NCBI GenBank assembly: GCA_965249275.1
Contig: CBDFLQ010000007.1
Span: 896,001 to 960,000, forward strand
Reading direction: 5' to 3'
DNA from: Dehalococcoidia bacterium
Lineage (GTDB): Bacteria > Chloroflexota > Dehalococcoidia > Plut-88900
Length of the DNA stretch: 64,000 bases
Shown here: one piece after another, positions 1-64,000 of the stretch
Position numbering within the stretch: the stretch's first letter is position 1
Layout: the number at the start of each line of letters is the position of its first letter
Translations under genes and position numbers: made by a program
The notes under the pieces: generated by a model
What the model saw: only the letters and a program-made list of their open reading frames with translations
Database searches by the model: none
Told to the model about the DNA's origin: nothing

Positions 1-2
1 GG

Positions 3-677
3 GACGACGGTAAGGTAGACGTTAACTTCGGCAGCTTCGTCATCCGTTCCCAGGGCAAGACCATTCTGGTCGACACCGGATGGGGCAAAGACTACCCCGG
101 CCGACTCATGGATGATTTAACCGAAAAGGGCGTCTCAATCGACGAGATCGAAATAGTCGCCATAACCCACCTTCACGTCGACCACGTCGGTTGGAACATA
201 ACCGAGGAGAACGGTGCCTCTCGACTCACCTTCCCCAACGCCACGTACTATATTCCCAAAGTCGACTACGACTTCTACAACCAGGACCTGGAAAACAACG
301 CCCACATGGTCACCCAGGTCAACCCTCTCGAATCCCTCGGCGCTATGGTCTTGGCCGACAAAGAGGTCTCTCTCACCAGCGAAGTAACCATGGTCCCGAC
401 TCCCGGCCACACTCCCGGCCACATGAGCCTCGGCATCCTGTCCGACGGAGTGCGCGGTTACATCCTCGGTGACGTCATCAACTTCGCTCCCCAGTCCAAC
501 GAGACCCACTGGGAAATCATCTTCGACACCGACCATGCCCTCGCTCGCCAGACAAGGGAAGTAGTGCTGGAACGCCTCCTGCAGGACGGTTCAGTGATCG
601 GAATGGGGCACTACATGCCACCCAGCTTCGGCAGAATCATAAGAAGTGAAGGCCGTCGGCTCTGGCAGGTCATATAA
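3..677 (+). CDS. MBL-fold metallo-hydrolase (5' partial, runs off window start)
   Basis: Frame open from base 3 (ILVDTGWG); THLHVDH metal motif, PGHTPGH and GD motifs. Confidence 0.9.
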   Translation, partial: DDGKVDVNFGSFVIRSQGKTILVDTGWGKDYPGRLMDDLTEKGVSIDEIEIVAITHLHVDHVGWNITEENGASRLTFPNATYYIPKVDYDFYNQDLENNAHMVTQVNPLESLGAMVLADKEVSLTSEVTMVPTPGHTPGHMSLGILSDGVRGYILGDVINFAPQSNETHWEIIFDTDHALARQTREVVLERLLQDGSVIGMGHYMPPSFGRIIRSEGRRLWQVI

Positions 678-733
678 CTCCCCACGTCCCAACTCTAATA
701 AGGGCTTGAGGGCAAGAGCTTCAGCTACCCCTG

Positions 734-1219
734 TTACACTGGGAACTGGCGTATCCGAGGCCTAGGCTCTGAATCCAGGGCCATCCAATCCAAACGCGGG
801 CCTCGACTCACCATCTGCAACCATCGATCCGCTTCGACAGCAAGGGCCCCGGTGTCCAGACCAAGAAACGACGGTGTGAATACCTTCAACAGCCGCAATC
901 CCTCGCCCAGCTTGTTCCTGCATCCTCTTACATTATGTCTATTCGAGTGGTGGAACCCAACCGCTATCTTCAAAACGCCCTGGTAGAAGTGCCGCAACGG
1001 ATAAGGCGTGACCAGCCAGAGGTCTTCCAGAGTCTCGTGGCATTCCCAGAACAGGCCGGCGTTGAACTGATCAACGGCCTTGTTGACCTGGGTGGAGGGT
1101 GAGTCGGGAAAGGCGTCCTGAAAGGGTGAAAGCCCACCTTCTTCCAGCCTCTCCAGCCAGAGCATATCCGTTTGACGCCTTCGCCGCCTCAGCGGCCACA
1201 ACGGAAGTTCCGCATGCAT
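734..1219 (-). CDS. DUF309-family protein (true start may be ATG at 1165)
   Basis: FNAGLFWECHETLEDLW and FYQG..IAVG.HH signature. Confidence 0.8.
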   Translation of the reverse strand: MHAELPLWPLRRRRRQTDMLWLERLEEGGLSPFQDAFPDSPSTQVNKAVDQFNAGLFWECHETLEDLWLVTPYPLRHFYQGVLKIAVGFHHSNRHNVRGCRNKLGEGLRLLKVFTPSFLGLDTGALAVEADRWLQMVSRGPRLDWMALDSEPRPRIRQFPV

Positions 1220-1343
1220 GATCAGAAATCGCCTCTATCCATTTGGTACAATCATAACCATTTCCAATTGACGCTAACACGCGCAACCTCATAACATACC
1301 GCGCAAGGCGGCTGAAGACCCGAAACGAATATGGAGGCAAGTA

Positions 1344-2546
1344 ATGGACCAGGCACTCAAGGGCGTTCGAATCTTGGATCTCACCCAGTACGAGGCCGGC
1401 ACCACTTGCACTCAGGCCCTGGCCTGGCTCGGGGCGGACGTCATAAAGGTCGAGTCCCCGGGCCGCGGCGACCCCGGCCGGTTCAGCACCCCCAGAAACA
1501 GCGATAAGGACAGCTATTACTTCATCATCCTCAACTGCAACAAGCGCAGCATCACGCTCAACCTGAAAACTGAAAAAGGCAAGGCCATCTTCTTCGACCT
1601 TCTGAAGCGCTCCGACGTAGTTGCCGAGAACCTGGGCCCCGGCACACTCGAACGTCTGGGCCTCTCTTACGACGTACTCTCAAAGATTAACCCACGCGTT
1701 ATCCTTACGAGGGTTAAGGGTTTCGGGACTTACGGACCCTACAGTCACCTGAAGGCCTTTGACATGGTAGCCCAGGCCACGGGCGGTTGCTATACAACCA
1801 ATGGCTACCCGGATGGGCCACCCCTTCCCACCGGTGTGTCCTTCGGTGACATTGGGACCGGATATCACGCGGCGCTAGGGATTACAGCCGCACTCTACCA
1901 GCGGGAGCGGACGGGTCGGGGGCAGACGATCGAAGTAGCCATGCAGGATGCAATGGTGAACTTCGCCAGGGTGGGGATGATGCGCTACTACGAAGACCCC
2001 GACATCCATATCCGGGGTGCATATCACAGCGGCAAGGCCCCGTCCTGGGTCTACAAGTGCGCCCCAGGCGGCCCCGACGACTACGCCTATATCTACGCCG
2101 ACGAAGGACCAGCCGGGGCCTGGGAGGCGATCCTAAAGACAATCGGCAGGGAAGACCTCATCGGCGACGAACGATACTCGGACTCCAGAAAGCGCTGGGA
2201 ACACAACGACGCAATTACAGCGATGATCGAAGAGTGGACGACCAAGCACACCAAGCATGAAGTGATGAGAATCCTGGGTGGTGCGGGGGCAATAGTCGGG
2301 GCCTGCCTCAACCCCAAGGACATCCACACCGACCCCCACCTGATGGAGCGGGGCATGATCGTGGATATAGACCACCCTCAGATTGGCAAATTCAGGACGC
2401 TCGGGTCTCCCATCCAGATGTCGGACTCTCCGAACACGGTCACTACTGCGCCCCTCCTGGGCCAGCACACCTCCGAGGTGCTAAACGAAATCCTGGACTA
2501 CGGGCCGCAAGAGATAAATGAGCTGGCTGGACAAGGAGTTATCTAG
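1344..2546 (+). CDS. Family III CoA-transferase (formyl-CoA transferase/CaiB-BaiF-like)
   Basis: LKGVRILDLTQYEAG, GADVIKVE, NCNKRSITLNLK, GD catalytic Asp, APLLGQHT; SD GGAGG upstream. Confidence 0.95.
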   Translation: MDQALKGVRILDLTQYEAGTTCTQALAWLGADVIKVESPGRGDPGRFSTPRNSDKDSYYFIILNCNKRSITLNLKTEKGKAIFFDLLKRSDVVAENLGPGTLERLGLSYDVLSKINPRVILTRVKGFGTYGPYSHLKAFDMVAQATGGCYTTNGYPDGPPLPTGVSFGDIGTGYHAALGITAALYQRERTGRGQTIEVAMQDAMVNFARVGMMRYYEDPDIHIRGAYHSGKAPSWVYKCAPGGPDDYAYIYADEGPAGAWEAILKTIGREDLIGDERYSDSRKRWEHNDAITAMIEEWTTKHTKHEVMRILGGAGAIVGACLNPKDIHTDPHLMERGMIVDIDHPQIGKFRTLGSPIQMSDSPNTVTTAPLLGQHTSEVLNEILDYGPQEINELAGQGVI

Positions 2547-2570
2547 CCCCTGCTTCCTTACTGAAAGAAT

Positions 2571-2615
2571 AAAAGACAAGGGCGAAAGTGCCTCGCACTT
2601 TCGCCCTTGTCTTTT
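2571..2615. terminator. Bidirectional intrinsic terminator
   Basis: Perfect 21-bp stem AAAAGACAAGGGCGAAAGTGC-ctc-GCACTTTCGCCCTTGTCTTTT between convergent genes. Confidence 0.85.
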
Positions 2616-2651
2616 CACCCTCGAAGTAGTGTGAGCGCCCCTCAGTCGGCG

Positions 2652-2993
2652 TTAACGATTCATATCTGATATCTGCTTGTGGATCACCCGGTCGATCTGG
2701 GAGCCGATTTGGTCGCTCATCTTCATCGCCTTCGCCTCATCGGACTCCCCCGTCTCCTTCTCGAACATTCCCTTGAGTTCCTTGCGGCTCTTGAGGAACG
2801 GCATCGACTTCTCCACGAAGTCCTCGCTGTACTTGTGCTTGGCCGGGAACCGGTGATTGCTCAAGGACACAAGCTTCCAGGTATCCCCGCTCCCGCAGTT
2901 ATCGCAAGTCACGCTATCAGGAATCTCGTACTTCCTGGTGAAATGGTTCGTTAAACCGGCGCACTGTCGGCACCCAAATTCATATATCGGCAT
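2652..2993 (-). CDS. FmdB-family zinc-ribbon protein
   Basis: MPIYEFxCxxC...CxxCGS N-terminus. Confidence 0.85.
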   Translation of the reverse strand: MPIYEFGCRQCAGLTNHFTRKYEIPDSVTCDNCGSGDTWKLVSLSNHRFPAKHKYSEDFVEKSMPFLKSRKELKGMFEKETGESDEAKAMKMSDQIGSQIDRVIHKQISDMNR

Positions 2994-3079
2994 GGCAATG
3001 TTCCCGTTGATGTGACCGCTGTTGGTGGAGCTTGCGCGTATTGCGTAATATCACTCAAAAACGTGTGTGTTGGTTTGCG

Positions 3080-3337
3080 CTAGCGCCTTCCGCGATACCT
3101 TTCGATTATTTTGCCCAGTCCCTTTCGACCTATCCCTGATTGCTTATGGCTAAGGATCCCGTGCAACGTCCCCTTGGGGATAGAACCCGGTTTGTCTGGG
3201 ATAAGTGCAAATCTAACTTTCCCATCAACCAATTTCCTGAAAGCAACGCCGTGATTCGTCCTTCCATCCTCTAGCCAACCATCAAATAGCAGGAGAGCCA
3301 TCAAATCCTTGGCAGAAAGGGCGGGAAGATTTTCCAC
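3080..3337 (-). CDS. HicA-like toxin
   Basis: 85 aa, LLxxDGW...G.TNHG..F...IP.K...IPKGTLHGIL pattern; directly downstream of a HicB-like gene. Confidence 0.75.
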   Translation of the reverse strand: MENLPALSAKDLMALLLFDGWLEDGRTNHGVAFRKLVDGKVRFALIPDKPGSIPKGTLHGILSHKQSGIGRKGLGKIIERYRGRR

Positions 3338-3340
3338 AGT

Positions 3341-3685
3341 TCACACTGTGGCCGAGACAGTACCGGGAGGGCTGGGGAACGGGAAGGCGTTCGGCTGATA
3401 TAGCGGGCCGCTAGTTGTGCCGGAATCTGCATACACCGGGGAACTCCAACTCCAGGAATTTCCTTCTTTGTCTTCCTGATAGAGTTTAATACCCTGCTCC
3501 AGGAAGAACGGCTCCCGCTCACCGGCTTTCTCAAGTACGTTCAGGTGGAGAGTTACTAGGTCCTTCAATTCCACCTGCACCTCTTCCAACGTGGATGCCC
3601 ATGTGCAGGTCCCCAACTCTACGCACTCGCCAAGCCACTCCGATTCTTCTCTCTCGAACCGGAAGGTCAACACAACGAAGCTCAT
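3341..3685 (-). CDS. HicB-like antitoxin (copy adjacent to toxin)
   Basis: MSFVVLTFRFE...WLGECVELGTCTWASTLEE..EL.DLV HicB N-domain pattern; ATG at 3685 after GGGGAGG. Confidence 0.75.
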   Translation of the reverse strand: MSFVVLTFRFEREESEWLGECVELGTCTWASTLEEVQVELKDLVTLHLNVLEKAGEREPFFLEQGIKLYQEDKEGNSWSWSSPVYADSGTTSGPLYQPNAFPFPSPPGTVSATV

Positions 3686-3713
3686 TATCCTCCCCCTGCC
3701 CTTTTGCAGCATT

Positions 3714-3977
3714 CTAGCTGTTCCATGGACTTACCGGCAAACTTGTAGATGTTTCAGTAGGCATGTCCGTGTGCAATTCTATTCCCCACTCATCAAACAC
3801 TTGCCCCAGCCGTCCGGTTTCCTCCAACGTGACCAAATGCAGACCCACCAGGTCCCTCAACTCCTCCTCCAACTGCGCCAGTGATTCAGCCGATGTAGCC
3901 GTACCCAGCTCCACGCACTTCCCAAACCACCCGTCCTCCTCTTGCTCGAAGCGAAATGTCAGCACAACGAAGCTCAT
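3714..3977 (-). CDS. HicB-like antitoxin paralogue
   Basis: Starts with the same MSFVVLTFRFE; SD AGGAGGAGG before ATG at 3977. Confidence 0.75.
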   Translation of the reverse strand: MSFVVLTFRFEQEEDGWFGKCVELGTATSAESLAQLEEELRDLVGLHLVTLEETGRLGQVFDEWGIELHTDMPTETSTSLPVSPWNS

Positions 3978-4068
3978 CGTCCTCCTCCTGCTCTTTCGCG
4001 GGATTCTACCGATATTATAACCACTGTCAACATCAAACCATGTACTGCGTATCCTTGGCCTATCCTCT

Positions 4069-5166
4069 TCACCCAATCCCGTATATCCGGGCTGCGTTGC
4101 CATAGACAATCTTGCGCTTGGATTCCTCGCTGACGGGCTGGAAGGTCTTTTCGATTACTTCCTGCGAGTGAGGGAAAGTGCCCTCGTCGTGGGGGTAGTC
4201 GCTGCCCCACACCAGGCAGTCGTCTCCGAGCACGGGTATGGTGAGAAGGGCCACCGGGTCGTCTCCGAAGGTGACATGACCCTGGCGCCGGAAATAGTCG
4301 CTTGGCTTCATGTCAAGCTTGGGAGATATCCACATGTGCTTCTTCTCTACCTGCTCGTCGAGGGCGTACAGGAGCCACGCGAGCCACCCCGCTCCACACT
4401 CAATTACTCCCAGGTTGATCCCCGGGTGCCGCTCCAGCATCCCCGAGCTTATCAGCATCGACGCGGGCTCCAGGCCTGCGGCCATGCTCATGACCATGAA
4501 GTTAAGCGCTCCGCCAAAGCCATTCTCCTCACCCCAGTCCTCAGGGTAGGTGTCCTCGGCGTCGGTGAAGGCGTGGAGATTGAGAACCAGGCCAGCGTCC
4601 TCGACGGCCTGCCAAAGCGGCTCGTAGTCCGGCTGGTTGTAGGGTCGGCCCCTGACAGAAATGGGAATCTTTACGGCTCTATATCCCAGCTTGCTGACCC
4701 TCTTCACTTCTTCGACCGCGGTCGGGATGTCCGTTACAGGAATCACCCCCACCGGTACGAAGCGGTGCAGGTGGTCACGAAAGACCTCTATGGCCCAGTC
4801 GTTGTAGGCCTGGGCGACGGCGAACTGATAGCCGGCGTCGAAAGACTTGTGAAGCCCGAGAGTCTCGTTTGGGTAGATAATCTCGCCGTAGATGCCGTCC
4901 TTGGCGATGTCCGTAAGCCGCCGCTCGATGTCCCGACCGCCGGAGTCGTCATCTCGGAACTCACGCACTTGGTCTTCTTCGGTCTCCCGGGCCTCGGCTA
5001 TGTCCAGCCTTCTCGGCTTCCGGCCTTCCACCATGCGGTATCGAACACCGTCGATTACTTCGACGTGTGGGAGTCGGGCCATGTACTCCTCCGGCAATCG
5101 GGCCGTGTACATCTCCTTCGGCTCCTGGACGTGAGAATCTCCGGAAATCACCCTTGTCTCTATCAT
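4069..5166 (-). CDS. Amidohydrolase_2 family protein
   Basis: ISGDSHV, YNDW, LNLH, E.GAGW, WGSDYPH.EGTFP motifs. Confidence 0.93.
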   Translation of the reverse strand: MIETRVISGDSHVQEPKEMYTARLPEEYMARLPHVEVIDGVRYRMVEGRKPRRLDIAEARETEEDQVREFRDDDSGGRDIERRLTDIAKDGIYGEIIYPNETLGLHKSFDAGYQFAVAQAYNDWAIEVFRDHLHRFVPVGVIPVTDIPTAVEEVKRVSKLGYRAVKIPISVRGRPYNQPDYEPLWQAVEDAGLVLNLHAFTDAEDTYPEDWGEENGFGGALNFMVMSMAAGLEPASMLISSGMLERHPGINLGVIECGAGWLAWLLYALDEQVEKKHMWISPKLDMKPSDYFRRQGHVTFGDDPVALLTIPVLGDDCLVWGSDYPHDEGTFPHSQEVIEKTFQPVSEESKRKIVYGNAARIYGIG

Positions 5167-5310
5167 CTGCTCACCCTTCTAATCTACGCTTTGAAGTCGC
5201 CTCGGCTCCTTTTGCCTCATTATATTACGATGAGTTCTTTCACAGTAATCTGTCGCGCCACAGAATCCACCCCCCCACCTCCATCCCCCATTCCCGGGAA
5301 CCGAGGGGCC

Positions 5311-5430
5311 GCTCACCCTGAGCCCCATCGAAGGGTCGAGCAGGGGGGTGGTCCCGCACTGCCAATCCGTCGCGCCCGCCTCCACCCCAACCCCCTTAAC
5401 CCTGTCATTCCGAGGCTCCGCGAGGAATCT
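5311..5430. repeat. Cluster of REP-like short palindromes
   Basis: GCTCACCCTGAGC..TCGAAGGG.CGAGC (5311-5341) and TGTCATTCCGAGG..CGCGAGGAATCT (5403-5430) resemble REP-type hairpins; only single copies in window. Confidence 0.45.
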
Positions 5431-5432
5431 AG

Positions 5433-6628
5433 GAAACCTCTGAACAAGTCTAAGGGCATAGGTAATAGGTAAGATAGGGAGAGTAAGGCCAAAGCTGAGG
5501 TGAGATTTGATGGAGCAGCCGACATTTGCAGACTTGGAATACGAGGGCAAGAAGCGAAAGACCCGCCGGGAGATATTTCTGGAGCGGATGGAGGACCTGG
5601 TTCCATGGGGAAAGTTAGAGGAGCGAATCCGGCCCTACTATTCCAGGGCGGGCCGTGGACGGAGGCCCTACGAGTTGTCGGTGATGCTGCGGATACACTG
5701 CGTGCAGCTGTTCTACAACCTGAGCGATCCGGGCATGGAGGACATGCTCTACGAGGTGGAGTCGGTGAGGCGGTTCGCAGGTCTGAGGCTGTCCGGCCCC
5801 TTGCCTGACGAGACTACGATACTGAACTTCCGCCATCTGCTGGAAGAGCAGGAGTTGGGTCGGGGGCTGTTCGAGGAGATCAACCGTCATCTGGAGTCTC
5901 GGGGACTGAGGCTCAGGGAGGGTACGATTGTGGATGCGAGCATCATCGAGGCGCCGGCGTCTACGAAGAACCGTGCTGGAGAGCGAGACCCCGATATGCA
6001 CCAAGTGAAGAAGGGGAAGGAGTGGCACTTCGGTATGAAAGTGCACATTGGTGCAGACGCTGACACGGGGGTGGTGCACAGTATGAGTACGACAGCTGCG
6101 AACGTGCATGACGTGACGGAGGCGCACCGGCTGCTGCATGGAGGGGAGAGGCGAGTGTGGGGAGATGCGGGATATCAGGGAGTGGAGAAGCGGGCGGAGA
6201 ATCGGGATATGGATGTGGAGTGGCGGGTGGCGATGAGACCTGGACGGCGTCGGAAACTGAGGGCGGGGAGCTGCGAGGCCTTAGCGGAGAAGAGCAAATC
6301 ATCCATCAGGGCTAAGGTGGAGCATCCGTTCCTGTACGTGAAACGGCACTTCGGCTACGCCAAGGTCCGCTACAGGGGCTTGTACAAGAACACGCAACGG
6401 GTGGCGATGCTGCTGGGGCTGGCCAACTTGGTAAGGGCCGAGCGCCACTTAGCGGTGTGACGGAGGAGCAGTGTGGTCAAATCCGGGTCGATGGTGACTG
6501 GATGCCCTGACAGGCCAGAACATAGGATGCAAATAAGCCACCGAGACGCAACATTACGACCCAACCTCTCCCCAAAACTCCATGCAAGACAACCTAAGCT
6601 GGTTTACAGTGAGTTGTTCAGAGCTTCC
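5433..6628 (+). mobile_element. IS5-family insertion sequence, copy 1 (1196 bp)
   Basis: IRs GAAACCTCTGAACAAGTC / GGAAGCTCTGAACAACTC, flanking CTAG duplication (5429-5432, 6629-6632), near-identical copy at 50485-51680. Confidence 0.95.
5507..6460 (+). CDS. IS5-family DDE transposase
   Basis: PDETTILNFRHLLE, IVDASII, GMKVHIG.D, WGDAGYQG, RAKVEHPF...KVRYRGL.KN. Confidence 0.97.
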   Translation: MMEQPTFADLEYEGKKRKTRREIFLERMEDLVPWGKLEERIRPYYSRAGRGRRPYELSVMLRIHCVQLFYNLSDPGMEDMLYEVESVRRFAGLRLSGPLPDETTILNFRHLLEEQELGRGLFEEINRHLESRGLRLREGTIVDASIIEAPASTKNRAGERDPDMHQVKKGKEWHFGMKVHIGADADTGVVHSMSTTAANVHDVTEAHRLLHGGERRVWGDAGYQGVEKRAENRDMDVEWRVAMRPGRRRKLRAGSCEALAEKSKSSIRAKVEHPFLYVKRHFGYAKVRYRGLYKNTQRVAMLLGLANLVRAERHLAV

Positions 6629-6685
6629 CTAGGACTTGCCCTTTCACACCATTCCTCGCCTTCCTTTCCCTCCCCCATTGGTAAC

Positions 6686-6726
6686 GATATATGAGCCATG
6701 TTGCAGAGCAACATGGCTCATATATC
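6686..6726. repeat. Perfect 19-bp inverted repeat with 3-nt spacer
   Basis: GATATATGAGCCATGTTGC-aga-GCAACATGGCTCATATATC. Confidence 0.9.
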
Positions 6727-6807
6727 AATAAAACAGGGCGGGTGGGCGGGACTCAATATATCCCTGAGGGTGGTGAGGGGTGTCCCCCCAAATGTGACAC
6801 GAACCCC

Positions 6808-6837
6808 TTGACCAGAGTTGTACACATGTACTATATT
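6808..6837 (+). promoter_or_regulatory. sigma70 promoter with LexA-type operator
   Basis: TTGACC-18 nt-TATATT; GTAC-acat-GTAC (6820-6831) abuts the -10; same layout at 53593-53622. Confidence 0.7.
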
Positions 6838-6842
6838 CACCC

Positions 6843-7460
6843 CCGACTAGCTCGTCACTCACCCTAATCCCAAGGAGGAACCACAACCCAGGGGGAACCA
6901 CATCCCCGGCCCACACGAGGACTCAACGTCCAAGCCCATCCCAAAGGGCGGCCCACACGCCGCCCCACGGCTCAAGCAAACGCCGCCATCTCCTCATACC
7001 AAGGGCCCCGGCTCACCCCTCCCCCCACCACCCAGGCGATGGAAGGTCCACAGACTATGCTCGGCAGGCCCCGTCCAGGGCCCCTGCCGATTCAACGCTT
7101 CCCATTACCGGATGCGTTTACCCCGGCCCATTGCGCGCCGGTTTCCCGGGTAGGTCAACCAACCCCCGGTTTAGCAAGGTCCTCGTGTCCTTGTTTGTCC
7201 CGCCATCCCCGCCATCCGTCTACCCGGCGGATGCACCGGGACGCCGGTTATGAAAGTCCGCCTCAGGCGGTATCTTCCCCGTCAGCGGTCCGGTCAAGTG
7301 CCGCTGCCGGTAGGATCGGCCCCACACAACCCTGACCGCAGCCGACAACATGTGGGGATAGTCCAGCCCGGTGCCGACGGCTCGGCAGCAACCCCCGGTC
7401 TGAATTCTAGTCACCGGACCTTCCATCGCCTGCCCCCTACAAACAAAACGGAACCCCAAA
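6843..7460 (+). ncRNA. Candidate large structured ncRNA, copy A (unassigned family; ends approximate)
   Basis: Collinear sequence blocks shared with 52950-53587(-); 17-bp perfect long-range stem 7033-7049/7416-7432; many internal hairpins; no conserved ORF. Confidence 0.6.
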
Positions 7461-7565
7461 CGCCAACTGAATAAACACCGTCCCCTCCCCCTGGTTGCGT
7501 GATACACTTCATCCAACCCCATCCCCTGAGCCTTTCCGCCATCCCTTATGGAGGTGCCGACGCCC

Positions 7566-8552
7566 ATGAATTACGACATGGAGATACCAACCAGCCGGGA
7601 AGCGGTCTTCGTGCCGATTCCATTCGCCGGGCCCAAAGAGATAGTGAAGATAGTCCAGGACGCCGAGAAGCTCGGCTATCACGCCGTCTGGGGCACCGAC
7701 TTCATGACCCTGGCCCCGGGCGTATCCCCCCTGGAAGACCCTGACCCGCCCAACTGGTACGAGCTCATCGTGTCCCTGTCCTACCTGGCCGCCGTCACGG
7801 ACAAGATCATGCTCGGGACCGGCGTCGTCCTGCTCCCCTATCGGGACCCGATAATCCTGGCCCGGCAGATCACGACTCTGGACCACTTCAGCAACGGCAG
7901 AGTTGCCTTGGGAATAGGGCTCGGCAACCGAGCCGAGTACGAGATGGTCCAGCCCAAGATGCGCAAGGTACACCGGGGCCGCATGCTCGACGAGAAGATG
8001 GAGGCCTTGCATCAGCTCCTCGGACACTCCGAGCGCGCCGTCAGTTATTCCGGCAAGTACGTCGAGTTCCGGGACGTGGAGATATTCCCGAAGCCTGTGC
8101 AAAACCCGCTTCCCATGTACGCTCCGGGTCGGAACCCGGACGCCCTAAAACGCATAGCCAAGTGGGGCAATGGACTCTTCACGGCGGCCTCGGCCGGTCG
8201 GAGCGCCATTGACGCCTTGGAGCCGCTTCTGGAGCAGCAGGGCCGCAGCCTGGACGAGATCCACGTCATCGCCGAGGGTGAACTGAGCCTGGGATCTACC
8301 CACGAGGAAGCTGTGGAGCACTACCGCAACAGCATGCAGGGGCAGTTCCGTCTGGCTAAAGGCTTCTCCCTGGACAATATCGTGGAGCAGAACTGGATCG
8401 GTACCGTCGACGAGGTGGTTGATAAGATTGGTCAACTGAAGGACTTGGGCATCAACCACGTTAACGCCCTTCACATCGCCGGAGACACCATACCGGAGAT
8501 GATGGAGCAAGTGGAGTCGTTCGCGAAGGACGTGATGGCCAATGTGGGATGA
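7566..8552 (+). CDS. LLM-class (luciferase-like) flavin/F420-dependent oxidoreductase
   Basis: AEKLGYHAVW..D, LGTGV..LPYRDP..LARQ..TLD..SNGR..LG.G.G, PKPVQ; SD GGAGGT before ATG 7566. Confidence 0.92.
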   Translation: MNYDMEIPTSREAVFVPIPFAGPKEIVKIVQDAEKLGYHAVWGTDFMTLAPGVSPLEDPDPPNWYELIVSLSYLAAVTDKIMLGTGVVLLPYRDPIILARQITTLDHFSNGRVALGIGLGNRAEYEMVQPKMRKVHRGRMLDEKMEALHQLLGHSERAVSYSGKYVEFRDVEIFPKPVQNPLPMYAPGRNPDALKRIAKWGNGLFTAASAGRSAIDALEPLLEQQGRSLDEIHVIAEGELSLGSTHEEAVEHYRNSMQGQFRLAKGFSLDNIVEQNWIGTVDEVVDKIGQLKDLGINHVNALHIAGDTIPEMMEQVESFAKDVMANVG

Positions 8553-8560
8553 CGGGTGTG

Positions 8561-9811
8561 TTAGGCTGGGTCGGGGGAAGCGCGTTCTGCCGATGGGGGG
8601 AGGTCCCATTTCTTGGACAGAAGGAGGGCGGCGACCGTCATAAACAGGGGGGCCATGCTGGTGATAGTGATGGCGAGTCGGACATCCGAGGTGAGGTCCT
8701 GTATGATCCCTGAGATGATCGGGCCCAGGAAGGCGCCACCCCATAGGGACATGAAGAGGGCCGAGACGGCGACGGCTGTTTCCCGGGGTTTGATGCCCGG
8801 GAGTTCGTAGGGGATGGTCGTGGCGGCGGGGAAGAAGGTCCACCCGAGGCTCTGCACCACAAACAGCAGGACCAGGATCCACAAGGGTCCTACCCAGAGC
8901 AATCCCATAGAGGAAGCGACGAGGATGATCCCGGAAAGCATGAGTACCGTCCTCTTGCCTCCCTTTCGGCTCACGTAGAATCCGACGCTGAGCCCGGTAA
9001 AGGATGTAAAGAGGCCCCCGATGCCCATCACCACCGCGGATTCGAGTTCCGACATTCCAAAATGGTCGAGGCGGAAGATGGGCCAGAATGTGGAGAAACC
9101 GGTGAAGTTGATGCCCTGGCCGAACATCCCGAAAGCAAGAAGCCAAAGTTCCTTGTAGCGTTTGACGATAGCGAAGGGGTTGATGCGTTCTACGGGAGCC
9201 TGTACAGCGGTTTCCAAGTTCTTGCCGTCCCGGCCGAGGAAGAGCCATCCTAGGTTCAGGGCAAGGAGGCTCGATCCAACAACGTAGGAAGCGTTGCGCC
9301 AGCTATCATCCAGCACCTCGATGAGCAGGGGCACGGCCATAATGCCGAGAGCCACGAAGCCCCACATGAAGTTGCCCATGGTGTTGGCAATTACGATCTC
9401 CCGGGGCGGGACCCAGCGGCGGATGAGCATGACCCAGGCGGGTTCTCGGGCAACGGCGGTTATGCCGTAGAGGAACCTGCCGAGGAGCAGCAAGACATAG
9501 ATCGGGGCCCAGGCCTGGAAAAATATGAGGCCCGCGGCACAGAAGAGGCTGATGGTGGTGATGTGCTTGGGGTTGAAACGGCTAAGGAACCAGCCGAATG
9601 GAACGGCCAGAAGGACATTGGCGAGCTGGGATGCGCCGCCCAGGAAGCCTTCCTGCAAGCCCGTCAGTCCAAATTCCTCACGAATGCTGGGCAGCATCAG
9701 GCCAAGGCTGGACAGGAAGACAAAGCTCCAGAGATGGGGCAGCATCCAGGAACTGAGCACGACCCATCGGTATCGGGGGTAGACGGGGGTAGAGGCGTAG
9801 GCTGTAGTCAT
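8561..9811 (-). CDS. MFS transporter
   Basis: About 12 hydrophobic segments, YRWVVL start, LLLGRFLYG motif B. Confidence 0.88.
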   Translation of the reverse strand: MTTAYASTPVYPRYRWVVLSSWMLPHLWSFVFLSSLGLMLPSIREEFGLTGLQEGFLGGASQLANVLLAVPFGWFLSRFNPKHITTISLFCAAGLIFFQAWAPIYVLLLLGRFLYGITAVAREPAWVMLIRRWVPPREIVIANTMGNFMWGFVALGIMAVPLLIEVLDDSWRNASYVVGSSLLALNLGWLFLGRDGKNLETAVQAPVERINPFAIVKRYKELWLLAFGMFGQGINFTGFSTFWPIFRLDHFGMSELESAVVMGIGGLFTSFTGLSVGFYVSRKGGKRTVLMLSGIILVASSMGLLWVGPLWILVLLFVVQSLGWTFFPAATTIPYELPGIKPRETAVAVSALFMSLWGGAFLGPIISGIIQDLTSDVRLAITITSMAPLFMTVAALLLSKKWDLPPSAERASPDPA

Positions 9812-9896
9812 CGACTCGGGCCCCGATTGGCGCGGAGGCCCTGGTCAAGTGCCCCTGAATTACCGGGCAGTTTCATTGCTGTAAGGCGGCGCAAGT

Positions 9897-10154
9897 CTAT
9901 GCCTGCACCATGGCCTTTCGGGACCGCAAGAGGTTTATGAGTCCGACTACGGCCACCATGGTCCAGGTGCCCTCCAGTATCACGAAGGGGAAGAAGTCGA
10001 TGAGGATTGAGGCGGTGCAGGCCAGCGCTCCCCCGACAAGGTTGAGAAGGATGTATTTGTAGGTGCGGCGTTGCATCAGGCCAAACAGGTTGAGAGAGAA
10101 CCCAACAAGAATCATGCTTACGCCTATGGTACCCAGCACTTCGGCAAACGACAT
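9897..10154 (-). CDS. Small membrane protein (CBU_0592-like)
   Basis: Three hydrophobic helices, G.IGV...L..F...Y.LLNLVG...FVILE..W pattern. Confidence 0.7.
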   Translation of the reverse strand: MSFAEVLGTIGVSMILVGFSLNLFGLMQRRTYKYILLNLVGGALACTASILIDFFPFVILEGTWTMVAVVGLINLLRSRKAMVQA

Positions 10155-10217
10155 TTCAGTCCTCGAACGTGGTGCAGTTTTTGACAGGGGAGTGGGTCGG
10201 CACCCGATTAGGTTACC

Positions 10218-10739
10218 TTAACCCCACAGCTTGGAGAAGTTTAACGCCCTGGGACAATGCCCATATGCCTCTTCAATGGTCACCATGATCCCCTGCTGCA
10301 CTTTCGAGTTGTCGTCCGGGTTGTGGACTTCCAGCTCGACTTCCAAACGTGCAAGCTCTTCTTTGCTCACGAATTCCATCGTCCCGTTCACGCGCACCGT
10401 ATCTCCGATGCCGGGAATGAAGAAGATCAGACCGATGTGGGGATTGTCCGTCATGTTCAGATAGGACTGGAACAGCCTGTTGCCGGCAACGTCGGGGATA
10501 AGCAGGCGGGTGTCGTCCAAGACCTTTACGAAACCAGGCATACCGCCCTTAGGCGATGCGTCGCAGGTGCCGTCGGCGCTGCTTGTGGCCATTACAAGAA
10601 ATGGCGATTGTTGGATGAATTCCTTTTCCTTGTCAGAGAGGAAAGACTTGACCTTCGTCGCCGGCCTCTTCTTGGGGAACCCGAATTCGCGGGTAAACTT
10701 ATTGTCAAATGTCTTTTCTATGTTTTGTACTTCGATCAT
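10218..10739 (-). CDS. Pyridoxamine 5'-phosphate oxidase-related FMN-binding protein
   Basis: FIQQSPFLVMAT....CDASPKGG.PGFV, PD..GN....S..N...NPHIGL.F, HCPRA; start reset to ATG 10739. Confidence 0.85.
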   Translation of the reverse strand: MIEVQNIEKTFDNKFTREFGFPKKRPATKVKSFLSDKEKEFIQQSPFLVMATSSADGTCDASPKGGMPGFVKVLDDTRLLIPDVAGNRLFQSYLNMTDNPHIGLIFFIPGIGDTVRVNGTMEFVSKEELARLEVELEVHNPDDNSKVQQGIMVTIEEAYGHCPRALNFSKLWG

Positions 10740-10759
10740 CTCATTACTCTCCAACACAG

Positions 10760-11908
10760 TCAGCCCAGGCCATATAGCTCTGCGGCATTTGTATATGTGA
10801 TCCGCCTCTGTTCCAGCTCCGTAAGTCCTCCCAACACATGAGTCAGCACCTGCCTTGATCGGGGCCAGGTCGACTCTCGGTGGGGGTAGTCCGACCCCCA
10901 CATTACCCTATCGACCCCTACCATAGAAAGTAGCGGCACGAATACAGGGTCCTCCATGAAGGTGAAAAGAACGTTCTGTCTTATGAAGTCACTCGGGAGT
11001 TTGCCGTCCTTGAAGCGTATTTCCGTCACGTATCCATGCTCAGAATAGGTCATGTCCATGCGGTGTATGAAGTGCGGCGCCCAGCCTACGTCGTGCTCTA
11101 CTACAGCCAACCGGAGGCCAGGGTAACGTTCGAACACGCCTGCGAAGACCATGTCGGCAACGGAGCGCATGGCCCAATAGTGGTACGTAGATCTGAAGGC
11201 TGCGTCACCGGACTTCTGCACGGTCATGGCAAAGTCGCCAATGCTGAACCTGCCGGGCCCCGGCCTTTCAGAACCTGCGTGCATGCTCAGAGGCATACAC
11301 AAATCCTCGGCCTTTTCCCAAAACGAGTTGTAGAAGGGTAGACGGTAGGGCGATTCATCTCCTGGATAGGTAGGTATGGCTGCGGAGCGCAATCCTAACT
11401 TGGAGCACCTGTGCAGTTCATCTACAGCATCCTCGGTGTTTTCTACGTTTATAAGGGCTGCGCCGGCCAGCTTACTTGGATAAGCCCCGACAAATTCAGA
11501 CGTCCAGTCGTTCACCGCGCGAAAACAGGCCGACATCAGTTCTCCACCGACTGGCGAAGTATAGATGCGGGTCCCGATGGTCGAGTAGACCATCTCGGCC
11601 TCAACACCGTCCTCTGCCATGGCCTCCAACCTTGCGCCAGGGTCGTAGCCAGCCTCGGGGACCTCTTCCATGCGGGCGGCGAGACCAAGGTTCGACAATC
11701 CCTCATACCGACGCCCAGCCTGCGAAGGCGCACCCAACGACCCCAAATTAACCCCATCTCCCACCACCCAGCGATGCACTCCATCTTCCTCTACAAGCCT
11801 CGGGGCGGCATCCTTGAACCGGTTATCTATCCTCTCCTCCCAGAGGTCGGGAGGTTCTACAACGTGGGAGTCAGCAGAGATCAGCGAGGTTATGGCCATA
11901 GTCTTCAT
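10760..11908 (-). CDS. Amidohydrolase_2 family protein
   Basis: ISADSHVVEPPDLW, GVFERYP.L, WGSDYPH.ESTWP. Confidence 0.93.
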   Translation of the reverse strand: MKTMAITSLISADSHVVEPPDLWEERIDNRFKDAAPRLVEEDGVHRWVVGDGVNLGSLGAPSQAGRRYEGLSNLGLAARMEEVPEAGYDPGARLEAMAEDGVEAEMVYSTIGTRIYTSPVGGELMSACFRAVNDWTSEFVGAYPSKLAGAALINVENTEDAVDELHRCSKLGLRSAAIPTYPGDESPYRLPFYNSFWEKAEDLCMPLSMHAGSERPGPGRFSIGDFAMTVQKSGDAAFRSTYHYWAMRSVADMVFAGVFERYPGLRLAVVEHDVGWAPHFIHRMDMTYSEHGYVTEIRFKDGKLPSDFIRQNVLFTFMEDPVFVPLLSMVGVDRVMWGSDYPHRESTWPRSRQVLTHVLGGLTELEQRRITYTNAAELYGLG

Positions 11909-12017
11909 GCGGTGCTCTTAAGGAGTCGTGGGTCTCCATAGATTACAGGCAGACTGGGCATCTGGCCTCTGTCCAGTGGCCGGGGAATGCAGGGCTGTCG
12001 GGGCCTATTGGGGGCTT

Positions 12018-12034
12018 GCGGAGAGGATGGGATT
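12018..12034 (-). repeat. Distal att site: duplicated tRNA-Ser 3' end
   Basis: 16/17 identity with 35827-35843. Confidence 0.8.
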
Positions 12035-12318
12035 AGTATTTAGCTACGAACTACCTACAATTTGGTGTTCATTCCCACAATGCTTACCACACTCATAGGG
12101 CGAAAGTAACGCCCCTGAAGATTGCCACGCAATGTATGGTATCACGCCTTCACCTATGACTATGACCGGAGCGACTGGATCTGGTTTGCGGAACGCATCT
12201 AAGTGCCGGTCGCGTTGGGCCTTGATTAGAAGTTCGAGTCTGATCAAGCACACCTGAGCGTACTGTATTGCGAAGTATTCGGTGGGTAGTGCCAATTTAG
12301 GTTGTGTTCTCAGAAGTT

Positions 12319-13557
12319 GAGATCTTTGCATAACCTTGGGATAGGGGCAACAATAAGGTGCTTGAGCATCGATGTATGAGGAGGGTGGTATGCACCGAGA
12401 CATGGGCCAATCTTCATTAGCGGAATCGTTGTTGCCTGAGACCTTGGGTAACAATGAACGGCTGCAACGAATCGACGATGCGGTGGACTGGGGTCGGTTC
12501 GGCCGGTTGGTTGTGGGAGTCTACTCGGCGTGTGAAGGAAGGCCTAGCTATCCACCGCTGACGATGGTCAAGGTGCTATTGCTGGAGCAGTGGTACAACC
12601 TGTCGGATCCTCAGATGGAGGAGGCTCTGGGGGACCGGATATCGTTCCGGCGGTTTGTGGGGCTGGGGCTTCAGGATGACACACCTGACCACTCTACGAT
12701 GAGCCGGTTCCGGGCCATGTTGACGGAGATAGGGGTTGTGGAAGGGTTGATGGAAGAGTTGAACAGGCAGCTAGAGGAGAAGGGGATGATGGTGAAGGCT
12801 GGGACGCTGATGGATGCGACGCTAGTGGAGTCCCAGGGGAGGCGGGTGTCAAAGAAAGAAGAGGCAACGGATAAGGATGCGGCATGGGCACGTAAGGGAG
12901 GACGGAATTACTACGGGTACAAGGTGCATGTTGGGGTGGACGAGGGGAGTGGGCTGATACGGAAGGCGGTGTTGACGCCGGCCAACCTGAACGACACGGA
13001 GGTGGCCGACGAGTTAATAATGGGAGACGAGGGGGCGGTGCACGCTGATCGGGCGTACGACACGCATGAGAGGAGGCAGAAGCTGAAGTCTATGGGGATA
13101 GGGGACAGGACAATGAAGAGGGGGAACAAGCATCATCCTGAAGTTAGTGAAGAGGATAGGGAACGGAACGAGCTGATATCGAGGGTGAGGGCCAGAGTGG
13201 AGAAGGTGTTCGGGACACTGAAGCGGACATACGGATACAGTCGGGTGCGCTACGGAGATGTGGTTGAAGTGCATGGCCTACAATCTGCGCAGGGCAGATC
13301 GGATAGTGCTAAATGGAACGTGAGAAAGTGGCGGAGCAGTGGGCTATGCAGGAACGTCTGTTATTGAAACAGCCTCCTGGGGACGTTCTGGCTGTTAGCA
13401 GACGCCGGAATTCCCCATCCCAAGGCATAAGATCACCGACCTTAGCAACTGAGACATCCCAAAATCACAACATCGTGAGTTACGTAAAGGTCTCATCGAG
13501 GGAGAGGGTATAGGACTCCGCCCCACGCCCTCTCCCTTGGGGTTATGCAAACGTCTC
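12319..13557 (+). mobile_element. Degenerate IS5-family element
   Basis: IR GAGATCTTTGCATAACC (12319-12335) versus GGTTATGCAAACGTCTC (13541-13557); a second IR-like end at 13479-13494; no clear target duplication. Confidence 0.7.
12390..13323 (+). pseudogene. IS5-family transposase with C-terminal deletion/frameshift
   Basis: GRPSYP, YNLSDP..EE.L.DR.SFRRF.G, DAT.V, GYKVHVGVD, RA.VEKVFG..KR; after RVRYG the conserved tail (EMWLKCMAYNLRRA) is in another frame. Confidence 0.85.
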
Positions 13558-13918
13558 AAGTCGGGAGAGGCTTTTACCAGTTCGAATCCAGGCAGGTGGA
13601 CTCCGACACTAAATCCCGCTTACAGTGGCGCTACCGCGGCGGCTTTTCACCGCCTTCCCTATTCTCCCTGGATGGGCACCTGAACGGGGAGTGGTCTGTG
13701 TTTATGATTTGGAGTTGAGGATATTGGCACGGGAGCGAAGTGTCAAGGGTCGGCATTAGTACGGGATTTCTGTTGCTTTTGGCTATGGCGTGGTTACACA
13801 ATGTTGCGTGATTTGGCAGGTAGGCGACATCATCTGTAAGCCGAGCGAGATAACAGCACTGTTTTGCGACTGAATCGGGCGACATTGTTCCGCTACGCCA
13901 CGAGGATTTCCAGCTAGC

Positions 13919-14422
13919 ATGGATTTGTACGTACTAAGGCACGGCGTCGCAGCCGACCGAGATTGGACCGAGTACCCCAACGACGACCTGCGACCATTGA
14001 CGGACCACGGGACAGCAAAACTGGCTCAACAGGTTAAGGGGCTGAATGCTATTGGTCTCTCATTAGACCTGATGATAACCAGCCCCTTGGTGCGGGCTGA
14101 ACAGACGGCTCAGATAGTCCGGGATGGCCTTGCGAGGCCCGGCGAGCTAGTGACGGCCAATACCCTCGTTCCGGAAGCGCATCCCTATCTGTTCTTGGAA
14201 GAACTGGCTTCAAAGCACCGAACCAGGGCAAGCGTGATGGTGGTCGGGCACGAACCGCACCTGAGCAGCTTTGTCTCGATGGTGGTGAGCGGGGACCCGA
14301 GCGGGTTAATTCGCCTAAAAAAGGGTGCGTTGTGCAAGCTCAGGCTGGCATCACTGGATGGCACGCGTTGCGGGTGGCTCGAATGGCTGATGACGCCCGA
14401 CCAGATGATTAGGCTCGGCTAA
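13919..14422 (+). CDS. sixA: Phosphohistidine phosphatase SixA
   Basis: LYVLRHG, RPLT..G, TSPL.RA.QTA, VVGHEP. Confidence 0.88.
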   Translation: MDLYVLRHGVAADRDWTEYPNDDLRPLTDHGTAKLAQQVKGLNAIGLSLDLMITSPLVRAEQTAQIVRDGLARPGELVTANTLVPEAHPYLFLEELASKHRTRASVMVVGHEPHLSSFVSMVVSGDPSGLIRLKKGALCKLRLASLDGTRCGWLEWLMTPDQMIRLG

Positions 14423-14569
14423 CGGTCGGTGAGAAGCAAGTCCGAGCATTCACTGTTCCGGACTGTTCAAGAGTCCTTCATAGACAATGATTGACGCGCC
14501 GTGTCGTAAGGGTTAAGACTTGCAGATACTGTCAGTGAGCTTTAGAACTTCAGGAATGTGGGACTGAAT

Positions 14570-15495
14570 ATGAACAACCGAAAGCTCCAACAGAAGAAGA
14601 GGTCCTGGGATATGCAAACAGCTGCTCAAACTGGGGTAGATGGGGTGCCGACGACCAGCTTGGAACGCTGAACCTGGTAACCGAGGAGAAGCGTCGGCGG
14701 GCGGCGGAGCTTGTGGAAGACGGCAAGTCCGTTTCTTGTGCATGGACTATATCCAAGGACCTGCACGGGGAGACTATGTCCCAGGCGCTCCATTACATGA
14801 CGGAGACCGGGGAGGCGGGGCCTGACGCCGAAGAATCAGGTGACTTTATGGGTGTGGCGTACCACAGCAACTCCATCACGCACGTCGATGCGCTCTGCCA
14901 CATCTTTACCGAGGGCAAAATGTACAACGGCCTCCCGGCCAACCTGGTGAAGAGCGGAACCGGGGCTGAGGCGGAGTCGATAGAACTCTTGGCGCAGGGG
15001 GTCGTTACCCGGGGCGTGCTATTGGACATTCCCAGGCTGCGGGGTGTGAAGTGGCTGATGGAACCGGAACCCATCTTTCCCGAAGAACTGGAGGAGGCGG
15101 AGAAGGCCCAGGGTGTGAGGGTGGAATCCGGGGACATATTGCTGATTCGCACCGGACACCTGGCACGGTGCTACTCAGGGGAATTGTCGGCGTCAGATGA
15201 ACCGAGGCCCGGGCCACATGCTTCGTGCATACCCTGGTGGAAGGAACGGGACATAGCGATGCTGGCCGGAGACCAGTCCAACGAGGTATGGCCGTCGGGC
15301 TACGAGGGCATCCGGTCGCCGAATCATGCGATAGCCATACCTCACATGGGGCTTTGGCTCATCGACAATGCCAATTTAGAGGACCTCGCGGTGGAATGTG
15401 TTAGGCGGAATCGATGGGAATTCATGATGGTTGTGGCTCCCCTCAGGTTCCATAATGCGACCGGGTCACCGGCTAATCCGCTGGCGATATTTTAG
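14570..15495 (+). pseudogene. Cyclase-family (kynurenine formamidase-like) protein, 1-nt frameshift just after the start
   Basis: Conserved NWGRWGADDQLGTLNL lies upstream of the called GTG (14713) and out of frame with ATG 14570; H....THVDAL.H and TGSPANP motifs intact. Confidence 0.75.
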
Positions 15496-15621
15496 CTTGC
15501 GTCTGCCAAAGCAGAAGGAAGCGGGTAAGGTAACACACGCCCAGCTCGGGAATTGGTGTACCGGCCACTGTCTTAACTGGACTATTGAGGCCGGATCAAG
15601 TAGCAAAAGAGGACAAATTTC

Positions 15622-16062
15622 ATGAAGATGACCGAAGAGCAAGTGCGTCGATTCCTGGACGAACCCCGAATCGCCAGGGTGGCTTCGAACAGCCCCGACG
15701 GTTTCCCCTTTCTGATTGCCACCTGGTATTTGTATGAGGACGACAAACTGCTCTTTTTCTGCGGAAGGGCTGCGCCGAGGGCCAAGGCACTCCAAAATGA
15801 TGCAAGGATGGCGTTTCTCATCGACGATGATCACTACCCCTATAGGCAGGTCACTTTGCAGGGCTCGGGGCACGTGGAGAAATCCGAGTCCAAAGCGGGA
15901 GTGTATATTGAGCGAATTTGCATAAGGTATCTCGGACCTGACGCAGGGCTCAGGTATTCGGAATCGTTAAAGCAGTCAATCAATCCCGTCCTTGTAGGAG
16001 TCGAGGTATCCAAGCTGATTTCGTGGGACTACTACACGGGTGGGTACAGGACGAAGGCCTAA
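15622..16062 (+). CDS. PNPOx-family (possibly F420-dependent) oxidoreductase
   Basis: MT.E....FL...RIA.VA....DG.P, ...PY..V...G, ISWD. Confidence 0.8.
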   Translation: MKMTEEQVRRFLDEPRIARVASNSPDGFPFLIATWYLYEDDKLLFFCGRAAPRAKALQNDARMAFLIDDDHYPYRQVTLQGSGHVEKSESKAGVYIERICIRYLGPDAGLRYSESLKQSINPVLVGVEVSKLISWDYYTGGYRTKA

Positions 16063-16084
16063 GGATAGCCACTCACAAGCGCCC

Positions 16085-17415
16085 ATGAAGAGGGCTTTAG
16101 ACGGGATACGCATCCTTGATTTGGCTGGGGAGGAAGGGCAACTTTGCGGTCGGTTGCTAGCCGATTTGCGGGCGGAAGTCATCAAGGTAGAACCTACCCA
16201 AGGTGACCCGGCAAGGCGTATAGGCCCGTTCAGGCGCGGGGCGCCGGATGACGAGGCAAGCCTGCGATTTCTCCACCTGAACAGCAACAAGAAGAGTGTA
16301 ACCCTTGACCTGACTGCGGGCCAGGGTAGGGAGCAACTAAGAAGGCTGGCCCATACGGCCGATGCCATAATCAAGACCTCGGTGGAAGGGGCTCTTGGGT
16401 ATGAAAGCCTGAGAGAGGAAAACCCGAGTCTTGTTGTGGCGTCGATCACGGGGTTCGGGCTCGATGGGCCTTACAGCCGCTTCAAGGCGCCGGGTATCGT
16501 GGTATCGGCGATGGGTGGTGTGATGTATTTGTGTGGTTCGCCGGATCGGGTGCCATTGGCCGAGCCGGAATACCAACCCTACCAGCTTGCGTCTACTTAC
16601 GCAGCATTTGGGCTGCTCATGGCCTTGAGACACCGGGAGAGCACGGGGCAAGGGCAGCGGGTCGATGTGTCGTGCCAAGAGGTTAGCGCGTCGCAGCAGC
16701 ACGTAGTCGTGAACTACAGCCCCAACGGAGCGGTCCTGGTGCGAGAGGGAAACCGGGGACCCTTGGGCGGAGGCATGCCGGAGGGCGTCTATCCGGGCAG
16801 TGACGGTTTCTGCCACGTCGTAATCATTCCTCGGGGGCACTGGCACGGTCTGCTCGAATGGATGGGCAGGCCGGAGGCTCTCATGGACCCGATTTGGGAG
16901 AACCGGCACGTATGCAATGCAAATCTCGAATTCATAGAACCCCAAGTACTGGAGTTCATGAGGGGGTTGTCCAAAGATGAACTGTTCCGAAAAGGACAGG
17001 AATATCGGATCCCAATTGGCCCAATCAACCGACCCAACGAATTCACCGGAGACCCCTATGCAATAGAAAGGGGGTTTGTTCGTGCACGTAGAGGACGGGG
17101 TGTCGGGAATAAGCAGGCTTGTGTGCAGTCCGTTCAGGATGAGCAAGACGCCCGGCAGTATCTTCTCGCCTGCTCCCGGCTTAGGTGAACATAACGAAGA
17201 AGCCTTAACACCAACAATGGCAGCCGGAGCGCCCGCACGACCTCCTTCAATTGAAGCAGGGCGGACAGATAAGCCCGGCAAGGATTTACCACTTCAAGGC
17301 ATTCGCGTACTGGACTTCACTTTTGCCATAGCAGGGCCGGTCCTGACGCAAGTCTTGGGAGAGAACGGGGCGGAGGTGATAAAAGTTGAGTCGGAGGCCA
17401 GGCAGCAGAGGGGTC
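16085..17415 (+). pseudogene. Two-domain family III CoA-transferase, frameshifted and truncated
   Basis: Domain 1 ALDGIRILDL..NSNKKSVTLDL; frameshift near 17076; domain 2 [19 protein letters not shown] breaks off near 17415. Confidence 0.85.
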
Positions 17416-18007
17416 GGAGATTGCGTCGGAGATGACTGAGGCTGGGATAGAGGTAACAGTCTCCATCCAGTCGGGGGCTAATGTTATTCCGAAGAGCATA
17501 GTGGGCATACCGACCCAGTATTTCGGCTGGGTGATGTCGTGTGTCCCGACGCCCGCACAAAGGCGCGTTGTGGGTGGGATGGGGCTGATAGGCGGCTTGC
17601 TGAGGCCAGGGTCGGCCCGGCTACCGAGAAAACAGATGAAGGATGACTGCCCGGACGTCCCTGTGATCGGTCGCGGGATCCTGGACCATATCGAAGCGGG
17701 TCGGATAAAGTTGAAGCCCGGGGTGGCTAAAATGGCCGAGGGCGGTGTTCGTTTCACAGATGGTTCCGAGTGGGCAGGGGACCAGGTGATACTTGCGACC
17801 GGATATCGTGCGGCAATTGAATGGATGGGTGTTTACGGGGCCAGAGATGAGTGTGGGTTCGGCGATCGGAGAGACAGGGTGTGCAGCGCTAACCATTCGG
17901 GGCTGTATTTCATCGGCCACAACTACGATGGACGAGGCGGTCTCTACAATATTCGCATTGATGCAAAACGGGTGGCACGAGTTATTGCATCGAACTACCG
18001 TAGGTAG
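17416..18007 (+). pseudogene. C-terminal fragment of a flavin-containing monooxygenase
   Basis: V.FTDG....D.VILATGY and GLYFIG motifs; N-terminal GxGxxG FAD motif absent. Confidence 0.75.
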
Positions 18008-18412
18008 TCGGCGAATGCCCAAAGAGCAATGGCCAGGACCATGTGGAACCAGATCGGGATGGTGCGTTTGAACCACCTGCGCTTGGGGCGCAACGCCATA
18101 GTCAGGACGTAGCGGAGGGCCATCGACACGAAGTAGACCCCGGAAATGACAACTAGAATTGGCGCAGCTCGGCCCCAGCCGTCAGTCGCGAAAAATGGCT
18201 CATCCTGATAGACTGCCAGAGTTACCGCAATCATGATCGCCAGAAAGAGCAGCTGAGCCGGCAGTAGAAATCTGTAGGGCAGAAGCCCCGAGTACCAGTG
18301 CTCGTTGGAAGGAAGCCAACAGGGGGGCTCGGGTCACTACCAATGCTTGCCCAAGCACGCGCAAAGCGAACAAAGAAGTGCAGACTGCAAGTATGAGGAA
18401 GTTGTAGGACAT
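17995..18412 (-). pseudogene. Hypothetical membrane protein, frameshifted at a homopolymer
   Basis: FALRVLGQ.. continues in another frame as WYSGLLPY..LL..Q...IPIWFHMVLA; break at the G-run near 18322. Confidence 0.6.
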
Positions 18413-18562
18413 TGTTCCGATGAACGTAAGGCCACGGCGGGACGCCGAACATTGCATAATCTGGCGTCGGGAGCCTGCACCAGCATATAATTTCCTTGTA
18501 CACCAGGGGTTGTGAACAACCATACGGGGAATGGATCCCCAAAATAGTCCAAGGAGTGAGAC

Positions 18563-19531
18563 ATGACGGTTGCAAATGGTTCGAGGACGTTGAAGGTCGG
18601 GTTGGAGTTGCCCCAGATGGAGGGCTTTCGGGGCGCGGGGGTGAAGGGTTGGAAGGAAGTTAGCGAGATGGCCGTTCTGGCCGAACAGGTGGGCTTTGAC
18701 TCGGTGTGGTTTTTCGATCATCTTCTCTACTCGCTGCGGGGTGAAGATAGGCCATCGGGAGTGTGGGAAGTGTGGTCGCTGGTCTCAGCGGTGGCGGCGA
18801 TAACCGAACGGGTTGAGATAGGAACCCTTGTAATGGCGATGGGATGGCGCAATCCTGCGCTTCTGGCAAAGATGGTATCCACAGTCGAAGAGATAAGTGG
18901 AGGCAGGTTTATCCTGGGACTCGGGTCCGGGTACCACAAGCTCGAGTACGATGCCTTTGGATTTCCTTTCGACTATAAGGTGAGCCGCTTCGAAGAGGCG
19001 ATCCAGATAGTCCACGGGTTGCTGCGAAACGGGGAGATCGACTTTGAGGGACGGTTCCACAGTGCGCGGGAATGTGAGCTTCGACCCCTCGGGCCACGGG
19101 AGGGCGGGCCCCCCATTTTGATTGGGACCATTAAACCCCGGATGCTTTCGTTAACCGCCAAGTATGCCGATGCCTGGAATGCATACTACGCCCACACTTC
19201 TAACAGCCTAGAAGGAGCAATAGAGCTTCGTGAGATTGTGGACGCGGCGTGCCGTAAGGAGGGTCGGGACCCGTCGACACTTGAGCGCACCGTAACGGTC
19301 CTAATCGCAGACGCCACGGCAGACCCCTGGTGGGACCGGCTCCCCTCGGCGCAGTTGATTGATCAGCCTCCGCTGAAGCCCCTGGCCGGTCCTCCTGAAG
19401 AAATAGCACGAATCCTGAGGGAGTACGAGCGGGAAGGAGTGGCCCACATTCAGATCGGCCTGGAGCCAACCACGCTGAAGACCATTGAAGAGCTGGGCCA
19501 GATATTGGAGGCTCTGGACGCGGCCTCGTAA
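18563..19531 (+). CDS. LLM-class flavin-dependent oxidoreductase
   Basis: AEQVGFDSVW..DH, RNPALLAKM..TV.EISGGRF.LGLG.G; SD AAGGAG. Confidence 0.92.
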   Translation: MTVANGSRTLKVGLELPQMEGFRGAGVKGWKEVSEMAVLAEQVGFDSVWFFDHLLYSLRGEDRPSGVWEVWSLVSAVAAITERVEIGTLVMAMGWRNPALLAKMVSTVEEISGGRFILGLGSGYHKLEYDAFGFPFDYKVSRFEEAIQIVHGLLRNGEIDFEGRFHSARECELRPLGPREGGPPILIGTIKPRMLSLTAKYADAWNAYYAHTSNSLEGAIELREIVDAACRKEGRDPSTLERTVTVLIADATADPWWDRLPSAQLIDQPPLKPLAGPPEEIARILREYEREGVAHIQIGLEPTTLKTIEELGQILEALDAAS

Positions 19532-19545
19532 GCCCTATCAGAAGC

Positions 19546-20030
19546 CTAGCCGACCCCATCAAAGGCGTGTTCTGACATAGCTCGCTCAACGAATCGGTCT
19601 GCATCCTCTTCCAGGATGAGACGTTCCTCCACCAGCCACTGAGAGGCAAGGACAACTAACTTTACGTAGCGGGCTCGAGACCCGTAGCGCTCTTGAAGGG
19701 AAGGGCGAGGGTCACCTTTTTCGAGTCGTTCCTCACGGGTCGTGGCAAAGGGCAGAAAGCTCCCGTTCACTGCTGCCATCGCCCCTCAGCAGCACCCTGA
19801 GGCCTGAAATTCCAGCCGGTGTATGTGGCCAGCGGGACGTCTAGTTCGGGGCCCCTGATGCCAGGAACGTCGTTCCCGTCGGCATCCACCTGGGGGACGA
19901 GCACCGTGTATTCCTTTCCTTTGTCTTCGATGGGAGGCTCGACGGTCAATACACCCTGATCGAAATCCGGGCCGTGGTTCTGGACGTAGAGGCGGTTTGG
20001 GGAAGACGGAGGTGTTACCCCGGTGATGGC
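19546..20030 (-). pseudogene. C-terminal fragment of an alpha/beta-hydrolase-domain protein
   Basis: LVPQVDADGND..GIR.P...VPLATYTGWN, then frameshift to GS..PFA.T...R...GDPRPSL.ERY. Confidence 0.7.
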
Positions 20031-20359
20031 GAGAAAGAGGGTGTTGGATACTTCGGCGGGGACGCTAGTCTCGGCTTCCACTGACGCTCGCTGGCTGCGT
20101 CTTGGAATACGCTTGTTTCTCCCTCAGAGAGTAAGTCTACCCCAACACCTTGGATCGGCGGGCGGAGGAGGCCTGGAAACAATTTGAGAAGGCGACGGAG
20201 GTTGCTGTTCGGCAGACATACGAAGAAACCGGAATCATAATGGATCCTCGCTTTGTCTTTTACGATAACAGACACAACGCCCACATATGGGTAGGCACTC
20301 CTATCACCTACTCTTCCAAACTAAGCAATGGCCGGTGGTTCACGGTAGACCAACTGCCC

Positions 20360-21600
20360 GATGTGGACGATCTGGGTTGGTTGCCCGACGGTCAACAATT
20401 GGCCGCTATTGGGTCCGATATGCTCCAAGGGATGGCGGTGTGGCAGGCATGGCTTTACGTCCTGGAACCTGGGCAGGCCCAGCAACGTCTGACCGACGAT
20501 ATCGTGCGTCCCTATCTAACCTTCGCCACCGTCAGCAGACCTCCGGAATTGCGTTGGACCGAGGACGGCCGCATCTTGTTCCTGGGAGACCAGAGGGGAG
20601 AATCAAAGCTGTTCGAAGTACCGGCCTCCGGCGGGCGCTGCCGCCAGGTGGCTGGCGGTGGTTGGCAAAGCAGCAGCATTAGCATTGATGAGAACGTACA
20701 GGCAGCGGTGGTGCTCTCCTCCTACCCATGGTCCCCCAATGAACTTTATTATCTCGATCTGGTGTCGACGGTCAACGAACAACTGACTCATTACAGCGAC
20801 GAGTACCTAACGAATCGCCCGCCCGCCCGTATGGAAAAATTCGCTGTCCAGCGGGAAAGACTACAACTGGACTGCCGGTTGTGGTTGCCTCAGGGGTTTG
20901 ACCGCAGCCGGCAGTACCCTATGGTGCTGGATATACAGGTGGGCCCAACGGTGCTTTTTACGATTCCTTCACGCCATTGCAGCAGATCCTGGTTACTTCG
21001 GGTTACCTGGTCCTGGCGGTCAATCCTCGGGGGTCTTCGACCTACCGCAAAGATTTCATGATGTCGGTGTTGGGAGATTGGGGAGGGGAAGACTATCAGG
21101 ACTTGATGGCGGCGGTGGATGAGGTAGCGGCCCGGCCGTACGTGGATGAAGGTCGGCTGGGGGTCTGCGGGTATAGCTACGGCGGCTTCATGACCAGTTG
21201 GATCATCAGCCACAATGACCGGTTCAAGGCTGCGGTGGTTGGCGCTCCCTGCACAGACCTGTACAGCATGTACGGGACCTCGGACATTGGAGTAAGTTTC
21301 GGTGAGGACCAATGGGGCGGGAGCTTGGTGGACGCAGCCGAGAAACTGATCAAACACTCGCCCATTACCTACGCAAGCAAGGTCAACACCCCGGTGGTGC
21401 TGTTGCACGGAGAGGCCGACGCTCGGTGTCCGGTGGCTCAAAGCGAAGAGTACTTCGTGGTCTTAAAGCGGCTGGGAAAACAGGTGGAGTTCGTCCGGTT
21501 CCCGGAGTGCAACCACCTCTTTCTTAGGACCGGCCATCCCAAGATGCGGGAGGAATATTTGGCCCGCACTGTGGGGTGGTTTCAGAAGTGGCTGGGGTAG
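20360..21600 (+). pseudogene. S9 family (acylaminoacyl/prolyl oligo)peptidase, 5'-truncated and frameshifted
   Basis: Propeller remnant, YP.VLDI(H)GGP broken by a frameshift near 20940, catalytic GYSYGG, HGE.D.RCP and H intact downstream. Confidence 0.85.
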
Positions 21601-21644
21601 TTAAACTGGCGTCTGAAGCCGGCGTTGACTGACGTGGTGGGAAA

Positions 21645-23768
21645 TTATGCTCCCGCGGCTTGTCTCCCCACCACTGGGTCTTCTTCAGCAGGCCGCAACG
21701 ATGCCACGCCGTCAACTTGCAGCCGGGCCAGCTCTTCCAGCGGAATGTGGCAATAGATCACGTGATCTCCACCGTTCGAGGTGAGCGCGGGCGGCGGAGT
21801 ATCGTCGCATATAGCTCCGATCTTTCGAGGACAACGCGCGGCGAAGAAGCAACCCTGAAACTGATCCCTCATGGTAGGCACGAACCCCGGCAGCCGGATC
21901 GTGGTTGGCTGAGCATCGGGATCGGGGACCGGCGCCGACGACATCAAAGCCTCGGTGTAGGGGTGGGACGGCATCGCAAGCACGTTCTTGGCCGGCCCCG
22001 ACTCGGCAACGTGCCCTGCGTAGAGCACCAGGATATCGTCGGCGAGGTACCGCACCACGCCCAGATCGTGGGTGATGAACACGTAGGACGTGTTCGTTTC
22101 CTGCTGGTGGGACCGTAGCAAGTTCAGTACTTGAGCCTGGACGGACACATCCAGGGCGGAGACGGCCTCGTCGGCAACGACAATGTCCGGCGAAGCGGCG
22201 AAAGCCCCGGCCAGTGCCACGCGCTGTTGCTCTCCCCCGCTCAGCTCCCCCGGATGCCGGTTTAAGTACCCTGGGTCCAACCCCACGGCTTGTAACAATT
22301 CCCCAGCACGCTGTCGGCTCTCCCGTTTATTCAGGCCGGAGAACTTGCGCAGGGATCGAATGATGGCGTGGCGGACGGCAAGTTTTGGATTAAGCGAGGC
22401 GGTCGGGTTCTGGAATACCATGCGCATGGCCGCTTGTTGAGTTCGGGTCCTATTGCCGACGTCGGGCGCCAGTTCCTGATCCTGTAGCTGGAGCTTGCCC
22501 CGGTCCCGAGGCACCAGCCCCACGATGGCCCGGGCAACCGTAGTCTTGCCGGAGCCGCTTTCACCCACGATCCCCAATGTCCGTCCCAGCCCGACGTTGA
22601 AGTCAACTTCATTAACGGCGCGGACCGGCGGCCGGACTCGGGGGCCAAAAAATAGGTACTTGCGTCCCCAACTACCGTAGAAACGGCGGAGACCTCTTGC
22701 CGACAACACTGGTTCTTCTTGGGCGCGACCTATTTCCACGTTGGTCTTCTGTTCACCCCAAATGTCCCGATTAACATCACCCGAATACAAGCAACGAGAG
22801 AGGTGCCCAGAGCCTGTGTCAACGACTGGCGGGGCCTGGCTCCCGCACGATTCCTGGGCTATGGGACACCGCGACATGAAGAGACATGCGTCTGGTGCAG
22901 GTTGGGCGGCAGAAAAGACCACACCCGGGATACTACTGAGCTGAACGGTGGCCCCCGCTTCTGTTGGAGGCGTAGGCACACAACTCAGCAGCCCTCGCGT
23001 GTAGGGATGTTTGGGGGACTTGAACAGCTCCCGCACTGGGGACTCTTCCACAGTCTCGCCAGCGTACATCACTGCGACCCGGTCGGCCACGGCTGCGATC
23101 ACGCCCAGGTTGTGGGTCACGTACAAAATGCCGGCGTTGATCCGCTGCTTCAAGTCCGACACCAGTTCCAGGATAGTCGCTTCCGTGGTGACGTCCAGGC
23201 CCGTCGTAGGTTCGTCCATGATCAGCAGGTCCGGCTCACAGGCTAACGCCATGGCGATGACCACCCGCTGCTGTTGGCCCCCGCTGAGTTCGTGGGGATA
23301 CCGCCGCCCAATCGACTCGGGGTCCGCCAATCGCACGCTTTCGAACAACTCGACAATGCGGCGGCGGGACTCCTCACTGTCCATATGCTGGTGTTGGCTG
23401 AGCACCTCATGAATCTGTGAATCCACCCTCATGGTTGGGTTCAGGGACGTTGCAGGGTCTTGGTAGACCATCGCTATGCGGTTGCCCCGCAAATGGCGCA
23501 GTTCCGACGCGCCCATTTGCGCAACATCCCGGCCTTCGAACAGTATCCGGCCGTCTACCCGTGTAATGCCCGGCAGGTAGCCCATGACGGCGAAGGCAGT
23601 GGTCGACTTGCCGCATCCCGACTCGCCGACGACTCCCATCACCTCGCCTCGATGCACCTCCAGCGACGCATCTCTGACCGCGCGGACGGTGCCCCGGGGC
23701 GTGAAGAAGGTAACGCCCAGATTTTCCACTTGGAGCAGTGGCGTTCCATGGTTTGCCTGGCTGCTCAC
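21645..23768 (-). CDS. Peptide/nickel ABC transporter fused double ATPase (DppD-DppF type)
   Basis: Two Walker A (GESGCGKST, GESGSGKTT), two LSGG signatures, HPYT C-terminal domains; GTG start overlaps the permease stop. Confidence 0.93.
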   Translation of the reverse strand: MSSQANHGTPLLQVENLGVTFFTPRGTVRAVRDASLEVHRGEVMGVVGESGCGKSTTAFAVMGYLPGITRVDGRILFEGRDVAQMGASELRHLRGNRIAMVYQDPATSLNPTMRVDSQIHEVLSQHQHMDSEESRRRIVELFESVRLADPESIGRRYPHELSGGQQQRVVIAMALACEPDLLIMDEPTTGLDVTTEATILELVSDLKQRINAGILYVTHNLGVIAAVADRVAVMYAGETVEESPVRELFKSPKHPYTRGLLSCVPTPPTEAGATVQLSSIPGVVFSAAQPAPDACLFMSRCPIAQESCGSQAPPVVDTGSGHLSRCLYSGDVNRDIWGEQKTNVEIGRAQEEPVLSARGLRRFYGSWGRKYLFFGPRVRPPVRAVNEVDFNVGLGRTLGIVGESGSGKTTVARAIVGLVPRDRGKLQLQDQELAPDVGNRTRTQQAAMRMVFQNPTASLNPKLAVRHAIIRSLRKFSGLNKRESRQRAGELLQAVGLDPGYLNRHPGELSGGEQQRVALAGAFAASPDIVVADEAVSALDVSVQAQVLNLLRSHQQETNTSYVFITHDLGVVRYLADDILVLYAGHVAESGPAKNVLAMPSHPYTEALMSSAPVPDPDAQPTTIRLPGFVPTMRDQFQGCFFAARCPRKIGAICDDTPPPALTSNGGDHVIYCHIPLEELARLQVDGVASLRPAEEDPVVGRQAAGA

Positions 23769-24739
23769 CTGATGATCTCCCTTGGCAAACCACTGGCCTG
23801 TTTGATGCCGTCGGTCAGGAGATTTACGCCCACCACCAAGGTGGCTACTGCTCCGGCGGGCGCCAGTGTCATCCACGGCGCAGCGACTATGAACTGCCGG
23901 CCCTCTCCGATCATAAGGCCCCAGTCCGGCGATGGCGGTTGAACGCCTAGGCCGAGGAATCCCAAGGAGGACACTATTAGGATCGAGTAGCTGAGCCGCA
24001 CCGAGAGTTCAACGGCCAGGACCGGCAGGGCGTTAGGCAGAATCTCTCTGAAGATAATATAAGGAGCATTCTCTCCCCGCAGACGCGCACTCATCACGAA
24101 TTCCTGATTCTTGACCTTTAGCGTGACGCTTCGCAGCACCCGAGAAATGCCCGGCGCATGGACAACGCCGACGGTGAGCACGATCAGTAAGGCCTCCCAG
24201 TTATCGTCCAGCCACCCCCACGGGGCTTCCCGAGTGCCCAGGGTTGTCAGTACCAAAAGCGCCAGTAGCAACCCCGGGAAGGCCAGCCCTCCGTCCATGA
24301 CGCGCATCACCACTTCGTCCACCCGGCCTCCCTTGTAGCCGCTGGTCATCCCTATCACCGTGCCCAAGAAAATCCCCAGCAGGGCACCGGTCAACGAAAT
24401 CGTTATCAGCGAGCCTGCCCCGGACAACACGCGGCTGAAAACGTCGCGTCCGAACTGGTCCGTTCCCAACAAGTAGGTCCAGTTCGGCCCCGAGAGCCGG
24501 TCCGCAGTGGGAAAATCTGGAGGCAGATGGAATTCACCGAAGGGATAAGGGGCCACCATGGAACCGAAAATCGCCACGAACACGTGGATCAGTACGATGA
24601 CCAGCCCGATGCGTCCCGCCGTCGTGGACAGGGAAAGCCGCAAAAACTCTCGGATCCCCCGGCCCGTGGCGAAAAACGCTGGCTGGGCGGCAGTGGGCAC
24701 GCCAACGCGAAGCCTACTTGTGGTAAACCGCACCGCCAT
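23765..24739 (-). CDS. Peptide ABC transporter permease (DppC/OppC type)
   Basis: LGTDQFGRDVFSR, EFV.SAR..G, LGFLGLG.QPP.PDWG. Confidence 0.93.
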   Translation of the reverse strand: MAVRFTTSRLRVGVPTAAQPAFFATGRGIREFLRLSLSTTAGRIGLVIVLIHVFVAIFGSMVAPYPFGEFHLPPDFPTADRLSGPNWTYLLGTDQFGRDVFSRVLSGAGSLITISLTGALLGIFLGTVIGMTSGYKGGRVDEVVMRVMDGGLAFPGLLLALLVLTTLGTREAPWGWLDDNWEALLIVLTVGVVHAPGISRVLRSVTLKVKNQEFVMSARLRGENAPYIIFREILPNALPVLAVELSVRLSYSILIVSSLGFLGLGVQPPSPDWGLMIGEGRQFIVAAPWMTLAPAGAVATLVVGVNLLTDGIKQASGLPREIIR

Positions 24740-26727
24740 TAGGTGTACCTTATCCGTGGGTCTAGGACGGCGTAGCTCAGGTCTGCCAACAGGGTGCTAA
24801 CGGTATAGGTCACAGCGATGAGCAGCGAAAGGGCCTGCAACAAGGGAATGTCACGGGTCTGGACCGAGCTCAATAGCAGTTGCCCCAGGCCAGGATAGGC
24901 GAACACATTCTCAACGATGATGAGCCCAGCCAAAAGCCACCCGGTCATCGTAGCAACGATGCTTATAGTGGGGAGCATCGCATTGGGAACGACATGCCGA
25001 AATATGACCTTCCGCATCGGAAGGCCCTTCAGGATCGCTGTCCGCACGTAGGGGCTCTCCATCACCTCGTTCACGTTGGCACGAGTCATTCTCATAATGT
25101 AGGCGAATACCACGCCGGTCAGGGTGAGGGTCGGCAGCACCAAGATCTCCGGTTTGGTTAAGGGACTTTCCCCCCGGGGTATGGCGCTGGTGGTCGGTAA
25201 CCAGCCCAACTGCGAGGAAAAGATGACCATCAACACCACCCCAGTCACAAACTCCGGCAGCGATATCCCTACCATACCGACAGCGCTGATTATGCGGTCG
25301 CCTATGGTGTTGGGGCGCACCCCGGCCCATGTACCTACAAGGACCGCAGCGGGGACCGCTATCAGAAAAGCAAACGACGCAAGATATATGGACGGCAACA
25401 ACCGGTGCGCGATAACGTCTGTAACGGGCCGTCTCTGCAGCAAAGAATCGCCGAAGTCGCCCCCCAGCGCACCCGATCGCCAGACGGTATCGTCGGAGGC
25501 AGCCCAGGCGCTGACGTCGCCGGACTCGCTTACGTGGATGGCAAGGTCATTCAGTGGCCTGGCCGTGAGCACTCTCTGATCTGCGTTCGTCCCCTGCCGA
25601 TCCTCAAAGATCGCCTGGCGGCTCCAGAAGGCGCCCCCGTCGCTGGTTGTCAGAACCGTCCCCTTGCTTCCGACTATGACGCCGTCGGCGCCGTCGAAGG
25701 AGACAGCATGAAGCGCACTCTTTAGAGACGTACCGATGGTACGACTGGCCCAGGTGACGCCACCGTCTGCGCTATACAGTGCCGTTCCACCATCACCAAC
25801 CGCCCACACGGCCGCGTGGCGGTCAAAGCCCTGGGGCGCTGCGTCCAATACAAAGTCGACAGCGTTCAGTGTCGATGTCGTGCCTGCGTCTGAGCTTTGC
25901 CAGGTCCTGCCACCATCTACGGTCACCAGGATCGTGCCGCTTTCCCCGACAACGATGCCTTGCTCAGCGTTGGCAAAGACCACCGAAAAAAGCGTCACGT
26001 CGACACCTGTGTCCGCCGTATCCCAGCTCAAACCGCCATCGGTGGAGCGTAGTACGAGCCCCTTCTCTCCGGTTATCCAGAGGCGATTGGAGTCCGCGAA
26101 GGCGATGTCGGTAAGCGTCGATGTCGTTCCGCTCTCCACAGGAGCCCAAGTCGAGAGTACCCCATCTTGACATACCACATTCACAGCTGCAGCGCCTTCA
26201 CATTCTACCTGCTGCCCATCCTCCTCCAACGGGACCCCACCCGCCCCGGTGCGGTAGATCGTGCCTTCCTCTCCGATGGCAATTCCACTCTCATCATCTA
26301 TGAATTCGATGGCCGTCAGCGGATGCTCCACTTCAATCTGTCTGATCCACTGCACCCCGCCGTCTTCGGTGTTGTAAATGCGGTTCCTAGAAACAGCCCA
26401 TCCCAGTTTGGAAGATACGAAGGTGGGAGTGGTTACGATGGGATTCTGGCTCACCCGCTTCCAGGTTGCTCCGCCGTCGCTGGTCCTGAACAATGCTCCT
26501 TCCCTCTTGGTCCACCCGACAAGCCAAGTTGCGAACCGCTCGGGAGCGGGGCGGTCCAAGCCCATCTGTTCCCTTAGGTACTTGATATTATCGTCCGTTC
26601 CATACAGCCCCATCATTATCTGCGCCGCATCACCCGGCAGTAGCTCTGTGACGCCGAATATGACCACGGAGACAACGAAGAGGGTGATTACTATCAACCC
26701 TAGGCGTACCGTTATGAAACGTAACAT
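24739..26727 (-). CDS. Peptide ABC permease (DppB/OppB type) with inserted BNR/Asp-box beta-propeller
   Basis: N-terminal LPGD.A...G...R...GLDRP and C-terminal GDFG.S, YVRTA..KGL, RD.P..Q flank six [ST]xDGGxxW-type repeats. Confidence 0.9.
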   Translation of the reverse strand: MLRFITVRLGLIVITLFVVSVVIFGVTELLPGDAAQIMMGLYGTDDNIKYLREQMGLDRPAPERFATWLVGWTKREGALFRTSDGGATWKRVSQNPIVTTPTFVSSKLGWAVSRNRIYNTEDGGVQWIRQIEVEHPLTAIEFIDDESGIAIGEEGTIYRTGAGGVPLEEDGQQVECEGAAAVNVVCQDGVLSTWAPVESGTTSTLTDIAFADSNRLWITGEKGLVLRSTDGGLSWDTADTGVDVTLFSVVFANAEQGIVVGESGTILVTVDGGRTWQSSDAGTTSTLNAVDFVLDAAPQGFDRHAAVWAVGDGGTALYSADGGVTWASRTIGTSLKSALHAVSFDGADGVIVGSKGTVLTTSDGGAFWSRQAIFEDRQGTNADQRVLTARPLNDLAIHVSESGDVSAWAASDDTVWRSGALGGDFGDSLLQRRPVTDVIAHRLLPSIYLASFAFLIAVPAAVLVGTWAGVRPNTIGDRIISAVGMVGISLPEFVTGVVLMVIFSSQLGWLPTTSAIPRGESPLTKPEILVLPTLTLTGVVFAYIMRMTRANVNEVMESPYVRTAILKGLPMRKVIFRHVVPNAMLPTISIVATMTGWLLAGLIIVENVFAYPGLGQLLLSSVQTRDIPLLQALSLLIAVTYTVSTLLADLSYAVLDPRIRYT

Positions 26728-27037
26728 GTGCTCAACAGCCTATCAGTAGCCTCTGAGAAGCGGGGCCGGCGGATGGAGTAACCAAGTGCAAACTGGCGAT
26801 CTTAAATCGCCGGGAGGTTTTATCTCTTTGGAGGACAATCGTGTCACATGGCGAATTTGTAGAGGGGTTTAAGAGGAGATATCCAAGCGGCGGTCTGCTT
26901 TCCAGCCACCAAGGAGTCGTCGAAAGTTAGCCCGATTCAACGCTATCAGGCTATCGGGAAATTGTCAATTTAGAATGTTTGACAAAGAATTAGATGCGTT
27001 TGCCCTGTACCATTTTTAGTAAGAGAATAAGGCTTAG

Positions 27038-27066
27038 TTGACACCCCCTCCCCCGTGTGATAGCTT
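27038..27066 (+). promoter_or_regulatory. sigma70-type promoter upstream of the substrate-binding protein gene
   Basis: TTGACA-17 nt-TAGCTT with TGn extension. Confidence 0.55.
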
Positions 27067-27271
27067 TCGGAAACTGGTCGGCCGCTTAATGGCACACCGC
27101 TCCTAAAATAGACAAGTGACGATCGGCAAGTCCGTGATGTTCGGCTAAAAATCCCCCCAATGGGCCCCCTCTAGTGAGGGGGTTGGGAGGATTTTCATCC
27201 GTCGGTGGCGCCCCAGCTGGGGCATGAGAACGGCAAACAGTACGTTTGCCGCCCAATGGGAGGAGACCGTC

Positions 27272-29191
27272 ATGAGATCCAAGATAGCTAGTCTGCATCC
27301 ATTCTTGCTCCTGCTCGCCGTGGCACTGGTATCCGTCCTCTTCGTCGTAGCATGTGGCGATGGCGATCCCGAGCCCACTGCAGCACCCGTCGACACAGGG
27401 GCCGCGGAAGCTGCCGCAGAAGCCGCCGCTGCTGCCGAAGCCGCAGAGGCGGCCGTTTTAGAGGCAGAGGCCACACTGTCAGAGGCAGCAATGGCCGCGG
27501 AAGCCGCAGCTAAGGCTGCTGAGGAAGCTGTCGCCTTTGCCGCAGAGCTCGCTGCCGCTGCCCAGGCTGCCGCAGAGGCCGCCGGCACCGCTGATTCCGC
27601 GGCAGTTATGGCCGCCCAAGAGGCCGCCGCTCAGGCCGTGGCCGCTGCCGAAGCCGCTGCCGCCCAAGTTACCGAGCTAGCGATGGCCGCCGCAGAAGCT
27701 CAAGCCGAGGCCGCCGAGCTAGCCGCTGCCGCCGCAGAGGCCGCCGCACAGGCTGGGGCGCCGAAGTACGGTGGCACGCTGACATTTGCGCAACACCAAG
27801 CCACCGGGACGCTGGACCCGGCCACTAGTCTGGGCGGGGTTGAGTACATCGTTATGCTAGCAGTCTATGACAATCTGCTCATGATCCAGCCGGACTTAAC
27901 GGTGAAGCCAGAGCTGGCCACGTCATGGGAGGCCAACGACGACTTCTCGTCCTACACCTTCTACTTGCGCGAGGGCGTGAAGTTCCGCCACGGGAAGGAG
28001 TTCAAAGCGGAGGACGTAGTCTTCACCATCAACCGGCTGCTGGACCCGGAGCTGGACTCTCGAGCGCGGCCCATCTTCGAGGTTATCCAGGACATGGTCG
28101 TCCTCGACGACTACACCATCCGCTTCGACCTGGAAGGCCCCAACGGGTTCTTCCTGGATATCCTATCGGAACCACTAGCGCATATCCTCCCTGCCGACAT
28201 AGATGTCGAGCGTTTGGCCCAGGAGGAGTTCGGCACTGGGCCCTTCATGATTGAGGAGCGCCTGCCGGGCGAACGCACGACGCTGGTGCGTAATCCCGAC
28301 TACTGGGAGGAGGGCAAGCCCTACCTGGACGAGATTGTCATCCAGGCGATCCCCGAGGCCGCTGCCCGGGTGGAGGCGCTCAAGAACGGCGACGTGGACA
28401 TCGTATGGCAGGTGAATCCCCAGAGCGTCCCCAGTATCGCGGCCAATCCCGAGACCACGGTGTTGAACGCGGCCAGCTTCTCCCATCTTGCGCTGTGTAT
28501 ACCCACCAACGTGCCGCCCTTCGACGACAAGCTGGTCCGGAAGGCCATGCAAGCGGCGACGGACCGGGAAGGCATCAACCAAGCGGTGCTGCTCGGGCTG
28601 GGCATCCCCGCCCGCGACCACCCCATTCACCCCAGCCACGCCGTCTTCGCGTCGCAGTATGCACCCCCGGATTACGACCCCGAACTGGCGAGGTCGCTGC
28701 TGGAGCAGGCCGGGTACCCGGACGGGATCGACTTCACCCTGTACACATCCGACATCGGTCCAGGGTTGATCGAATTGGCGGTGGCATACAAAGAGAGTGC
28801 TGCGCCCGCGGGCATCCGGATCGACGTCGAGCGGGCGCCATCGGAGGTATACTGGTCACAGGTCTGGAATACTGGGAAGTTGGCCTCCGTCTATTGGTTC
28901 GGCTTCATGCCGGACCAAGCCCTGCTCAGGCAGATCCACAGCGAGGCCGCTTTTAACTGTCCGCGTTACTCCAACCCGGTGGTGGACGAGCTGATCGAAA
29001 AGGCCAGGGGGCAGGACCTTGAGGGCCAGAAGGAGAGCTACGGGGAGATCCAGCGCATTCTGATCGATGACGTTCCGCGTTTGATCGTGGTGTTCCAGCC
29101 GTGGATATACGGCGTGAATAAGGACCTGCGGGGTGTAGCCCCCCATCCGCGGGGATTTGCGATCATCCAGGACGCCTGGTTCGACCGATAA
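27272..29191 (+). CDS. Family 5 ABC substrate-binding lipoprotein with long Ala/Glu-rich linker
   Basis: SD GGAGGAG, lipobox FVVAC, about 120-aa Ala-rich stretch, then PKYGGTL, LR.GVKF.HG, GTGPF. Confidence 0.93.
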   Translation: MRSKIASLHPFLLLLAVALVSVLFVVACGDGDPEPTAAPVDTGAAEAAAEAAAAAEAAEAAVLEAEATLSEAAMAAEAAAKAAEEAVAFAAELAAAAQAAAEAAGTADSAAVMAAQEAAAQAVAAAEAAAAQVTELAMAAAEAQAEAAELAAAAAEAAAQAGAPKYGGTLTFAQHQATGTLDPATSLGGVEYIVMLAVYDNLLMIQPDLTVKPELATSWEANDDFSSYTFYLREGVKFRHGKEFKAEDVVFTINRLLDPELDSRARPIFEVIQDMVVLDDYTIRFDLEGPNGFFLDILSEPLAHILPADIDVERLAQEEFGTGPFMIEERLPGERTTLVRNPDYWEEGKPYLDEIVIQAIPEAAARVEALKNGDVDIVWQVNPQSVPSIAANPETTVLNAASFSHLALCIPTNVPPFDDKLVRKAMQAATDREGINQAVLLGLGIPARDHPIHPSHAVFASQYAPPDYDPELARSLLEQAGYPDGIDFTLYTSDIGPGLIELAVAYKESAAPAGIRIDVERAPSEVYWSQVWNTGKLASVYWFGFMPDQALLRQIHSEAAFNCPRYSNPVVDELIEKARGQDLEGQKESYGEIQRILIDDVPRLIVVFQPWIYGVNKDLRGVAPHPRGFAIIQDAWFDR

Positions 29192-29406
29192 GGGGCTGGC
29201 CATCGCGCCCGCGTACTAGCTTTTGGTCTACCGCACCCGGTAGAGGCCACTGGCATAATGGTTGTTGTCAGCTTCTTGGGTACATATGCTTGGACCCGGG
29301 AACAGGTTCGAGTCCCTGTCGGACGGCTCCCAAAAAGGACAAGCGAGGTCCTTAAAGAAGGACGGGCATTCAAAGTTGACTACCGGAGCAAAAAGGAGGG
29401 TGATGC

Positions 29407-30522
29407 GTGGCTGATTACAGGGTCATATCCTCGGATAATCACATCATCGAGCCGGTCGACCTATGGACCAGTAGGGGCGAGTCAAAGTTCAAAGACCGAA
29501 TGCCTCACGTTGAACGTTTGGAAGAGGGCGATTATTGGATTTGCGAGGGCGTGAAAGAAATGAGCATCGCTGCGGGGACGCAGGTCGGACTCAGGTTTGA
29601 AGAGCCGGAAAAGCTGAGATTTGGGGGTGGCAGGACAGAAGATGTGCCCCCAGGGGGTTACATTCCCGAGGAGCACGTCAAAGACATGGATATCGACGGA
29701 ATTGACGTGAGTATCGTCTATCCGACAACCGCTCTTGGGCTCTACAGTGTACCGGACGGCGAGCTACTAAACTCCATATTCAGGACCTACAACGATTGGG
29801 TTGGCGAATTCTGCAGCGCGGTCCCCGAGCGGCTCGAGGGTATCGCAATGATAAATTTGGATGATGTGCGGACCGGTATAAAGGAGGTGGAACGCTGTGC
29901 CAAGCTGGGCCTTGCCGGTGCTGCGATTACCGCCTATCCTCCCCAGGCGCGGCCCTACGACAAGCCGGAGTACGAACCCCTGTGGGCTGCGGCCCAGGAC
30001 TTGGCAATGCCCCTTAGCCTGCACACTGGAACTAATCGTAAGGATGGTTTTGTAAATACCGATACCGTGACGGCCTCTTTTATGACTAACTTTGACTATT
30101 GGGTGCGTATGTCTCTTGGCGATATGATCTTTAGCGGCGTTTTTGAGCGCTATCCGAAACTCCAGGTGGGCTCGATAGAGTATGCGCTAGCCTGGGCTCC
30201 CCACTTCTTGAGCCGGATGGACATAATGTACTCCGAAACAGGCGTAGAGCTCACCCAGGGGTACCGGTTCAAAGGCGATGCGCTTCCCAGCGACTTCTTC
30301 CACGATAACGTGTTCCTTGGCTTCCAGGAAGATGCCTTGGGCATCAGGTTGCGCGACATCATTGGTGTGGACAACCTGCAGTGGGGCGCGGATTATCCTC
30401 ATCCAGAGTCTACCTTCCCCAGAAGCCGTCAAATTATCGAAGAGATTCTGGTGGACTGTACTGAGGAGGAAAGGGCCAAGATAGTGGGCGGCAATGCCGC
30501 CAGAGTGTACGGTCTCAATTAG
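29407..30522 (+). CDS. Amidohydrolase_2 family protein
   Basis: ISSDNHIIEP, YNDW, WGADYPH.ESTFP; SD AAGGAGG. Confidence 0.93.
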   Translation: MADYRVISSDNHIIEPVDLWTSRGESKFKDRMPHVERLEEGDYWICEGVKEMSIAAGTQVGLRFEEPEKLRFGGGRTEDVPPGGYIPEEHVKDMDIDGIDVSIVYPTTALGLYSVPDGELLNSIFRTYNDWVGEFCSAVPERLEGIAMINLDDVRTGIKEVERCAKLGLAGAAITAYPPQARPYDKPEYEPLWAAAQDLAMPLSLHTGTNRKDGFVNTDTVTASFMTNFDYWVRMSLGDMIFSGVFERYPKLQVGSIEYALAWAPHFLSRMDIMYSETGVELTQGYRFKGDALPSDFFHDNVFLGFQEDALGIRLRDIIGVDNLQWGADYPHPESTFPRSRQIIEEILVDCTEEERAKIVGGNAARVYGLN

Positions 30523-31134
30523 AGCCACTTAGACTTTGGCGCCTCGCTGGCCCTTGGCCATGTCTCGATCGAGGATAAATGGAAGTTCACCCACATAATA
30601 GCGAGCAAGGACCGTCTCAACCCAAGGCGTCCTGTAAAAAGACTAGGCGGGTTGTGACGTTTGGTAATTCAGGGCCGCTATCGTCGACTTCATCCCGGTA
30701 TCCGGGCAAAGGGCGAAAACCCCTCGGGCGGCGTCTATGGCACAGGCGAACATCCCGAGAACTTGCATTTGGACCTCCTTTGCTTTTGTTCGCACCGGCA
30801 TCCTCGATGCGAGACTCGACCTGACTACCGAATGGAAATTGACGCGGCTTCTCCCCGGACCGGATGCGGGCATGGGGGGAGATGAGGGGGACTAGGTGTT
30901 TCTCTGGGAAGGGAACGGCGACCAGGCAGTTGGGGGATTTGGGGAACATCACCGCTGCTGTAGAGACCTGGGCCCCAGTTGCTCCTGGTGGAACAGGACA
31001 TAAGTAACCACCCGGGGTCCTGGGGGGAACCTGTCCTATGAACACTCGGGCGGATGCCGCAGGACGTGACGAGCCAGCCGGGGCACGGGGCGTACCTCGA
31101 CGGTTACTGATGTGTCCCTGCGGGGAGATCTTCG

Positions 31135-31202
31135 GGAGAGCGAGGCTCGATCCTTCAGGTCGGGACCCCTGGGAGGCTGTTCGGAGAGCGAGGCTCGATC
31201 CT
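31135..31202 (+). repeat. 20-bp direct repeat, two copies with 48-bp period
   Basis: GGAGAGCGAGGCTCGATCCT at 31135-31154 and 31183-31202. Confidence 0.8.
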
Positions 31203-31400
31203 ATGCAGCCTGTTCTGGATTTGGGGGACGGTAATCCTCCAGGTTTCTAGGGCGTGAAACGCTGGAAAAAGCCGGACGACAATTTCAGTATTGCCCAACC
31301 GAGGGGCTGGATGGAAGGGCCCCGGAGGGTATTTTGGAGGTGCCAGAGTCGATCACTTGCTCCATGGTCATATGCCAGCATCACCCCTCCACCGGATTCC

Positions 31401-32234
31401 CTATCTCCACCAGAGGCCTAGGGTCAGTGACCGCCGTACCCACCGCAGCAGTCTCCGCTTACGCAACGCCTTCCGGGTGTCGTGCAGGGCCGTGTGACGC
31501 CATCCCGTCTGGCCCCGGCGCCCGAACCCCCGCAGCGGCTGGGTTTCGGGAGGGAGGGTCAGCCCGTGCTCCTCCAGCATGGCCAGCTCCAGCACGAGCA
31601 GCCTCTTCTGGGTCACCAGCCACGAAAGGCTCCTTCCCCGGTGAGGATGCCCTGTCCGCAGGCGGCGCCACTCCTCCACCAGGGGCCACGCCGGGCCGTA
31701 GACCTCGGCATCGTCATCGACGGGCTCCTCGGTTACGATCTCGGGGTCCACCCGCCGTTCGGAGAAAGACTTCACCCGACCCAATCCCGGCACCGAGGAA
31801 CCGGTCTCCACTCGATGGCCCTCCCCCTCCTCCACATCACCCACCCCGCACTCCTCCCCGCTCCCTCGGTCGTCGGCGCCCCCGCCCTCGCCAACTGGTT
31901 CTAGGGCCTCCACCCTGTCCCGCAGCTCCCCCACCTCTCCCTCCAGCCGCTCGATGCGGTCCTCCAACGTCTCCTTCCCTGGGGCCTCAGCGCCCTCATT
32001 CTCCTCCAGCAGCTTATCCAAGGCCTGGGCCATGTGGTCCGTGATCCGGCCCGATTCCTCGGCCCTCACCACGGTCTTGTAGTTGACGCCCAGCAGCCTG
32101 GCCGCCCCCATGCGTCCCTTCTGTTTCACCAAGTCCCCCAGCAGGGCGCCTAGTCGTCGATGCCTCTCGCCATCTTCCAGGGCCTCTTCATTCTCATTCA
32201 CCGGCTTATCCGTCATAACCCGATCCTCCTTCAT
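31401..32234 (-). CDS. Hypothetical mobile-element protein with N-terminal HTH-like segment and coiled coil
   Basis: AARLLGVNYKTV HTH-like motif; LEDRIERLEGEVGELRDRVEALE heptads. Confidence 0.65.
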   Translation of the reverse strand: MKEDRVMTDKPVNENEEALEDGERHRRLGALLGDLVKQKGRMGAARLLGVNYKTVVRAEESGRITDHMAQALDKLLEENEGAEAPGKETLEDRIERLEGEVGELRDRVEALEPVGEGGGADDRGSGEECGVGDVEEGEGHRVETGSSVPGLGRVKSFSERRVDPEIVTEEPVDDDAEVYGPAWPLVEEWRRLRTGHPHRGRSLSWLVTQKRLLVLELAMLEEHGLTLPPETQPLRGFGRRGQTGWRHTALHDTRKALRKRRLLRWVRRSLTLGLWWR

Positions 32235-32697
32235 TGACGTCCTGTAGGGGGCCTTCCGGCAGGGTTCTTGGCTCCCCTGTCACCGCTTCGCTTGCTCGCC
32301 TGCATGCACCCAATCCCGCTTCGCATCACAAAACCGGGTTCCCACACGGGAACTTTTGACCCAAAACCGTGGAACAGACCCGCACCAAAAACCGCTTGCT
32401 GCGTTGCCCCGGAGTTCCCTTTATTTCGCCGTTTTCAGCCACGGAAAGACCCGTTTCTTCCCTTGCGGGAACTCAATCAAATCCCTGTACACCCCAATGA
32501 CATCACAGAACGCCCATTTGAGGTCAGGGCCCGTGGGGCGGGCTCGTCCGAAGGCCCCCCTCACGGACCATTCCTTAACGAGGCCTGAGTTCCCAGACTC
32601 GACGGTACACATTCGACCCCTTCGACGATGAGGAGACGACGGTTTGTCACCCCGGTCAAAACTGAAGTGCTTTGGACAGTTAGCGGCCCTGACGGGG

Positions 32698-33237
32698 ATG
32701 CTGATGGCAGCAACCATCCTCGTGATCGCCGCAATCGCCCCCGCCCTGGCCCAGGACACGGGCCTCACCCTGGTTAACGCCGACCGGGACCTGGTTGAGA
32801 GAAAGAAGGACGGGAGGTTCATAGCCCGCCCAGTCTTCAGCCGGGAACTGGATGCTCTCTATTACGCAATCCGCGACGCCGACAACGGAGACTGGGTGAC
32901 CCTGATGTACAGGGTGCAGGGCGGCGAGAAGAAGCTGAAGGACGGCTGGGAGTATTCCTGGGAGTACCCGGCCCTGTCCGAGCAGCCCGACCTGGACCCC
33001 GGGAAGGCCTACCTGCTGGTGATCGGCGTGCCCGCCGACGCCCAGGGCGGCCCCTACGTCTTCCACGCCCTTGTACCCGTGTACCAGCCCAGCGGGATTT
33101 TCGACCGGATCCTGGCGGCCCTGAACCCCGCCAGGTGGGCAAAGGCCTTCGCCCGCTGGATGATAGAGGGCGTTCACGGCGGCCTGTGCGGCGTCGTGGA
33201 GCGGGCCACGAGAACCGACATCGACAACTGCGACTAA
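32698..33237 (+). CDS. Hypothetical secreted protein (element backbone; start uncertain)
   Basis: Hydrophobic signal ending ALA-Q, GC3-rich codons, directly upstream of a TrbL-like fragment. Confidence 0.6.
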   Translation: MLMAATILVIAAIAPALAQDTGLTLVNADRDLVERKKDGRFIARPVFSRELDALYYAIRDADNGDWVTLMYRVQGGEKKLKDGWEYSWEYPALSEQPDLDPGKAYLLVIGVPADAQGGPYVFHALVPVYQPSGIFDRILAALNPARWAKAFARWMIEGVHGGLCGVVERATRTDIDNCD

Positions 33238-33249
33238 GGACTCTATGCC

Positions 33250-34023
33250 ATGAACGACATCCTCACCGGAACTCCCCCCGAGCTGACCTGCCTGCACCCT
33301 ATGGTGCGGGAGGCCTGGATGGTTGTATGGGGCATCGCATCGGGGGCGTTGATAGTCATCCTGGGATGGATGGGCCTGAGCCTCATCATGCAGAACCTCC
33401 TGGGCCATACCAGCACCAGGCGGGAGACGGTCCCCCGCCTGGTGCTGGGCCTTGTCGCCGCCGCCGCTTTGATGCAGCCCAGGTTCTTCGCCCTCTTCGC
33501 CGAGACCACGGGCCTGGACGTGATGGCCCTGCAGCGCACCTATGGCCGCGCTTACTCCTCCCTGACCATCAGGCTGGCCGAGGTGATGCGTCACCAGCCC
33601 CTCCTGGCGGTACTCTACGAACGCCGGGGCGGGAACGACCCGCACATGTGGGCTGAACGCCCTTCGCCGGAGGAATTCACGGGCACCGTCGTGGCGAGGA
33701 CGCCCGGGTTCAGGTTGAGAACAGTCAAGAGGCCCCTATCGACCCTCCGAGGGATGCTGCCCCGTCGCGGCTATCCACCTGCCCAGTACTCGGTGGCGGA
33801 GCGGGTCATTCTCACGGGCGAACCCGTATACGTGGAACGGGTCACCGGCTACGACCTGTGGAATGCTGACGACATCACCGTGGCCGCCCGACTGGTGAAC
33901 TGGCATGGTCGCCTGGCCAAGATCGCCGTCGTAGCCGTGCCCTACAGGGACCGAAAGGTCCTGGCTCCGCAGCTCAGCCGTGTTTCCTTCGAGCATATCT
34001 CCCATGCTCACCAGGTTATCTAG
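33250..34023 (+). pseudogene. Probable chimeric ORF: TrbL/VirB6-like N-terminus joined to an unrelated (ImmA/IrrE-like) C-terminus
   Basis: TPPELT..P.V..AW...hydrophobic helices end at LVAAAA; the sequence then switches to soluble ALMQP..F.......D...L....Y. Confidence 0.45.
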
Positions 34024-34249
34024 CCGTGACATCCTCCAAAGCAACACGGAAGGTTCTACCGGTTCAGCACCCCGCCCCTAAAGGATTGCCTGTTACGCCG
34101 ACACAAGGAGCACTCAACGGGTGTGGCTTGGCTGTCCAGCCTTCCAGCCCTTGGGTGACCACCGAGTGACGGGACCCGGATGCACGACGACCTTCTGGAA
34201 AACCGACACTTCCCTGACACCAATTGATTTACATGAAGAGGTGATGACA

Positions 34250-34465
34250 ATGCAAGACAGACTATTGAGACGTCGACAGGTCGAGGAGATCACGGGCATG
34301 AGCCGCTCGACGATCTACAAGATGATGCAGAACGGTGAGTTCCCCAGGCCCGTAAGAATCGGCCCCGCAGCTGTCAGGTGGAGGTCCAGCGACATCACGG
34401 CCTGGGTGGAATCGCAGCCAGTGGCCAGGGGAGAATTCGACGCGCCCAGCGCCGCCTATTTGTAG
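34250..34465 (+). CDS. AlpA-family regulator/excisionase
   Basis: LLRRRQVEEITGMSRSTIY..M..G.FP.P..IG...V.W; SD GAGGTG; convergent with the integrase. Confidence 0.92.
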   Translation: MQDRLLRRRQVEEITGMSRSTIYKMMQNGEFPRPVRIGPAAVRWRSSDITAWVESQPVARGEFDAPSAAYL

Positions 34466-34468
34466 TGT

Positions 34469-35665
34469 TTACGACTGGAGCACCAGCTGGGAGTGGCCGT
34501 TCCGGCTCCGGTAAGAGTTGCCGCCCAGGTAGTCCGCCCACTGCTGCATGAGTGTACGGCGTCGCTCGAAGAGATCGGACCTCGCATAAGCCTGCTCCGT
34601 GGCATTGCCCAGGCTGTGGGCAAGGGCAGCCTCCGAGACTACCCAGGGGGTGTCCGTCTGCTCCAGTGTCCAGTTCTTGAAGCTGCTGCGGAACCCGTGG
34701 ACGGTGGCATGCTCCGCAAGGCCGACGGAACGGAGGACCTTGGTCAGTGTCATGTCGGACATCGGAGCCCCCTGTTTCAGCGGTGATGGGAACACCAAGC
34801 CTGAGTCCTCATGCAGGACAAATGCTTCGCCAAGAACTTCGACGGCCTGGTCACTAAGCGGCACCCGGTGTTCCACGCCCGCTTTCATCCGCCCAGAGGG
34901 AATCCTCCACAGCCGACCATCGAGGTCGATCTCGCCCCACGCAGCGCCCCTGGCTTCACCGGAGCGCGATGCCGTGAGCACCAGGAGTCGGAAGCACAAC
35001 TTGGCGGACATTGAGGCATGGGACGCTGCAACCGTCTCGAGTGCCGACCCGACTTCCTGATAGGGAAGCGCCCTGAAGTGGGCCTTCACCTTTGGCATAG
35101 GAGGCAAGGCGCCGTCGATGGCTTCGCCCGCCGGATTGGACTCCATGAAGCCGTGCGACATAGCCCATCGGAACACGGTTCTCATACGTTGACGCACCCG
35201 ACGGGCCGTCTCCGGCCGGGTCGTCCATATCGGCGTGAGGACCTGAAGCACGTCTCCTCGGCCTATCCGATCCAAGGATGTGTTGTTCAAGGACGGCATA
35301 GCGTGACGTTCCAAAGTCTGAATCCAGCCTGCAGCGTGCCTGGGATTGCGCCAGCGGGGCTTGTTGGCCTCATGGACGGTATAGGCGGCTTCCCTGAAGG
35401 TCGGCATGGCAGGCGCGTGCTTTTCCGCCACGGGATCCCGACCCTCAGAAATGGCGGCCCTGTTATCCGTCGCCTTCTCGCGGGCTCGAGCTAAGCTTAC
35501 GGACGGATATCCGCCCAGGCCAATATCGCGTCGGCGTCCGTCTACAGTAATGCGCAAGACCCAAGACTTTCGTCCCGCTTTGCTGATGTACAGGTGCAGG
35601 CCTCCGCCATCGGAGTAACGTCCCGGTGCGTTCAGTGCCCTGACCCGTGTCGCTGAAAGTGTCAC
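34469..35665 (-). CDS. P4-like tyrosine integrase
   Basis: Arm domain YSDGGGL.L...G.KSW...LG.YP.VSLA.AR; catalytic R(SGE), HGFRSSF..W, LAH, AY. Confidence 0.95.
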   Translation of the reverse strand: MTLSATRVRALNAPGRYSDGGGLHLYISKAGRKSWVLRITVDGRRRDIGLGGYPSVSLARAREKATDNRAAISEGRDPVAEKHAPAMPTFREAAYTVHEANKPRWRNPRHAAGWIQTLERHAMPSLNNTSLDRIGRGDVLQVLTPIWTTRPETARRVRQRMRTVFRWAMSHGFMESNPAGEAIDGALPPMPKVKAHFRALPYQEVGSALETVAASHASMSAKLCFRLLVLTASRSGEARGAAWGEIDLDGRLWRIPSGRMKAGVEHRVPLSDQAVEVLGEAFVLHEDSGLVFPSPLKQGAPMSDMTLTKVLRSVGLAEHATVHGFRSSFKNWTLEQTDTPWVVSEAALAHSLGNATEQAYARSDLFERRRTLMQQWADYLGGNSYRSRNGHSQLVLQS

Positions 35666-35824
35666 AGATGTCCCCGTTCGTCACGAACTGTTCCCACAAA
35701 TATTACCACATTTGATGTGGGAACTCAAAGGATGCATGCGGCGTAACTAAGCACCAAAAGGGTGCCAATTAGCTACGAAGCAAGCGTGTAACAGGAAAAC
35801 TGGAGTTAAGGAAATAAGGGGTAG

Positions 35825-35915
<91 letters not shown>

Positions 35916-36029
35916 GTTAAGGAAAGCGCGGCGCAAGTTTACCGCAATGCCGACTATTGTAAAGAAGCCCGTCAACCGGGAGCGAGGTTACGGATTCGAG
36001 CCTACGTTCGGGTGTGCGAAACGGGCGCC

Positions 36030-37679
36030 CTAGCTATATACAGCCTCCATAACAGGCGCTGCCGATTCCTGGTCACCTTGAAGATCGGCGAGGACTGCCT
36101 GGCTGGTGTTCCGGCCCGGCACTCCAGTCACGAATCCTCCCGGCCAAACTCCACCACCCGTGAGATATAGCCCTTTCAGTGGTGTCCGGTAGTCATTGGC
36201 TAGTCTGTGGGGTCTCGGGCCGAACAGGTTGTGTGGCAGCATCTCCCCGTGGGTGATGTTGGAGCCTATGATTCCAAGCTCTGCCTCGCAGTCCACTGGG
36301 CTAAAGCTACAGTAGTCGATGATGTGGTCGGGCAGGTCGGGCATGTACCGGGACACGGTTTCTATGCACCGCTTGGCAAACTTGTCCTTCTCCTCGTCCC
36401 AACATCCCTCTGCAAGGTCGTAGGGCGCGTGCCAGATGTTCCAGCTCATTATGTGCTTCCCGGGAGGGGTCAGTTCTGGTGAAACCACGGATGGAATCAG
36501 ACCCCAGATTATCGGTGTTTCCGAGGGGTATCCTGCTATGGCCCCGACCGTCGACTCCTCTATGTGTTCCATCGAAGCGGCCACTCTGACCTGACAGGTA
36601 GAAGCCTGCTCCTGTGTGAGGTCATCGGGGAGGTTGGCATAGGTGGGAATTCCGTCCAGGGCCAAGGCCATCTTGAACGCCGCCCCGCGCATCGGGACCC
36701 GCTGCACTTCTTCACGCATCGTCGACCCGACAGCCTCATCGTCAAGCAGCTTACCGAACAGAGTCTTCGGGTTAATTGCTGATACGACGATAGGCGCCTT
36801 GTAGATCGCGCCATCTTCGCACTCGACTCCGCTGGTCCGGCCTCCGCTGTGAAGTATCCGGGCCACGCGTGTCTTCAGCTTGAGTGTGCCCCCGAAGCCC
36901 CGACACCGGGCCGTTATTGAGTCAATGATCGCGCCCATGCCCCCAATTGGGTGACCCGTAGACCCCCTCAAGGGCATCCGTCGGAAGTCGTCGCTGGGAA
37001 GGGAAGCTGCAGATGCCAAGGCCAAAGGACGAAGAATCAGGCCCGTCGCAGTACCGGGCGCGGACTGCGGAACCATTCCGGAGTTGGAGGCGAGCAGTCC
37101 GAGCAGTGTCCGGGCCTCGTTTGTCTTCAGGTGTCTATAGAGTATTTCGCTTAGGCTACCGTGAAAGACCTGCTCGAACGTGTCTTTGTCTTCTTCAGTG
37201 GTGAGGCCAGCGGCCATATAAGCCAGGCCGGGCGCAGGTTTGAATATCGATGTCCTGAGCCGGGTGGCGAAGTCCTCCAACTTGGCGACAAACCCTCGAT
37301 ATCGGTCTCCCTCGCCGGGGCGCAGTGCGTCCAGCTGAGCGCAGACGCGGGCCATGTCTCGCCATACTACAAAAGGATGTTCGGGGAAGAATTGAATAAC
37401 CGTTGGATCGGAGCGGAGGAATCGAAGGCCGGCGCCGGGCAGGTCCAATTCCTCAACAACCCTCGTCTCCAGAGAGCCGGGAGAGTTGGAAAAGCTGGCA
37501 GTGTAGCCGGGCATGAACTCGAAGCTGCCGCTGGGACCACCGAAGACCTCACGGGACTCGAGCACCAGGACTCGGAGGCCAGCCTTGCCCATATAGGCAG
37601 CGCAGACCAATCCGTTGTGTCCACCACCTACTACGATGGCGTCCCACTCACCCGTGCCATTTCCCCTATGGTTTGTCAT
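36030..37679 (-). CDS. Phytoene dehydrogenase-like FAD-dependent oxidoreductase
   Basis: DAIVVGGGHNGLVCAAY, GGMG, YRTP..GLYL.G....PGG.V.G.PG.N. Confidence 0.9.
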   Translation of the reverse strand: MTNHRGNGTGEWDAIVVGGGHNGLVCAAYMGKAGLRVLVLESREVFGGPSGSFEFMPGYTASFSNSPGSLETRVVEELDLPGAGLRFLRSDPTVIQFFPEHPFVVWRDMARVCAQLDALRPGEGDRYRGFVAKLEDFATRLRTSIFKPAPGLAYMAAGLTTEEDKDTFEQVFHGSLSEILYRHLKTNEARTLLGLLASNSGMVPQSAPGTATGLILRPLALASAASLPSDDFRRMPLRGSTGHPIGGMGAIIDSITARCRGFGGTLKLKTRVARILHSGGRTSGVECEDGAIYKAPIVVSAINPKTLFGKLLDDEAVGSTMREEVQRVPMRGAAFKMALALDGIPTYANLPDDLTQEQASTCQVRVAASMEHIEESTVGAIAGYPSETPIIWGLIPSVVSPELTPPGKHIMSWNIWHAPYDLAEGCWDEEKDKFAKRCIETVSRYMPDLPDHIIDYCSFSPVDCEAELGIIGSNITHGEMLPHNLFGPRPHRLANDYRTPLKGLYLTGGGVWPGGFVTGVPGRNTSQAVLADLQGDQESAAPVMEAVYS

Positions 37680-37721
37680 CCGCCCTCCAACACCCCTATT
37701 CCCTCTAGCCTGGGATTCCGC

Positions 37722-38852
37722 TTATATCCCGTATATCCTGGCCGTATTCCCGCCGACCAACTTGGCCCTCTCCTCTTCAGTGCAGTCCGCCAAAGTAGTT
37801 TCGATGAACTCTCGGGACTTGGGCCACGTTCCTTCAGAGTGAGGATAGTCGGAGCCCCAGAGGATGTTGTCGACTCCGATGATGTCCCGGTTCTGGATGC
37901 CGAGCGCATCCTCCTGGAAGTCCGCAAAGCAGTTGGTGTGGAACACATCGCTGGGCAGAAGGTCGCCGGGAATGCGATATCCGTCACGGCCGGCGGGCCT
38001 ATCGTTGTAGCTGAAGTCCATACGTTCCAGCCAATACGGTATCCAGCTTAGCTCGTGTTCGGCTACGCCTATCTTCAGTTTCGGGAACCGTTCAAATACG
38101 CCGCCAAGAATGACCTCGGTTAGGGAGACTCGAACCCAGAAGTCTGCGTTATGAAGAAGGAAGTTGGCAAAGTCGAAGGGGTCGAGCAGGTCCCTGTCCC
38201 AGCCTCGCCCCGCCTGAACCCTGGCAGTCGAGATGTGGAAGGTGAGTGGGATACCCAGGTCCTGGGCACACTCCCAGAGTGGGTCATAGTCACGGGAGCG
38301 ATAGCTTTTTGCGGCCATGTATTCGGGGATCGTTGCTCCGACAAATCCCTTCTTGACACATCGCTTGATCTCCTCGACTCCGTCCTCTACGTCATCTATG
38401 TTGATGACCGCCACACCCTTCAACCGGCGCGGGTTAGCCTGACAAAACTCCGCCGCAAAGTCGTTGTAGGACCTATCAATGGCCGTCAGCAGGTTGCTGT
38501 CCTCCACGAAGGGGTAGAGGAAAATGGTGAGGCTCGGGTAGACCAGACCCACGTCCAACCCGTCTATATCCATGTCCTTGACCGCTTCCTCCCCGATGTA
38601 CGCACCCGGTCTCACATCATCCCACTCCTCTACCTGGTTTAGTTCACCGCCGTCTTCCAGCCTGACCCCCGGCTGGGCGCCCATTGCAAATATGTTGAAG
38701 TGGGTCATGCCGTCTATGACCCAAAAGGGCCCGTCCGGCGTGTTATGTACAGCCGGCCCCCGCTCCTTCAAGTCGGCAGGAAGCCTTTCTGTCCAAAGGT
38801 CGGGGGGCTCCACGATGTGGTTGTCTGATGAAATAATTCTGTAGTCACTCAC
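37722..38852 (-). CDS. Amidohydrolase_2 family protein
   Basis: ISSDNHIVEPPDLW, GVFERFPKL, WGSDYPHSEGTWP. Confidence 0.93.
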   Translation of the reverse strand: MSDYRIISSDNHIVEPPDLWTERLPADLKERGPAVHNTPDGPFWVIDGMTHFNIFAMGAQPGVRLEDGGELNQVEEWDDVRPGAYIGEEAVKDMDIDGLDVGLVYPSLTIFLYPFVEDSNLLTAIDRSYNDFAAEFCQANPRRLKGVAVINIDDVEDGVEEIKRCVKKGFVGATIPEYMAAKSYRSRDYDPLWECAQDLGIPLTFHISTARVQAGRGWDRDLLDPFDFANFLLHNADFWVRVSLTEVILGGVFERFPKLKIGVAEHELSWIPYWLERMDFSYNDRPAGRDGYRIPGDLLPSDVFHTNCFADFQEDALGIQNRDIIGVDNILWGSDYPHSEGTWPKSREFIETTLADCTEEERAKLVGGNTARIYGI

Positions 38853-38920
38853 TGCTTTGCCTCCTCCATAGTGTCGGCCTGCCTTAGGGCGGAGCGGGCT
38901 CTTCTATTCCAGTCCAAGCT

Positions 38921-39847
38921 TCAGGAAGACGAGGACGCGGGTTCAGCCCCGTTATTGGGGTCAGAAGCCTTGGTTATCTTTACCTTGCGTATTCGTCTTC
39001 CAGTAGTGGTAAGCACCGAGACCAGGAACCCATCCTCACGTATCTCGTCTCCGGGGATCGGTATCTTGCCCAGGCGGTCAAAGATGAATCCCCCCACCGT
39101 GTCGAAGTCCTCTCCTTGGATATCCAAAGACAGGGCTTCGTTCAGGTCATCTATGCTGACAGCGGCGTCCATTATAACTTCGCTGGGACTTACAGTCTCA
39201 ATCTGCGGTGCGCCGATATCGAACTCGTCCTCTATCTCACCCACGATCTCTTCCATCAGGTCTTCCAGGCTCACCAGCCCCGCTACTCCCCCGTATTCGT
39301 CAACCACAATGGCCATGTGGACACGCTTCTTCCTGAACTCCTGGAGAAGCTCGTCGACCCGTTTCGTCTCAGGGATGAAGTGGGGAGACCGGGCTATCTG
39401 TGTAAGGCTCAGTCCATCTCCAGCCTGCCCCCAGTAGCGCAGCACATCCTTGGCATACACAACCCCGACTACGTTGTCGATGGTGTTTTCATATATCGGG
39501 ATACGGCTCACACCCGCGTCTATCACCGTTCGTACCAACTCGGTAATGGAGGACGTTGCATCAAGCGCAACGATGTCAATGCGGGGGACCATAATCTCCC
39601 TGGCGAGGGTCTTGTCCAACTCCAGGATTGACCGGACCATCTGGGTCTCATCTTCCTCCAGGCTCTGGGCTTGGCCCTCCTCATCTACGAAGGTCGGAGC
39701 GGCATCCTCTCTCGATCTTCGAGACCGTCCGAAAAGGGACAGGAGCCAGCCCCAGAACCCGCCCTTAGACCCGTTGCCCGGTCTAGAGCGGCCGTTGCCC
39801 ACCTTCCTTTGCGCCTGTCCAGCCTCTTGCTGCGTCTCTTCTATCAT
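38921..39847 (-). CDS. CBS-pair/CorC-HlyC (hemolysin-family) protein
   Basis: REIMVPR, SRIPIY....D..VG, HMAIVVDEYGG.AGLV.LED..EEIVGEI.DE.D, DT.GG. Confidence 0.92.
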   Translation of the reverse strand: MIEETQQEAGQAQRKVGNGRSRPGNGSKGGFWGWLLSLFGRSRRSREDAAPTFVDEEGQAQSLEEDETQMVRSILELDKTLAREIMVPRIDIVALDATSSITELVRTVIDAGVSRIPIYENTIDNVVGVVYAKDVLRYWGQAGDGLSLTQIARSPHFIPETKRVDELLQEFRKKRVHMAIVVDEYGGVAGLVSLEDLMEEIVGEIEDEFDIGAPQIETVSPSEVIMDAAVSIDDLNEALSLDIQGEDFDTVGGFIFDRLGKIPIPGDEIREDGFLVSVLTTTGRRIRKVKITKASDPNNGAEPASSSS

Positions 39848-39862
39848 CTTTCTCCGTTCAGC

Positions 39863-41215
39863 CTAGCAGCCTTCTGTTCCCGGCTTTTCTCGCGCCGGAA
39901 CACCGAACGCAAACGCGCCCTCCGGCAGGTCCTTAGTCACCACGGACCCGGCACCAGTGACGGCTCGGGCCCCGATATGTACCGGGGCCACCAGCATAGA
40001 GTCCGACCCTATGAACGCCCCGTCTCCGATTACAGTCCGATGCTTTTCCGAACCATCGTAGTTGCAGGTAACAGTCCCTGCCCCGATGTTAACGCCTGCC
40101 CCAATTTCGGCGTCACCCAGGTAGCTGAAGTGCCCTACCTTAGTTCCCCGTCCCACGGTTGTCTTCTTCACCTCCACGTAGTTCCCGATGTGCACGTCCT
40201 CGTCCAGTCGGGTCCCGGGACGCAGATGGCAATACGGTCCTACCTGCACACGATGCGCAAGAGCACTGCCTTCAATTACTGATCCTTGAATACGGCATTC
40301 GTCTCCAATGACAGAGCCTTTTATTATTGCGTTGGGTCCTATGTCGCAGCCTTCGCCTATGCGGGTTTTGCCCTGGACGATGACCCCCGGTTGCAGAACG
40401 GTGTCCATGCCCACCTGCACCGTGGCGTCAACGAAGGTGCTTGGCGGGTTGATGAGGGTGACTCCACCCGTCATAAGATGTTGCCGGGTTCTCTCAAAGA
40501 CAACAGCAGTGACTCGCGCTAAGTCTGCGCGATCATTGACGCCCAATGCTTCGTAAGAATTAGTCGGTGCAACACTTTCCACGGGAAAGCCGTTGCGGGA
40601 AGCGCTATCAACCAGGGTGGTTATGTAGTATTCCCCGTTAGGTGCAGGTTGAAGACCTCGAAGAGCGGGCCAGACCCAGTCGGAGCGGAGGCAATAGGCC
40701 CCACAGCAGACCTCGTTCGAGGCTAAGGTTTCGGGCCCCGCGTCCCGCCACTCGACCACTCCCATAATTTCTTCATGCGCTCCTCGGACGACCCTGCCCA
40801 TCCGCCCAGGGTCTTCTACTTCGCAAGTAAGAAGGGTGAGCACAGCCTCGGTGCCCAGGTGCCGGTCCATCATGAGGTTTAGGGTATCGCTGCTGATGAG
40901 CGGCATGTCGCCGTTTAACACCAGCACATGGTCGGCGCGACCCTCCAGCAGGGCCTCGGTTTGGAGCAATGCATGACCCGTGCCCAGTCTCTCCCGTTGT
41001 ACGACATCTTTAGCACCGTTAGAAGACTCCCCACAGTTAACCGGGAATTCCGGCCCGACTACGGTTACTGTCAAACCAACCGGCGTCTCCGACACTGCAT
41101 GCCGGACCCAAGAGAGCATCTCCCTGCCCGCTATCCGGTGCAGAGGTTTGGGGGTGCGGCTCTTCATCCTGGAGCCTTTACCCGCTGCTAAAATTACCCC
41201 TGCCCATGTTGCCAT
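39863..41215 (-). CDS. glmU: Bifunctional UDP-GlcNAc pyrophosphorylase/glucosamine-1-phosphate acetyltransferase
   Basis: ILAAGKGSRMKS..PK.LH, LGTGHA, GEYY.T, hexapeptide repeats, GNYVEVK, H.SYLGDA, NYDG..K. Confidence 0.97.
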   Translation of the reverse strand: MATWAGVILAAGKGSRMKSRTPKPLHRIAGREMLSWVRHAVSETPVGLTVTVVGPEFPVNCGESSNGAKDVVQRERLGTGHALLQTEALLEGRADHVLVLNGDMPLISSDTLNLMMDRHLGTEAVLTLLTCEVEDPGRMGRVVRGAHEEIMGVVEWRDAGPETLASNEVCCGAYCLRSDWVWPALRGLQPAPNGEYYITTLVDSASRNGFPVESVAPTNSYEALGVNDRADLARVTAVVFERTRQHLMTGGVTLINPPSTFVDATVQVGMDTVLQPGVIVQGKTRIGEGCDIGPNAIIKGSVIGDECRIQGSVIEGSALAHRVQVGPYCHLRPGTRLDEDVHIGNYVEVKKTTVGRGTKVGHFSYLGDAEIGAGVNIGAGTVTCNYDGSEKHRTVIGDGAFIGSDSMLVAPVHIGARAVTGAGSVVTKDLPEGAFAFGVPAREKPGTEGC

Positions 41216-41358
41216 TTTTGTATAAAATAAGCCCTCTCTCTTCCACGCCGAACGCGCGAGGGAGGAGAAAGGACTGCTAGTCCAAGTATGTGGTTATTCG
41301 GGCTGTCGACCTACTATGTGGAGGGTCGTCGAGCTCAATCATCTCAATCTCTGAGCAA

Positions 41359-41387
41359 ATGATAAATAGCTCATATATGACTGTCAA
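41359..41387 (-). promoter_or_regulatory. sigma70 promoter upstream of the glmU leader
   Basis: Minus strand TTGACA-17 nt-TATCAT. Confidence 0.7.
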
Positions 41388-41562
41388 GTTAAGGAGGCCT
41401 ACCCATTAGCGTAGCCTACTGCGTGGTATACTCCGTGCCGATAACTGCCATCGCTATCTCACCTTGTTGAAATACCCTTGTTTTCCCGCCTATTCATACC
41501 CCTGAGACCCTCCGCAGACGGCAAGCCACATCAGCCAAGTTCCCGAACACTGAGGATATAAC

Positions 41563-42969
41563 TTGCTGTTTGCCGGTGGTGAGTCCAACGTCTTTGAGGC
41601 CGTAACTCACCTGGTCTTCCAACTCGGCGTAATCCTGATTATGGCCAAGCTTGGAGGCGAGGTATTCACACGTTTTCTGAAGCTCCCGGCCGTCATCGGG
41701 GAATTGCTGATAGGTGTGGCCATAGGCCCCTACGCCTTGGGCAACTACATAAACCTGGGCAAGATTATTCCCGGCTCGGGTCTTGGAACCCTTTTTCCCA
41801 AGCCTGATATTCCGACCGAGGCCATAAGCCTAGAGCTATTCTCCATATCGGAGATCGCGGTTATTGTCCTTCTCTTTTTCGTTGGGCTGGAAACGAACCT
41901 AGGGCAGTTCATGCGCTACGCGAAGCCGGGCTTGGTCATCGCCCTCGGCGGCGTCATAGTTCCTTTCATCTTGGGTGTTGTCGCGACCATCATGTTCGGC
42001 TATGCAGACGGAATAGGCAGCGCTGAGGCCCTCTTTATGGGCGCCGCCATGACCGCGACCTCTGTAGGCATCACCGCCCGCGTCCTGAGCGAAAGGAAGA
42101 AACTCGCTACGCCGGAGGGGGTCACCATCCTGGCGGCCGCCGTTATCGACGACATCCTCGGCATCCTTATCCTAACCTTGGCCGTGGGAGTAGCCGATAC
42201 AGGTGCAGTCTCCCTCACAGACATACTGATCGTGGGAGGGAAGGCAGCGGGTTTTCTGGTCGTCTGGTTCGGGGGAGGGTTGCTGGTATCCAAGTATTTA
42301 TCGAAGTTCATACTGTCGCTAAAGGTAACAGGAGCGGCGATCGTGATTGCGCTAGGTCTCGCGCTGCTATCCTCTGGACTTGCGGAGAGCTTTGGCCTGG
42401 CGTTTATCATCGGGGCATACGCCACCGGCCTTGCTCTTTCAGGCACCAAGCTTGCTGAGGTGCTCGTACATTCTCCGGAAGGGGCCGAAAGCGGGGAACG
42501 CAGATTGGACCCTCCTTTCGTGGTTTTGCACGATGCCCTAGTACCCATCTTCTTCGTAGTGCAGGGGATGCAGGTGGACGTGACTCTATTCGGAGGGGTA
42601 ATTGTGTTCGGCTTAGTTCTCTCGGCCTTAGCCATCGTCTCCAAAGTATTTGGCACCGGACTTCCGGCCATGGGTCTGGGATTCAATAGGCTGGGCGCCT
42701 CCAGGATAGGGTTTGGGATGCTTCCCAGGGGCGAAGTTGCGCTAATCATTGCCGGCATCGGCCTTAGCAAGGGGGTAATCGGGGGCGAGCTTTTCGGGGT
42801 CACAGTATTCATGACCATAGTGACCACCCTGCTGGCGCCCCTCGCGCTTCAACCGCTCTTCTCGGGCGACAAGGCCGGGATTCGAGCGAGCCTGGAAGGA
42901 CGAATCCTGCCTCATGCTCTCGCCACTCCGTCCGAGCAACAGGCTGAAGAGATTGAAAAAGAGGAGTGA
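41563..42969 (+). CDS. Cation:proton antiporter (CPA2, NapA/GerN-like)
   Basis: LLF.VGLET, TATSVGIT..VL, AAVIDD, PIFF, M.PRGEV. Confidence 0.92.
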   Translation: MLFAGGESNVFEAVTHLVFQLGVILIMAKLGGEVFTRFLKLPAVIGELLIGVAIGPYALGNYINLGKIIPGSGLGTLFPKPDIPTEAISLELFSISEIAVIVLLFFVGLETNLGQFMRYAKPGLVIALGGVIVPFILGVVATIMFGYADGIGSAEALFMGAAMTATSVGITARVLSERKKLATPEGVTILAAAVIDDILGILILTLAVGVADTGAVSLTDILIVGGKAAGFLVVWFGGGLLVSKYLSKFILSLKVTGAAIVIALGLALLSSGLAESFGLAFIIGAYATGLALSGTKLAEVLVHSPEGAESGERRLDPPFVVLHDALVPIFFVVQGMQVDVTLFGGVIVFGLVLSALAIVSKVFGTGLPAMGLGFNRLGASRIGFGMLPRGEVALIIAGIGLSKGVIGGELFGVTVFMTIVTTLLAPLALQPLFSGDKAGIRASLEGRILPHALATPSEQQAEEIEKEE

Positions 42970-43097
42970 GCATCGGGAGTGGGTTCTCCGAAGGCTACGG
43001 CTCCCGAGGCGAAGGGTTGTTAGACCGTCCTGTAGTAGGACATCTATGCCTGTACCATCCTTGCGCCCACCCGTGAGCAGGACTATCCTTTAGGCGC

Positions 43098-43172
43098 GCC
43101 CCCGTAGCTCAGAGGATAGAGCGCCAGCCTCCGGAGCTGGAAGCGTGGGTTCGAGTCCCGCCGGGGGTACCA
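43098..43172 (+). tRNA. tRNA-Arg(CCG)
   Basis: GCCCCCG acceptor stem, CCAGC-CT-CCG-GA-GCTGG anticodon arm, GGTTCGAGTCC, 3' ACCA. Confidence 0.97.
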
Positions 43173-43586
43173 AAACGTACTGTACTAATAACTCGCCCGT
43201 TCAGGGCGACCTCAGCGTTGTCCACGCTCCCAATGAGACTGTCCCGCGACGTGGGCAATGAGTAGAGAATGACGGCCCTTCGAGCCATCGATAAGGGTCA
43301 ACGGCCTGTTTCGCACGCACCTACGACCTGATGGAGGTTCTGCGCCGGGATCGGGCCGAGCACAACTTGGACCGGCACATGCGGATCTACATATATCCCA
43401 AGGTGCTGGTGACGGATAGTTCGACGTTGGGCCTATGGCTCGTCGCGGGCCGCTCCAGACGCAGGATCCAGCTAGGTTAGCGACCGGGCCAGTGGCCCGC
43501 TTACAACCCATCCAACACAGGGGGTCGTCTCCATCCGGGGCGGCCTAGGCAAAACTGTACTACAATTTCCAGTTGAAGAATGCTCT

Positions 43587-45449
43587 ATGACAGTCCCTGA
43601 GGAAATAAATTTGAGCGACCATCAGAACAGCGATATCCGTAATCTGGCCATCATAGCCCATGTCGACCACGGCAAAACTACCCTGGTCGACGCACTGTTA
43701 AAACAAGGCCAGGTCTTCCGCGCCCACCAGCAGGTAGGAACCTTGATCATGGACACCAACGAACTGGAGCGAGAGCGCGGCATCACGATTCTGGCTAAGA
43801 ATGCCTCGGTTTCATACGAGGGCATCAGGATCAACATCATCGACACGCCGGGCCACGCAGACTTCGGCGGCGAGGTGGAGCGTGTCATGAATATGGCCGA
43901 CGGCTGTCTGTTGCTCGTAGACGCCGTGGACGGACCCATGCCCCAGACCACTTACGTGCTTCGCCAAGCCCTTAAGCAAAACGTCACCCCAATGGTGGTT
44001 ATCAACAAAATAGACCGACCCGAGGCCCGGGCAGCCGAGGTGGTAGACATGGTCCAGGACCTGTTTTTGGAGGTGGCAACCAACGCCGAACAGCTGGATT
44101 TCCCCGTTCTCTATGCATCTGCACGGGACGGTTATGCCACAACGAGCCTGAACGAGCCTGGGTTGAACATGCAACCTCTCTTTGAAGCCATCCTCAATTC
44201 TGTGCCCCCGCCGACCGGCGACAGCTGCGCCCCACTGCAAATGCTTGTTGCGGCTCTCGATTACGACAGCTATCTCGGTCAAGTTGCTATCGGACGGATT
44301 ACCAACGGCACACTCAGACTGCGCGATCACGTGGTCCTGTTGGGACGCAACGCCGAGCCCACCTCCCACGTTGTGGAGCGCATATTCGTGTTTCGTGGAA
44401 TGGAGCGGGTTGAAGTTTCCGAATCCCATGCCGGCGACATCGTTGCGGTCACCGGCCCCGAAGGCGTGTCAATAGGCGACACCATCGCCTCTCTGGAACA
44501 CCCGCAGGCTCTACCTACCATAGACATCAACGAACCGACGGTACGCATGACCTTTGGCGTCAGCACCTCACCTTTCATGGGCATAGAGGGAGAACACTGT
44601 ACCTCCCGTCAACTCTACGCTCGGCTGATGAGAGAGCTGCGGACCAACGTAAGCATGCGGGTGGAAACCACCTCCAGCCCCGACGTGTTCGTGATCTCCG
44701 GACGTGGAGAGTTGCACCTGTCCATCCTGGTTGAGACCATGCGGCGTGAGCAGTTCGAATTCCAAGTGTCTCGTCCCGCTCCAGTCACCAAGATCATCGC
44801 TGGCAAGGTGCACGAACCTTGGGAGATTTTGAATATCACCACCCACGAAGAGCACGTGGGCGCACTGACCAAACACATTTCCGCCAACTTGGGCCAGCTC
44901 AGGGACATACGCTACGCCGAGGACGGCTACGTCTACCTCGAATACAAGATCCCCACCCGGGGACTCATCGGATTCAACGCTTTCTTTCTCCGCGCAACGC
45001 GGGGCGACGGGGTGATGAGCAGTATCTTTACCTCGTACGAACCGATGGAAGGGGAAATTCAGACGCAGCGCAGCGGCGTACTTGTCGCATCCGAGGGCGG
45101 CGTCGCCGTCACCTATGGTCTGCTCATCGCCCAGGGAAGGGGCGACACGTTCATCGACCCCGGCACCAAGGTCTACGCCGGCATGATCGTAGGCTCCAAT
45201 TCCCGCGGTGACGACATAGAGATTAACGTCTGCAAGGAGAAGAAGCTGACCAACATGCGTTCTTCAACGGCCGACATAACGAAGCGCCTGAAGGCCACCG
45301 TGAACATGAGTCTTGAGGAAGCGCTGGCGTTCACTGCAGATGACGAGTTCGTGGAGGTCACTCCCAAGAACTTGCGGCTACGCAAGATGGAACTCTCCTC
45401 CGTGGACCGTAAGCGCAAGCGCCGCGACGGAGCCCGGGCTCGAGACTAG
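43587..45449 (+). CDS. typA: Translational GTPase TypA/BipA
   Basis: [59 protein letters not shown]...RLRK. Confidence 0.97.
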
Positions 45450-45654
45450 GCAGGCCCCGAAATGCCGGCGATTTGTGGCGGCGCAAGCCGCCCAGGAACC
45501 GGACACTGAATTTCTGTTACAATATGTCAACGCACGTGACCGGCGCACCCCGTCTTATTCGGAAGTGGGCTATCATCTGCCCCACTGTATTGTTTTCCCC
45601 AACCAGCGTCGGCTCATTATTTCAACCCACCAAGAAGAGGTACTTCATTTCCGC

Positions 45655-47043
45655 ATGCCATCCACATCCATGACTACCCGCGCCCGCAAACCCGACCATA
45701 CGATACGCTACCAAGCAGTTTGCACCGACTGTAACGCATCCACATCCGTCCCCTTCCAGCCTCGGCCCGACAGGCCGGTGTACTGCAATCCTTGCCTCCA
45801 ATTCCGTCGTCGCTCCCCACGGGCCGCGGCCAAGACGCGCGTGAACGAACCAGTGACGGAGTATGAATCCCGCGATGATATCGCTACCGCCGTGGATTCC
45901 GTATTTCCCGGAATGGCCCTGAAGGCCGCTACCAGGCGGGCGATTGCACGGATGGACATATCCGAACCCACGCCCATACAGGAGAAATCGATCCCGCACC
46001 TGCTTGAGGGACGCGACCTGATAGGCCAGGCACGCACCGGGTCCGGCAAGACTCTTGCGTTCGCAGTTCCTATGGTGGAGCAGTGCGACCCATCAGTCCG
46101 GCAGATTCAGGCGCTTGTGCTGGTTCCCACGCGAGAACTGGCGATTCAGGTGGCCGAAGTCACAGCAGCCCTGGCATCGACACAGCGCCTTCGTGTCACG
46201 TTACTGTACGGCGGCCGGTCGATAAGGCCGGAGCACGCAGCGTTGAAGAGCGGCGTCCACATAGTAATTGGCACGCCGGGCCGGACCCTCGACCATCTAC
46301 GCCAAGGCACCCTCGACCTGCGGTCCGTGCGATTCATGGTGTTGGATGAAGCCGACGAGATGCTGGACAGAGGCTTCGCCCGCGATGTCGAGGCAATCCT
46401 TGCAAAGACGCCCTCGGAACGCCAAACCGCGCTCATGTCTGCCACAATGCCAGAGTGGGTTGCCAAGACCGCTGCCAAGCACCTGAAACACCCCGTAACG
46501 GTCGAAGTAGACTCAGACTTGCAATCCCTGCCTACGGTGGACCACCTCGTGTACACCATCCGCAAGAGCGACAAGATCGAGGTTCTCCAAGATCTTCTGA
46601 ACGAGCGGCGCGGGGCCTTGGTCATTGTCTTCGGCAAGACCAAGCACGGCGTCAAGAAGCTGGCGAAACAACTCAACGGCTTGGGTTATCCGGTTGGAGC
46701 GCTGCAAGGCAACCTCAGCCAAAACGCCCGTGAGCGCGTGATGAAGGACTTCCGCTCCGGCGTCTCGCCAATCCTTGTTGCAACGAATGTAGCGGCCAGA
46801 GGGCTGGACGTTGAAGGCATCGAACAGGTTATCAACTATGACCTTCCGGACACAAAGCTGCTCTTCACACACCGGGTCGGCCGAACTGGCCGAATGGGCC
46901 GCTCCGGCGAGGCGGTGACGCTCATCACTTCGGATGAAGAGCGGAAGTGGCGGGAGATTGAGCGGGGCCTGGGTCGCCATTTCAAACGCATGCCCTGGAG
47001 TTTCACCCGTCAGCAAGCGCAGCCTCAAAAGAGCTACGCGTAG
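45655..47043 (+). CDS. DEAD-box RNA helicase with N-terminal CxxC-x17-CxxC zinc ribbon
   Basis: CTDC...VPFQP..DRPVYCNPC, then PTPIQ, GSGKT, PTRELA, DEAD, SAT, HRVGRTGR; start approximate. Confidence 0.93.
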   Translation: MPSTSMTTRARKPDHTIRYQAVCTDCNASTSVPFQPRPDRPVYCNPCLQFRRRSPRAAAKTRVNEPVTEYESRDDIATAVDSVFPGMALKAATRRAIARMDISEPTPIQEKSIPHLLEGRDLIGQARTGSGKTLAFAVPMVEQCDPSVRQIQALVLVPTRELAIQVAEVTAALASTQRLRVTLLYGGRSIRPEHAALKSGVHIVIGTPGRTLDHLRQGTLDLRSVRFMVLDEADEMLDRGFARDVEAILAKTPSERQTALMSATMPEWVAKTAAKHLKHPVTVEVDSDLQSLPTVDHLVYTIRKSDKIEVLQDLLNERRGALVIVFGKTKHGVKKLAKQLNGLGYPVGALQGNLSQNARERVMKDFRSGVSPILVATNVAARGLDVEGIEQVINYDLPDTKLLFTHRVGRTGRMGRSGEAVTLITSDEERKWREIERGLGRHFKRMPWSFTRQQAQPQKSYA

Positions 47044-47079
47044 GGCATCCACACCTCGCCTCAAATCTCTCGGGTTTTT

Positions 47080-48141
47080 CTACCCCCTCTGGTGTCCCAT
47101 ATTCACTGACGGTCTGCAACCGGGATAGAATTGGGCAAAATAGGCGCGATAGGTCATGATTTCGCCGTCTGAATCGCAGAGGATCGGGTTGGATTGGTAC
47201 CGTTTACGGCTCCCGATAACCACATCCTGCATGACATCCTGCCTTTGCTGAGAAGCCATGAACTTGTTCATGATAGGCGCACGCAGCCTCAGTGGGAGAA
47301 ACCTCAGGCCTGCAATCCATCGTCTCGGGTTACGTGTCTCCCGCACCTGCGAGACCAGCGACAATTCGATTAGGTCGCCGTCGACAGGCGCAGCCAGTAC
47401 CCACAGACGCATATCCATGCCGATAGAGCACTCTCGTAACTCTACAAACGAGTAGTCCAACCCAAATACACGGGTGCTTGTGGAGAAGTCAAGTGTGAGG
47501 GTCGCAATTTTGACGATCTTCCGGGTTGTCCTGAAGTCGAAGCGGCTCTCGAGACACGGCCCGTACACCGATATTGGCTCGATGCGTTTCACATTGTCGT
47601 AGCCGTGGACGCGGCGCAGGTGGGCCAAATCCACTGAGTTCTCCGTTGTTTCCTGGGGATGGCCGGGAAAGCGAAATGTCCGGATCTCGAGGTTGCTCCA
47701 GCCGGCTTGGTCCGGCTGATCCGTCGGCAGTCTCCATTGCGGCGCCCGTCCCCGGAATCCCCACCAGGCGAATATCAGGCCGGAAATTTCCTGTGTTTCG
47801 AAGACTCGCAACCTGGCGGACCCCCGGTGGAGGGGCAAAGGGAGCGGCTACGCACTGGCCGGTTGCATCGAACTCAAAGCCGTGGAAGGGACAGACTAGC
47901 CGTCCACCACATATCCGTCCCTTGCGGCAGGTCCCAGGTCAGAACCCAGGTGCGGACAGACGGCCTCGGCGACACAGACTCGCCCATTTTCGTCGCACCA
48001 GACAACGATGTTCTCCCCCATCCAAGTCTTTTGGATGAGCTTGGCCTTCGGTACGTCGAGGCGACTTGCAATGAAGTACCAGCCCTCGGGAAACGGGGGA
48101 GGCAGACGTGCGTTCGCAGGCTCCCTACGCTGGGATGTCAT
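47080..48141 (-). pseudogene. Rieske [2Fe-2S] oxygenase (KshA/sterol desaturase-like), frameshifted
   Basis: P.GWY, CPHLG and CPFHG in different frames; EN.VD.AH...VH iron ligands. Confidence 0.85.
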
Positions 48142-48599
48142 CGTTCGACACTCCTGACACAGAATCTCGGTGCGACGGCTTCCTTGCCGGCCAAGATCCC
48201 CGCCTAGGGTGCGAAAGCCGTTTGTCCATCCCACCCTGGGTACGCATGCGTTGTTTCAGAGATGTGACGATACATCGTTCCGGTCAAGGCGCCTATATCT
48301 TAGCCTTGCCGATGACACCTTCCGGGGTACGTGCGCGGGTCATCTACCTGCGTGACCACGAATGACGTTGTAGCAGAGGACGATCAACCGATCCACACAT
48401 CAAGCAGCTCAACGACCGTTCCTGTCCGTCGGAGCCGCTTCAGCCCGGAGGCGTTTCTTAGCATCCTGCCAATGTGCGCCGCACATCCGCTTCTGATCGG
48501 ACATTTGGCCCTCTCCTTGGTCGGAATGTATGCTGATCTTAGTTGCAGGAATCCTAAGCGGGATTTGGGTATAGAGATTATGCACGGAGACCGAAAGCT

Positions 48600-50452
48600 A
48601 TGACTCTTCCCAAAGAGGATGTGGCCACCCAACCGCTAACCTTGACCCAAGATCTCATCCTGATGCTCCTCAACGAGGAGAGCGGCTATTTTCATCAAGT
48701 ACCCGGCTGGGACTTGAACTGTGCCGTCGTCGGTGCCGTACTCGCAGAGCTTTCACTCAGGTCTCGCATTGACACGGATCAGGAATCACTGTTCCTCGTG
48801 GACCAGACAGAAACGAGCAACTCCGTTCTGCACCTCATCCTGAAGGAAATTGCATCCGAACCAGTGCAAAGGAACGCACAATACTGGATAGAACGGCTCG
48901 CCCCTCGCGCGGAGTTGATCATTGATTTGACGCTGGATCGCCTGGTTGGCCTCAAGGTTCTGGAACACCACGATGGCGAATTCTGGACGCTATCTCGTAC
49001 TGCATGGCAGACGGGAATGTTCAGCGACTCCCCTGAAGGAACTGCGGTACAGTTCGTCAAAACCCGTATCAGCAATGCGATCTTCAACAAGGAGATTCCC
49101 GACCCGAGAGATGCCATTATTATCTGTCTCATTAACACATGCGACGTGTTTCGCTTCATGTTTCAACTTGATGACGAGTCAGAGCAACGTATTCAGTTCG
49201 TCTGTAAGATGGATCTGATAGGTCGTTCCATCGCTGCCGCAGTCTCCCATAATCTCGCCGGGCCGCTGCTTCGACGTTCGGCTCTGACCAAGAAAATTCC
49301 GACTGGTTCCCTCCGCAAGCTGCTGTTAAATCCACACCTTCGCAAAGGCAACATCCCTGCTCTCTTTGCCGACCTTACAGAAGAGTATGGCCCGGTGTTT
49401 CAGATCAGCCCTCCCTTTGCCAAACCCATGATATTCCTGGGCGGCCCGGAGACAAACCAATGGGTGCATCGGCGTGGGCGCATGTACCTGAGGGCCAGGG
49501 ACTATTTTGCCGACTTTGAGAAAGTATATGGCGCAGCGGGAGTATTACCTGCCCTGGATGGCGCAGATCATTTCCGGCTCCGCAAGTCCTTGTCAGCGGC
49601 TTATTCCCGTAAAAGACTAGCGGGGCAGATGGACGCACTCTATGACCATGCGCGGAAATATATGGCGAATTGGAAGGTTGGAGACTCCTATCCTGCGACG
49701 AGCATGAGCCGGCGAATGATAAACGCTCAAATCTCACCCCTCATGGTCGGCGTTGAAACTCAGGACATCATCGACGACCTGTTGAAGTTCAAGGAGTGGG
49801 CGCTCAGCGTTCACATAATGAAAGTGCTGCCAAAGTTCATGCTGAAAAACCCCGGCATGAGGCGCCGTGCCAAAAACATCGCAACGCTGCTTGAACGAAT
49901 CCAGAGCGTACATACTCCCGCCCAGCGAGCGGGAGCACACCGAAACCTGGTGGACGACTATCTAAGCCTGCACGCGAGTGACCCGCAATTCGTACCCGAA
50001 TCGAACCTGAGCTTCGCTTTTACTGCGGCGCTGGAAGCCTGCGCATATACCCCATCGTCCCGATGTCCATGCGGCACGTGATGAATTCGTGTGTGGTCGA
50101 AGACTACGCGTTGCCGGTAGGATCAAAGGTTATCATTGCCCAGACGGCCTCGCATTACATGAAGGATATCTTTCCTGACCCATTCAAATTCGATATTGAC
50201 CGCTATCTGCCTCCGCGTAATGAGCACCGCAGTCCCGGGTACGCGCCGTACGGGCTGGGCACGCACACTCGTCTGGGCTCCCGTTGGATGGAACTGCAGC
50301 TGGCGGTTAATGTGCTGATGGCCGCACATTACTTCAGCCTTAAGGTGTCCCCGGAAAACTACAAGCTCCGGTTCAACCCATTGCCGTCCATGAAGTCGAG
50401 CAAAAAGCTGAAGTTCCTCATCGCTGAGCAAAGGCACCATCTGCACGCCTGA
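48600..50452 (+). pseudogene. GPP34-domain/cytochrome P450 fusion, inactivated
   Basis: N-terminal L..DL.L.LL..E.G...GAVLAEL.L..RI (GPP34-like); P450 body with internal deletion/frameshift near 50035; heme loop YGLGTHTRLG has Arg in place of Cys. Confidence 0.8.
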
Positions 50453-50484
50453 TCCCGGCCGGGTCTTAACGGTTGACGATCTAG

Positions 50485-51680
50485 GAAACCTCTGAACAAG
50501 TCTAAGGGCATAGGTAATAGGTAAGATAAGGAGAGTAAGGCCAAAGCTGAGGTGAGATTTGATGGAGCAGCCGACATTTGCAGACTTGGAATACGAGGGC
50601 AAGAAGCGAAAGACCCGCCGGGAGATATTTCTGGAGCGGATGGAGGACCTGGTTCCATGGGGAAAGTTAGAGGAGCGAATCCGGCCCTACTATTCCAGGG
50701 CGGGCCGTGGACGGAGGCCCTACGAGTTGTCGGTGATGCTGCGGATACACTGCGTGCAGCTGTTCTACAACCTGAGCGATCCGGGCATGGAGGACATGCT
50801 CTACGAGGTGGAGTCGGTGAGGCGGTTCGCAGGTCTGAGGCTGTCCGGCCCCTTGCCTGACGAGACTACGATACTGAACTTCCGCCATCTGCTGGAAGAG
50901 CAGGAGTTGGGTCGGGGGCTGTTCGAGGAGATCAACCGTCATCTGGAGTCTCGGGGACTGAGGCTCAGGGAGGGTACGATTGTGGATGCGAGCATCATCG
51001 AGGCGCCGGCGTCTACGAAGAACCGTGCTGGAGAGCGAGACCCCGATATGCACCAGGTGAAGAAGGGGAAGGAGTGGCACTTCGGTATGAAAGTGCACAT
51101 TGGTGCAGACGCTGACACGGGGGTGGTGCACAGTATGAGTACGACAGCTGCGAACGTGCATGACATGACGGAGGCGCACCGGCTGCTGCATGGAGGGGAG
51201 AGGCGAGTGTGGGGAGATGCGGGATATCAGGGAGTGGAGAAGCGGGCGGAGAATCGGGATATGGATGTGGAGTGGCGGGTGGCGATGAGACCTGGACGGC
51301 GTCGGAAACTGAGGGCGGGGAGCTGCGAGGCCTTGGCGGAGAAGAGCAAATCATCCATCAGGGCTAAGGTGGAGCATCCGTTCCTGTACGTGAAACGGCA
51401 CTTCGGCTACGCCAAGGTCCGCTACAGGGGCTTGTACAAGAACACGCAACGGGTGGCGATGCTGCTGGGGCTGGCCAACTTGGTAAGGGCCGAGCGCCAC
51501 TTAGCGGTGTGACGGAGGAGCAGTGTGGTCAAATCCGGGTCGATGGTGACTGGATGCCCTGACAGGCCAGAACATAGGATGCAAATAAGCCACCGAGACG
51601 CAACATTACGACCCAACCTCTCCCCAAAACTCCATGCAAGACAACCTAAGCTGGTTTACAGTGAGTTGTTCAGAGCTTCC
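50485..51680 (+). mobile_element. IS5-family insertion sequence, copy 2 (1196 bp)
   Basis: Same IRs as copy 1; CTAG duplication at 50481-50484 and 51681-51684. Confidence 0.95.
50559..51512 (+). CDS. IS5-family DDE transposase
   Basis: Identical to 5507-6460 except HDVT to HDMT. Confidence 0.97.
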   Translation: MMEQPTFADLEYEGKKRKTRREIFLERMEDLVPWGKLEERIRPYYSRAGRGRRPYELSVMLRIHCVQLFYNLSDPGMEDMLYEVESVRRFAGLRLSGPLPDETTILNFRHLLEEQELGRGLFEEINRHLESRGLRLREGTIVDASIIEAPASTKNRAGERDPDMHQVKKGKEWHFGMKVHIGADADTGVVHSMSTTAANVHDMTEAHRLLHGGERRVWGDAGYQGVEKRAENRDMDVEWRVAMRPGRRRKLRAGSCEALAEKSKSSIRAKVEHPFLYVKRHFGYAKVRYRGLYKNTQRVAMLLGLANLVRAERHLAV

Positions 51681-51705
51681 CTAGAACACCCCTGCACCCT
51701 TTAGG

Positions 51706-52245
51706 CTACGACGAGTCCTGTTCCTCCCCGTGGCGCCGATGCACGGCGTCGATCGAGACCGGAGTGCCGTCCGTGTCATTGCCAGTCAACGCCGAAAGCA
51801 CCGCCTTGATCTCCGGAGGCCCGGGAGTTGAGTCGATTTTCGCCTGTGTGACTGACTCGAAGGAGTCCACTTGGAGCAGGGCTTTAATGATAGAAGTGGG
51901 CGCGATGACCGGATCTGACCGGACAAGCAGCACTCCAACCTCCGGGTCGCTGACAATGTCATTTATCAGAGCGTCCATCTGGGAAAGCCCTTCGGGAGTG
52001 ATCACCTCCCCGCGGAAGAGCAGTGTTACAACGCTAGTTTCCCCGGAGTCCCCGAATAGGTCATCTATTTCGGCCATCGCCTCGGTGATGGCACTCCCCT
52101 CGGGAAGCGTCGCCGCGGTCTACGGCGGCGGTGCGCGCTGCGTCGCGCCCGCGGCTAGCAGAACGGTGATGATTAGGATAAACAGGACCGTGATGTATGG
52201 ACGGGCGGTGACCAGCCAGCTCATCTTTTCGGGTATATTGCTCAT
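51706..52245 (-). pseudogene. N-terminal remnant of an MMPL/RND-type membrane protein
   Basis: RPYITVLFILIITVLLAAG TM helix, in-frame stop, then LP..S....A...I...FG periplasmic-domain start; truncated near the IS. Confidence 0.6.
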
Positions 52246-52949
52246 TGTGTACCCTTCAATCTTAGGCTGCCCCGGGCGACGGAGCGAGAAGCTCCGTCGG
52301 TATGATTCGTTGCTAGTGCGTCGCTCCGCGTCATCGCCGCTTTCCTTCCTCCAATTGTTCTTGAAGTTGGGCCAACGTACGCATAATAATTTAGCGAGAG
52401 AGTTGTCAGGCTAGATAGTCCTGTTACAGACGGTAGGCTCCGTGCAGGATTGATCGTATGGCCAGTTTTCTTCAGCCTTTTATCCTTCCAGCCCGCTGTA
52501 TTGCCCTTGACTGGCGCCCAGCTGATCGGCCAATCTCAATCCTCTAAGCTAAGCTGCCTTTGTGCACAGCGTAGATAACCTAAGGCGAAGGTCGCGGGAA
52601 TTGAGGGTGGGGATGTGGGGGGCGCTAGCACTGTGACGAAATACGTTTGGGGAGAAGCAGGATGATTTCGGCTTGCTGGCCGTGGGAGCAGCCAGCACAA
52701 CCCTCATGGTTATGCCGTCTGTGGTCATCGTGCATTCCCTAGAATTACTGCACTCCGTGTCCCATTCCAAGCCCACCCAAACATGCCCAGTATAGTTGGT
52801 CGGCAACGAAGACCTGCCCCAGAATGCTGGAGCTTGATGTAGTCGTGGGTCAGTCTACATCGCCAAGAGGATGTGCCGCAAGCTGATGTATTCGTTCGAT
52901 AGATTAGTGACACACTGGCCTTTTCTTCAGTCCTCCAGAGGCGGATCTT

Positions 52950-53587
52950 CGATTGTGGGGTTTCGGTTTCAGTTCTGTCTGTTAGGTTTTGGGAAGGCGA
53001 TGAAAGACGCTTGCTGGATTCGGCTCCCTACATTTAGATAATGCGGGCTAGGAGGCGTCCCGGGAGCGTGGGACGGGGCTCCGCCGCCGCCTAGACCTGG
53101 AAGTATGGTCGGACGTACGGGTCCGTCATCCGTCATAGGCTCCGATGCAGGGTTGGCTGCGCTGTCCGCCTGAGGCGGGTGCAGGAAGGGGAAAGTCCAG
53201 GGTCAGTTCCCCTCGCAGGAGTACGGGGTATCCAGTTAGCCGACGATGTCCCGGAGCCGGGAGACGGCGGCAGCCCAGTTTATTTGAGGAAGCGGACGGA
53301 GAGCCGAGCGGGCCTCGGCTACGGGCTGCCCCGTTCCGCTCCGTAGGACGGGTTGCTCCGTGAGGAGACTTTTAAGTACGATCCAGGGCGTCTTCCATCG
53401 CCTGGGGGTCAGGGAAGGGGGCACGGGACCCGGTGGGGATGAGGAGATGGCGACTTTCGCTTGTGCCGCGGGCCTGCGCGGGGGCCGTTGGGATGGGCTT
53501 AGGCGTTGAGTCCTCGGGCGGGTCGGGTGGGCTCCCCTGGGTGTTGGGTTCCTCCTTAAGGTAGTTGGGTTAGGTGGTCTAGACCTG
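52950..53587 (-). ncRNA. Candidate large structured ncRNA, copy B (unassigned family; ends approximate)
   Basis: Collinear blocks shared with 6843-7460(+); 16-bp stem 53388-53403/52995-53010 with compensatory changes and one G-U on the minus strand. Confidence 0.6.
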
Positions 53588-53592
53588 GCTAC

Positions 53593-53622
53593 AATATAGA
53601 ACATAAGTACTTATAATGTCAA
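53593..53622 (-). promoter_or_regulatory. sigma70 promoter with LexA-type operator
   Basis: Minus strand TTGACA-18 nt-TATATT; GTAC-ttat-GTTC (53599-53610) abuts the -10. Confidence 0.8.
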
Positions 53623-53961
53623 GAGGGTGATGCCACCCCTCTATGTGAACGGGATCAGCTGATGTATATCCTTAACAATAGGGTGTCGCTGCTAGCTCAA
53701 ACTAAAAGCATCATAGATTTATGATGATATAATCAACGACCAGATGGCCCCACCACTGGTCGAGAGATGTTCGGCTGGCAATCGTCAGGTCAAAAAATGG
53801 CGGACCCGGCTTACTTTGAGGTCACCTCAATTAAGCTGGGAGCATTTTGGACTGGATCTTCGGACCACGGAAACCTCGTGCGGGCGATTAGAGTGTCATA
53901 AGGACCTGCCCGCGTGAGATTGCGACTGTTCCTCTCGTCGCAGGGTGTTGGAGATTAGCAG

Positions 53962-54744
53962 ATGAACCTGACCAAGATACTACGGCGCAGGTTGTCAATC
54001 ACAGTGTTGGTGATGGGCTTGATGTTGCTGGCAGCGGCATGTGGATCAGAACCGGCACCCACTGTTGCGCCGACCTCCGCACCCACCGCTGCGCCGACTC
54101 CCACACCAACCCCTGAGCTGACGCTGGATAGTGTCCTTTCGAGCGCGGGCCAAGGGTTGGCCGAAATGTCCACGGCAAAGTTTCAAATGATCGACGAATT
54201 GGAATCGGGGTCCCAGTTCTTTGGAATGACTTTGAAGAACGTGGAAGGAGAAATAAAATCTCCGGACAGTTTCAGGATGCTGGTGAACGTGGAGACTCCA
54301 AATTTCGGATTTGTGGCAATCGAAATGATGGCGGTCGGGGAACAGGCATACATGAAGTTCTCCAGAGACGCGCCTTGGGCCCCACTGCCTTTAGACCAGG
54401 TGCCCTTTAATTTCGGGGGTATGGGCGTAACTCTGAGTGAATTGCTGCCCATCCTCAAGGATGTATCTGTTGCTGGCCGGGAGTCTGTAGACGGTATCCA
54501 AACCGTCCGCTTAGATGGAAATGTTGTGTCTGAGGAGATGTCGAAGCTCATCACGTCCGTAGACTCAGGCCATCCAATCCAGCTGACCTTTTGGTTTGAC
54601 GAGGCTGGATATACTTTGCGGCAGTTCAGAATGATCGGCAAACTTTTCAATGATGACGCTCCGGAAACCAGCCGCCTAGTGGGGATCATGAATGTCAATG
54701 CTCCAGTCGACATCCAACTCCCAGATATCGCCTCCGGACAGTGA
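53962..54744 (+). CDS. LppX/LprAFG-like lipoprotein
   Basis: Lipobox LLAAAC, Pro/Thr linker, LolA-like beta-rich domain ending N.PV.I.LP. Confidence 0.7.
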   Translation: MNLTKILRRRLSITVLVMGLMLLAAACGSEPAPTVAPTSAPTAAPTPTPTPELTLDSVLSSAGQGLAEMSTAKFQMIDELESGSQFFGMTLKNVEGEIKSPDSFRMLVNVETPNFGFVAIEMMAVGEQAYMKFSRDAPWAPLPLDQVPFNFGGMGVTLSELLPILKDVSVAGRESVDGIQTVRLDGNVVSEEMSKLITSVDSGHPIQLTFWFDEAGYTLRQFRMIGKLFNDDAPETSRLVGIMNVNAPVDIQLPDIASGQ

Positions 54745-56228
54745 AAGCAGTTAGGTCTCGCCTCACGTCCCTGGGTTCTTCCCAGTCGGTTGTCCTAGGA
54801 ATTCTTTGCCTGGGGGTATTCTCGACTGCCCTGGACCAGACTGTGGTAGTTGCCGCGCTGCCAAGCGTAATGGTGGATTTGGAAATCCCCCTTACGGACT
54901 TAGACAGAGCGTCCTGGATCGTAACCGGGTATCTGGTCAGCTACACAGTGGCCATGCCGTTGGCGGGGCGCCTGTCCGATGTCCACGGCCGCGTCAGGAT
55001 GTTCCAGCTGGCGCTTCTTCTGTTCTCCATCGGGTCTGCGTTTGTTGCGGTAGCTCCGAACTTCCCTTGGGTGGTGTCAGCCAGGGTGCTTCAAGCCGTC
55101 GGGGGAGGGGCCACGGTCCCCATAGGGCTGGCTATGGCAGTGGGAGCTGTAGCACCGCAGCAAAGGGGAATTGCCCTGGGACTCGTGGCTGCCTCAGCAG
55201 AAGCCGGGTCTGTATTGGGCCCCCTCTATGGAGGCGCCATAATCGAATGGATTGGCTGGCGGTGGATATTTTGGCTGGACATACCCCAGAGCTTCTTTTT
55301 AATAGCGCTTTTGTCCATCTTGCCGAATCGCGCCAACCCTGCGGCTAAAATGGACTACTTTGGGGCGCTGGCGCTGGGAGGAGCCCTCACCATTCTAACC
55401 ATTGCGCTGTCTCAAAGAAGCATCTTTTCAGTAGAGTCCATTGTCCCCTATCTTATGGTAGGGGTCGGAATCATACTGGTCTTGGTCTTGATCCTGGTGG
55501 AGAGACGTGCGGTCCAGCCCCTGCTTGCATCTTTCCTGTACAGCTCGAGAGCGTTCTTGTCCTCCAACATTGCTCAGTTTCTGGTTGGGGTCGCTTTGAT
55601 CATCTCTTTAGTAGCCGTCCCTCTTATGGCCGCCACCGTCATGGAGAAGTCGGCATGGGAGAGTGCCCTCCACTTAGTCCGTCTTACGGCGGCCATTCCG
55701 GTGGGAGCAGTGATAGGAGGCTACATTCTGCGCTGGACTGGAGTCAGGGCGGTGTGCATCACTGGCCTAGCGTTTATAGGAACGGGCCTGCTGTTCATGA
55801 GCGGATGGGAGACGGAGGTGGAGGAACTCAGGCTATCTGTGCCCTTGGCAATGACGGGTTTGGGATTCGGGCTGGTGATCCCTGCCATAAACACCAGTGC
55901 TTTGAGCGCGGCTCCTAGTCACTATTGGGGCGCCGCGGCCTCATTGGTAACTGCGTCACGAATGGTGGGGATGGCATTGGGACTATCAGCGTTGTCCGCC
56001 TGGGGTATAGAACGCTTCTACAGCTTGACCTCCCACGTGACGATTGGAGAGACTTTCGAGGAGACCGAGGCCCCATTGATAGAAGCTGGGGTGACCGTCT
56101 TCCAGAACCTTTTTATGATCGCGGGGTTCCTGGCCTTGGTTGCCATCTTGCCGGCACTGCTGATGAAAATGGAAGATGGCGAAGAAGCGGAGTCCTTGAC
56201 CATAGCCACCAGCCATATGGATGGCTGA
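54741..56228 (+). CDS. 14-TMS MFS (DHA2) transporter, P55/Rv1410c-like
   Basis: ALDQTVV..ALP, WIV.GYL..Y.VAMPL.GR.SD..GR, E.GSVLGPLYG; GTGA overlap with the lipoprotein gene. Confidence 0.9.
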   Translation: MKAVRSRLTSLGSSQSVVLGILCLGVFSTALDQTVVVAALPSVMVDLEIPLTDLDRASWIVTGYLVSYTVAMPLAGRLSDVHGRVRMFQLALLLFSIGSAFVAVAPNFPWVVSARVLQAVGGGATVPIGLAMAVGAVAPQQRGIALGLVAASAEAGSVLGPLYGGAIIEWIGWRWIFWLDIPQSFFLIALLSILPNRANPAAKMDYFGALALGGALTILTIALSQRSIFSVESIVPYLMVGVGIILVLVLILVERRAVQPLLASFLYSSRAFLSSNIAQFLVGVALIISLVAVPLMAATVMEKSAWESALHLVRLTAAIPVGAVIGGYILRWTGVRAVCITGLAFIGTGLLFMSGWETEVEELRLSVPLAMTGLGFGLVIPAINTSALSAAPSHYWGAAASLVTASRMVGMALGLSALSAWGIERFYSLTSHVTIGETFEETEAPLIEAGVTVFQNLFMIAGFLALVAILPALLMKMEDGEEAESLTIATSHMDG

Positions 56229-57159
56229 GCTGATGCCCGGTCGGGCAAGAGGCTGCTAGGCCTGAAACGCGTGGCCTGTTCGCTCCCCATTTGCCCAAAG
56301 TAAGACGTCCCGGGTTATAGTGCGCTCGGCCGTACCTTTCCCTTCCTTTTCATCTAACCCTCCCCTCCATGTGCCGAAGGGCCAATCATGCCTTTGACGG
56401 TAGTTAGCTAGAACGTGCATTAGGCTAGCTCCCGCTCACCCCGTAGCAGCGAGATTCCTAGAAGGTCCCTAACCCACAGCCCAGAAATCATTTGCTTCAC
56501 CGAGGCCAGCACCAGCCTCCTGGCTGAGGGTAGCCATGTCATCTCCTCTGAGCCCGACTACGGATACCCCATCTTGGAGTAGTCGCCTCCCTGTCAACTG
56601 CTCCAACCCACCTTTCCAGACCCTAGCGAAGGACCACTCCTCTGTCCTCGCAGTGAGAGCTGTAACCCAGTCCCACGTGTTGGTCAATAAGTCTGCGAGG
56701 AGCGTTCCAGCACCTGGGCTACCCTCCAATTTTAGTTCGTACGCGGGCTTGACCTCAACGTAAGTAGATGATAGTTATGTATGATGCGTTAGTATTAACT
56801 GGCGATATGTTCGTAGTACACTATCTATTGGGATCGAATGCATGAAGTCATACTTAGTGCTTGTTGTTCTCCTTTGTCCCTGCGGGTTTGGCACTCCGAG
56901 CGGATCCCGAATGGTTGACAAAGCCCTTCTAAATGATCCCTCTCCATCTGTGTTTTGCAGTGGTCTCGATGAGTGTCTTTATGGGCAATGGTTCGAGCAT
57001 AGCTAGGACACCGATGCGATTCCAAAAGGCTAATCCTCAGCACAAGGTCCGAAGTCAGGCGTTGGCAATGGTCGTCTGCGAATAGGACGTCCGTGGTGGA
57101 AGTGGCGCGCCTGGGGTGATCGCGGTTGGAGTCATCCGTCAGCTCTCAACGCCATAGGG

Positions 57160-60100
57160 ATGACGGTGGGGGCGTTGCTTTTGGGGACTGCAGCGGTAGT
57201 TGTACCTGATATGGGTCCAGATGCGCGGCACTCCTTAGCACTCGAGTCGCCAACGCTGCACATCGAATGGAGAGACCATTCCATCGATACCCACAGGGAT
57301 AACCCCATCCGATTTAACGATGCCTCTATATCGTCCACCGGATCTGAGGTCAACCCTGCAGGCATAAGGGATGCATGGAACTACTATCGTGACCTCGACC
57401 CAGCTCAGACCAGTGACGGCACTCTATTTAATCTCCGTTTCAGCCCAGTGGAACACTGGAACGGGGACAGTGCAGATCCCAGCAATCTAAGCAAAACTTG
57501 CCCTAGCGGCCCTATGCTTACTTCCCTCACCGTGAGCGCTGGCACTCTCTCCCCCACTTTCAGCGGTGACGATGTGGAGTACACCGTACCAGACGTCCCA
57601 TATTCCACTCGAACCCTCACTATCACCGCCACCGCGGGGCCCGGCATCGATGGCCCCTACTTTTATGACGTTTCGTGGAAACCGCTGGAAGACCTGGACG
57701 AAATGACCCCAGGCCACCAGATATCCCTCGCCGTAGGGGAGACGACGGTCAATGTAAGCGTGTACAAGGGAGATCCTTACCGAGACTACACCCTAGTCAT
57801 AACCAGATCCAAACCCACGGTCAGCATCCGGGCCTTAACCACGGGACCTGCTATCGAGGGCGACACGCTGCAGTTCGAAATAAGTAGATCCTCCGCTGCG
57901 GCCGACGCCTTGGCTGTACGGGTGGCCGCGGATGAACTCGACGCGATCCCAGGCGAAGTCCACGATGACATTCTGCCTGACTCTGCGGAAGATAAGTCGC
58001 CCCTGTACTACATCGAGGCTGGTGATTCAACTGCAATATTGGAGGTTGAGACGACTGGAGACGAGATATGGGAGAACCACTCAAAAATCGAGATGAAGAT
58101 AGTGAGCGACGACTTGTACATCATTGACACGGAAAGCAGTCGGGCCTCGGTTGTCGTGAAGGATGATGAATTCGTGGAGTCGGAGGCCGTGCTCAGCGTC
58201 TCTCCCAATCCCATCGGCGAGGGCATGGGTGAGACGATAGCCACCATCACAGTGACTACGAAAGGGGACAAAAGGCCCCACGGCAAGGTCACTATTCCCC
58301 TAACCACCTCCGATGGCACGGCCACCTCGGGGGAAGATTATACGGAACTGGACACGACTCTAACTTTCGCCGAGTCGGACTTCGCCCAAGTCGACCTGGA
58401 TGGCAATACTCGATACCGAGCCATCAAAACCGCTGACATCTCCATCACGCAGGACAGCGTTGACGAAGACATTGAGTCCTTCAGTGTCGGCATGGGCACC
58501 CCCTCCAATACGCTAGTCACTTTAGAGTCAGGCTCCGCCGATACATCTGTCACGATTACTGACGATGACGTGACTGTAACGCCTCCAGTCCTCACTGGCT
58601 TGATCATCAACCCTGGCACGCTAACTCCAATGTTCTCCTCCGGCCATCTCTCCTATAACGTCCCCGACGTTGGGTATGGGACTCATCTTATAACCATTAC
58701 CGCCACACCCGAGTCAGGTGCCGAAGTCTCTTTTCTGGACTCTTCCAATAGCGTCCTCGTCGATCTCAACGATATGACCGAAGGTCAGCAGGTATCCCTC
58801 AAGATAGGGCAAACCTCCGTCAAGGTGAGAGTAGCCAAGGGAGGAGTCACTCAAGACTATACCCTCGTTATGACAAGGGCAAAGCCCACTATCAGCATTA
58901 GTTCCTTGACCACCGGGCCCGGCACCGAAGGCGACACCCTCAGCTTCGAGTTGAAGAGGTCTATAGCTGCAGGTGACGTCTTAGCCGTTAGTGTGGCCAT
59001 CAGCGAACTAGGAGTTGACGCTGACTCCGACCCAGGCGATCTCTTCCCTGACTCCGAAGAAGGGGGTTCACTGTCATACGAAATCGCAAGTAACGAGACC
59101 ACGGTCACTGTAGAAGTGGAAACCACAAGGGATAACGCTTGGGAGAACCACTCCAAGATTCAGGTTAAGGTCGTAGCGGACGACCTTTATGCCATTGATT
59201 TAGAAAGTGGCACTGCCTCGGTTGTCGTGAAGGATGATGATTTCGTGGAGTTGGAGGCGGTGCTTATCGTTTCTCCCAATCCCATCGGCGAGGGCATGGG
59301 TGAGACGATAGCCACTGTGACCATGACTACAAAAGATGACAAGAAGCCCCACGGCAAGGTCACTATTCCCCTAACCACCTCCGATGGCACGGCCACCTCG
59401 GGGGAAGATTATACGGGGACTGACACCACGTTAACTTTCTCCGAGTCGGACTTCGCCCAGATCGACCTGGATGGTAATACTCGATACCAAGCCATCAAAA
59501 CCGCTAACATCTCCATCACGCAGGACAGCGTAGACGAAGACGATGAGTCCTTTAATGTCGGTATGGGAACCCCCTCCGATACGCTAGTTATTTTAGAGTC
59601 AGGCTCCGCCGATACATCTGTCACGATTACTGACGATGACGATCCACCTATCCTTACTTCCCTATCCCTCAGCGCCGGAACACTCACCCCTACCTTCTCC
59701 TCCAGCCATCTCTCTTATAACGTCCCCGACGTTGGGTATGGGACTCATCTTATGACTATTGTCGTCGCCTCTGAGTCAGGCACTTCGGTGTCCTTCCTTA
59801 ACTCTTCCAATAGCGACCTCGTCGATCTCGACGATATGACCGAAGGTCAACAGGTATCCCTCAAGATAGGGAATACTACCGTCAAGGTGAGGGTAGCCAA
59901 GGGAGGAGTTACTCAGGACTACACCCTCGCCATTACAAGGGCAAAGCCCACAGTCAGCATTAGTTCCTTGACCACCGGACCCGGCACCGAAGGCGACACC
60001 CTCAGCTTCGAGTTGAAGAGATCTATAGCCGCAGGTGACGTCTTAGCCGTTAGTGTCGCTATCGGCGAGCTAGGTGTTGAAGCCGACTCCGACCCAGGCG

Positions 60101-63100
60101 ATCTCTTTCCCAACTCCGAAGAAGGGGTGTCACTATCATATGAAATCGCAAAGAACGAGACCACGGTCACTGTAGAGGTGGAAACAACAGGGGATAACAG
60201 CTGGGAGAATCACTCCAAGATTGAGGTTAAGGTAGTGGCGGGCGATTCCTACACTATCGACTCAGAAAGTGGCACTGCCTCGGTTGTCGTGAAGGATGAT
60301 GATTTCGTGGAGTCGGAGGCAGTGCTTAGCGTCTCTCCTAATCCCATCGGCGAGGGCATGGGTGAGACGATAGCCACCATCACAGTGACGACGAAAGGGG
60401 ACGAAAGGCCCCACGGCAAGGTCGCGATTCCCCTAACCACTTCCGACGGCACGGCCACTTCGGGGGAAGATTATACGGAACTGGACACGACTCTAACTTT
60501 CGCCGAGTCGGACTTCGCCCAGATCGACCTGGATGGTAATACTCGATACCGAGCCATCAAGACCGCTGACATCTCCATCACGCAGGACAGCGTTGACGAA
60601 GACGATGAGTCCTTTAGTGTCGACATGGGTACACCATCCGATACTCTAGCCATCTTAGACTCGCGATCAGCCAACATATCCGTCACGATTACCGACAATG
60701 ACGATCCACCTGTCCTTACTTCCCTATCCATCAGCGTCGGCACACTCACCCCTACCTTCTCTTCCAACCAGCTCTCCTATGACGTCCCCAATGTAGCGTA
60801 TGGGACTCATTTGATAACCATTACCGCCACACCAGAGTCCAGTGCCGAAGTCTCTTTTCTGGACTCTTCCAATAACCCTTATGAGGATCTCGACGATATG
60901 GCCGACGGCCACCAAGCCTACCTGGAGATTGGCAAGACTACATTGAAAGTTCGGGTTGTCAGGGGAGACTCGGCGCAAGACTACAGCATGGCTATAACAA
61001 GGGCCAAACCCTCGGTCAGTATAAGAACGTTGACTGACAATCCCGCCACAGAGGGCAACTTGCTGCGCTTCGAGATAGAACGGTCCGAGGCGGCTGGGGA
61101 CGTACTTGAAGTGCGGGTGGGAATGGACGAACTGGATGTGATTGACGAACAAGGGCACGGGGACATTCTCGCAGACGCCATCGAAGACACCTCCCCGTTC
61201 CGGGAGATCGCGCCGAATCAGGCTACGGCAGTGTTCACCGTGGAGACTGCCGGCGACATCGTCTGGGAGGAACATTCCTTGATCGAGATGAAGATCAAGC
61301 CCGAGGATTGGTACAGCATAGATGCTGCCGCGGGAACAGCCACTATAGTTGTGGAGGACGATGATTTACCGGAGTCTGAGGCTGTGCTATCTGTATCACC
61401 TAATCCTGTTAACGAGGGTAAAGGCCAGGCAACTGCGACCATCACCGTAACCACGGAATACGACCAAATGCCTCATGGCCAAGTCTCGATTCCCATCACA
61501 ACCTCGGACGGATCTGCAAAGGCTGGCGAAGACTACGCGGAGTTAAGCGACAGCCTAGTCTTTGCTGGACGGGACTTCTCTGCAATTCAGATAAATGGCG
61601 ACACTTTCTATCGAGCAGCCAAAAACGTGGGCATTGCGATAGTCCACGATAATGTAGACGAGGAAGCGGAGACCTTTAATGTGATGATGGGCTTGCCCAG
61701 CCAAAGCATCGTCGGTGTAGACTCGGATACCAGGATTGTCTCAGTAACCATTGACGATGACGATAACAGCAAGCCAACAGTCACAGTTACCACTTTACCT
61801 TCCCCGGCGAGCGTGTTCGGGCGTGGAGTTGTCACTCTCGACGGCGAGTCTAGCGACTCCAACGAGGCTACGCTCACTTACCTCTGGACCACGACTCCAG
61901 CGGAAATTGGCGAGTTTGGCGACGACAAGATGGAGGACACTACATGGACGGCTCCCGCCCCCCTTGCTGAGGTCCAGACCGTGATCTTGATCCTCACCGT
62001 GACTGACAGTGGCACACCGCAAGAGCAGGGGACAGCTACCGCTTTCGTGACGGTGCAGGCCAATCAGGGTCCGTTTGCTAAAGCTTCCGCATCGAGCGAC
62101 ACCGTCCAAGGTGATGGGATAATCGCACTTACCGGCAGTGGGGCTGACCCTGAGCAAGGCCCCATCACCTATACATGGTCAGGTGACGGAACCTTCAATA
62201 ACGCCGATGCCAAGGACACCACATGGACTGCTCCTCGAGCCACCAACCGGGAGCGGCCCATCACCCTGACCTTGACCGTCACCGATGAGTTAGAGGTGAG
62301 TGATACGAGCGTAGTACAAATCATCGTGGCTGCGGTGAACAGCACGCCTTCGTTTCCCGTGGCCGAAACGGGTGAGCGCTACGTGGATGAAGGAAGCGGG
62401 GCAGGAGACAACGTGGGCGAGCCGGTAGAGGCTGTAGACGAAGAAGGTGATAGCCTCACCTATATACTGAGTGGGATGGATGCTTCGTATTTCGTGATCG
62501 ACGGCACAGGGCAGATAGGGGTGGGGAGCACCACAACGCTGGACTATGAAATCAAGGTTTTATATGCGGTGACTGTATCAGTGTCAGATGGCAAGGATGC
62601 GCACGGAAACACTGACTTAAGTGTGGACGACGCTATAGGAGTTACCATCAGAGTGGTCGATGTTGAGGAGGACGGTAACGTATTGCTCTCACCGTTACCG
62701 CCGCAGGTGGGCGAGGTAATGACTGCTAGGGTGATGGACTCAGACAACTACATTCCGCCCGATAACTTGGGGCTCATTCCCGCCAGCGCTGTCGAGTCCT
62801 GGTTATGGGAGCGTTCTAACGATTCCGACGAGCCTTGGGTGACCATAGCCAACACGACAACAGACAGTTATGCATTGGTGGTTGCCGATATGGGTAACTA
62901 TCTACGGGCTACGGCTACGTATACCGACCGCAGGGGTCCGGATAAGACCGCAAGCGGGGTGTCGGGGGAGGTGGCGCCAGGCATACCTTCCGCTCCAATT
63001 GCGCCGATGGCTGCTTATCACCATGCCGTCATGGGTTTGGAGGTGAGCTGGTCCCCGCCTTTAAGTGATGGAGGTGACCCAGTTATTGAATATTTGGTGC

Positions 63101-63942
63101 AATGGAGGTCCACACCCGCACCGGGTTGTCCCGAGAATGGGGGCTGGGAGAACGTAAGTGGTTCCGGAAACAACGAGGGAAGTGATGAATGCGTCACCGT
63201 GATTGATCAACGGACCGTGACTAGCACGACATATACAATCACTACTCTCGACTCAGCTGTCCTTGTTGCGGGGACCACCTATGACGTGCGAGTGTCCGCC
63301 GGAAACGCAGTGGGAATCGGGGATTGGTCTGAAGTGGTGAGCGCTCGGGTGCCTTCGACAGACGCATCCCTAAACTCCCTAACCGTAGACCCTGTGGACA
63401 TTAGCGAGTTCAGGGCTGAGGCCACCTCATATAGCTTAACGGTCGGTAGTACGGTGACCCAGGCAACGGTCTCCGCCACAACCGCCGATACCAACGCTAC
63501 GGTGGCATTCGGTCCTCTTGTCGACTCCGATATGCTAAGAGCAGGCCATCAGATAGCACTGCATCCTGGCGATACCATCATTGCGGTGACAGTCACCGCC
63601 GAGGATGGGGCCACTACACGGACGTATACGATCATTATTACGCAGGTAACGGGTAACAGCGCGCCCAAGGTTTCCGTTACGCCCGATTTGGCTACCGTGA
63701 ACGGCTGCAATGCAGTCTCGCTAAACGGCACGTCTAGCGACCCGGAGAACGATACGCTTTCCTACTTCTGGACTGCCAGCGCCGATATCGGGCACTTCGC
63801 CGACGAAAGTTCGGAGGACACCGTATGGACGGCTCCCGCGCCTGGGGCAGTACCTCAGACAGTCATATTAACTTTAACGGTCACGGACGGCGGAGGCGAG
63901 TCGGCGACCGATAGGGTGATAGTAACCGTGAGGGCCCATTAA
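57160..63942 (+). CDS. Giant repetitive surface protein/adhesin (cadherin-like beta-sandwich, Calx-beta, PKD-like, cadherin, FN3 domains)
   Basis: LT.L....GTL.P.F repeats, T.DGTA..GEDY...D.VDE..E.F Calx-beta motifs, LDYE, W.PP.SDGG.P...Y FN3; N-terminus uncertain. Confidence 0.9.
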   Translation: MTVGALLLGTAAVVVPDMGPDARHSLALESPTLHIEWRDHSIDTHRDNPIRFNDASISSTGSEVNPAGIRDAWNYYRDLDPAQTSDGTLFNLRFSPVEHWNGDSADPSNLSKTCPSGPMLTSLTVSAGTLSPTFSGDDVEYTVPDVPYSTRTLTITATAGPGIDGPYFYDVSWKPLEDLDEMTPGHQISLAVGETTVNVSVYKGDPYRDYTLVITRSKPTVSIRALTTGPAIEGDTLQFEISRSSAAADALAVRVAADELDAIPGEVHDDILPDSAEDKSPLYYIEAGDSTAILEVETTGDEIWENHSKIEMKIVSDDLYIIDTESSRASVVVKDDEFVESEAVLSVSPNPIGEGMGETIATITVTTKGDKRPHGKVTIPLTTSDGTATSGEDYTELDTTLTFAESDFAQVDLDGNTRYRAIKTADISITQDSVDEDIESFSVGMGTPSNTLVTLESGSADTSVTITDDDVTVTPPVLTGLIINPGTLTPMFSSGHLSYNVPDVGYGTHLITITATPESGAEVSFLDSSNSVLVDLNDMTEGQQVSLKIGQTSVKVRVAKGGVTQDYTLVMTRAKPTISISSLTTGPGTEGDTLSFELKRSIAAGDVLAVSVAISELGVDADSDPGDLFPDSEEGGSLSYEIASNETTVTVEVETTRDNAWENHSKIQVKVVADDLYAIDLESGTASVVVKDDDFVELEAVLIVSPNPIGEGMGETIATVTMTTKDDKKPHGKVTIPLTTSDGTATSGEDYTGTDTTLTFSESDFAQIDLDGNTRYQAIKTANISITQDSVDEDDESFNVGMGTPSDTLVILESGSADTSVTITDDDDPPILTSLSLSAGTLTPTFSSSHLSYNVPDVGYGTHLMTIVVASESGTSVSFLNSSNSDLVDLDDMTEGQQVSLKIGNTTVKVRVAKGGVTQDYTLAITRAKPTVSISSLTTGPGTEGDTLSFELKRSIAAGDVLAVSVAIGELGVEADSDPGDLFPNSEEGVSLSYEIAKNETTVTVEVETTGDNSWENHSKIEVKVVAGDSYTIDSESGTASVVVKDDDFVESEAVLSVSPNPIGEGMGETIATITVTTKGDERPHGKVAIPLTTSDGTATSGEDYTELDTTLTFAESDFAQIDLDGNTRYRAIKTADISITQDSVDEDDESFSVDMGTPSDTLAILDSRSANISVTITDNDDPPVLTSLSISVGTLTPTFSSNQLSYDVPNVAYGTHLITITATPESSAEVSFLDSSNNPYEDLDDMADGHQAYLEIGKTTLKVRVVRGDSAQDYSMAITRAKPSVSIRTLTDNPATEGNLLRFEIERSEAAGDVLEVRVGMDELDVIDEQGHGDILADAIEDTSPFREIAPNQATAVFTVETAGDIVWEEHSLIEMKIKPEDWYSIDAAAGTATIVVEDDDLPESEAVLSVSPNPVNEGKGQATATITVTTEYDQMPHGQVSIPITTSDGSAKAGEDYAELSDSLVFAGRDFSAIQINGDTFYRAAKNVGIAIVHDNVDEEAETFNVMMGLPSQSIVGVDSDTRIVSVTIDDDDNSKPTVTVTTLPSPASVFGRGVVTLDGESSDSNEATLTYLWTTTPAEIGEFGDDKMEDTTWTAPAPLAEVQTVILILTVTDSGTPQEQGTATAFVTVQANQGPFAKASASSDTVQGDGIIALTGSGADPEQGPITYTWSGDGTFNNADAKDTTWTAPRATNRERPITLTLTVTDELEVSDTSVVQIIVAAVNSTPSFPVAETGERYVDEGSGAGDNVGEPVEAVDEEGDSLTYILSGMDASYFVIDGTGQIGVGSTTTLDYEIKVLYAVTVSVSDGKDAHGNTDLSVDDAIGVTIRVVDVEEDGNVLLSPLPPQVGEVMTARVMDSDNYIPPDNLGLIPASAVESWLWERSNDSDEPWVTIANTTTDSYALVVADMGNYLRATATYTDRRGPDKTASGVSGEVAPGIPSAPIAPMAAYHHAVMGLEVSWSPPLSDGGDPVIEYLVQWRSTPAPGCPENGGWENVSGSGNNEGSDECVTVIDQRTVTSTTYTITTLDSAVLVAGTTYDVRVSAGNAVGIGDWSEVVSARVPSTDASLNSLTVDPVDISEFRAEATSYSLTVGSTVTQATVSATTADTNATVAFGPLVDSDMLRAGHQIALHPGDTIIAVTVTAEDGATTRTYTIIITQVTGNSAPKVSVTPDLATVNGCNAVSLNGTSSDPENDTLSYFWTASADIGHFADESSEDTVWTAPAPGAVPQTVILTLTVTDGGGESATDRVIVTVRAH
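57511..61770 (+). repeat. Four tandem intragenic repeats of about 1.06 kb (354 aa)
   Basis: Unit starts at 57511, 58585, 59647 and 60709 (spacings 1074, 1062, 1062). Confidence 0.9.
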
Positions 63943-64000
63943 ACCATATGGCGCTCGTTGATTATGCGCCGGGAGCAATATCAGGAGGACCCTCGGCTAT

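Follow-up and report, generated by a model that had tools for sequence, protein, structure and literature searches.

A high-copy repeat element of one Dehalococcoidia genus, probably a non-autonomous transposon with a structured RNA gene as cargo

Two intergenic copies and the family to which they belong

The window analysed here is a 64-kb stretch of a Dehalococcoidia MAG (G000; 2.9 Mb, 87% complete), and it contains two intergenic regions, copy A on the + strand and copy B on the - strand, which share a series of sequence blocks. The series begins with AAGGAGGAACC (6872-6882 in copy A and 53547-53557 in copy B) and CGAGGACTCAACG (6916-6928 in copy A), followed in both copies by AAGCCCATCCCAA, CGCCATCTCCTCAT and CCCAGGCGATGGAAG in that order and, 3′ of the last, by the CCGCCTCAGGCGG hairpin and a CA-rich tail. 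The order and the coordinates of these blocks, as given in a preliminary description of this DNA, were confirmed in both copies, and the similarity between A and B is far beyond chance. The limits drawn at that time proved slightly too narrow, since the conserved unit extends from about 6790 to 7474 (+) in copy A and from 52887 to 53657 (-) in copy B. The genes next to the copies are unrelated to each other, in agreement with the same description, and include a luciferase-like monooxygenase, an LppX_LprAFG lipoprotein and an unrelated IS5. The latter is an IS5-family element with a 317-aa DDE_Tnp_1 + DUF772 transposase, located at 5427-6632 and at 50479-51684; a link to it was rejected, because its ends (CTAGGRAANCTCTGAACAA...) show no relation to the element, and the closeness of the two is coincidental.

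Copy A opens with a GTGACA box (6794-6799, +), recognised in the aligned upstream regions and placed 8 nt 5′ of the -35 hexamer. A GTGACA box with at most one mismatch, no more than 16 nt 5′ of the -35, is found in 99 of the 124 promoter-bearing copies; in copies with terminal inverted repeats (TIRs) this box makes up the inner portion of the left-end module, the remainder of which is absent at copy A. The promoter TTGACC-18-TATATT is located at 6808-6837 (+), and the 5′ domain at 6870-7045 (+), where it is matched by the covariance model over 6870-7045 with 133 bits. The strands of a closing helix, CAGGCGATGGAAGGTCC (7033-7049, +) and GGACCTTCCATCGCCTG (7416-7432, +), enclose a variable interior (7050-7415, +) of type 1, with 21 members among 129 copies, which holds the CCGCCTCAGGCGG hairpin and has a multi-branched predicted fold. 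The unit ends with a C/A-rich, G-poor tail (7433-7474, +), terminating in CAACTGAATAA and with no right-end module after it.

Copy B is bounded on both sides. Read along the - strand, it consists of a left target site duplication (TSD) TCAGC (53658-53662), a left TIR TGATCCCGTTCACATAGAGGGGTGGCATCACC (53624-53657), the promoter TTGACA-18-TATATT (53593-53622), the 5′ domain (53392-53559; covariance-model match of 172.6 bits), the closing helix GGCGATGGAAGACGC ... GCGTCTTTCATCGCC with an enclosed interior of type 0, which has 23 members (52996-53402), a C/A-rich tail with one inserted CCGCCTCTGGAGGA unit (52914-52995), a right TIR GTGTCACTAATCTATCGAACGAATACA (52887-52913) and a right TSD TCAGC (52882-52886). 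A host -35-like hexamer, TTGCGG, follows at 52876-52881.

The tails average 41% C and 11% G. The interiors belong to at least 13 types among the 129 copies and differ even at orthologous sites, with 57% identity of the interior beside 96% of the flanks in a segment comparison that is too noisy, from anchoring errors, to bear on selection. The interior at the copy-A site of genome G003 likewise differs. The copies are related and recombine with each other.

The notion of a multicopy family was correct, with a real number of about 54 in G000 instead of two. In detail, nhmmer with 6800-7050 as the query returned 54 copies (E 7e-66 to 9e-17), a count that refers to the queried part, namely the promoter and the 5′ domain. 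The element is present in all eight other genomes of the genus by blastn, and in all four of those sampled with the model. It was not found in the genomes searched of two to three other genera of the family, nor in about 145 other Dehalococcoidia genomes. A pattern scan of metagenomes gave 77 loci, 71 of which are chance matches; six short contigs from one WGS project scored with the model. The family is genus-specific. At the level of titles, the literature yielded no description of the element or of insertion targeted to a -35, miniature inverted repeats of Dehalococcoidia included.

Promoter, coding capacity and fold of the element

Promoter-like sites reach 10 of 12 matches in copy A and 11 of 12 in copy B, against 0.3-0.5 sites expected in shuffles. 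A promoter of the sigma-70 type is retained in 124 of the 129 copies, which supports the proposal that the element has a promoter of its own.

Metatranscriptome contigs are a weak hint of transcription of the element. Over copy A they cover 6853-7010 and 6964-7430 in run X20 and 6966-7301 in run X19, and, being assemblies from relatives, they give neither strand, ends nor level. The region 6500-6852, that is, the promoter and its upstream sequence, is without cover in X19 and X20 and is covered in runs X1 and X2, the library kind of which is not on record and was taken as DNA; a gap in cover carries no weight as evidence. Relative to the flanking genes, the element is covered less deeply in the RNA runs (ratio of about 3-12) than in X1 and X2 (about 50-90). 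The transcript of copy A would be read from the + strand, with a start near 6844-6853. No intrinsic terminator was found in copy A or B. Rho was found in all eight other genomes of the genus, and its RNA-binding domain was not found in the G000 assembly (87% complete). The C-rich tail may serve as a Rho entry site, at which the transcript would be stopped before it reaches the host promoter.

The absence of coding capacity, already suspected, is borne out by several features. The 98-aa ORF of copy A (7039-7335) is not shared, as the frame from this ATG is 8 codons long in copy B. In 13 aligned copies, the values by codon phase are 0.087, 0.090 and 0.104, with no 3-base periodicity, and gaps of 1 nt (52) and 2 nt (35) dominate over those of 3 nt (16). 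No frame is conserved, and the open frame differs between copies, close ones included. A family of genes for Pro/Thr-rich small proteins, with a start codon 3′ of the AAGGAGG box or at the ATG of the stem, would agree with the invariance of this Shine-Dalgarno-like box and with stop-free frames of up to 223 codons in some copies. However, no ATG, GTG or TTG lies within reach of the box in copies A and B, and the long open frames occur because the strand is T-poor (15.6% T). Together with the gap sizes, the shifting frames and the 8 codons of copy B, these data allow the protein explanation to be practically dismissed.

The search with cmscan against Rfam, recommended in the preliminary description, gave no family match for the element; in the 64-kb window it detected only two tRNAs and a cobalamin riboswitch, located elsewhere. 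When both copies were run in E-value mode, the top hits had E values of 0.6-9, far under the gathering scores. OLE, GOLLD, ROOL, HEARO, group I and II introns, riboswitches, 6S, RNase P, tmRNA and SRP were all rejected, with none at the gathering threshold. The omega RNA of IS200/IS605 and the bridge RNA of IS110 were rejected as well, since no tnpB or DEDD recombinase ORF lies inside the element, its neighbours are those named above, and TIRs and a TSD are present. A sponge of the CsrB/RsmZ type was also set aside: GGA motifs are present, but the search of G000 (87% complete) detected no CsrA (PF02599).

The 5′ domain of copy A leads from AAGGAGG through the nested helices P1-P2-P3 (GAGGA/UCCUC) to GGCGATGGAAG. 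Its loops CUCAACG, AAGCCCAUCCCA, CAAGCGAA and CGCCAUC are invariant, and one of its hairpins is variable in sequence (GGGCGGC/GCCGCCC in copy A). The central hairpin holds its position through at least eight different stem sequences. In 98 distinct sequences, the cells of 28 pairs are paired in 88.8% of cases versus 83.4% in shuffles, pairs changed on both sides number 17 versus 11.6, and the covariation score is 0.165 versus 0.084 (reached by 0 of 500 shuffles) and 0.006-0.046 with slid partners, with the qualification that the pairs were counted in an alignment fitted to the proposed structure and that the copies are related and recombining, so that the shuffle controls overstate significance. 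G-U pairs occur in this set, which agrees with folding of the RNA-sense strand better than with a cruciform of the DNA. The arms of the closing stem fold better with their own partners than with swapped ones in 120 of the 129 copies. In the copies examined the pair is always downstream of the 5′ domain; a search for it outside the element was swamped by chance matches. As a whole, the RNA of copy A folds with an MFE of -242 kcal/mol (z -5.3), and that of copy B has a z of -3.2. The earlier idea of a folded RNA is accordingly supported by compensatory changes in the 5′ domain and the closing stem which exceed the shuffled and slid controls. In the DNA, the closing stem equally forms an inverted repeat of 15-17 bp, and its motif is palindromic.

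Ends, target duplications and position of the insertions

The intact form, to which copy B belongs, is bordered by imperfect TIRs of about 27-34 bp (TG...CA). The left end reads TGATCCCGTTCACATAGAGGGGTGACA and the right end, when reverse-complemented, TGTACTCGTTCGGTAGGTTAGTGACAC; both are present at copy B. For this form, the former statement that no terminal inverted repeat belongs to the element was wrong. Both end modules are present in 22 of the 129 unique full copies, and the 5-bp flanks match at 5/5 positions in 13 of them and at 4/5 in five more, compared with a 5/5 match in 2.5% of a shuffled-partner control. Terminal repeats and target duplications of a MITE had been named in the preliminary description as evidence against its own reading, and the copy B form has both, as TIRs and a 5-bp TSD.

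At three sites that are empty in G000, sister genomes have the element. In one of these cases the filled site shows a perfect duplication of TTTCG and the empty site holds a single TTTCG. All three polymorphic insertions are located directly 5′ of TTGACA, TTGAGC or TTGAAC. The site of copy B is filled in G000 and G002, and a 20-bp remnant of the right end is found in G003 and G005. A search for further empty sites among the loci collected for containing the element, a choice that favours filled sites, gave none. The 5-bp TSDs, along with the filled and empty sites, show that the copy B form was inserted.

The right ends have a constant position relative to host promoters. Among 42 unique right ends, TTG is found at +6 to +8 in 27 (1.4% of random positions), TAnnnT at the spacing of a -10 in 38 (3.5% of random positions) and both in 24 (0.04% of random positions). 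The intact form is inserted 5 bp upstream of the host -35 hexamer and in the same direction as the host promoter. Of 52 copies, 37 have a co-directional ORF downstream, a further point for the targeting of promoters. Such a position could suggest a mobile cis-regulatory leader, in which an added promoter and a sensing leader similar to a riboswitch or an attenuator read through into the host gene. The co-directional downstream ORF in 37 of the 52 copies, the lack of an intrinsic terminator in either copy and the replacement, at copy A, of a native promoter region which is present at this site in G001, G002 and G005 agree with this explanation. Nevertheless, the downstream genes are unrelated, 15 of the 52 copies have no co-directional ORF (by a crude ORF call), no expression platform was found, and the RNA contigs over the element are separate from those over the downstream gene, none of them covering 7476-7536. 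We consider a leader of this kind very unlikely. A riboswitch or cis-regulatory leader as a class was rejected on the same unrelated genes and missing ORFs and on the absence of a terminator-like site.

Not all copies have ends. Copy A has neither the left nor the right end module, and it is one of the 28 full copies, out of 52 in G000, which are without both; no consistent boundary repeat or TSD was found for this TIR-less form. Copies without end modules may have lost them or may never have had them. They keep the promoter, the RNA domain, the stem and the tail, which indicates maintenance of the RNA unit and not of the transposition ends alone. This is an argument for independently transcribed chromosomal ncRNA genes, spread by duplication or recombination, of which the TIR form would be a secondary capture between transposon ends. 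The structural covariation and the orthologous position of many copies in several species of the genus point in the same direction. On the contrary, the clean insertions with 5-bp duplications and the empty sites speak against this alternative, at least 50 dispersed copies by unrelated genes are hard to obtain without transposition, and the confinement to one genus is more in keeping with a mobile element of recent origin than with an old RNA gene; this alternative is regarded as improbable.

The opposite alternative is a plain selfish MITE without an RNA function, in which the promoter is incidental or acts for the neighbours and the helices reflect inverted repeats of the DNA, nested MITEs or shared descent. 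It would account for the TIRs, the TSDs, the high copy number and the restriction to a genus. The closing stem, with its 15-17-bp inverted repeat, could be the TIR of a nested element, and the evidence for transcription is weak. Other small repeats are indeed nested inside the element. However, the internal motifs GAGGACTCAACG, GCCCATCCC, TCTCCTC and GGCGATGG are more conserved than the TIRs and remain invariant in copies with about 72% overall identity. The promoter is retained even in copies without ends, the short hairpins covary through their stem variants and include G-U pairs, and the closing-stem pair is never displaced from its place 3′ of the 5′ domain in the copies examined. A MITE devoid of RNA function is rather unlikely in the light of these features.

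Interpretation and comparison with known elements

The family is best explained as a genus-specific, high-copy, non-autonomous DNA transposon (a MITE or mobile insertion cassette) with a promoter-driven structured RNA gene as cargo, inserting upstream of host promoters, a reading to which we give a probability of roughly two in three. From the preliminary description, the non-coding, promoter-driven, structured RNA without an Rfam match is retained, and the simple, independently evolving RNA gene family is not. The two aspects are compatible: the element looks like a transposon with an RNA gene as its cargo. The intact form is arranged as a left TIR beginning with TG, a sigma-70-type promoter, a 5′ RNA domain of about 170 nt, a long stem closing a swappable interior of 300-530 nt, a C-rich and G-poor tail and a right TIR ending in CA, and its RNA would be about 600 nt long.

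There is no transposase ORF inside the element, and mobilisation may take place through a transposase acting in trans. An autonomous partner with the ends of the element was not found in G000, where each TGWWCYCGTTC end is either part of a copy of the element or matches by chance within a gene. Transposases of the rve type, IS481-like and IS30-like, are present, and their ends gave no convincing match: the TIRs agree with those of the element at about 15-17 of 27 positions and share only termini of the TGTA...ACA type. The RNA, in turn, might aid the spread or the persistence of the element, or it might tune the adjacent host promoter.

If this transposon with an RNA cargo is real, the family unites a MITE-like transposon, a large covarying and promoter-bearing RNA and a precise, oriented insertion at the -35, features usually seen apart. 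Promoter recognition by a bacterial transposon could be studied in this natural system, which would also show in what way an RNA gene rides or drives a mobile element and how some 50 additional promoters and long upstream transcripts alter expression in an uncultured Dehalococcoidia lineage. A bolder version, distinctly unlikely in our estimation, is a safe-haven transposon with an obligatory RNA. This RNA would be the cofactor or guide which, with a transposase in trans or with promoter-bound RNA polymerase/sigma-70, directs oriented insertion 5 bp upstream of the -35; transposition would then be RNA-dependent and promoter-targeting without a protein gene of its own.

The element resembles bacterial MITEs and mobile insertion cassettes in its TIRs, its short TSD, the absence of a transposase gene, its dispersed intergenic copies and its filled and empty sites. 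PMC11602168 defines MITEs by a length of 50-800 bp, TIRs of at least 10-15 bp and TSDs of 2-10 bp. With 739-902 bp (median 796) in the copies with both ends, the intact form straddles the upper size limit. It differs from MITEs in that its best-conserved part is the internal promoter and RNA domain instead of the ends, the search of G000 gave no cognate autonomous IS, the insertion is specific in position and orientation to the host -35, and over half of the copies are without ends.

In Neisseria, the Correia elements are short repeats of about 100-150 bp, bounded by TIRs and present in many copies, which duplicate a TA target and bring promoters beside host genes. Similarly to them, the present element is a TIR-bounded and promoter-bearing repeat of high copy number. 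To our knowledge, Correia elements have no long structured covarying RNA, and we are not aware of reports of their targeting -35 hexamers.

OLE, GOLLD, ROOL, HEARO/omega RNA and raiA are RNAs of several hundred nt with covarying helices, the functions of which are unknown or were recently found. These large ncRNAs are single- or low-copy or are tied to a protein gene such as TnpB, whereas the element has 54 copies, no associated ORF and no Rfam match. An RNA gene that acts as a selfish mobile module using a transposase in trans is ssr9 of ISPpu9 (IS110 family) in Pseudomonas putida (PMC12288879). ssr9 has about eight copies, which move through minicircles of the IS110 type into REP sequences, without TIRs or a 5-bp TSD. 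The present element, in contrast, numbers about 54 copies, ends in TG...CA, duplicates 5 bp of its target and is inserted close to promoters.

The likeness to eukaryotic retrotransposons is by analogy only, as Ty3 and Tf1 are LTR retrotransposons guided by transcription factors and the element is a bacterial DNA element. Ty3 and Tf1 integrate at a constant position immediately 5′ of transcription units, a strategy known as a safe haven. In annotation, the element should not be called as genes. It makes up about 1% of the genomes of the genus.

Copy number, distribution and coding capacity

The element found at about 6790-7474 (plus strand, copy A) and 52887-53657 (minus strand, copy B) belongs, with a probability of roughly two in three, to a family of non-autonomous transposons that is confined to one genus, seeks promoters and carries a promoter-driven structured RNA as its conserved cargo. 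The preliminary description proposed a new family of non-coding RNA genes. The family is real and unusual, but it is not simply that, being a transposon with an RNA cargo.

The sequence blocks described as shared are present in both copies in the same order and at the coordinates given for them. Each copy has a strong sigma-70-type promoter, TTGACC-18-TATATT at 6808-6837 (plus strand) in copy A and TTGACA-18-TATATT at 53622-53593 (minus strand) in copy B; shuffles of the two regions gave 0.3-0.5 such sites. The 5′ 250 nt align nearly gap-free, unlike the middle, whose two ends are complementary in each copy: CAGGCGATGGAAGGTCC (7033-7049) pairs with GGACCTTCCATCGCCTG (7416-7432) in copy A, and GGCGATGGAAGACGC with GCGTCTTTCATCGCC in copy B. 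Rfam gave no match to the element in the whole window at gathering thresholds or with copies A and B in E-value mode.

The family is not limited to these two copies. A search with nhmmer using 6800-7050, promoter included, found 54 copies in the host genome, an assembly of 2.9 Mb in seven contigs, one copy being cut by a contig end; all the other 53 have both strands of the closing helix, the 3′ one 299-531 nt downstream of the 5′ one. BLAST with copy A gave 48 matches in the same genome, 12 of which are further near-full-length copies (86-95% identity). By blastn, the 5′ domain was found in all eight other genomes of the genus and not in three other genera of the family or in 29 other families. 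Its covariance model, under strict filters, matched the host genome and the four genus members sampled, with no match in two other genera of the family or in about 145 other sampled Dehalococcoidia genomes. A pattern scan of species-representative genomes gave at least 82 loci, the listed ones all on six chromosomes of 3.0-3.4 Mb named "MAG: Dehalococcoidia bacterium". In a metagenome collection, 6 of 77 pattern matches were real, all on short contigs from one project.

Some copies are stop-free over their full length (up to 223 codons). However, the strand is poor in T (A.205, C.401, G.238, T.156), which explains these long frames. In the 13 closest copies codon periodicity is absent (0.087, 0.090 and 0.104 by phase), gaps of 1 nt (52) and 2 nt (35) are commoner than those of 3 nt (16), and reading frames differ between close copies. 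In copies A and B, no start codon follows the invariant AAGGAGG. A protein-coding reading was therefore rejected, and the original non-coding assignment stands.

Termini and insertion sites

Contrary to the initial statement that the element has no terminal inverted repeats, about a third of the copies, copy B included, carry a left end TGATCCCGTTCACATAGAGGGGTGACA and a right end GTGTCACTAAYCTACCGAACGAGTACA, which form a pair of inverted repeats terminating in TG...CA. The 5 bp outside both ends are identical, in copy B TCAGC at 53658-53662 and 52882-52886. The host genome and loci of the other eight supplied 129 unique full-length copies, of which 23 carry the left end, 44 the right and 22 both. 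The flanks of these 22 match at 5/5 positions in 13 cases and at 4/5 in five, whereas shuffled flank partners match at 5/5 in only 2.5%. The TG...CA unit measures 739-902 bp.

Comparison of filled sites in sister genomes with the host genome revealed three empty sites: ATGCTTTCG^TTGACAGCC, of which the filled allele duplicates TTTCG perfectly; CCAAAA^TTGAGCC; and a third with the insertion point directly 5′ of TTGAAC-N17-CATAAT. The host and one sister genome (G002) carry the element at the copy-B site; in two others (G003 and G005) nothing but the terminal ~20 bp of the right end is left, interpreted as a deletion derivative. The element is mobile. Its TG...CA ends and 5-bp duplication suggest DDE-type transposition, most likely mobilised in trans.

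Across 42 unique right ends, positions +6 to +10 beyond the terminal ACA are occupied by T (37), T (34), G (36), A (28) and C (29). TTG at +6 to +8 occurs in 27 of these ends against 1.4% of random genome positions, TAnnnT at -10 spacing in 38 against 3.5%, and both together in 24 against 0.04%. Since the empty sites have the hexamer, the -35 is part of the target site, not of the element. A crude ORF call places a co-directional ORF downstream of 37 of 52 copies and a divergent one upstream of 34. The element thus inserts 5 bp upstream of the -35 hexamer of a host promoter, facing the host gene. Two copies are located directly before tRNA gene promoters.

Outside the window, a solitary left-end module, TGATCCCGTTCACATAGAGGGGTGACATCAACCCC (C6:928830 of the host genome, minus strand), lies directly before the -35 of the groES-groEL promoter, which carries a CIRCE-like operator, TTAGCACTC-N9-GAGTGCTAA. 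It may have arisen from an insertion by deletion, or it may be an upstream region that was co-opted.

The 52 full copies of the host genome comprise 17 with both end modules, six with the right only, one with the left only and 28 with neither, copy A among them. The copies of this last form retain the GTGACA box, promoter, 5′ domain, stem and tail, and no ends or duplications could be defined for them. Either they are old insertions with decayed ends and a preserved RNA unit, or the RNA gene is the older form, of which one lineage later became enclosed by transposon ends.

Downstream of copy A, the host sequence at 7475-7567, upstream of a luciferase-like monooxygenase gene, is without the TATAAT-containing region of three sister genomes (G001, G002 and G005), and homology ends ~20 nt before the ATG. 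For its expression the gene may need transcription that runs through from the element, or a promoter that was not recognised. In G003 this site is occupied by an element of another interior type.

Structure and possible transcription of the RNA

Of 129 copies, 124 retain the promoter. The internal motifs GAGGACTCAACG, GCCCATCCC, TCTCCTC and GGCGATGG are invariant or nearly so, even at ~72% overall identity. The proposed nested structure consists of P1, P1b, P2 and P3 (GAGGA/UCCUC) around a central and a small hairpin. With a model built from it, 102 copies (98 distinct) were aligned, and 88.8% of cells pair (shuffled 83.4 ± 0.3%), 17 pairs are changed on both sides (11.6 ± 1.2), as are 158 cells (51.4), and the covariation score is 0.165 (0.084), none of these values being reached in 500 shuffles; sliding the 3′ partners by 1-3 columns lowers the score to 0.006-0.046. 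The helices covary beyond both controls, in an alignment that is fitted to the structure, contains related copies and has no variation in P3.

Three checks made without an alignment are in accord with this structure. Across 83 distinct versions the central hairpin begins at one and the same offset, with at least eight stem sequences (GGGCGGC/GCCGCCC, GAGCGGC/GCCGCTC, GGTCGC/GCGACC, GGCCC/GGGCC, GGC.CTGC/GCAG.GCC and others). The inner extension of the closing stem occurs in mutually exclusive complementary versions (GTCC/GGAC, ACGC/GCGT, AAGCCC/GGGCCT). Finally, in 120 of 129 copies the fold is more stable with the copy's own 40-nt arms than with arms exchanged between interior types (means -40.4 and -34.2 kcal/mol). 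G-U pairs at several positions of the 5′ domain alignment favour folding of the RNA of this strand. Whole-RNA folds have z of -5.3 (copy A) and -3.2 (copy B), with 0/20 shuffles as stable. At least 13 interior types exist at 75% identity, and the interior can differ at one orthologous site, which indicates that copies recombine.

The claim of independent transcription is left as a weak hint. Contigs of two metatranscriptome runs cover 6853-7010 and 6964-7430 (X20) and 6966-7301 (X19) and nothing over 6500-6852, and X20 depth is 1.6 in bin 6805-6865 against 99 in bin 6927-6987; the contigs were assembled from relatives and give neither strand nor true ends. Runs X1 and X2, of a library kind not on record and taken as DNA, cover 6622-6865 at about a quarter to half of their own peak 5′-domain depth (X2: 2185 against 4353 in the same bins). 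Compared with X1 and X2, the RNA runs have less depth over the element in proportion to that over the flanking genes. The coverage weakly hints at a transcript start just downstream of the promoter.

The transcript would terminate at the C-rich tail (41% C, 11% G). Copies A and B have no intrinsic terminator, and all eight other genus genomes encode Rho, which the search did not find in the host genome (87% complete), so termination there may be Rho-dependent. The RNA could serve the element itself or tune the adjacent promoter.

Known systems and neighboring repeats

Correia elements carry promoters and are ~100-150 bp long; we know of no structured-RNA cargo in them. A limited literature search found no description of the element, or of a bacterial transposon targeting 5 bp upstream of a -35. 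MITEs are defined by TIRs, TSD, lack of a transposase and multiple copies (PMC11602168). The copy-B form has all four. Its length is at the size limit, and the host genome yielded no autonomous element with these ends. The closest functional precedent found is ssr9 of Pseudomonas putida, a small-RNA gene spreading as a selfish module via the ISPpu9 transposase; its mechanism differs, as IS110 minicircles enter REP targets (PMC12288879).

The 22 rve-domain transposase genes of the host genome are IS481-like (2 + 8 copies) and IS30-like (12 copies). Their ends begin with TGTA and have 15-17 of 27 positions in common with the right end of the element, which is insufficient to name one as partner. 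The IS30-like (329 aa) and IS481-like (381-401 aa, 10 copies) elements are inserted into REP-like hairpins (C7:510553, C7:521651, C6:525070, C7:460031, C7:248501 and others), often 1-3 kb from a copy of the element; in one case an IS481-like insertion separates two divergently oriented copies of the element (C7:247760 and C7:250579). An IS5-family IS of 1206 bp (317-aa transposase, DDE_Tnp_1 + DUF772; ends CTAGGRAANCTCTGAACAA) is present at 5427-6632 and 50479-51684, near-identical across the compared parts, ~170 bp upstream of copy A and ~1.2 kb past copy B, respectively. It has no relation to the element.

Several further families of short repeats are packed into these intergenic regions (window 6740-6790; upstream of C7:250579, C5:665799, C6:922571 and many loci), among them GTCATTCCGAGGCTCCGCGAGGAATCTGG hairpins, GTAGGGGCGACCGGCCGGTCGCCC hairpins, CCTCTCCCTCTGATGGGAGAGGGCTAGGGTGAGGG and a ~215-bp unit ending in ...CCCCCCAAAAGTGTGACA, which is found nested in the element between left end and promoter. 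Two element copies have other small repeats nested at that place. A family of about six copies with ...CCCGGTCCACGTGACCGGCTATGGAAGGTTCCCGGAC... (C5:157240, C5:477563, C5:38574, C5:502056, C6:946789 and C7:453635) has the ATGGAAGGT.C core in common with the closing stem and no 5′ domain upstream. In the window, 58042-61536 holds four tandem units of ~1062-1071 bp (64-85% identity to the reference copy). Above Rfam gathering scores are a cobalamin riboswitch (13574-13698, minus strand, 47.2 bits) and two tRNA genes (35828-35915, minus strand, and 43098-43169, plus strand).

Follow-up and report, generated by a model that had tools for sequence, protein, structure and literature searches.

A stem-bounded, exchangeable central domain in a probable large RNA carried by a protein-less mobile element of Dehalococcoidia

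The long-range stem seen in two related segments (copies A and B) of a 64,000-nucleotide stretch of a Dehalococcoidia genome, here called the window, probably closes the central domain of a ~0.6–0.7 kb non-coding RNA, which would be transcribed from a near-consensus sigma-70-type promoter within a protein-less transposable element with inverted ends. The RNA is made up of a constant 5' scaffold, a closing helix of 15–20 bp, a central domain of 290–522 nt and an A/C-rich tail.

Extent and distribution of the element

The element is non-coding and ~0.75 kb long, and 54 copies of it are found in the 2.9-Mb genome that contains the window, copies A and B being two of the 54. At ~0.7 kb per copy, the element accounts for ~1.3% of the DNA. 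Copy B in full occupies 52887–53657 (771 bp) on the minus strand, and the range flagged at the outset, 52950–53622, truncates this unit at both ends (Table 1). The outer boundaries of copy A are approximate because it has no recognisable terminal repeats. Among 17 elements delimited end to end, 15 measure 739–902 bp and the remaining two are composites of 1029 and 1199 bp.

Searches for a known identity were negative. Copy B holds no ORF and, according to ARAGORN, no tRNA-like gene. Rfam 15, whose families include group II introns, ribozymes, GOLLD, ROOL, OLE, raiA, HEARO, 6S and retron RNAs, gave no match in the 64-kb window at the gathering score and nothing meaningful on either copy at E values up to 10, blastn of the element against PLSDB plasmids and INPHARED phages returned no match, and a surface-level literature search found no paper on the family. 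Between copies of one type, the scaffold varies by indels of 1 and 2 nt, which bears on any coding reading.

The element was detected in all eight other genomes of the genus, with dozens of matches per sister genome, and in none of the three other genera of the family or the 29 other families searched. A covariance model (R1), run on 151 genomes of the class, gave matches confined to the genus apart from two weak hits outside it. These two hits (32 and 29 bits) are G+C-rich, resemble each other and lack the conserved blocks, and were read as chance. The host organisms are uncultured Dehalococcoidia.

Table 1. Positions in the window of the parts of copy B, and the extent of copy A
Feature	Position	Strand	Basis or remark
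5' copy of the 5-bp target-site duplication, TCAGC	53658..53662	-	same 5 nt on either side of the element
5' terminal inverted repeat, 35 nt, TGATCCCGTTCACATAGAGG... then GTGGCA box	53623..53657	-	abuts the -35
Sigma-70-type promoter TTGACA-18-TATATT, 11/12 matches	53593..53622	-	every copy examined shows this block conserved
Shine-Dalgarno-like AAGGAGGAA in the 5' leader, conserved, predicted exposed	53549..53557	-	
Conserved 80-nt core module of the 5' scaffold, GAGGACUCAACG...GCCAUCUCCUC, with covarying hairpin	53439..53518	-	R1, 101 bits
5' arm of the long-range closing stem, AGGCGAUGGAAGACGC	53388..53403	-	inverted-repeat search, RNAfold
Central cassette, 377 nt, type I1	53011..53387	-	clustering of enclosed domains
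3' arm of the closing stem, GCGUCUUUCAUCGCCU, one G-U	52995..53010	-	inverted-repeat search
A/C-rich, G-poor 3' tail, predicted largely unpaired, with small CCGCCUCUGGAGGA hairpin module	52916..52994	-	
3' terminal inverted repeat, ...GTGTGTCACTAATCTATCGAACGAATACA	52887..52915	-	
3' copy of the target-site duplication, TCAGC	52882..52886	-	
Host promoter-like site TTGCGG-18-TAGACT directly after the duplication	52852..52881	-	-35 match only 3/6 here
Copy A, short-ended, cassette type I0	6790..7475	+	promoter 6808-6837; arms 7033-7049 and 7416-7432

The closing stem

The earlier note, made from the letters of the window, described in each copy a pair of distant arms enclosing a domain of some 370 nt, and both stems were recovered. 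The 16-nt arms of copy B are 94% complementary as DNA, forming 15 Watson–Crick pairs and one G-U on the minus (promoter) strand around 377 nt; because of the position of this G-U, an inverted-repeat search with a 9-nt seed misses the stem that a 7-nt seed detects. In copy A, 17 perfect pairs surround 366 nt and form the core of longer arms at 7033–7057 and 7408–7432 (25 nt, 88%). The inner pairs differ between the copies yet pair in both (GGTCC/GGACC in A, GACGC/GCGTC in B), and the enclosed domains, as had been claimed, are similar in length and align poorly. The motif GGCGATGRAAG occurs four times in the window against 0.12 expected, a count that none of 100 shuffles reached.

The stem was also followed beyond copies A and B. 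The 10-bp core GGCGATGGAA/TTCCATCGCC was located in 53 of the 54 genome copies; the 54th is cut by a contig end, and the stem counts rest on the 53. Of 530 core cells, 504 are Watson–Crick, 19 G-U (many of these inherited), 2 A-C and 5 other, and the core is fully paired in 46/53 copies. Among copies from the eight other genomes, 27 retain the core by a simple motif search and one more retains it through a compensated change, while in one the 3' arm has decayed and contains three mismatches that are not compensated. Across its outer 10 bp the stem hardly varies, and compensated changes arose there twice independently: GGCAAUGGAA/UUCCAUUGCC in L058, for which L053 holds an A-C intermediate, and GCGACGGA/UCCGUCGC in L076. 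The outer 10 bp of the helix are part of the constant frame, and the inner 5–10 bp go with the central domain and change when it does. The inner-pair difference between copies A and B is a difference between cassette types and therefore represents few events, not many.

Central cassettes and their reshuffling

The picture of a constant scaffold with a variable structured module bounded by the stem holds for the family, but the idea of a separate cargo for each copy does not: clustering of the enclosed domains from 80 copies yields 11 discrete types (seven of them with 6–17 members) that recur across several species. The cassette of copy B clusters with 14 other copies from three genomes (G000, G001 and G004), and two more copies of its type, I1, are found one each in G002 and G005. 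Nested small repeats account for part of the variation in cassette length, and one cassette holds a 133-nt insert that is 100% identical to two other sites. When cassettes were matched to the rest of the genome, just other copies and nested small repeats appeared and no candidate antisense target; a motif common to all cassette types was not found, the best 8-mer being present in 6/11 types.

The 11 cassette types are older than the species, and their history differs from that of the 5' scaffold. In 32/53 copies, the nearest 5' scaffold belongs to a copy with a different cassette type. Mapped onto the scaffold tree, the cassette label changes 27 times, with a minimum of 9 and 34.5 ± 1.8 for shuffled labels, and AU tests reject monophyly on this tree for I1 (7e-10), I2 (4.5e-11) and I0 (7.5e-5). 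At one orthologous insertion shared by G002 and G000, cassette and tail are 96% and 95% identical and the scaffold only 80%. Similarity between I1 and I2 copies stops 10–13 nt inside the arms. Elements at the same sites in G005 carry other cassettes, with scaffolds only 84–87% identical, which could reflect a hot spot that was hit more than once instead of cassette exchange in situ.

Mobility and target choice

What the earlier account lacked was the mobility of the whole unit, seen in inverted ends, a duplicated target and unoccupied sites in sister species. The ends of the element read TG...CA, its insertion duplicates 5 bp of target, and orthologous sites are occupied in some species and vacant in others. 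Copy B has imperfect inverted ends of this kind and the duplication TCAGC; its 5' terminal box reads GTGGCA, with GTGACA in most copies. A 20-nt end motif matches exactly at G000:C7:949657, in the 5' terminal inverted repeat. Aligned to each other without a gap, the two ends agree at 10/29 positions, and with one gap, in an alignment made by eye rather than by computation, they share 8 of the first 11 nt and the GTGACA box. Both end motifs occur at full-length copies; many copies, copy A included, have no recognisable ends and may therefore be immobile. Across the 17 end-to-end elements, the target duplication is perfect (5/5) in 10 and 4/5 in two; the other five, with at most 2 matches, have no duplication. 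Clean empty sites exist in G003 for two elements, each retaining one copy of the duplicated 5 nt, and the same two elements are likewise missing at both sites in G001 and G008. Copy B is present in G002 and absent from its site in G003 and G005, where a 27-nt look-alike of the 3' end means that the locus may record a deletion and not an insertion.

Insertions share a single orientation and place the 3' end of the element 5 bp upstream of the -35 hexamer of a host promoter. At least four of six matches to TTGACA occur exactly at offset +5 from the 3' end in 17/27 elements, against 0–1 at the other 11 offsets tested, and TAnnnT follows 16–19 nt beyond the -35 in 23/27. An empty site in G003 displays a pre-existing tRNA promoter.

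None of the 22 integrase-core (rve) matches falls within any copy, and one of them, of ~1.06 kb, adjoins the 1199-bp composite. The genome that contains the window holds three IS481-like IS families with TGTA ends, one of which gives a 5-bp duplication. The best candidate for a source of transposase is the 1.06-kb IS481-like IS: its ends match the reverse complement of the element's 3' end at 18/29 positions (shuffle P ~0.001) and the 5' end at 7/29. The target of this IS is not the same: it enters ATTCC within a repeat of another kind. MITEs are usually well under 600 bp, a size that 739–902 bp exceeds; the more cautious names are 'mobile insertion cassette' or non-autonomous element.

Transcription, tail and fold

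Judged from the promoter sequence, transcription of copy B probably starts near 53586. The AAGGAGGAA block is invariant within each of four cassette-type consensuses and unpaired in three of the four consensus folds, and no start codon lies downstream of it in copies A and B. The 50 nt directly following the arm, taken across 53 copies, have the composition A 0.42, C 0.40, G 0.09 and T 0.085, and the tail is unpaired in the consensus folds. An intrinsic terminator was looked for in copy B and none was found. All eight other genomes of the genus carry a gene with the Rho RNA-binding domain; a search for one in the assembly that contains the window, which is 87% complete, was negative.

Metatranscriptome contigs from four studies map onto the RNA body; these are assembled contigs with possible DNA content and show neither strand nor ends. 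A 534-nt contig spans both arms and the cassette of a copy of another cassette type, and one contig extends beyond a 3' end into the flank, an observation hard to reconcile with transcription always ending in the tail. Contigs at least 90% alike cover none of 53573–53706 (promoter and 5' flank), nothing below 52836 and little of 53519–53586; as the family is multi-copy and the contigs are assemblies, nothing is inferred from these gaps or from the points where contigs stop.

Folding of copy B on the promoter strand (701 nt, RNAfold) recovered the long-range stem, at an MFE of -246 kcal/mol (z = -2.24, 0/20 shuffles as good); for the opposite strand z = +0.91, with 15/20 shuffles as good. Each of the seven cassette-type alignments contains 5 to 19 compensated pairs. 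For type I1, RNAalifold on 13 copies (11 of copy B's own cluster together with the G002 and G005 copies) gives 110 pairs including the closing stem, three of them with compensated changes; most pairs never vary, and the structural case for this type rests on conservation, not covariation. In the scaffold, the helix GAGGA/UCCUC and the hairpin pair in 96.1% of cells versus 51–61% when slid, and the scaffold helices reach a covariation score of 0.158 against 0.069 for shuffles (0/500 as high), in a test for which the two helices were supplied by hand. The RNAalifold consensus of the 80-nt core alone is poor because MAFFT misaligned the variable hairpin.

The earlier argument that G-U pairing favours RNA of the promoter strand is mildly supported by the core of the stem, where 19 G-U stand against 2 A-C. 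Extended to all predicted helices, the same test was set aside: the strand-neutral count of 79 G-U versus 53 A-C is too weak to decide. RNAalifold has a built-in preference for G-U on the strand it is given, and it finds more pairs in the antisense, which is rich in G, than in the sense. Promoter direction and the fold z-scores weigh more than G-U counts for the choice of strand.

A working model

On the model that we favour, an IS481-family transposase would mobilise the element in trans. The conserved arms of the helix and the 10–13 nt just inside them would serve as homology tracts at which recombination or gene conversion between copies swaps cassettes, and at the RNA level the helix would let each cassette fold as an independent, insulated domain. 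The RNA appears designed for abundance and stability. The exposed Shine-Dalgarno-like box may act as a 5' stabiliser and the G-poor, C-rich tail as a Rho loading site, such that transcription would stop before the host promoter and the 3' end would then be trimmed back to the closing helix; both of these roles are assumptions that we draw from textbook knowledge. A more far-reaching proposal, which we offer tentatively and consider doubtful, is that a promoter-homing transposon family spreads a large-RNA platform, in which a constant scaffold and closing helix present at least 11 cassettes (300–500 nt) swapped at the arms, and in which every cassette type acts in trans in a way of its own, such as by binding or decoying a distinct partner. 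On that proposal, the family would be a naturally occurring system for exchanging cassettes of large non-coding RNAs, with 54 strong-promoter copies in this genome of ~3 Mb and dozens in each sister genome, and its carrier would be a DDE transposon that takes the -35 hexamer as its target.

Alternative explanations

Two other readings also give the stem a role at the RNA level. As a processing stem, it would be cleaved by an RNase III-type enzyme or circularised, freeing the cassette as a linear or circular RNA. A continuous helix of 15–20 bp is long enough for RNase III, and the genus-wide invariance of its sequence suggests more than simple pairing; in transcripts, hairpins that the ends of Correia elements form are cut by RNase III, according to PMC10969869. 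The 534-nt contig, however, runs continuously through both arms and the cassette, and among the mapped contigs, which by their nature would not reveal such ends, there is no back-spliced joint and no cluster of ends at the arms. We regard processing as unlikely, although it could join the main explanation as a further step. Of far lower probability, indeed hardly credible, is a template for a reverse transcriptase, retron-like or used in trans, as the earlier note had proposed by analogy with the inverted a1/a2 arms that flank the structured region of retron non-coding RNAs. The co-occurrence check does not support it: RVT_1 (Pfam) is found in only 3/9 genomes of the genus, whereas all nine carry dozens of copies; it was not found in the genome that contains the window, and no RT gene adjoins the copies examined.

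The remaining readings remove the RNA from the explanation or tie it to a neighbour. If the element were simply a long MITE with an outward promoter, its structure would be a by-product of G+C-rich repeats or of DNA hairpins. Promoter-bearing MITEs are indeed on record (PMC10969869), covariation within type I1 is sparse and the antisense gives even more RNAalifold pairs. Against this stand the compensated changes in every cassette type and, with controls, in the scaffold hairpin, the two such changes in an otherwise invariant core stem, a sense fold that beats its own shuffles where the antisense does not, cassette types conserved across species, and the retention of promoter, scaffold and stem by copies that have lost their ends; the absence of any RNA-level function is accordingly judged improbable. 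A similarly small probability, a shade lower, is given to the arms being the inverted ends of a second small element nested in a repeated scaffold, with the cassettes as unrelated insertions. That an inverted repeat of 16–25 nt surrounds a variable 290–522 nt, that cassettes are reshuffled among scaffolds and that some contain nested small repeats would all suit such an origin. Yet all 53 complete copies are filled at the same scaffold position and no unfilled scaffold was seen, the nucleotides outside the arms show no duplication, and exact arm 10-mers number 80 inside copies and 11 outside against 6.8 expected, several of those outside being element fragments. The inner extension of the stem, moreover, pairs in every type, and the excess of G-U over A-C (19 vs 2) is what RNA pairing predicts. 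Finally, a cis-acting leader or riboswitch of the downstream gene is disfavoured and very improbable. In its favour, the element always points at a promoter and gene lying downstream and lacks a terminator. Against it, these genes are unrelated to one another, two of them being tRNA genes, a host promoter sits between element and gene, and orthologous genes may have the element or lack it.

Relation to known elements and RNAs

The closest parallels to the element as a whole are the promoter-bearing prokaryotic MITEs, namely the Correia elements of Neisseria, MITEAba12, BrickBuilt, QMITE1 and SonMITE_1 (reviewed in PMC10969869). As portrayed there, these are likewise protein-less and multi-copy, with inverted ends, a target duplication, an internal sigma-70-like promoter and a position upstream of genes, and their transcripts form hairpins cleavable by RNase III, cleavage that in the present case is only conceivable. 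Compared with these MITEs, the element described here is several-fold longer, bears a ~650-nt structured RNA whose scaffold is conserved and whose central domain is exchangeable, has a pairing stem that is internal and not derived from the element ends, and lies in one orientation at a fixed 5-bp distance from -35 hexamers. A surface-level literature search found no description of a MITE with a ~650-nt exchangeable-core RNA, an internal stem or insertion at a set distance from the -35.

With IS481-family IS, the element shares TG...CA (TGTA-type) ends and short target duplications, but it has no transposase, the end similarity to the best candidate is only 18/29, and its target lies next to a promoter -35 and not, as for that candidate, at ATTCC inside a repeat. 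Its RNA resembles the large 'ornate' bacterial non-coding RNAs, whose functions are recent discoveries or still to be found (GOLLD, ROOL, OLE, raiA, HEARO/omega RNA), in its size of ~0.6–0.7 kb, multi-branched fold, conserved unpaired blocks and own promoter. Unlike them, it matches no Rfam model, occurs in 54 copies in the genome that contains the window on a DDE-type transposon carrier, is confined to a single genus among those searched and has a central domain in discrete alternative versions. Retron msr-msd RNAs similarly have inverted arms (a1/a2) closing a structured region; in contrast, the present RNA is four times longer and multi-copy, with no adjacent or co-occurring reverse transcriptase.

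Significance

If the favoured explanation is true, this would be among the most abundant families of large structured RNA genes of any bacterial genome, with a near-consensus promoter on every copy and no Rfam family. Discrete, exchangeable central versions bounded by an invariant helix would constitute a modular design not known to have been described for bacterial large RNAs, and the exchangeable domain would provide a direct handle on which part of the RNA does what. Insertion 5 bp upstream of -35 hexamers in one orientation would be a new target choice for a DDE-type element, offering a testable link between transposition and promoter architecture and possibly a tool for promoter-proximal insertion.

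Ends, target sites and distribution

Full-length copies of the element start with TGATCCCGTTCACATAGAGGGGTGACATCACCCCC, with the -35 hexamer immediately after, and terminate in ...GTGTGTCACTAATCTACCGAACGAGTACA. The 5-bp direct repeats around the 17 two-ended elements are perfect in 10, match at 4/5 positions in two and at two or fewer in five. For two elements other than copy B, the orthologous sites in G003, one of the eight other genomes of the genus, are clean and empty with a single copy of the 5 nt kept, and both sites also lack the element in G001 and G008. Copy B itself is present in G002 and absent from G003 and G005. In the latter two genomes the corresponding loci (L080 and L081, ~2195-2235; window counterpart 52882-52915) hold 27 nt that closely resemble the element 3' end, with TCAGC and then the host -35 after them; the other two empty sites examined are clean. 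These 27 nt could be what an earlier insertion left behind, or a deletion may have occurred here. Many copies, copy A included, have shorter ends amid other small repeats and retain the promoter, scaffold, stem and tail.

Insertion is directed towards promoters. Hexamers at offsets 0 to 11 were scored against TTGACA in the 27 elements whose 3' end could be recognised: at 5 nt past the end, 17/27 had at least 4/6 matches, as against 0 or 1 element at each of the remaining eleven offsets. TAnnnT lies 16-19 nt beyond the hexamer in 23/27 elements, and an empty site in G003 shows that a tRNA promoter there predates the insertion. The element thus sits in a single orientation, and its internal promoter fires in the direction of the host one. 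Separately, a solo 35-nt copy of the element 5' end abuts the -35 of the groES-groEL promoter, which a CIRCE-like inverted repeat follows. Two readings fit: an element was deleted there between two -35 hexamers and left this footprint, or the 35-mer itself serves as an upstream promoter element.

A blastn search with the 5' part returned 54 copies in the 2.9-Mb assembly of the organism itself (G000). All eight other genomes of the genus carry it as well (74-123 first-look candidates per genome); three other genera of the family and 29 further families of the class gave no match. A covariance model built on the 80 nt of highest conservation and searched in 151 genomes of the class matched within the genus only, bar two weak hits that look like chance. 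Neither Rfam nor plasmid and phage collections gave a match to the element, and literature searches gave no paper on the family. The RNA is a member of no described family.

Coordinates of the features discussed (window positions unless a contig is named)
Feature	Position	Strand	Remarks
Copy A stem arms	7033-7057 and 7408-7432	plus	contain the perfect 17 bp of the earlier note
Copy B stem arms	52995-53010 and 53388-53403	minus	16 nt; one G-U position on the minus strand; 377 nt between
Copy B promoter	53622-53593	minus	TTGACA-18-TATATT; 11/12 consensus match
Copy B full unit	52887-53657	minus	771 bp; flanked by two TCAGC copies
1.06-kb IS481-like IS	G000:C6:65042-66097		11 further copies; ends TGTAAGTGTTAGGTAATTCGTTGACAG
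1.2-kb IS, read as IS5-like	5427-6630 and 50478-51684		about 10 in genome
317-aa ORF of the 1.2-kb IS	50559-51512	plus	
Solo 35-nt element 5' end	G000:C6, about 928796-928830	minus	outside the window
133-nt small repeat	G000:C5 near 488538; C7:193085-193219; C5:734605-734737		100% identical at the three places
Rfam matches at gathering score: cobalamin riboswitch and two tRNA genes	13574-13698; 35828-35915; 43098-43169	minus; minus; plus	

The closing helix and its cassettes

The earlier note had described a covarying long-range stem around a variable cargo domain in copies A and B. A repeat search within the window confirmed the stem positions in both; its 11-nt core motif occurs four times against 0.12 expected. 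Aligned with each other, the two copies share a 5' part starting just upstream of the TTGAC -35, then the arms and the A/C-rich tail, and the interior between the arms aligns poorly. Across G000, 53 of the 54 copies have the 10-bp core GGCGATGGAA/TTCCATCGCC on both arms, 290-522 nt apart; a contig end truncates the 54th. Of 530 core-stem cells in these copies, 504 are Watson–Crick, 19 G-U, two A-C and five other. Pairing in the invariant core is backed independently by two compensated changes (L058, with an intermediate in L053, and L076) and by G-U outnumbering A-C 19:2. In L052, a copy from another genome of the genus, the 3' arm is decayed. The inner extension reads GGTCC/GGACC in cassette types I0, I3 and I5; in I1, I2, I4 and I6 it is GACGC/GCGTC, where a bulged A may or may not be present, and some types extend further. 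The inner pairs do differ between copies A and B and still pair, as had been noted, but since the extension goes with cassette type, this covariation is a difference between types.

The enclosed domain is variable, as proposed, but is not a unique cargo: 80 interiors, taken from nine genomes, sort into 11 types (17, 15, 10, 10, 9, 6, 6, 2, 2, 2 and 1 members) that recur in several species, copy A carrying I0 and copy B I1. No sequence motif common to all 11 was found. Nested small repeats explain part of the length variation; in the I1 cassette near 488538 on contig C5, a nested 133-nt repeat accounts for the 522-nt length.

The histories of scaffold and cassette differ. For 32/53 copies, the nearest 5' scaffold carries another cassette type, and a maximum-likelihood scaffold tree requires 27 changes of cassette label (minimum 9; 34.5 ± 1.8 on shuffling), with AU tests rejecting monophyly of I1, I2 and I0. 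Further, in one orthologous insertion compared between G002 and G000, cassette and tail are 96% and 95% identical and the scaffold 80%. Two promoter sites orthologous between G005 and G000 hold different cassettes (I7 in L093 versus I1 in L027; I1 in L097 versus I2 in L019), which could reflect cassette exchange within a resident element or renewed insertion at a hot spot. Copies of different types cease to be similar 10-13 nt inside the arms. Recombination between copies may use the conserved arms as homology tracts, and the helix would let each cassette fold independently while marking the boundary of exchange.

The proposed transcript

RNAfold recovered the proposed long-range stem on the promoter strand of copy B (z = -2.24, 0/20 shuffles as good), whereas the opposite strand did not beat its shuffles (z = +0.91, 15/20 as good). 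RNAalifold within cassette types gave 5-19 compensated pairs; type I1 is mostly invariant across species, and its compensated pairs number 3/110. In the 5' scaffold, two helices pass shuffle and slide controls for covariation. Five G004 copies (L036, L054, L061, L070 and L074) carry the 80-nt scaffold core module in tandem duplicate, and an additional hairpin, 20-45 nt long, is often inserted in the second module.

Metatranscriptome contigs from four studies match the copy B RNA body at 90-99%, and one of 534 nt spans the scaffold, both arms and another cassette type. As these are assembled contigs that show neither strand nor ends, from libraries that may contain DNA, they are consistent with transcription. 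No intrinsic terminator was found after the copy B promoter. One RNA-library contig continues past an element 3' end into the flank, which argues against complete termination.

Two conserved unpaired features suggest that the RNA is designed for abundance and containment. One is AAGGAGGAA, which is exposed, lacks a start codon after it and resembles the 5' stabilisers described in Bacillus; the other is the tail (C 0.40, G 0.09), which resembles a Rho loading site. A Rho gene was found in 8/8 sister genomes; its RNA-binding domain was not found in the G000 assembly (87% complete), probably an assembly gap.

Relation to insertion sequences and known systems

Candidate transposases for the element come from three IS families in G000, which score best as IS481 and have ends beginning TGTA. 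The ends of the 1.06-kb IS match the element 3' end at 18/29 positions (shuffle P about 0.001) and the 5' end at just 7/29. Its target also differs from that of the element, being ATTCC within another genome-wide repeat (GTCATTCCGAGGCTCCGCGAGGAATC), with 5 nt duplicated. The IS481 link is partial. The 1.2-kb IS, judged IS5-like from its sequence, has two copies in the window, one a short distance upstream of copy A and one about 1.2 kb away from copy B.

The reverse-transcriptase template role suggested in the earlier note did not hold up on co-occurrence with a reverse transcriptase. The carrier works in the manner of the promoter-bearing MITEs described in PMC10969869, as judged by its ends, target duplication, evidence of movement and lack of a transposase. 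It exceeds a MITE in size, and the 1.06-kb IS is a candidate parent. Collectively, these results establish a mobile, promoter-homing, protein-less element with a promoter, a conserved fold that includes the closing helix, and discrete, reshuffled cassettes.
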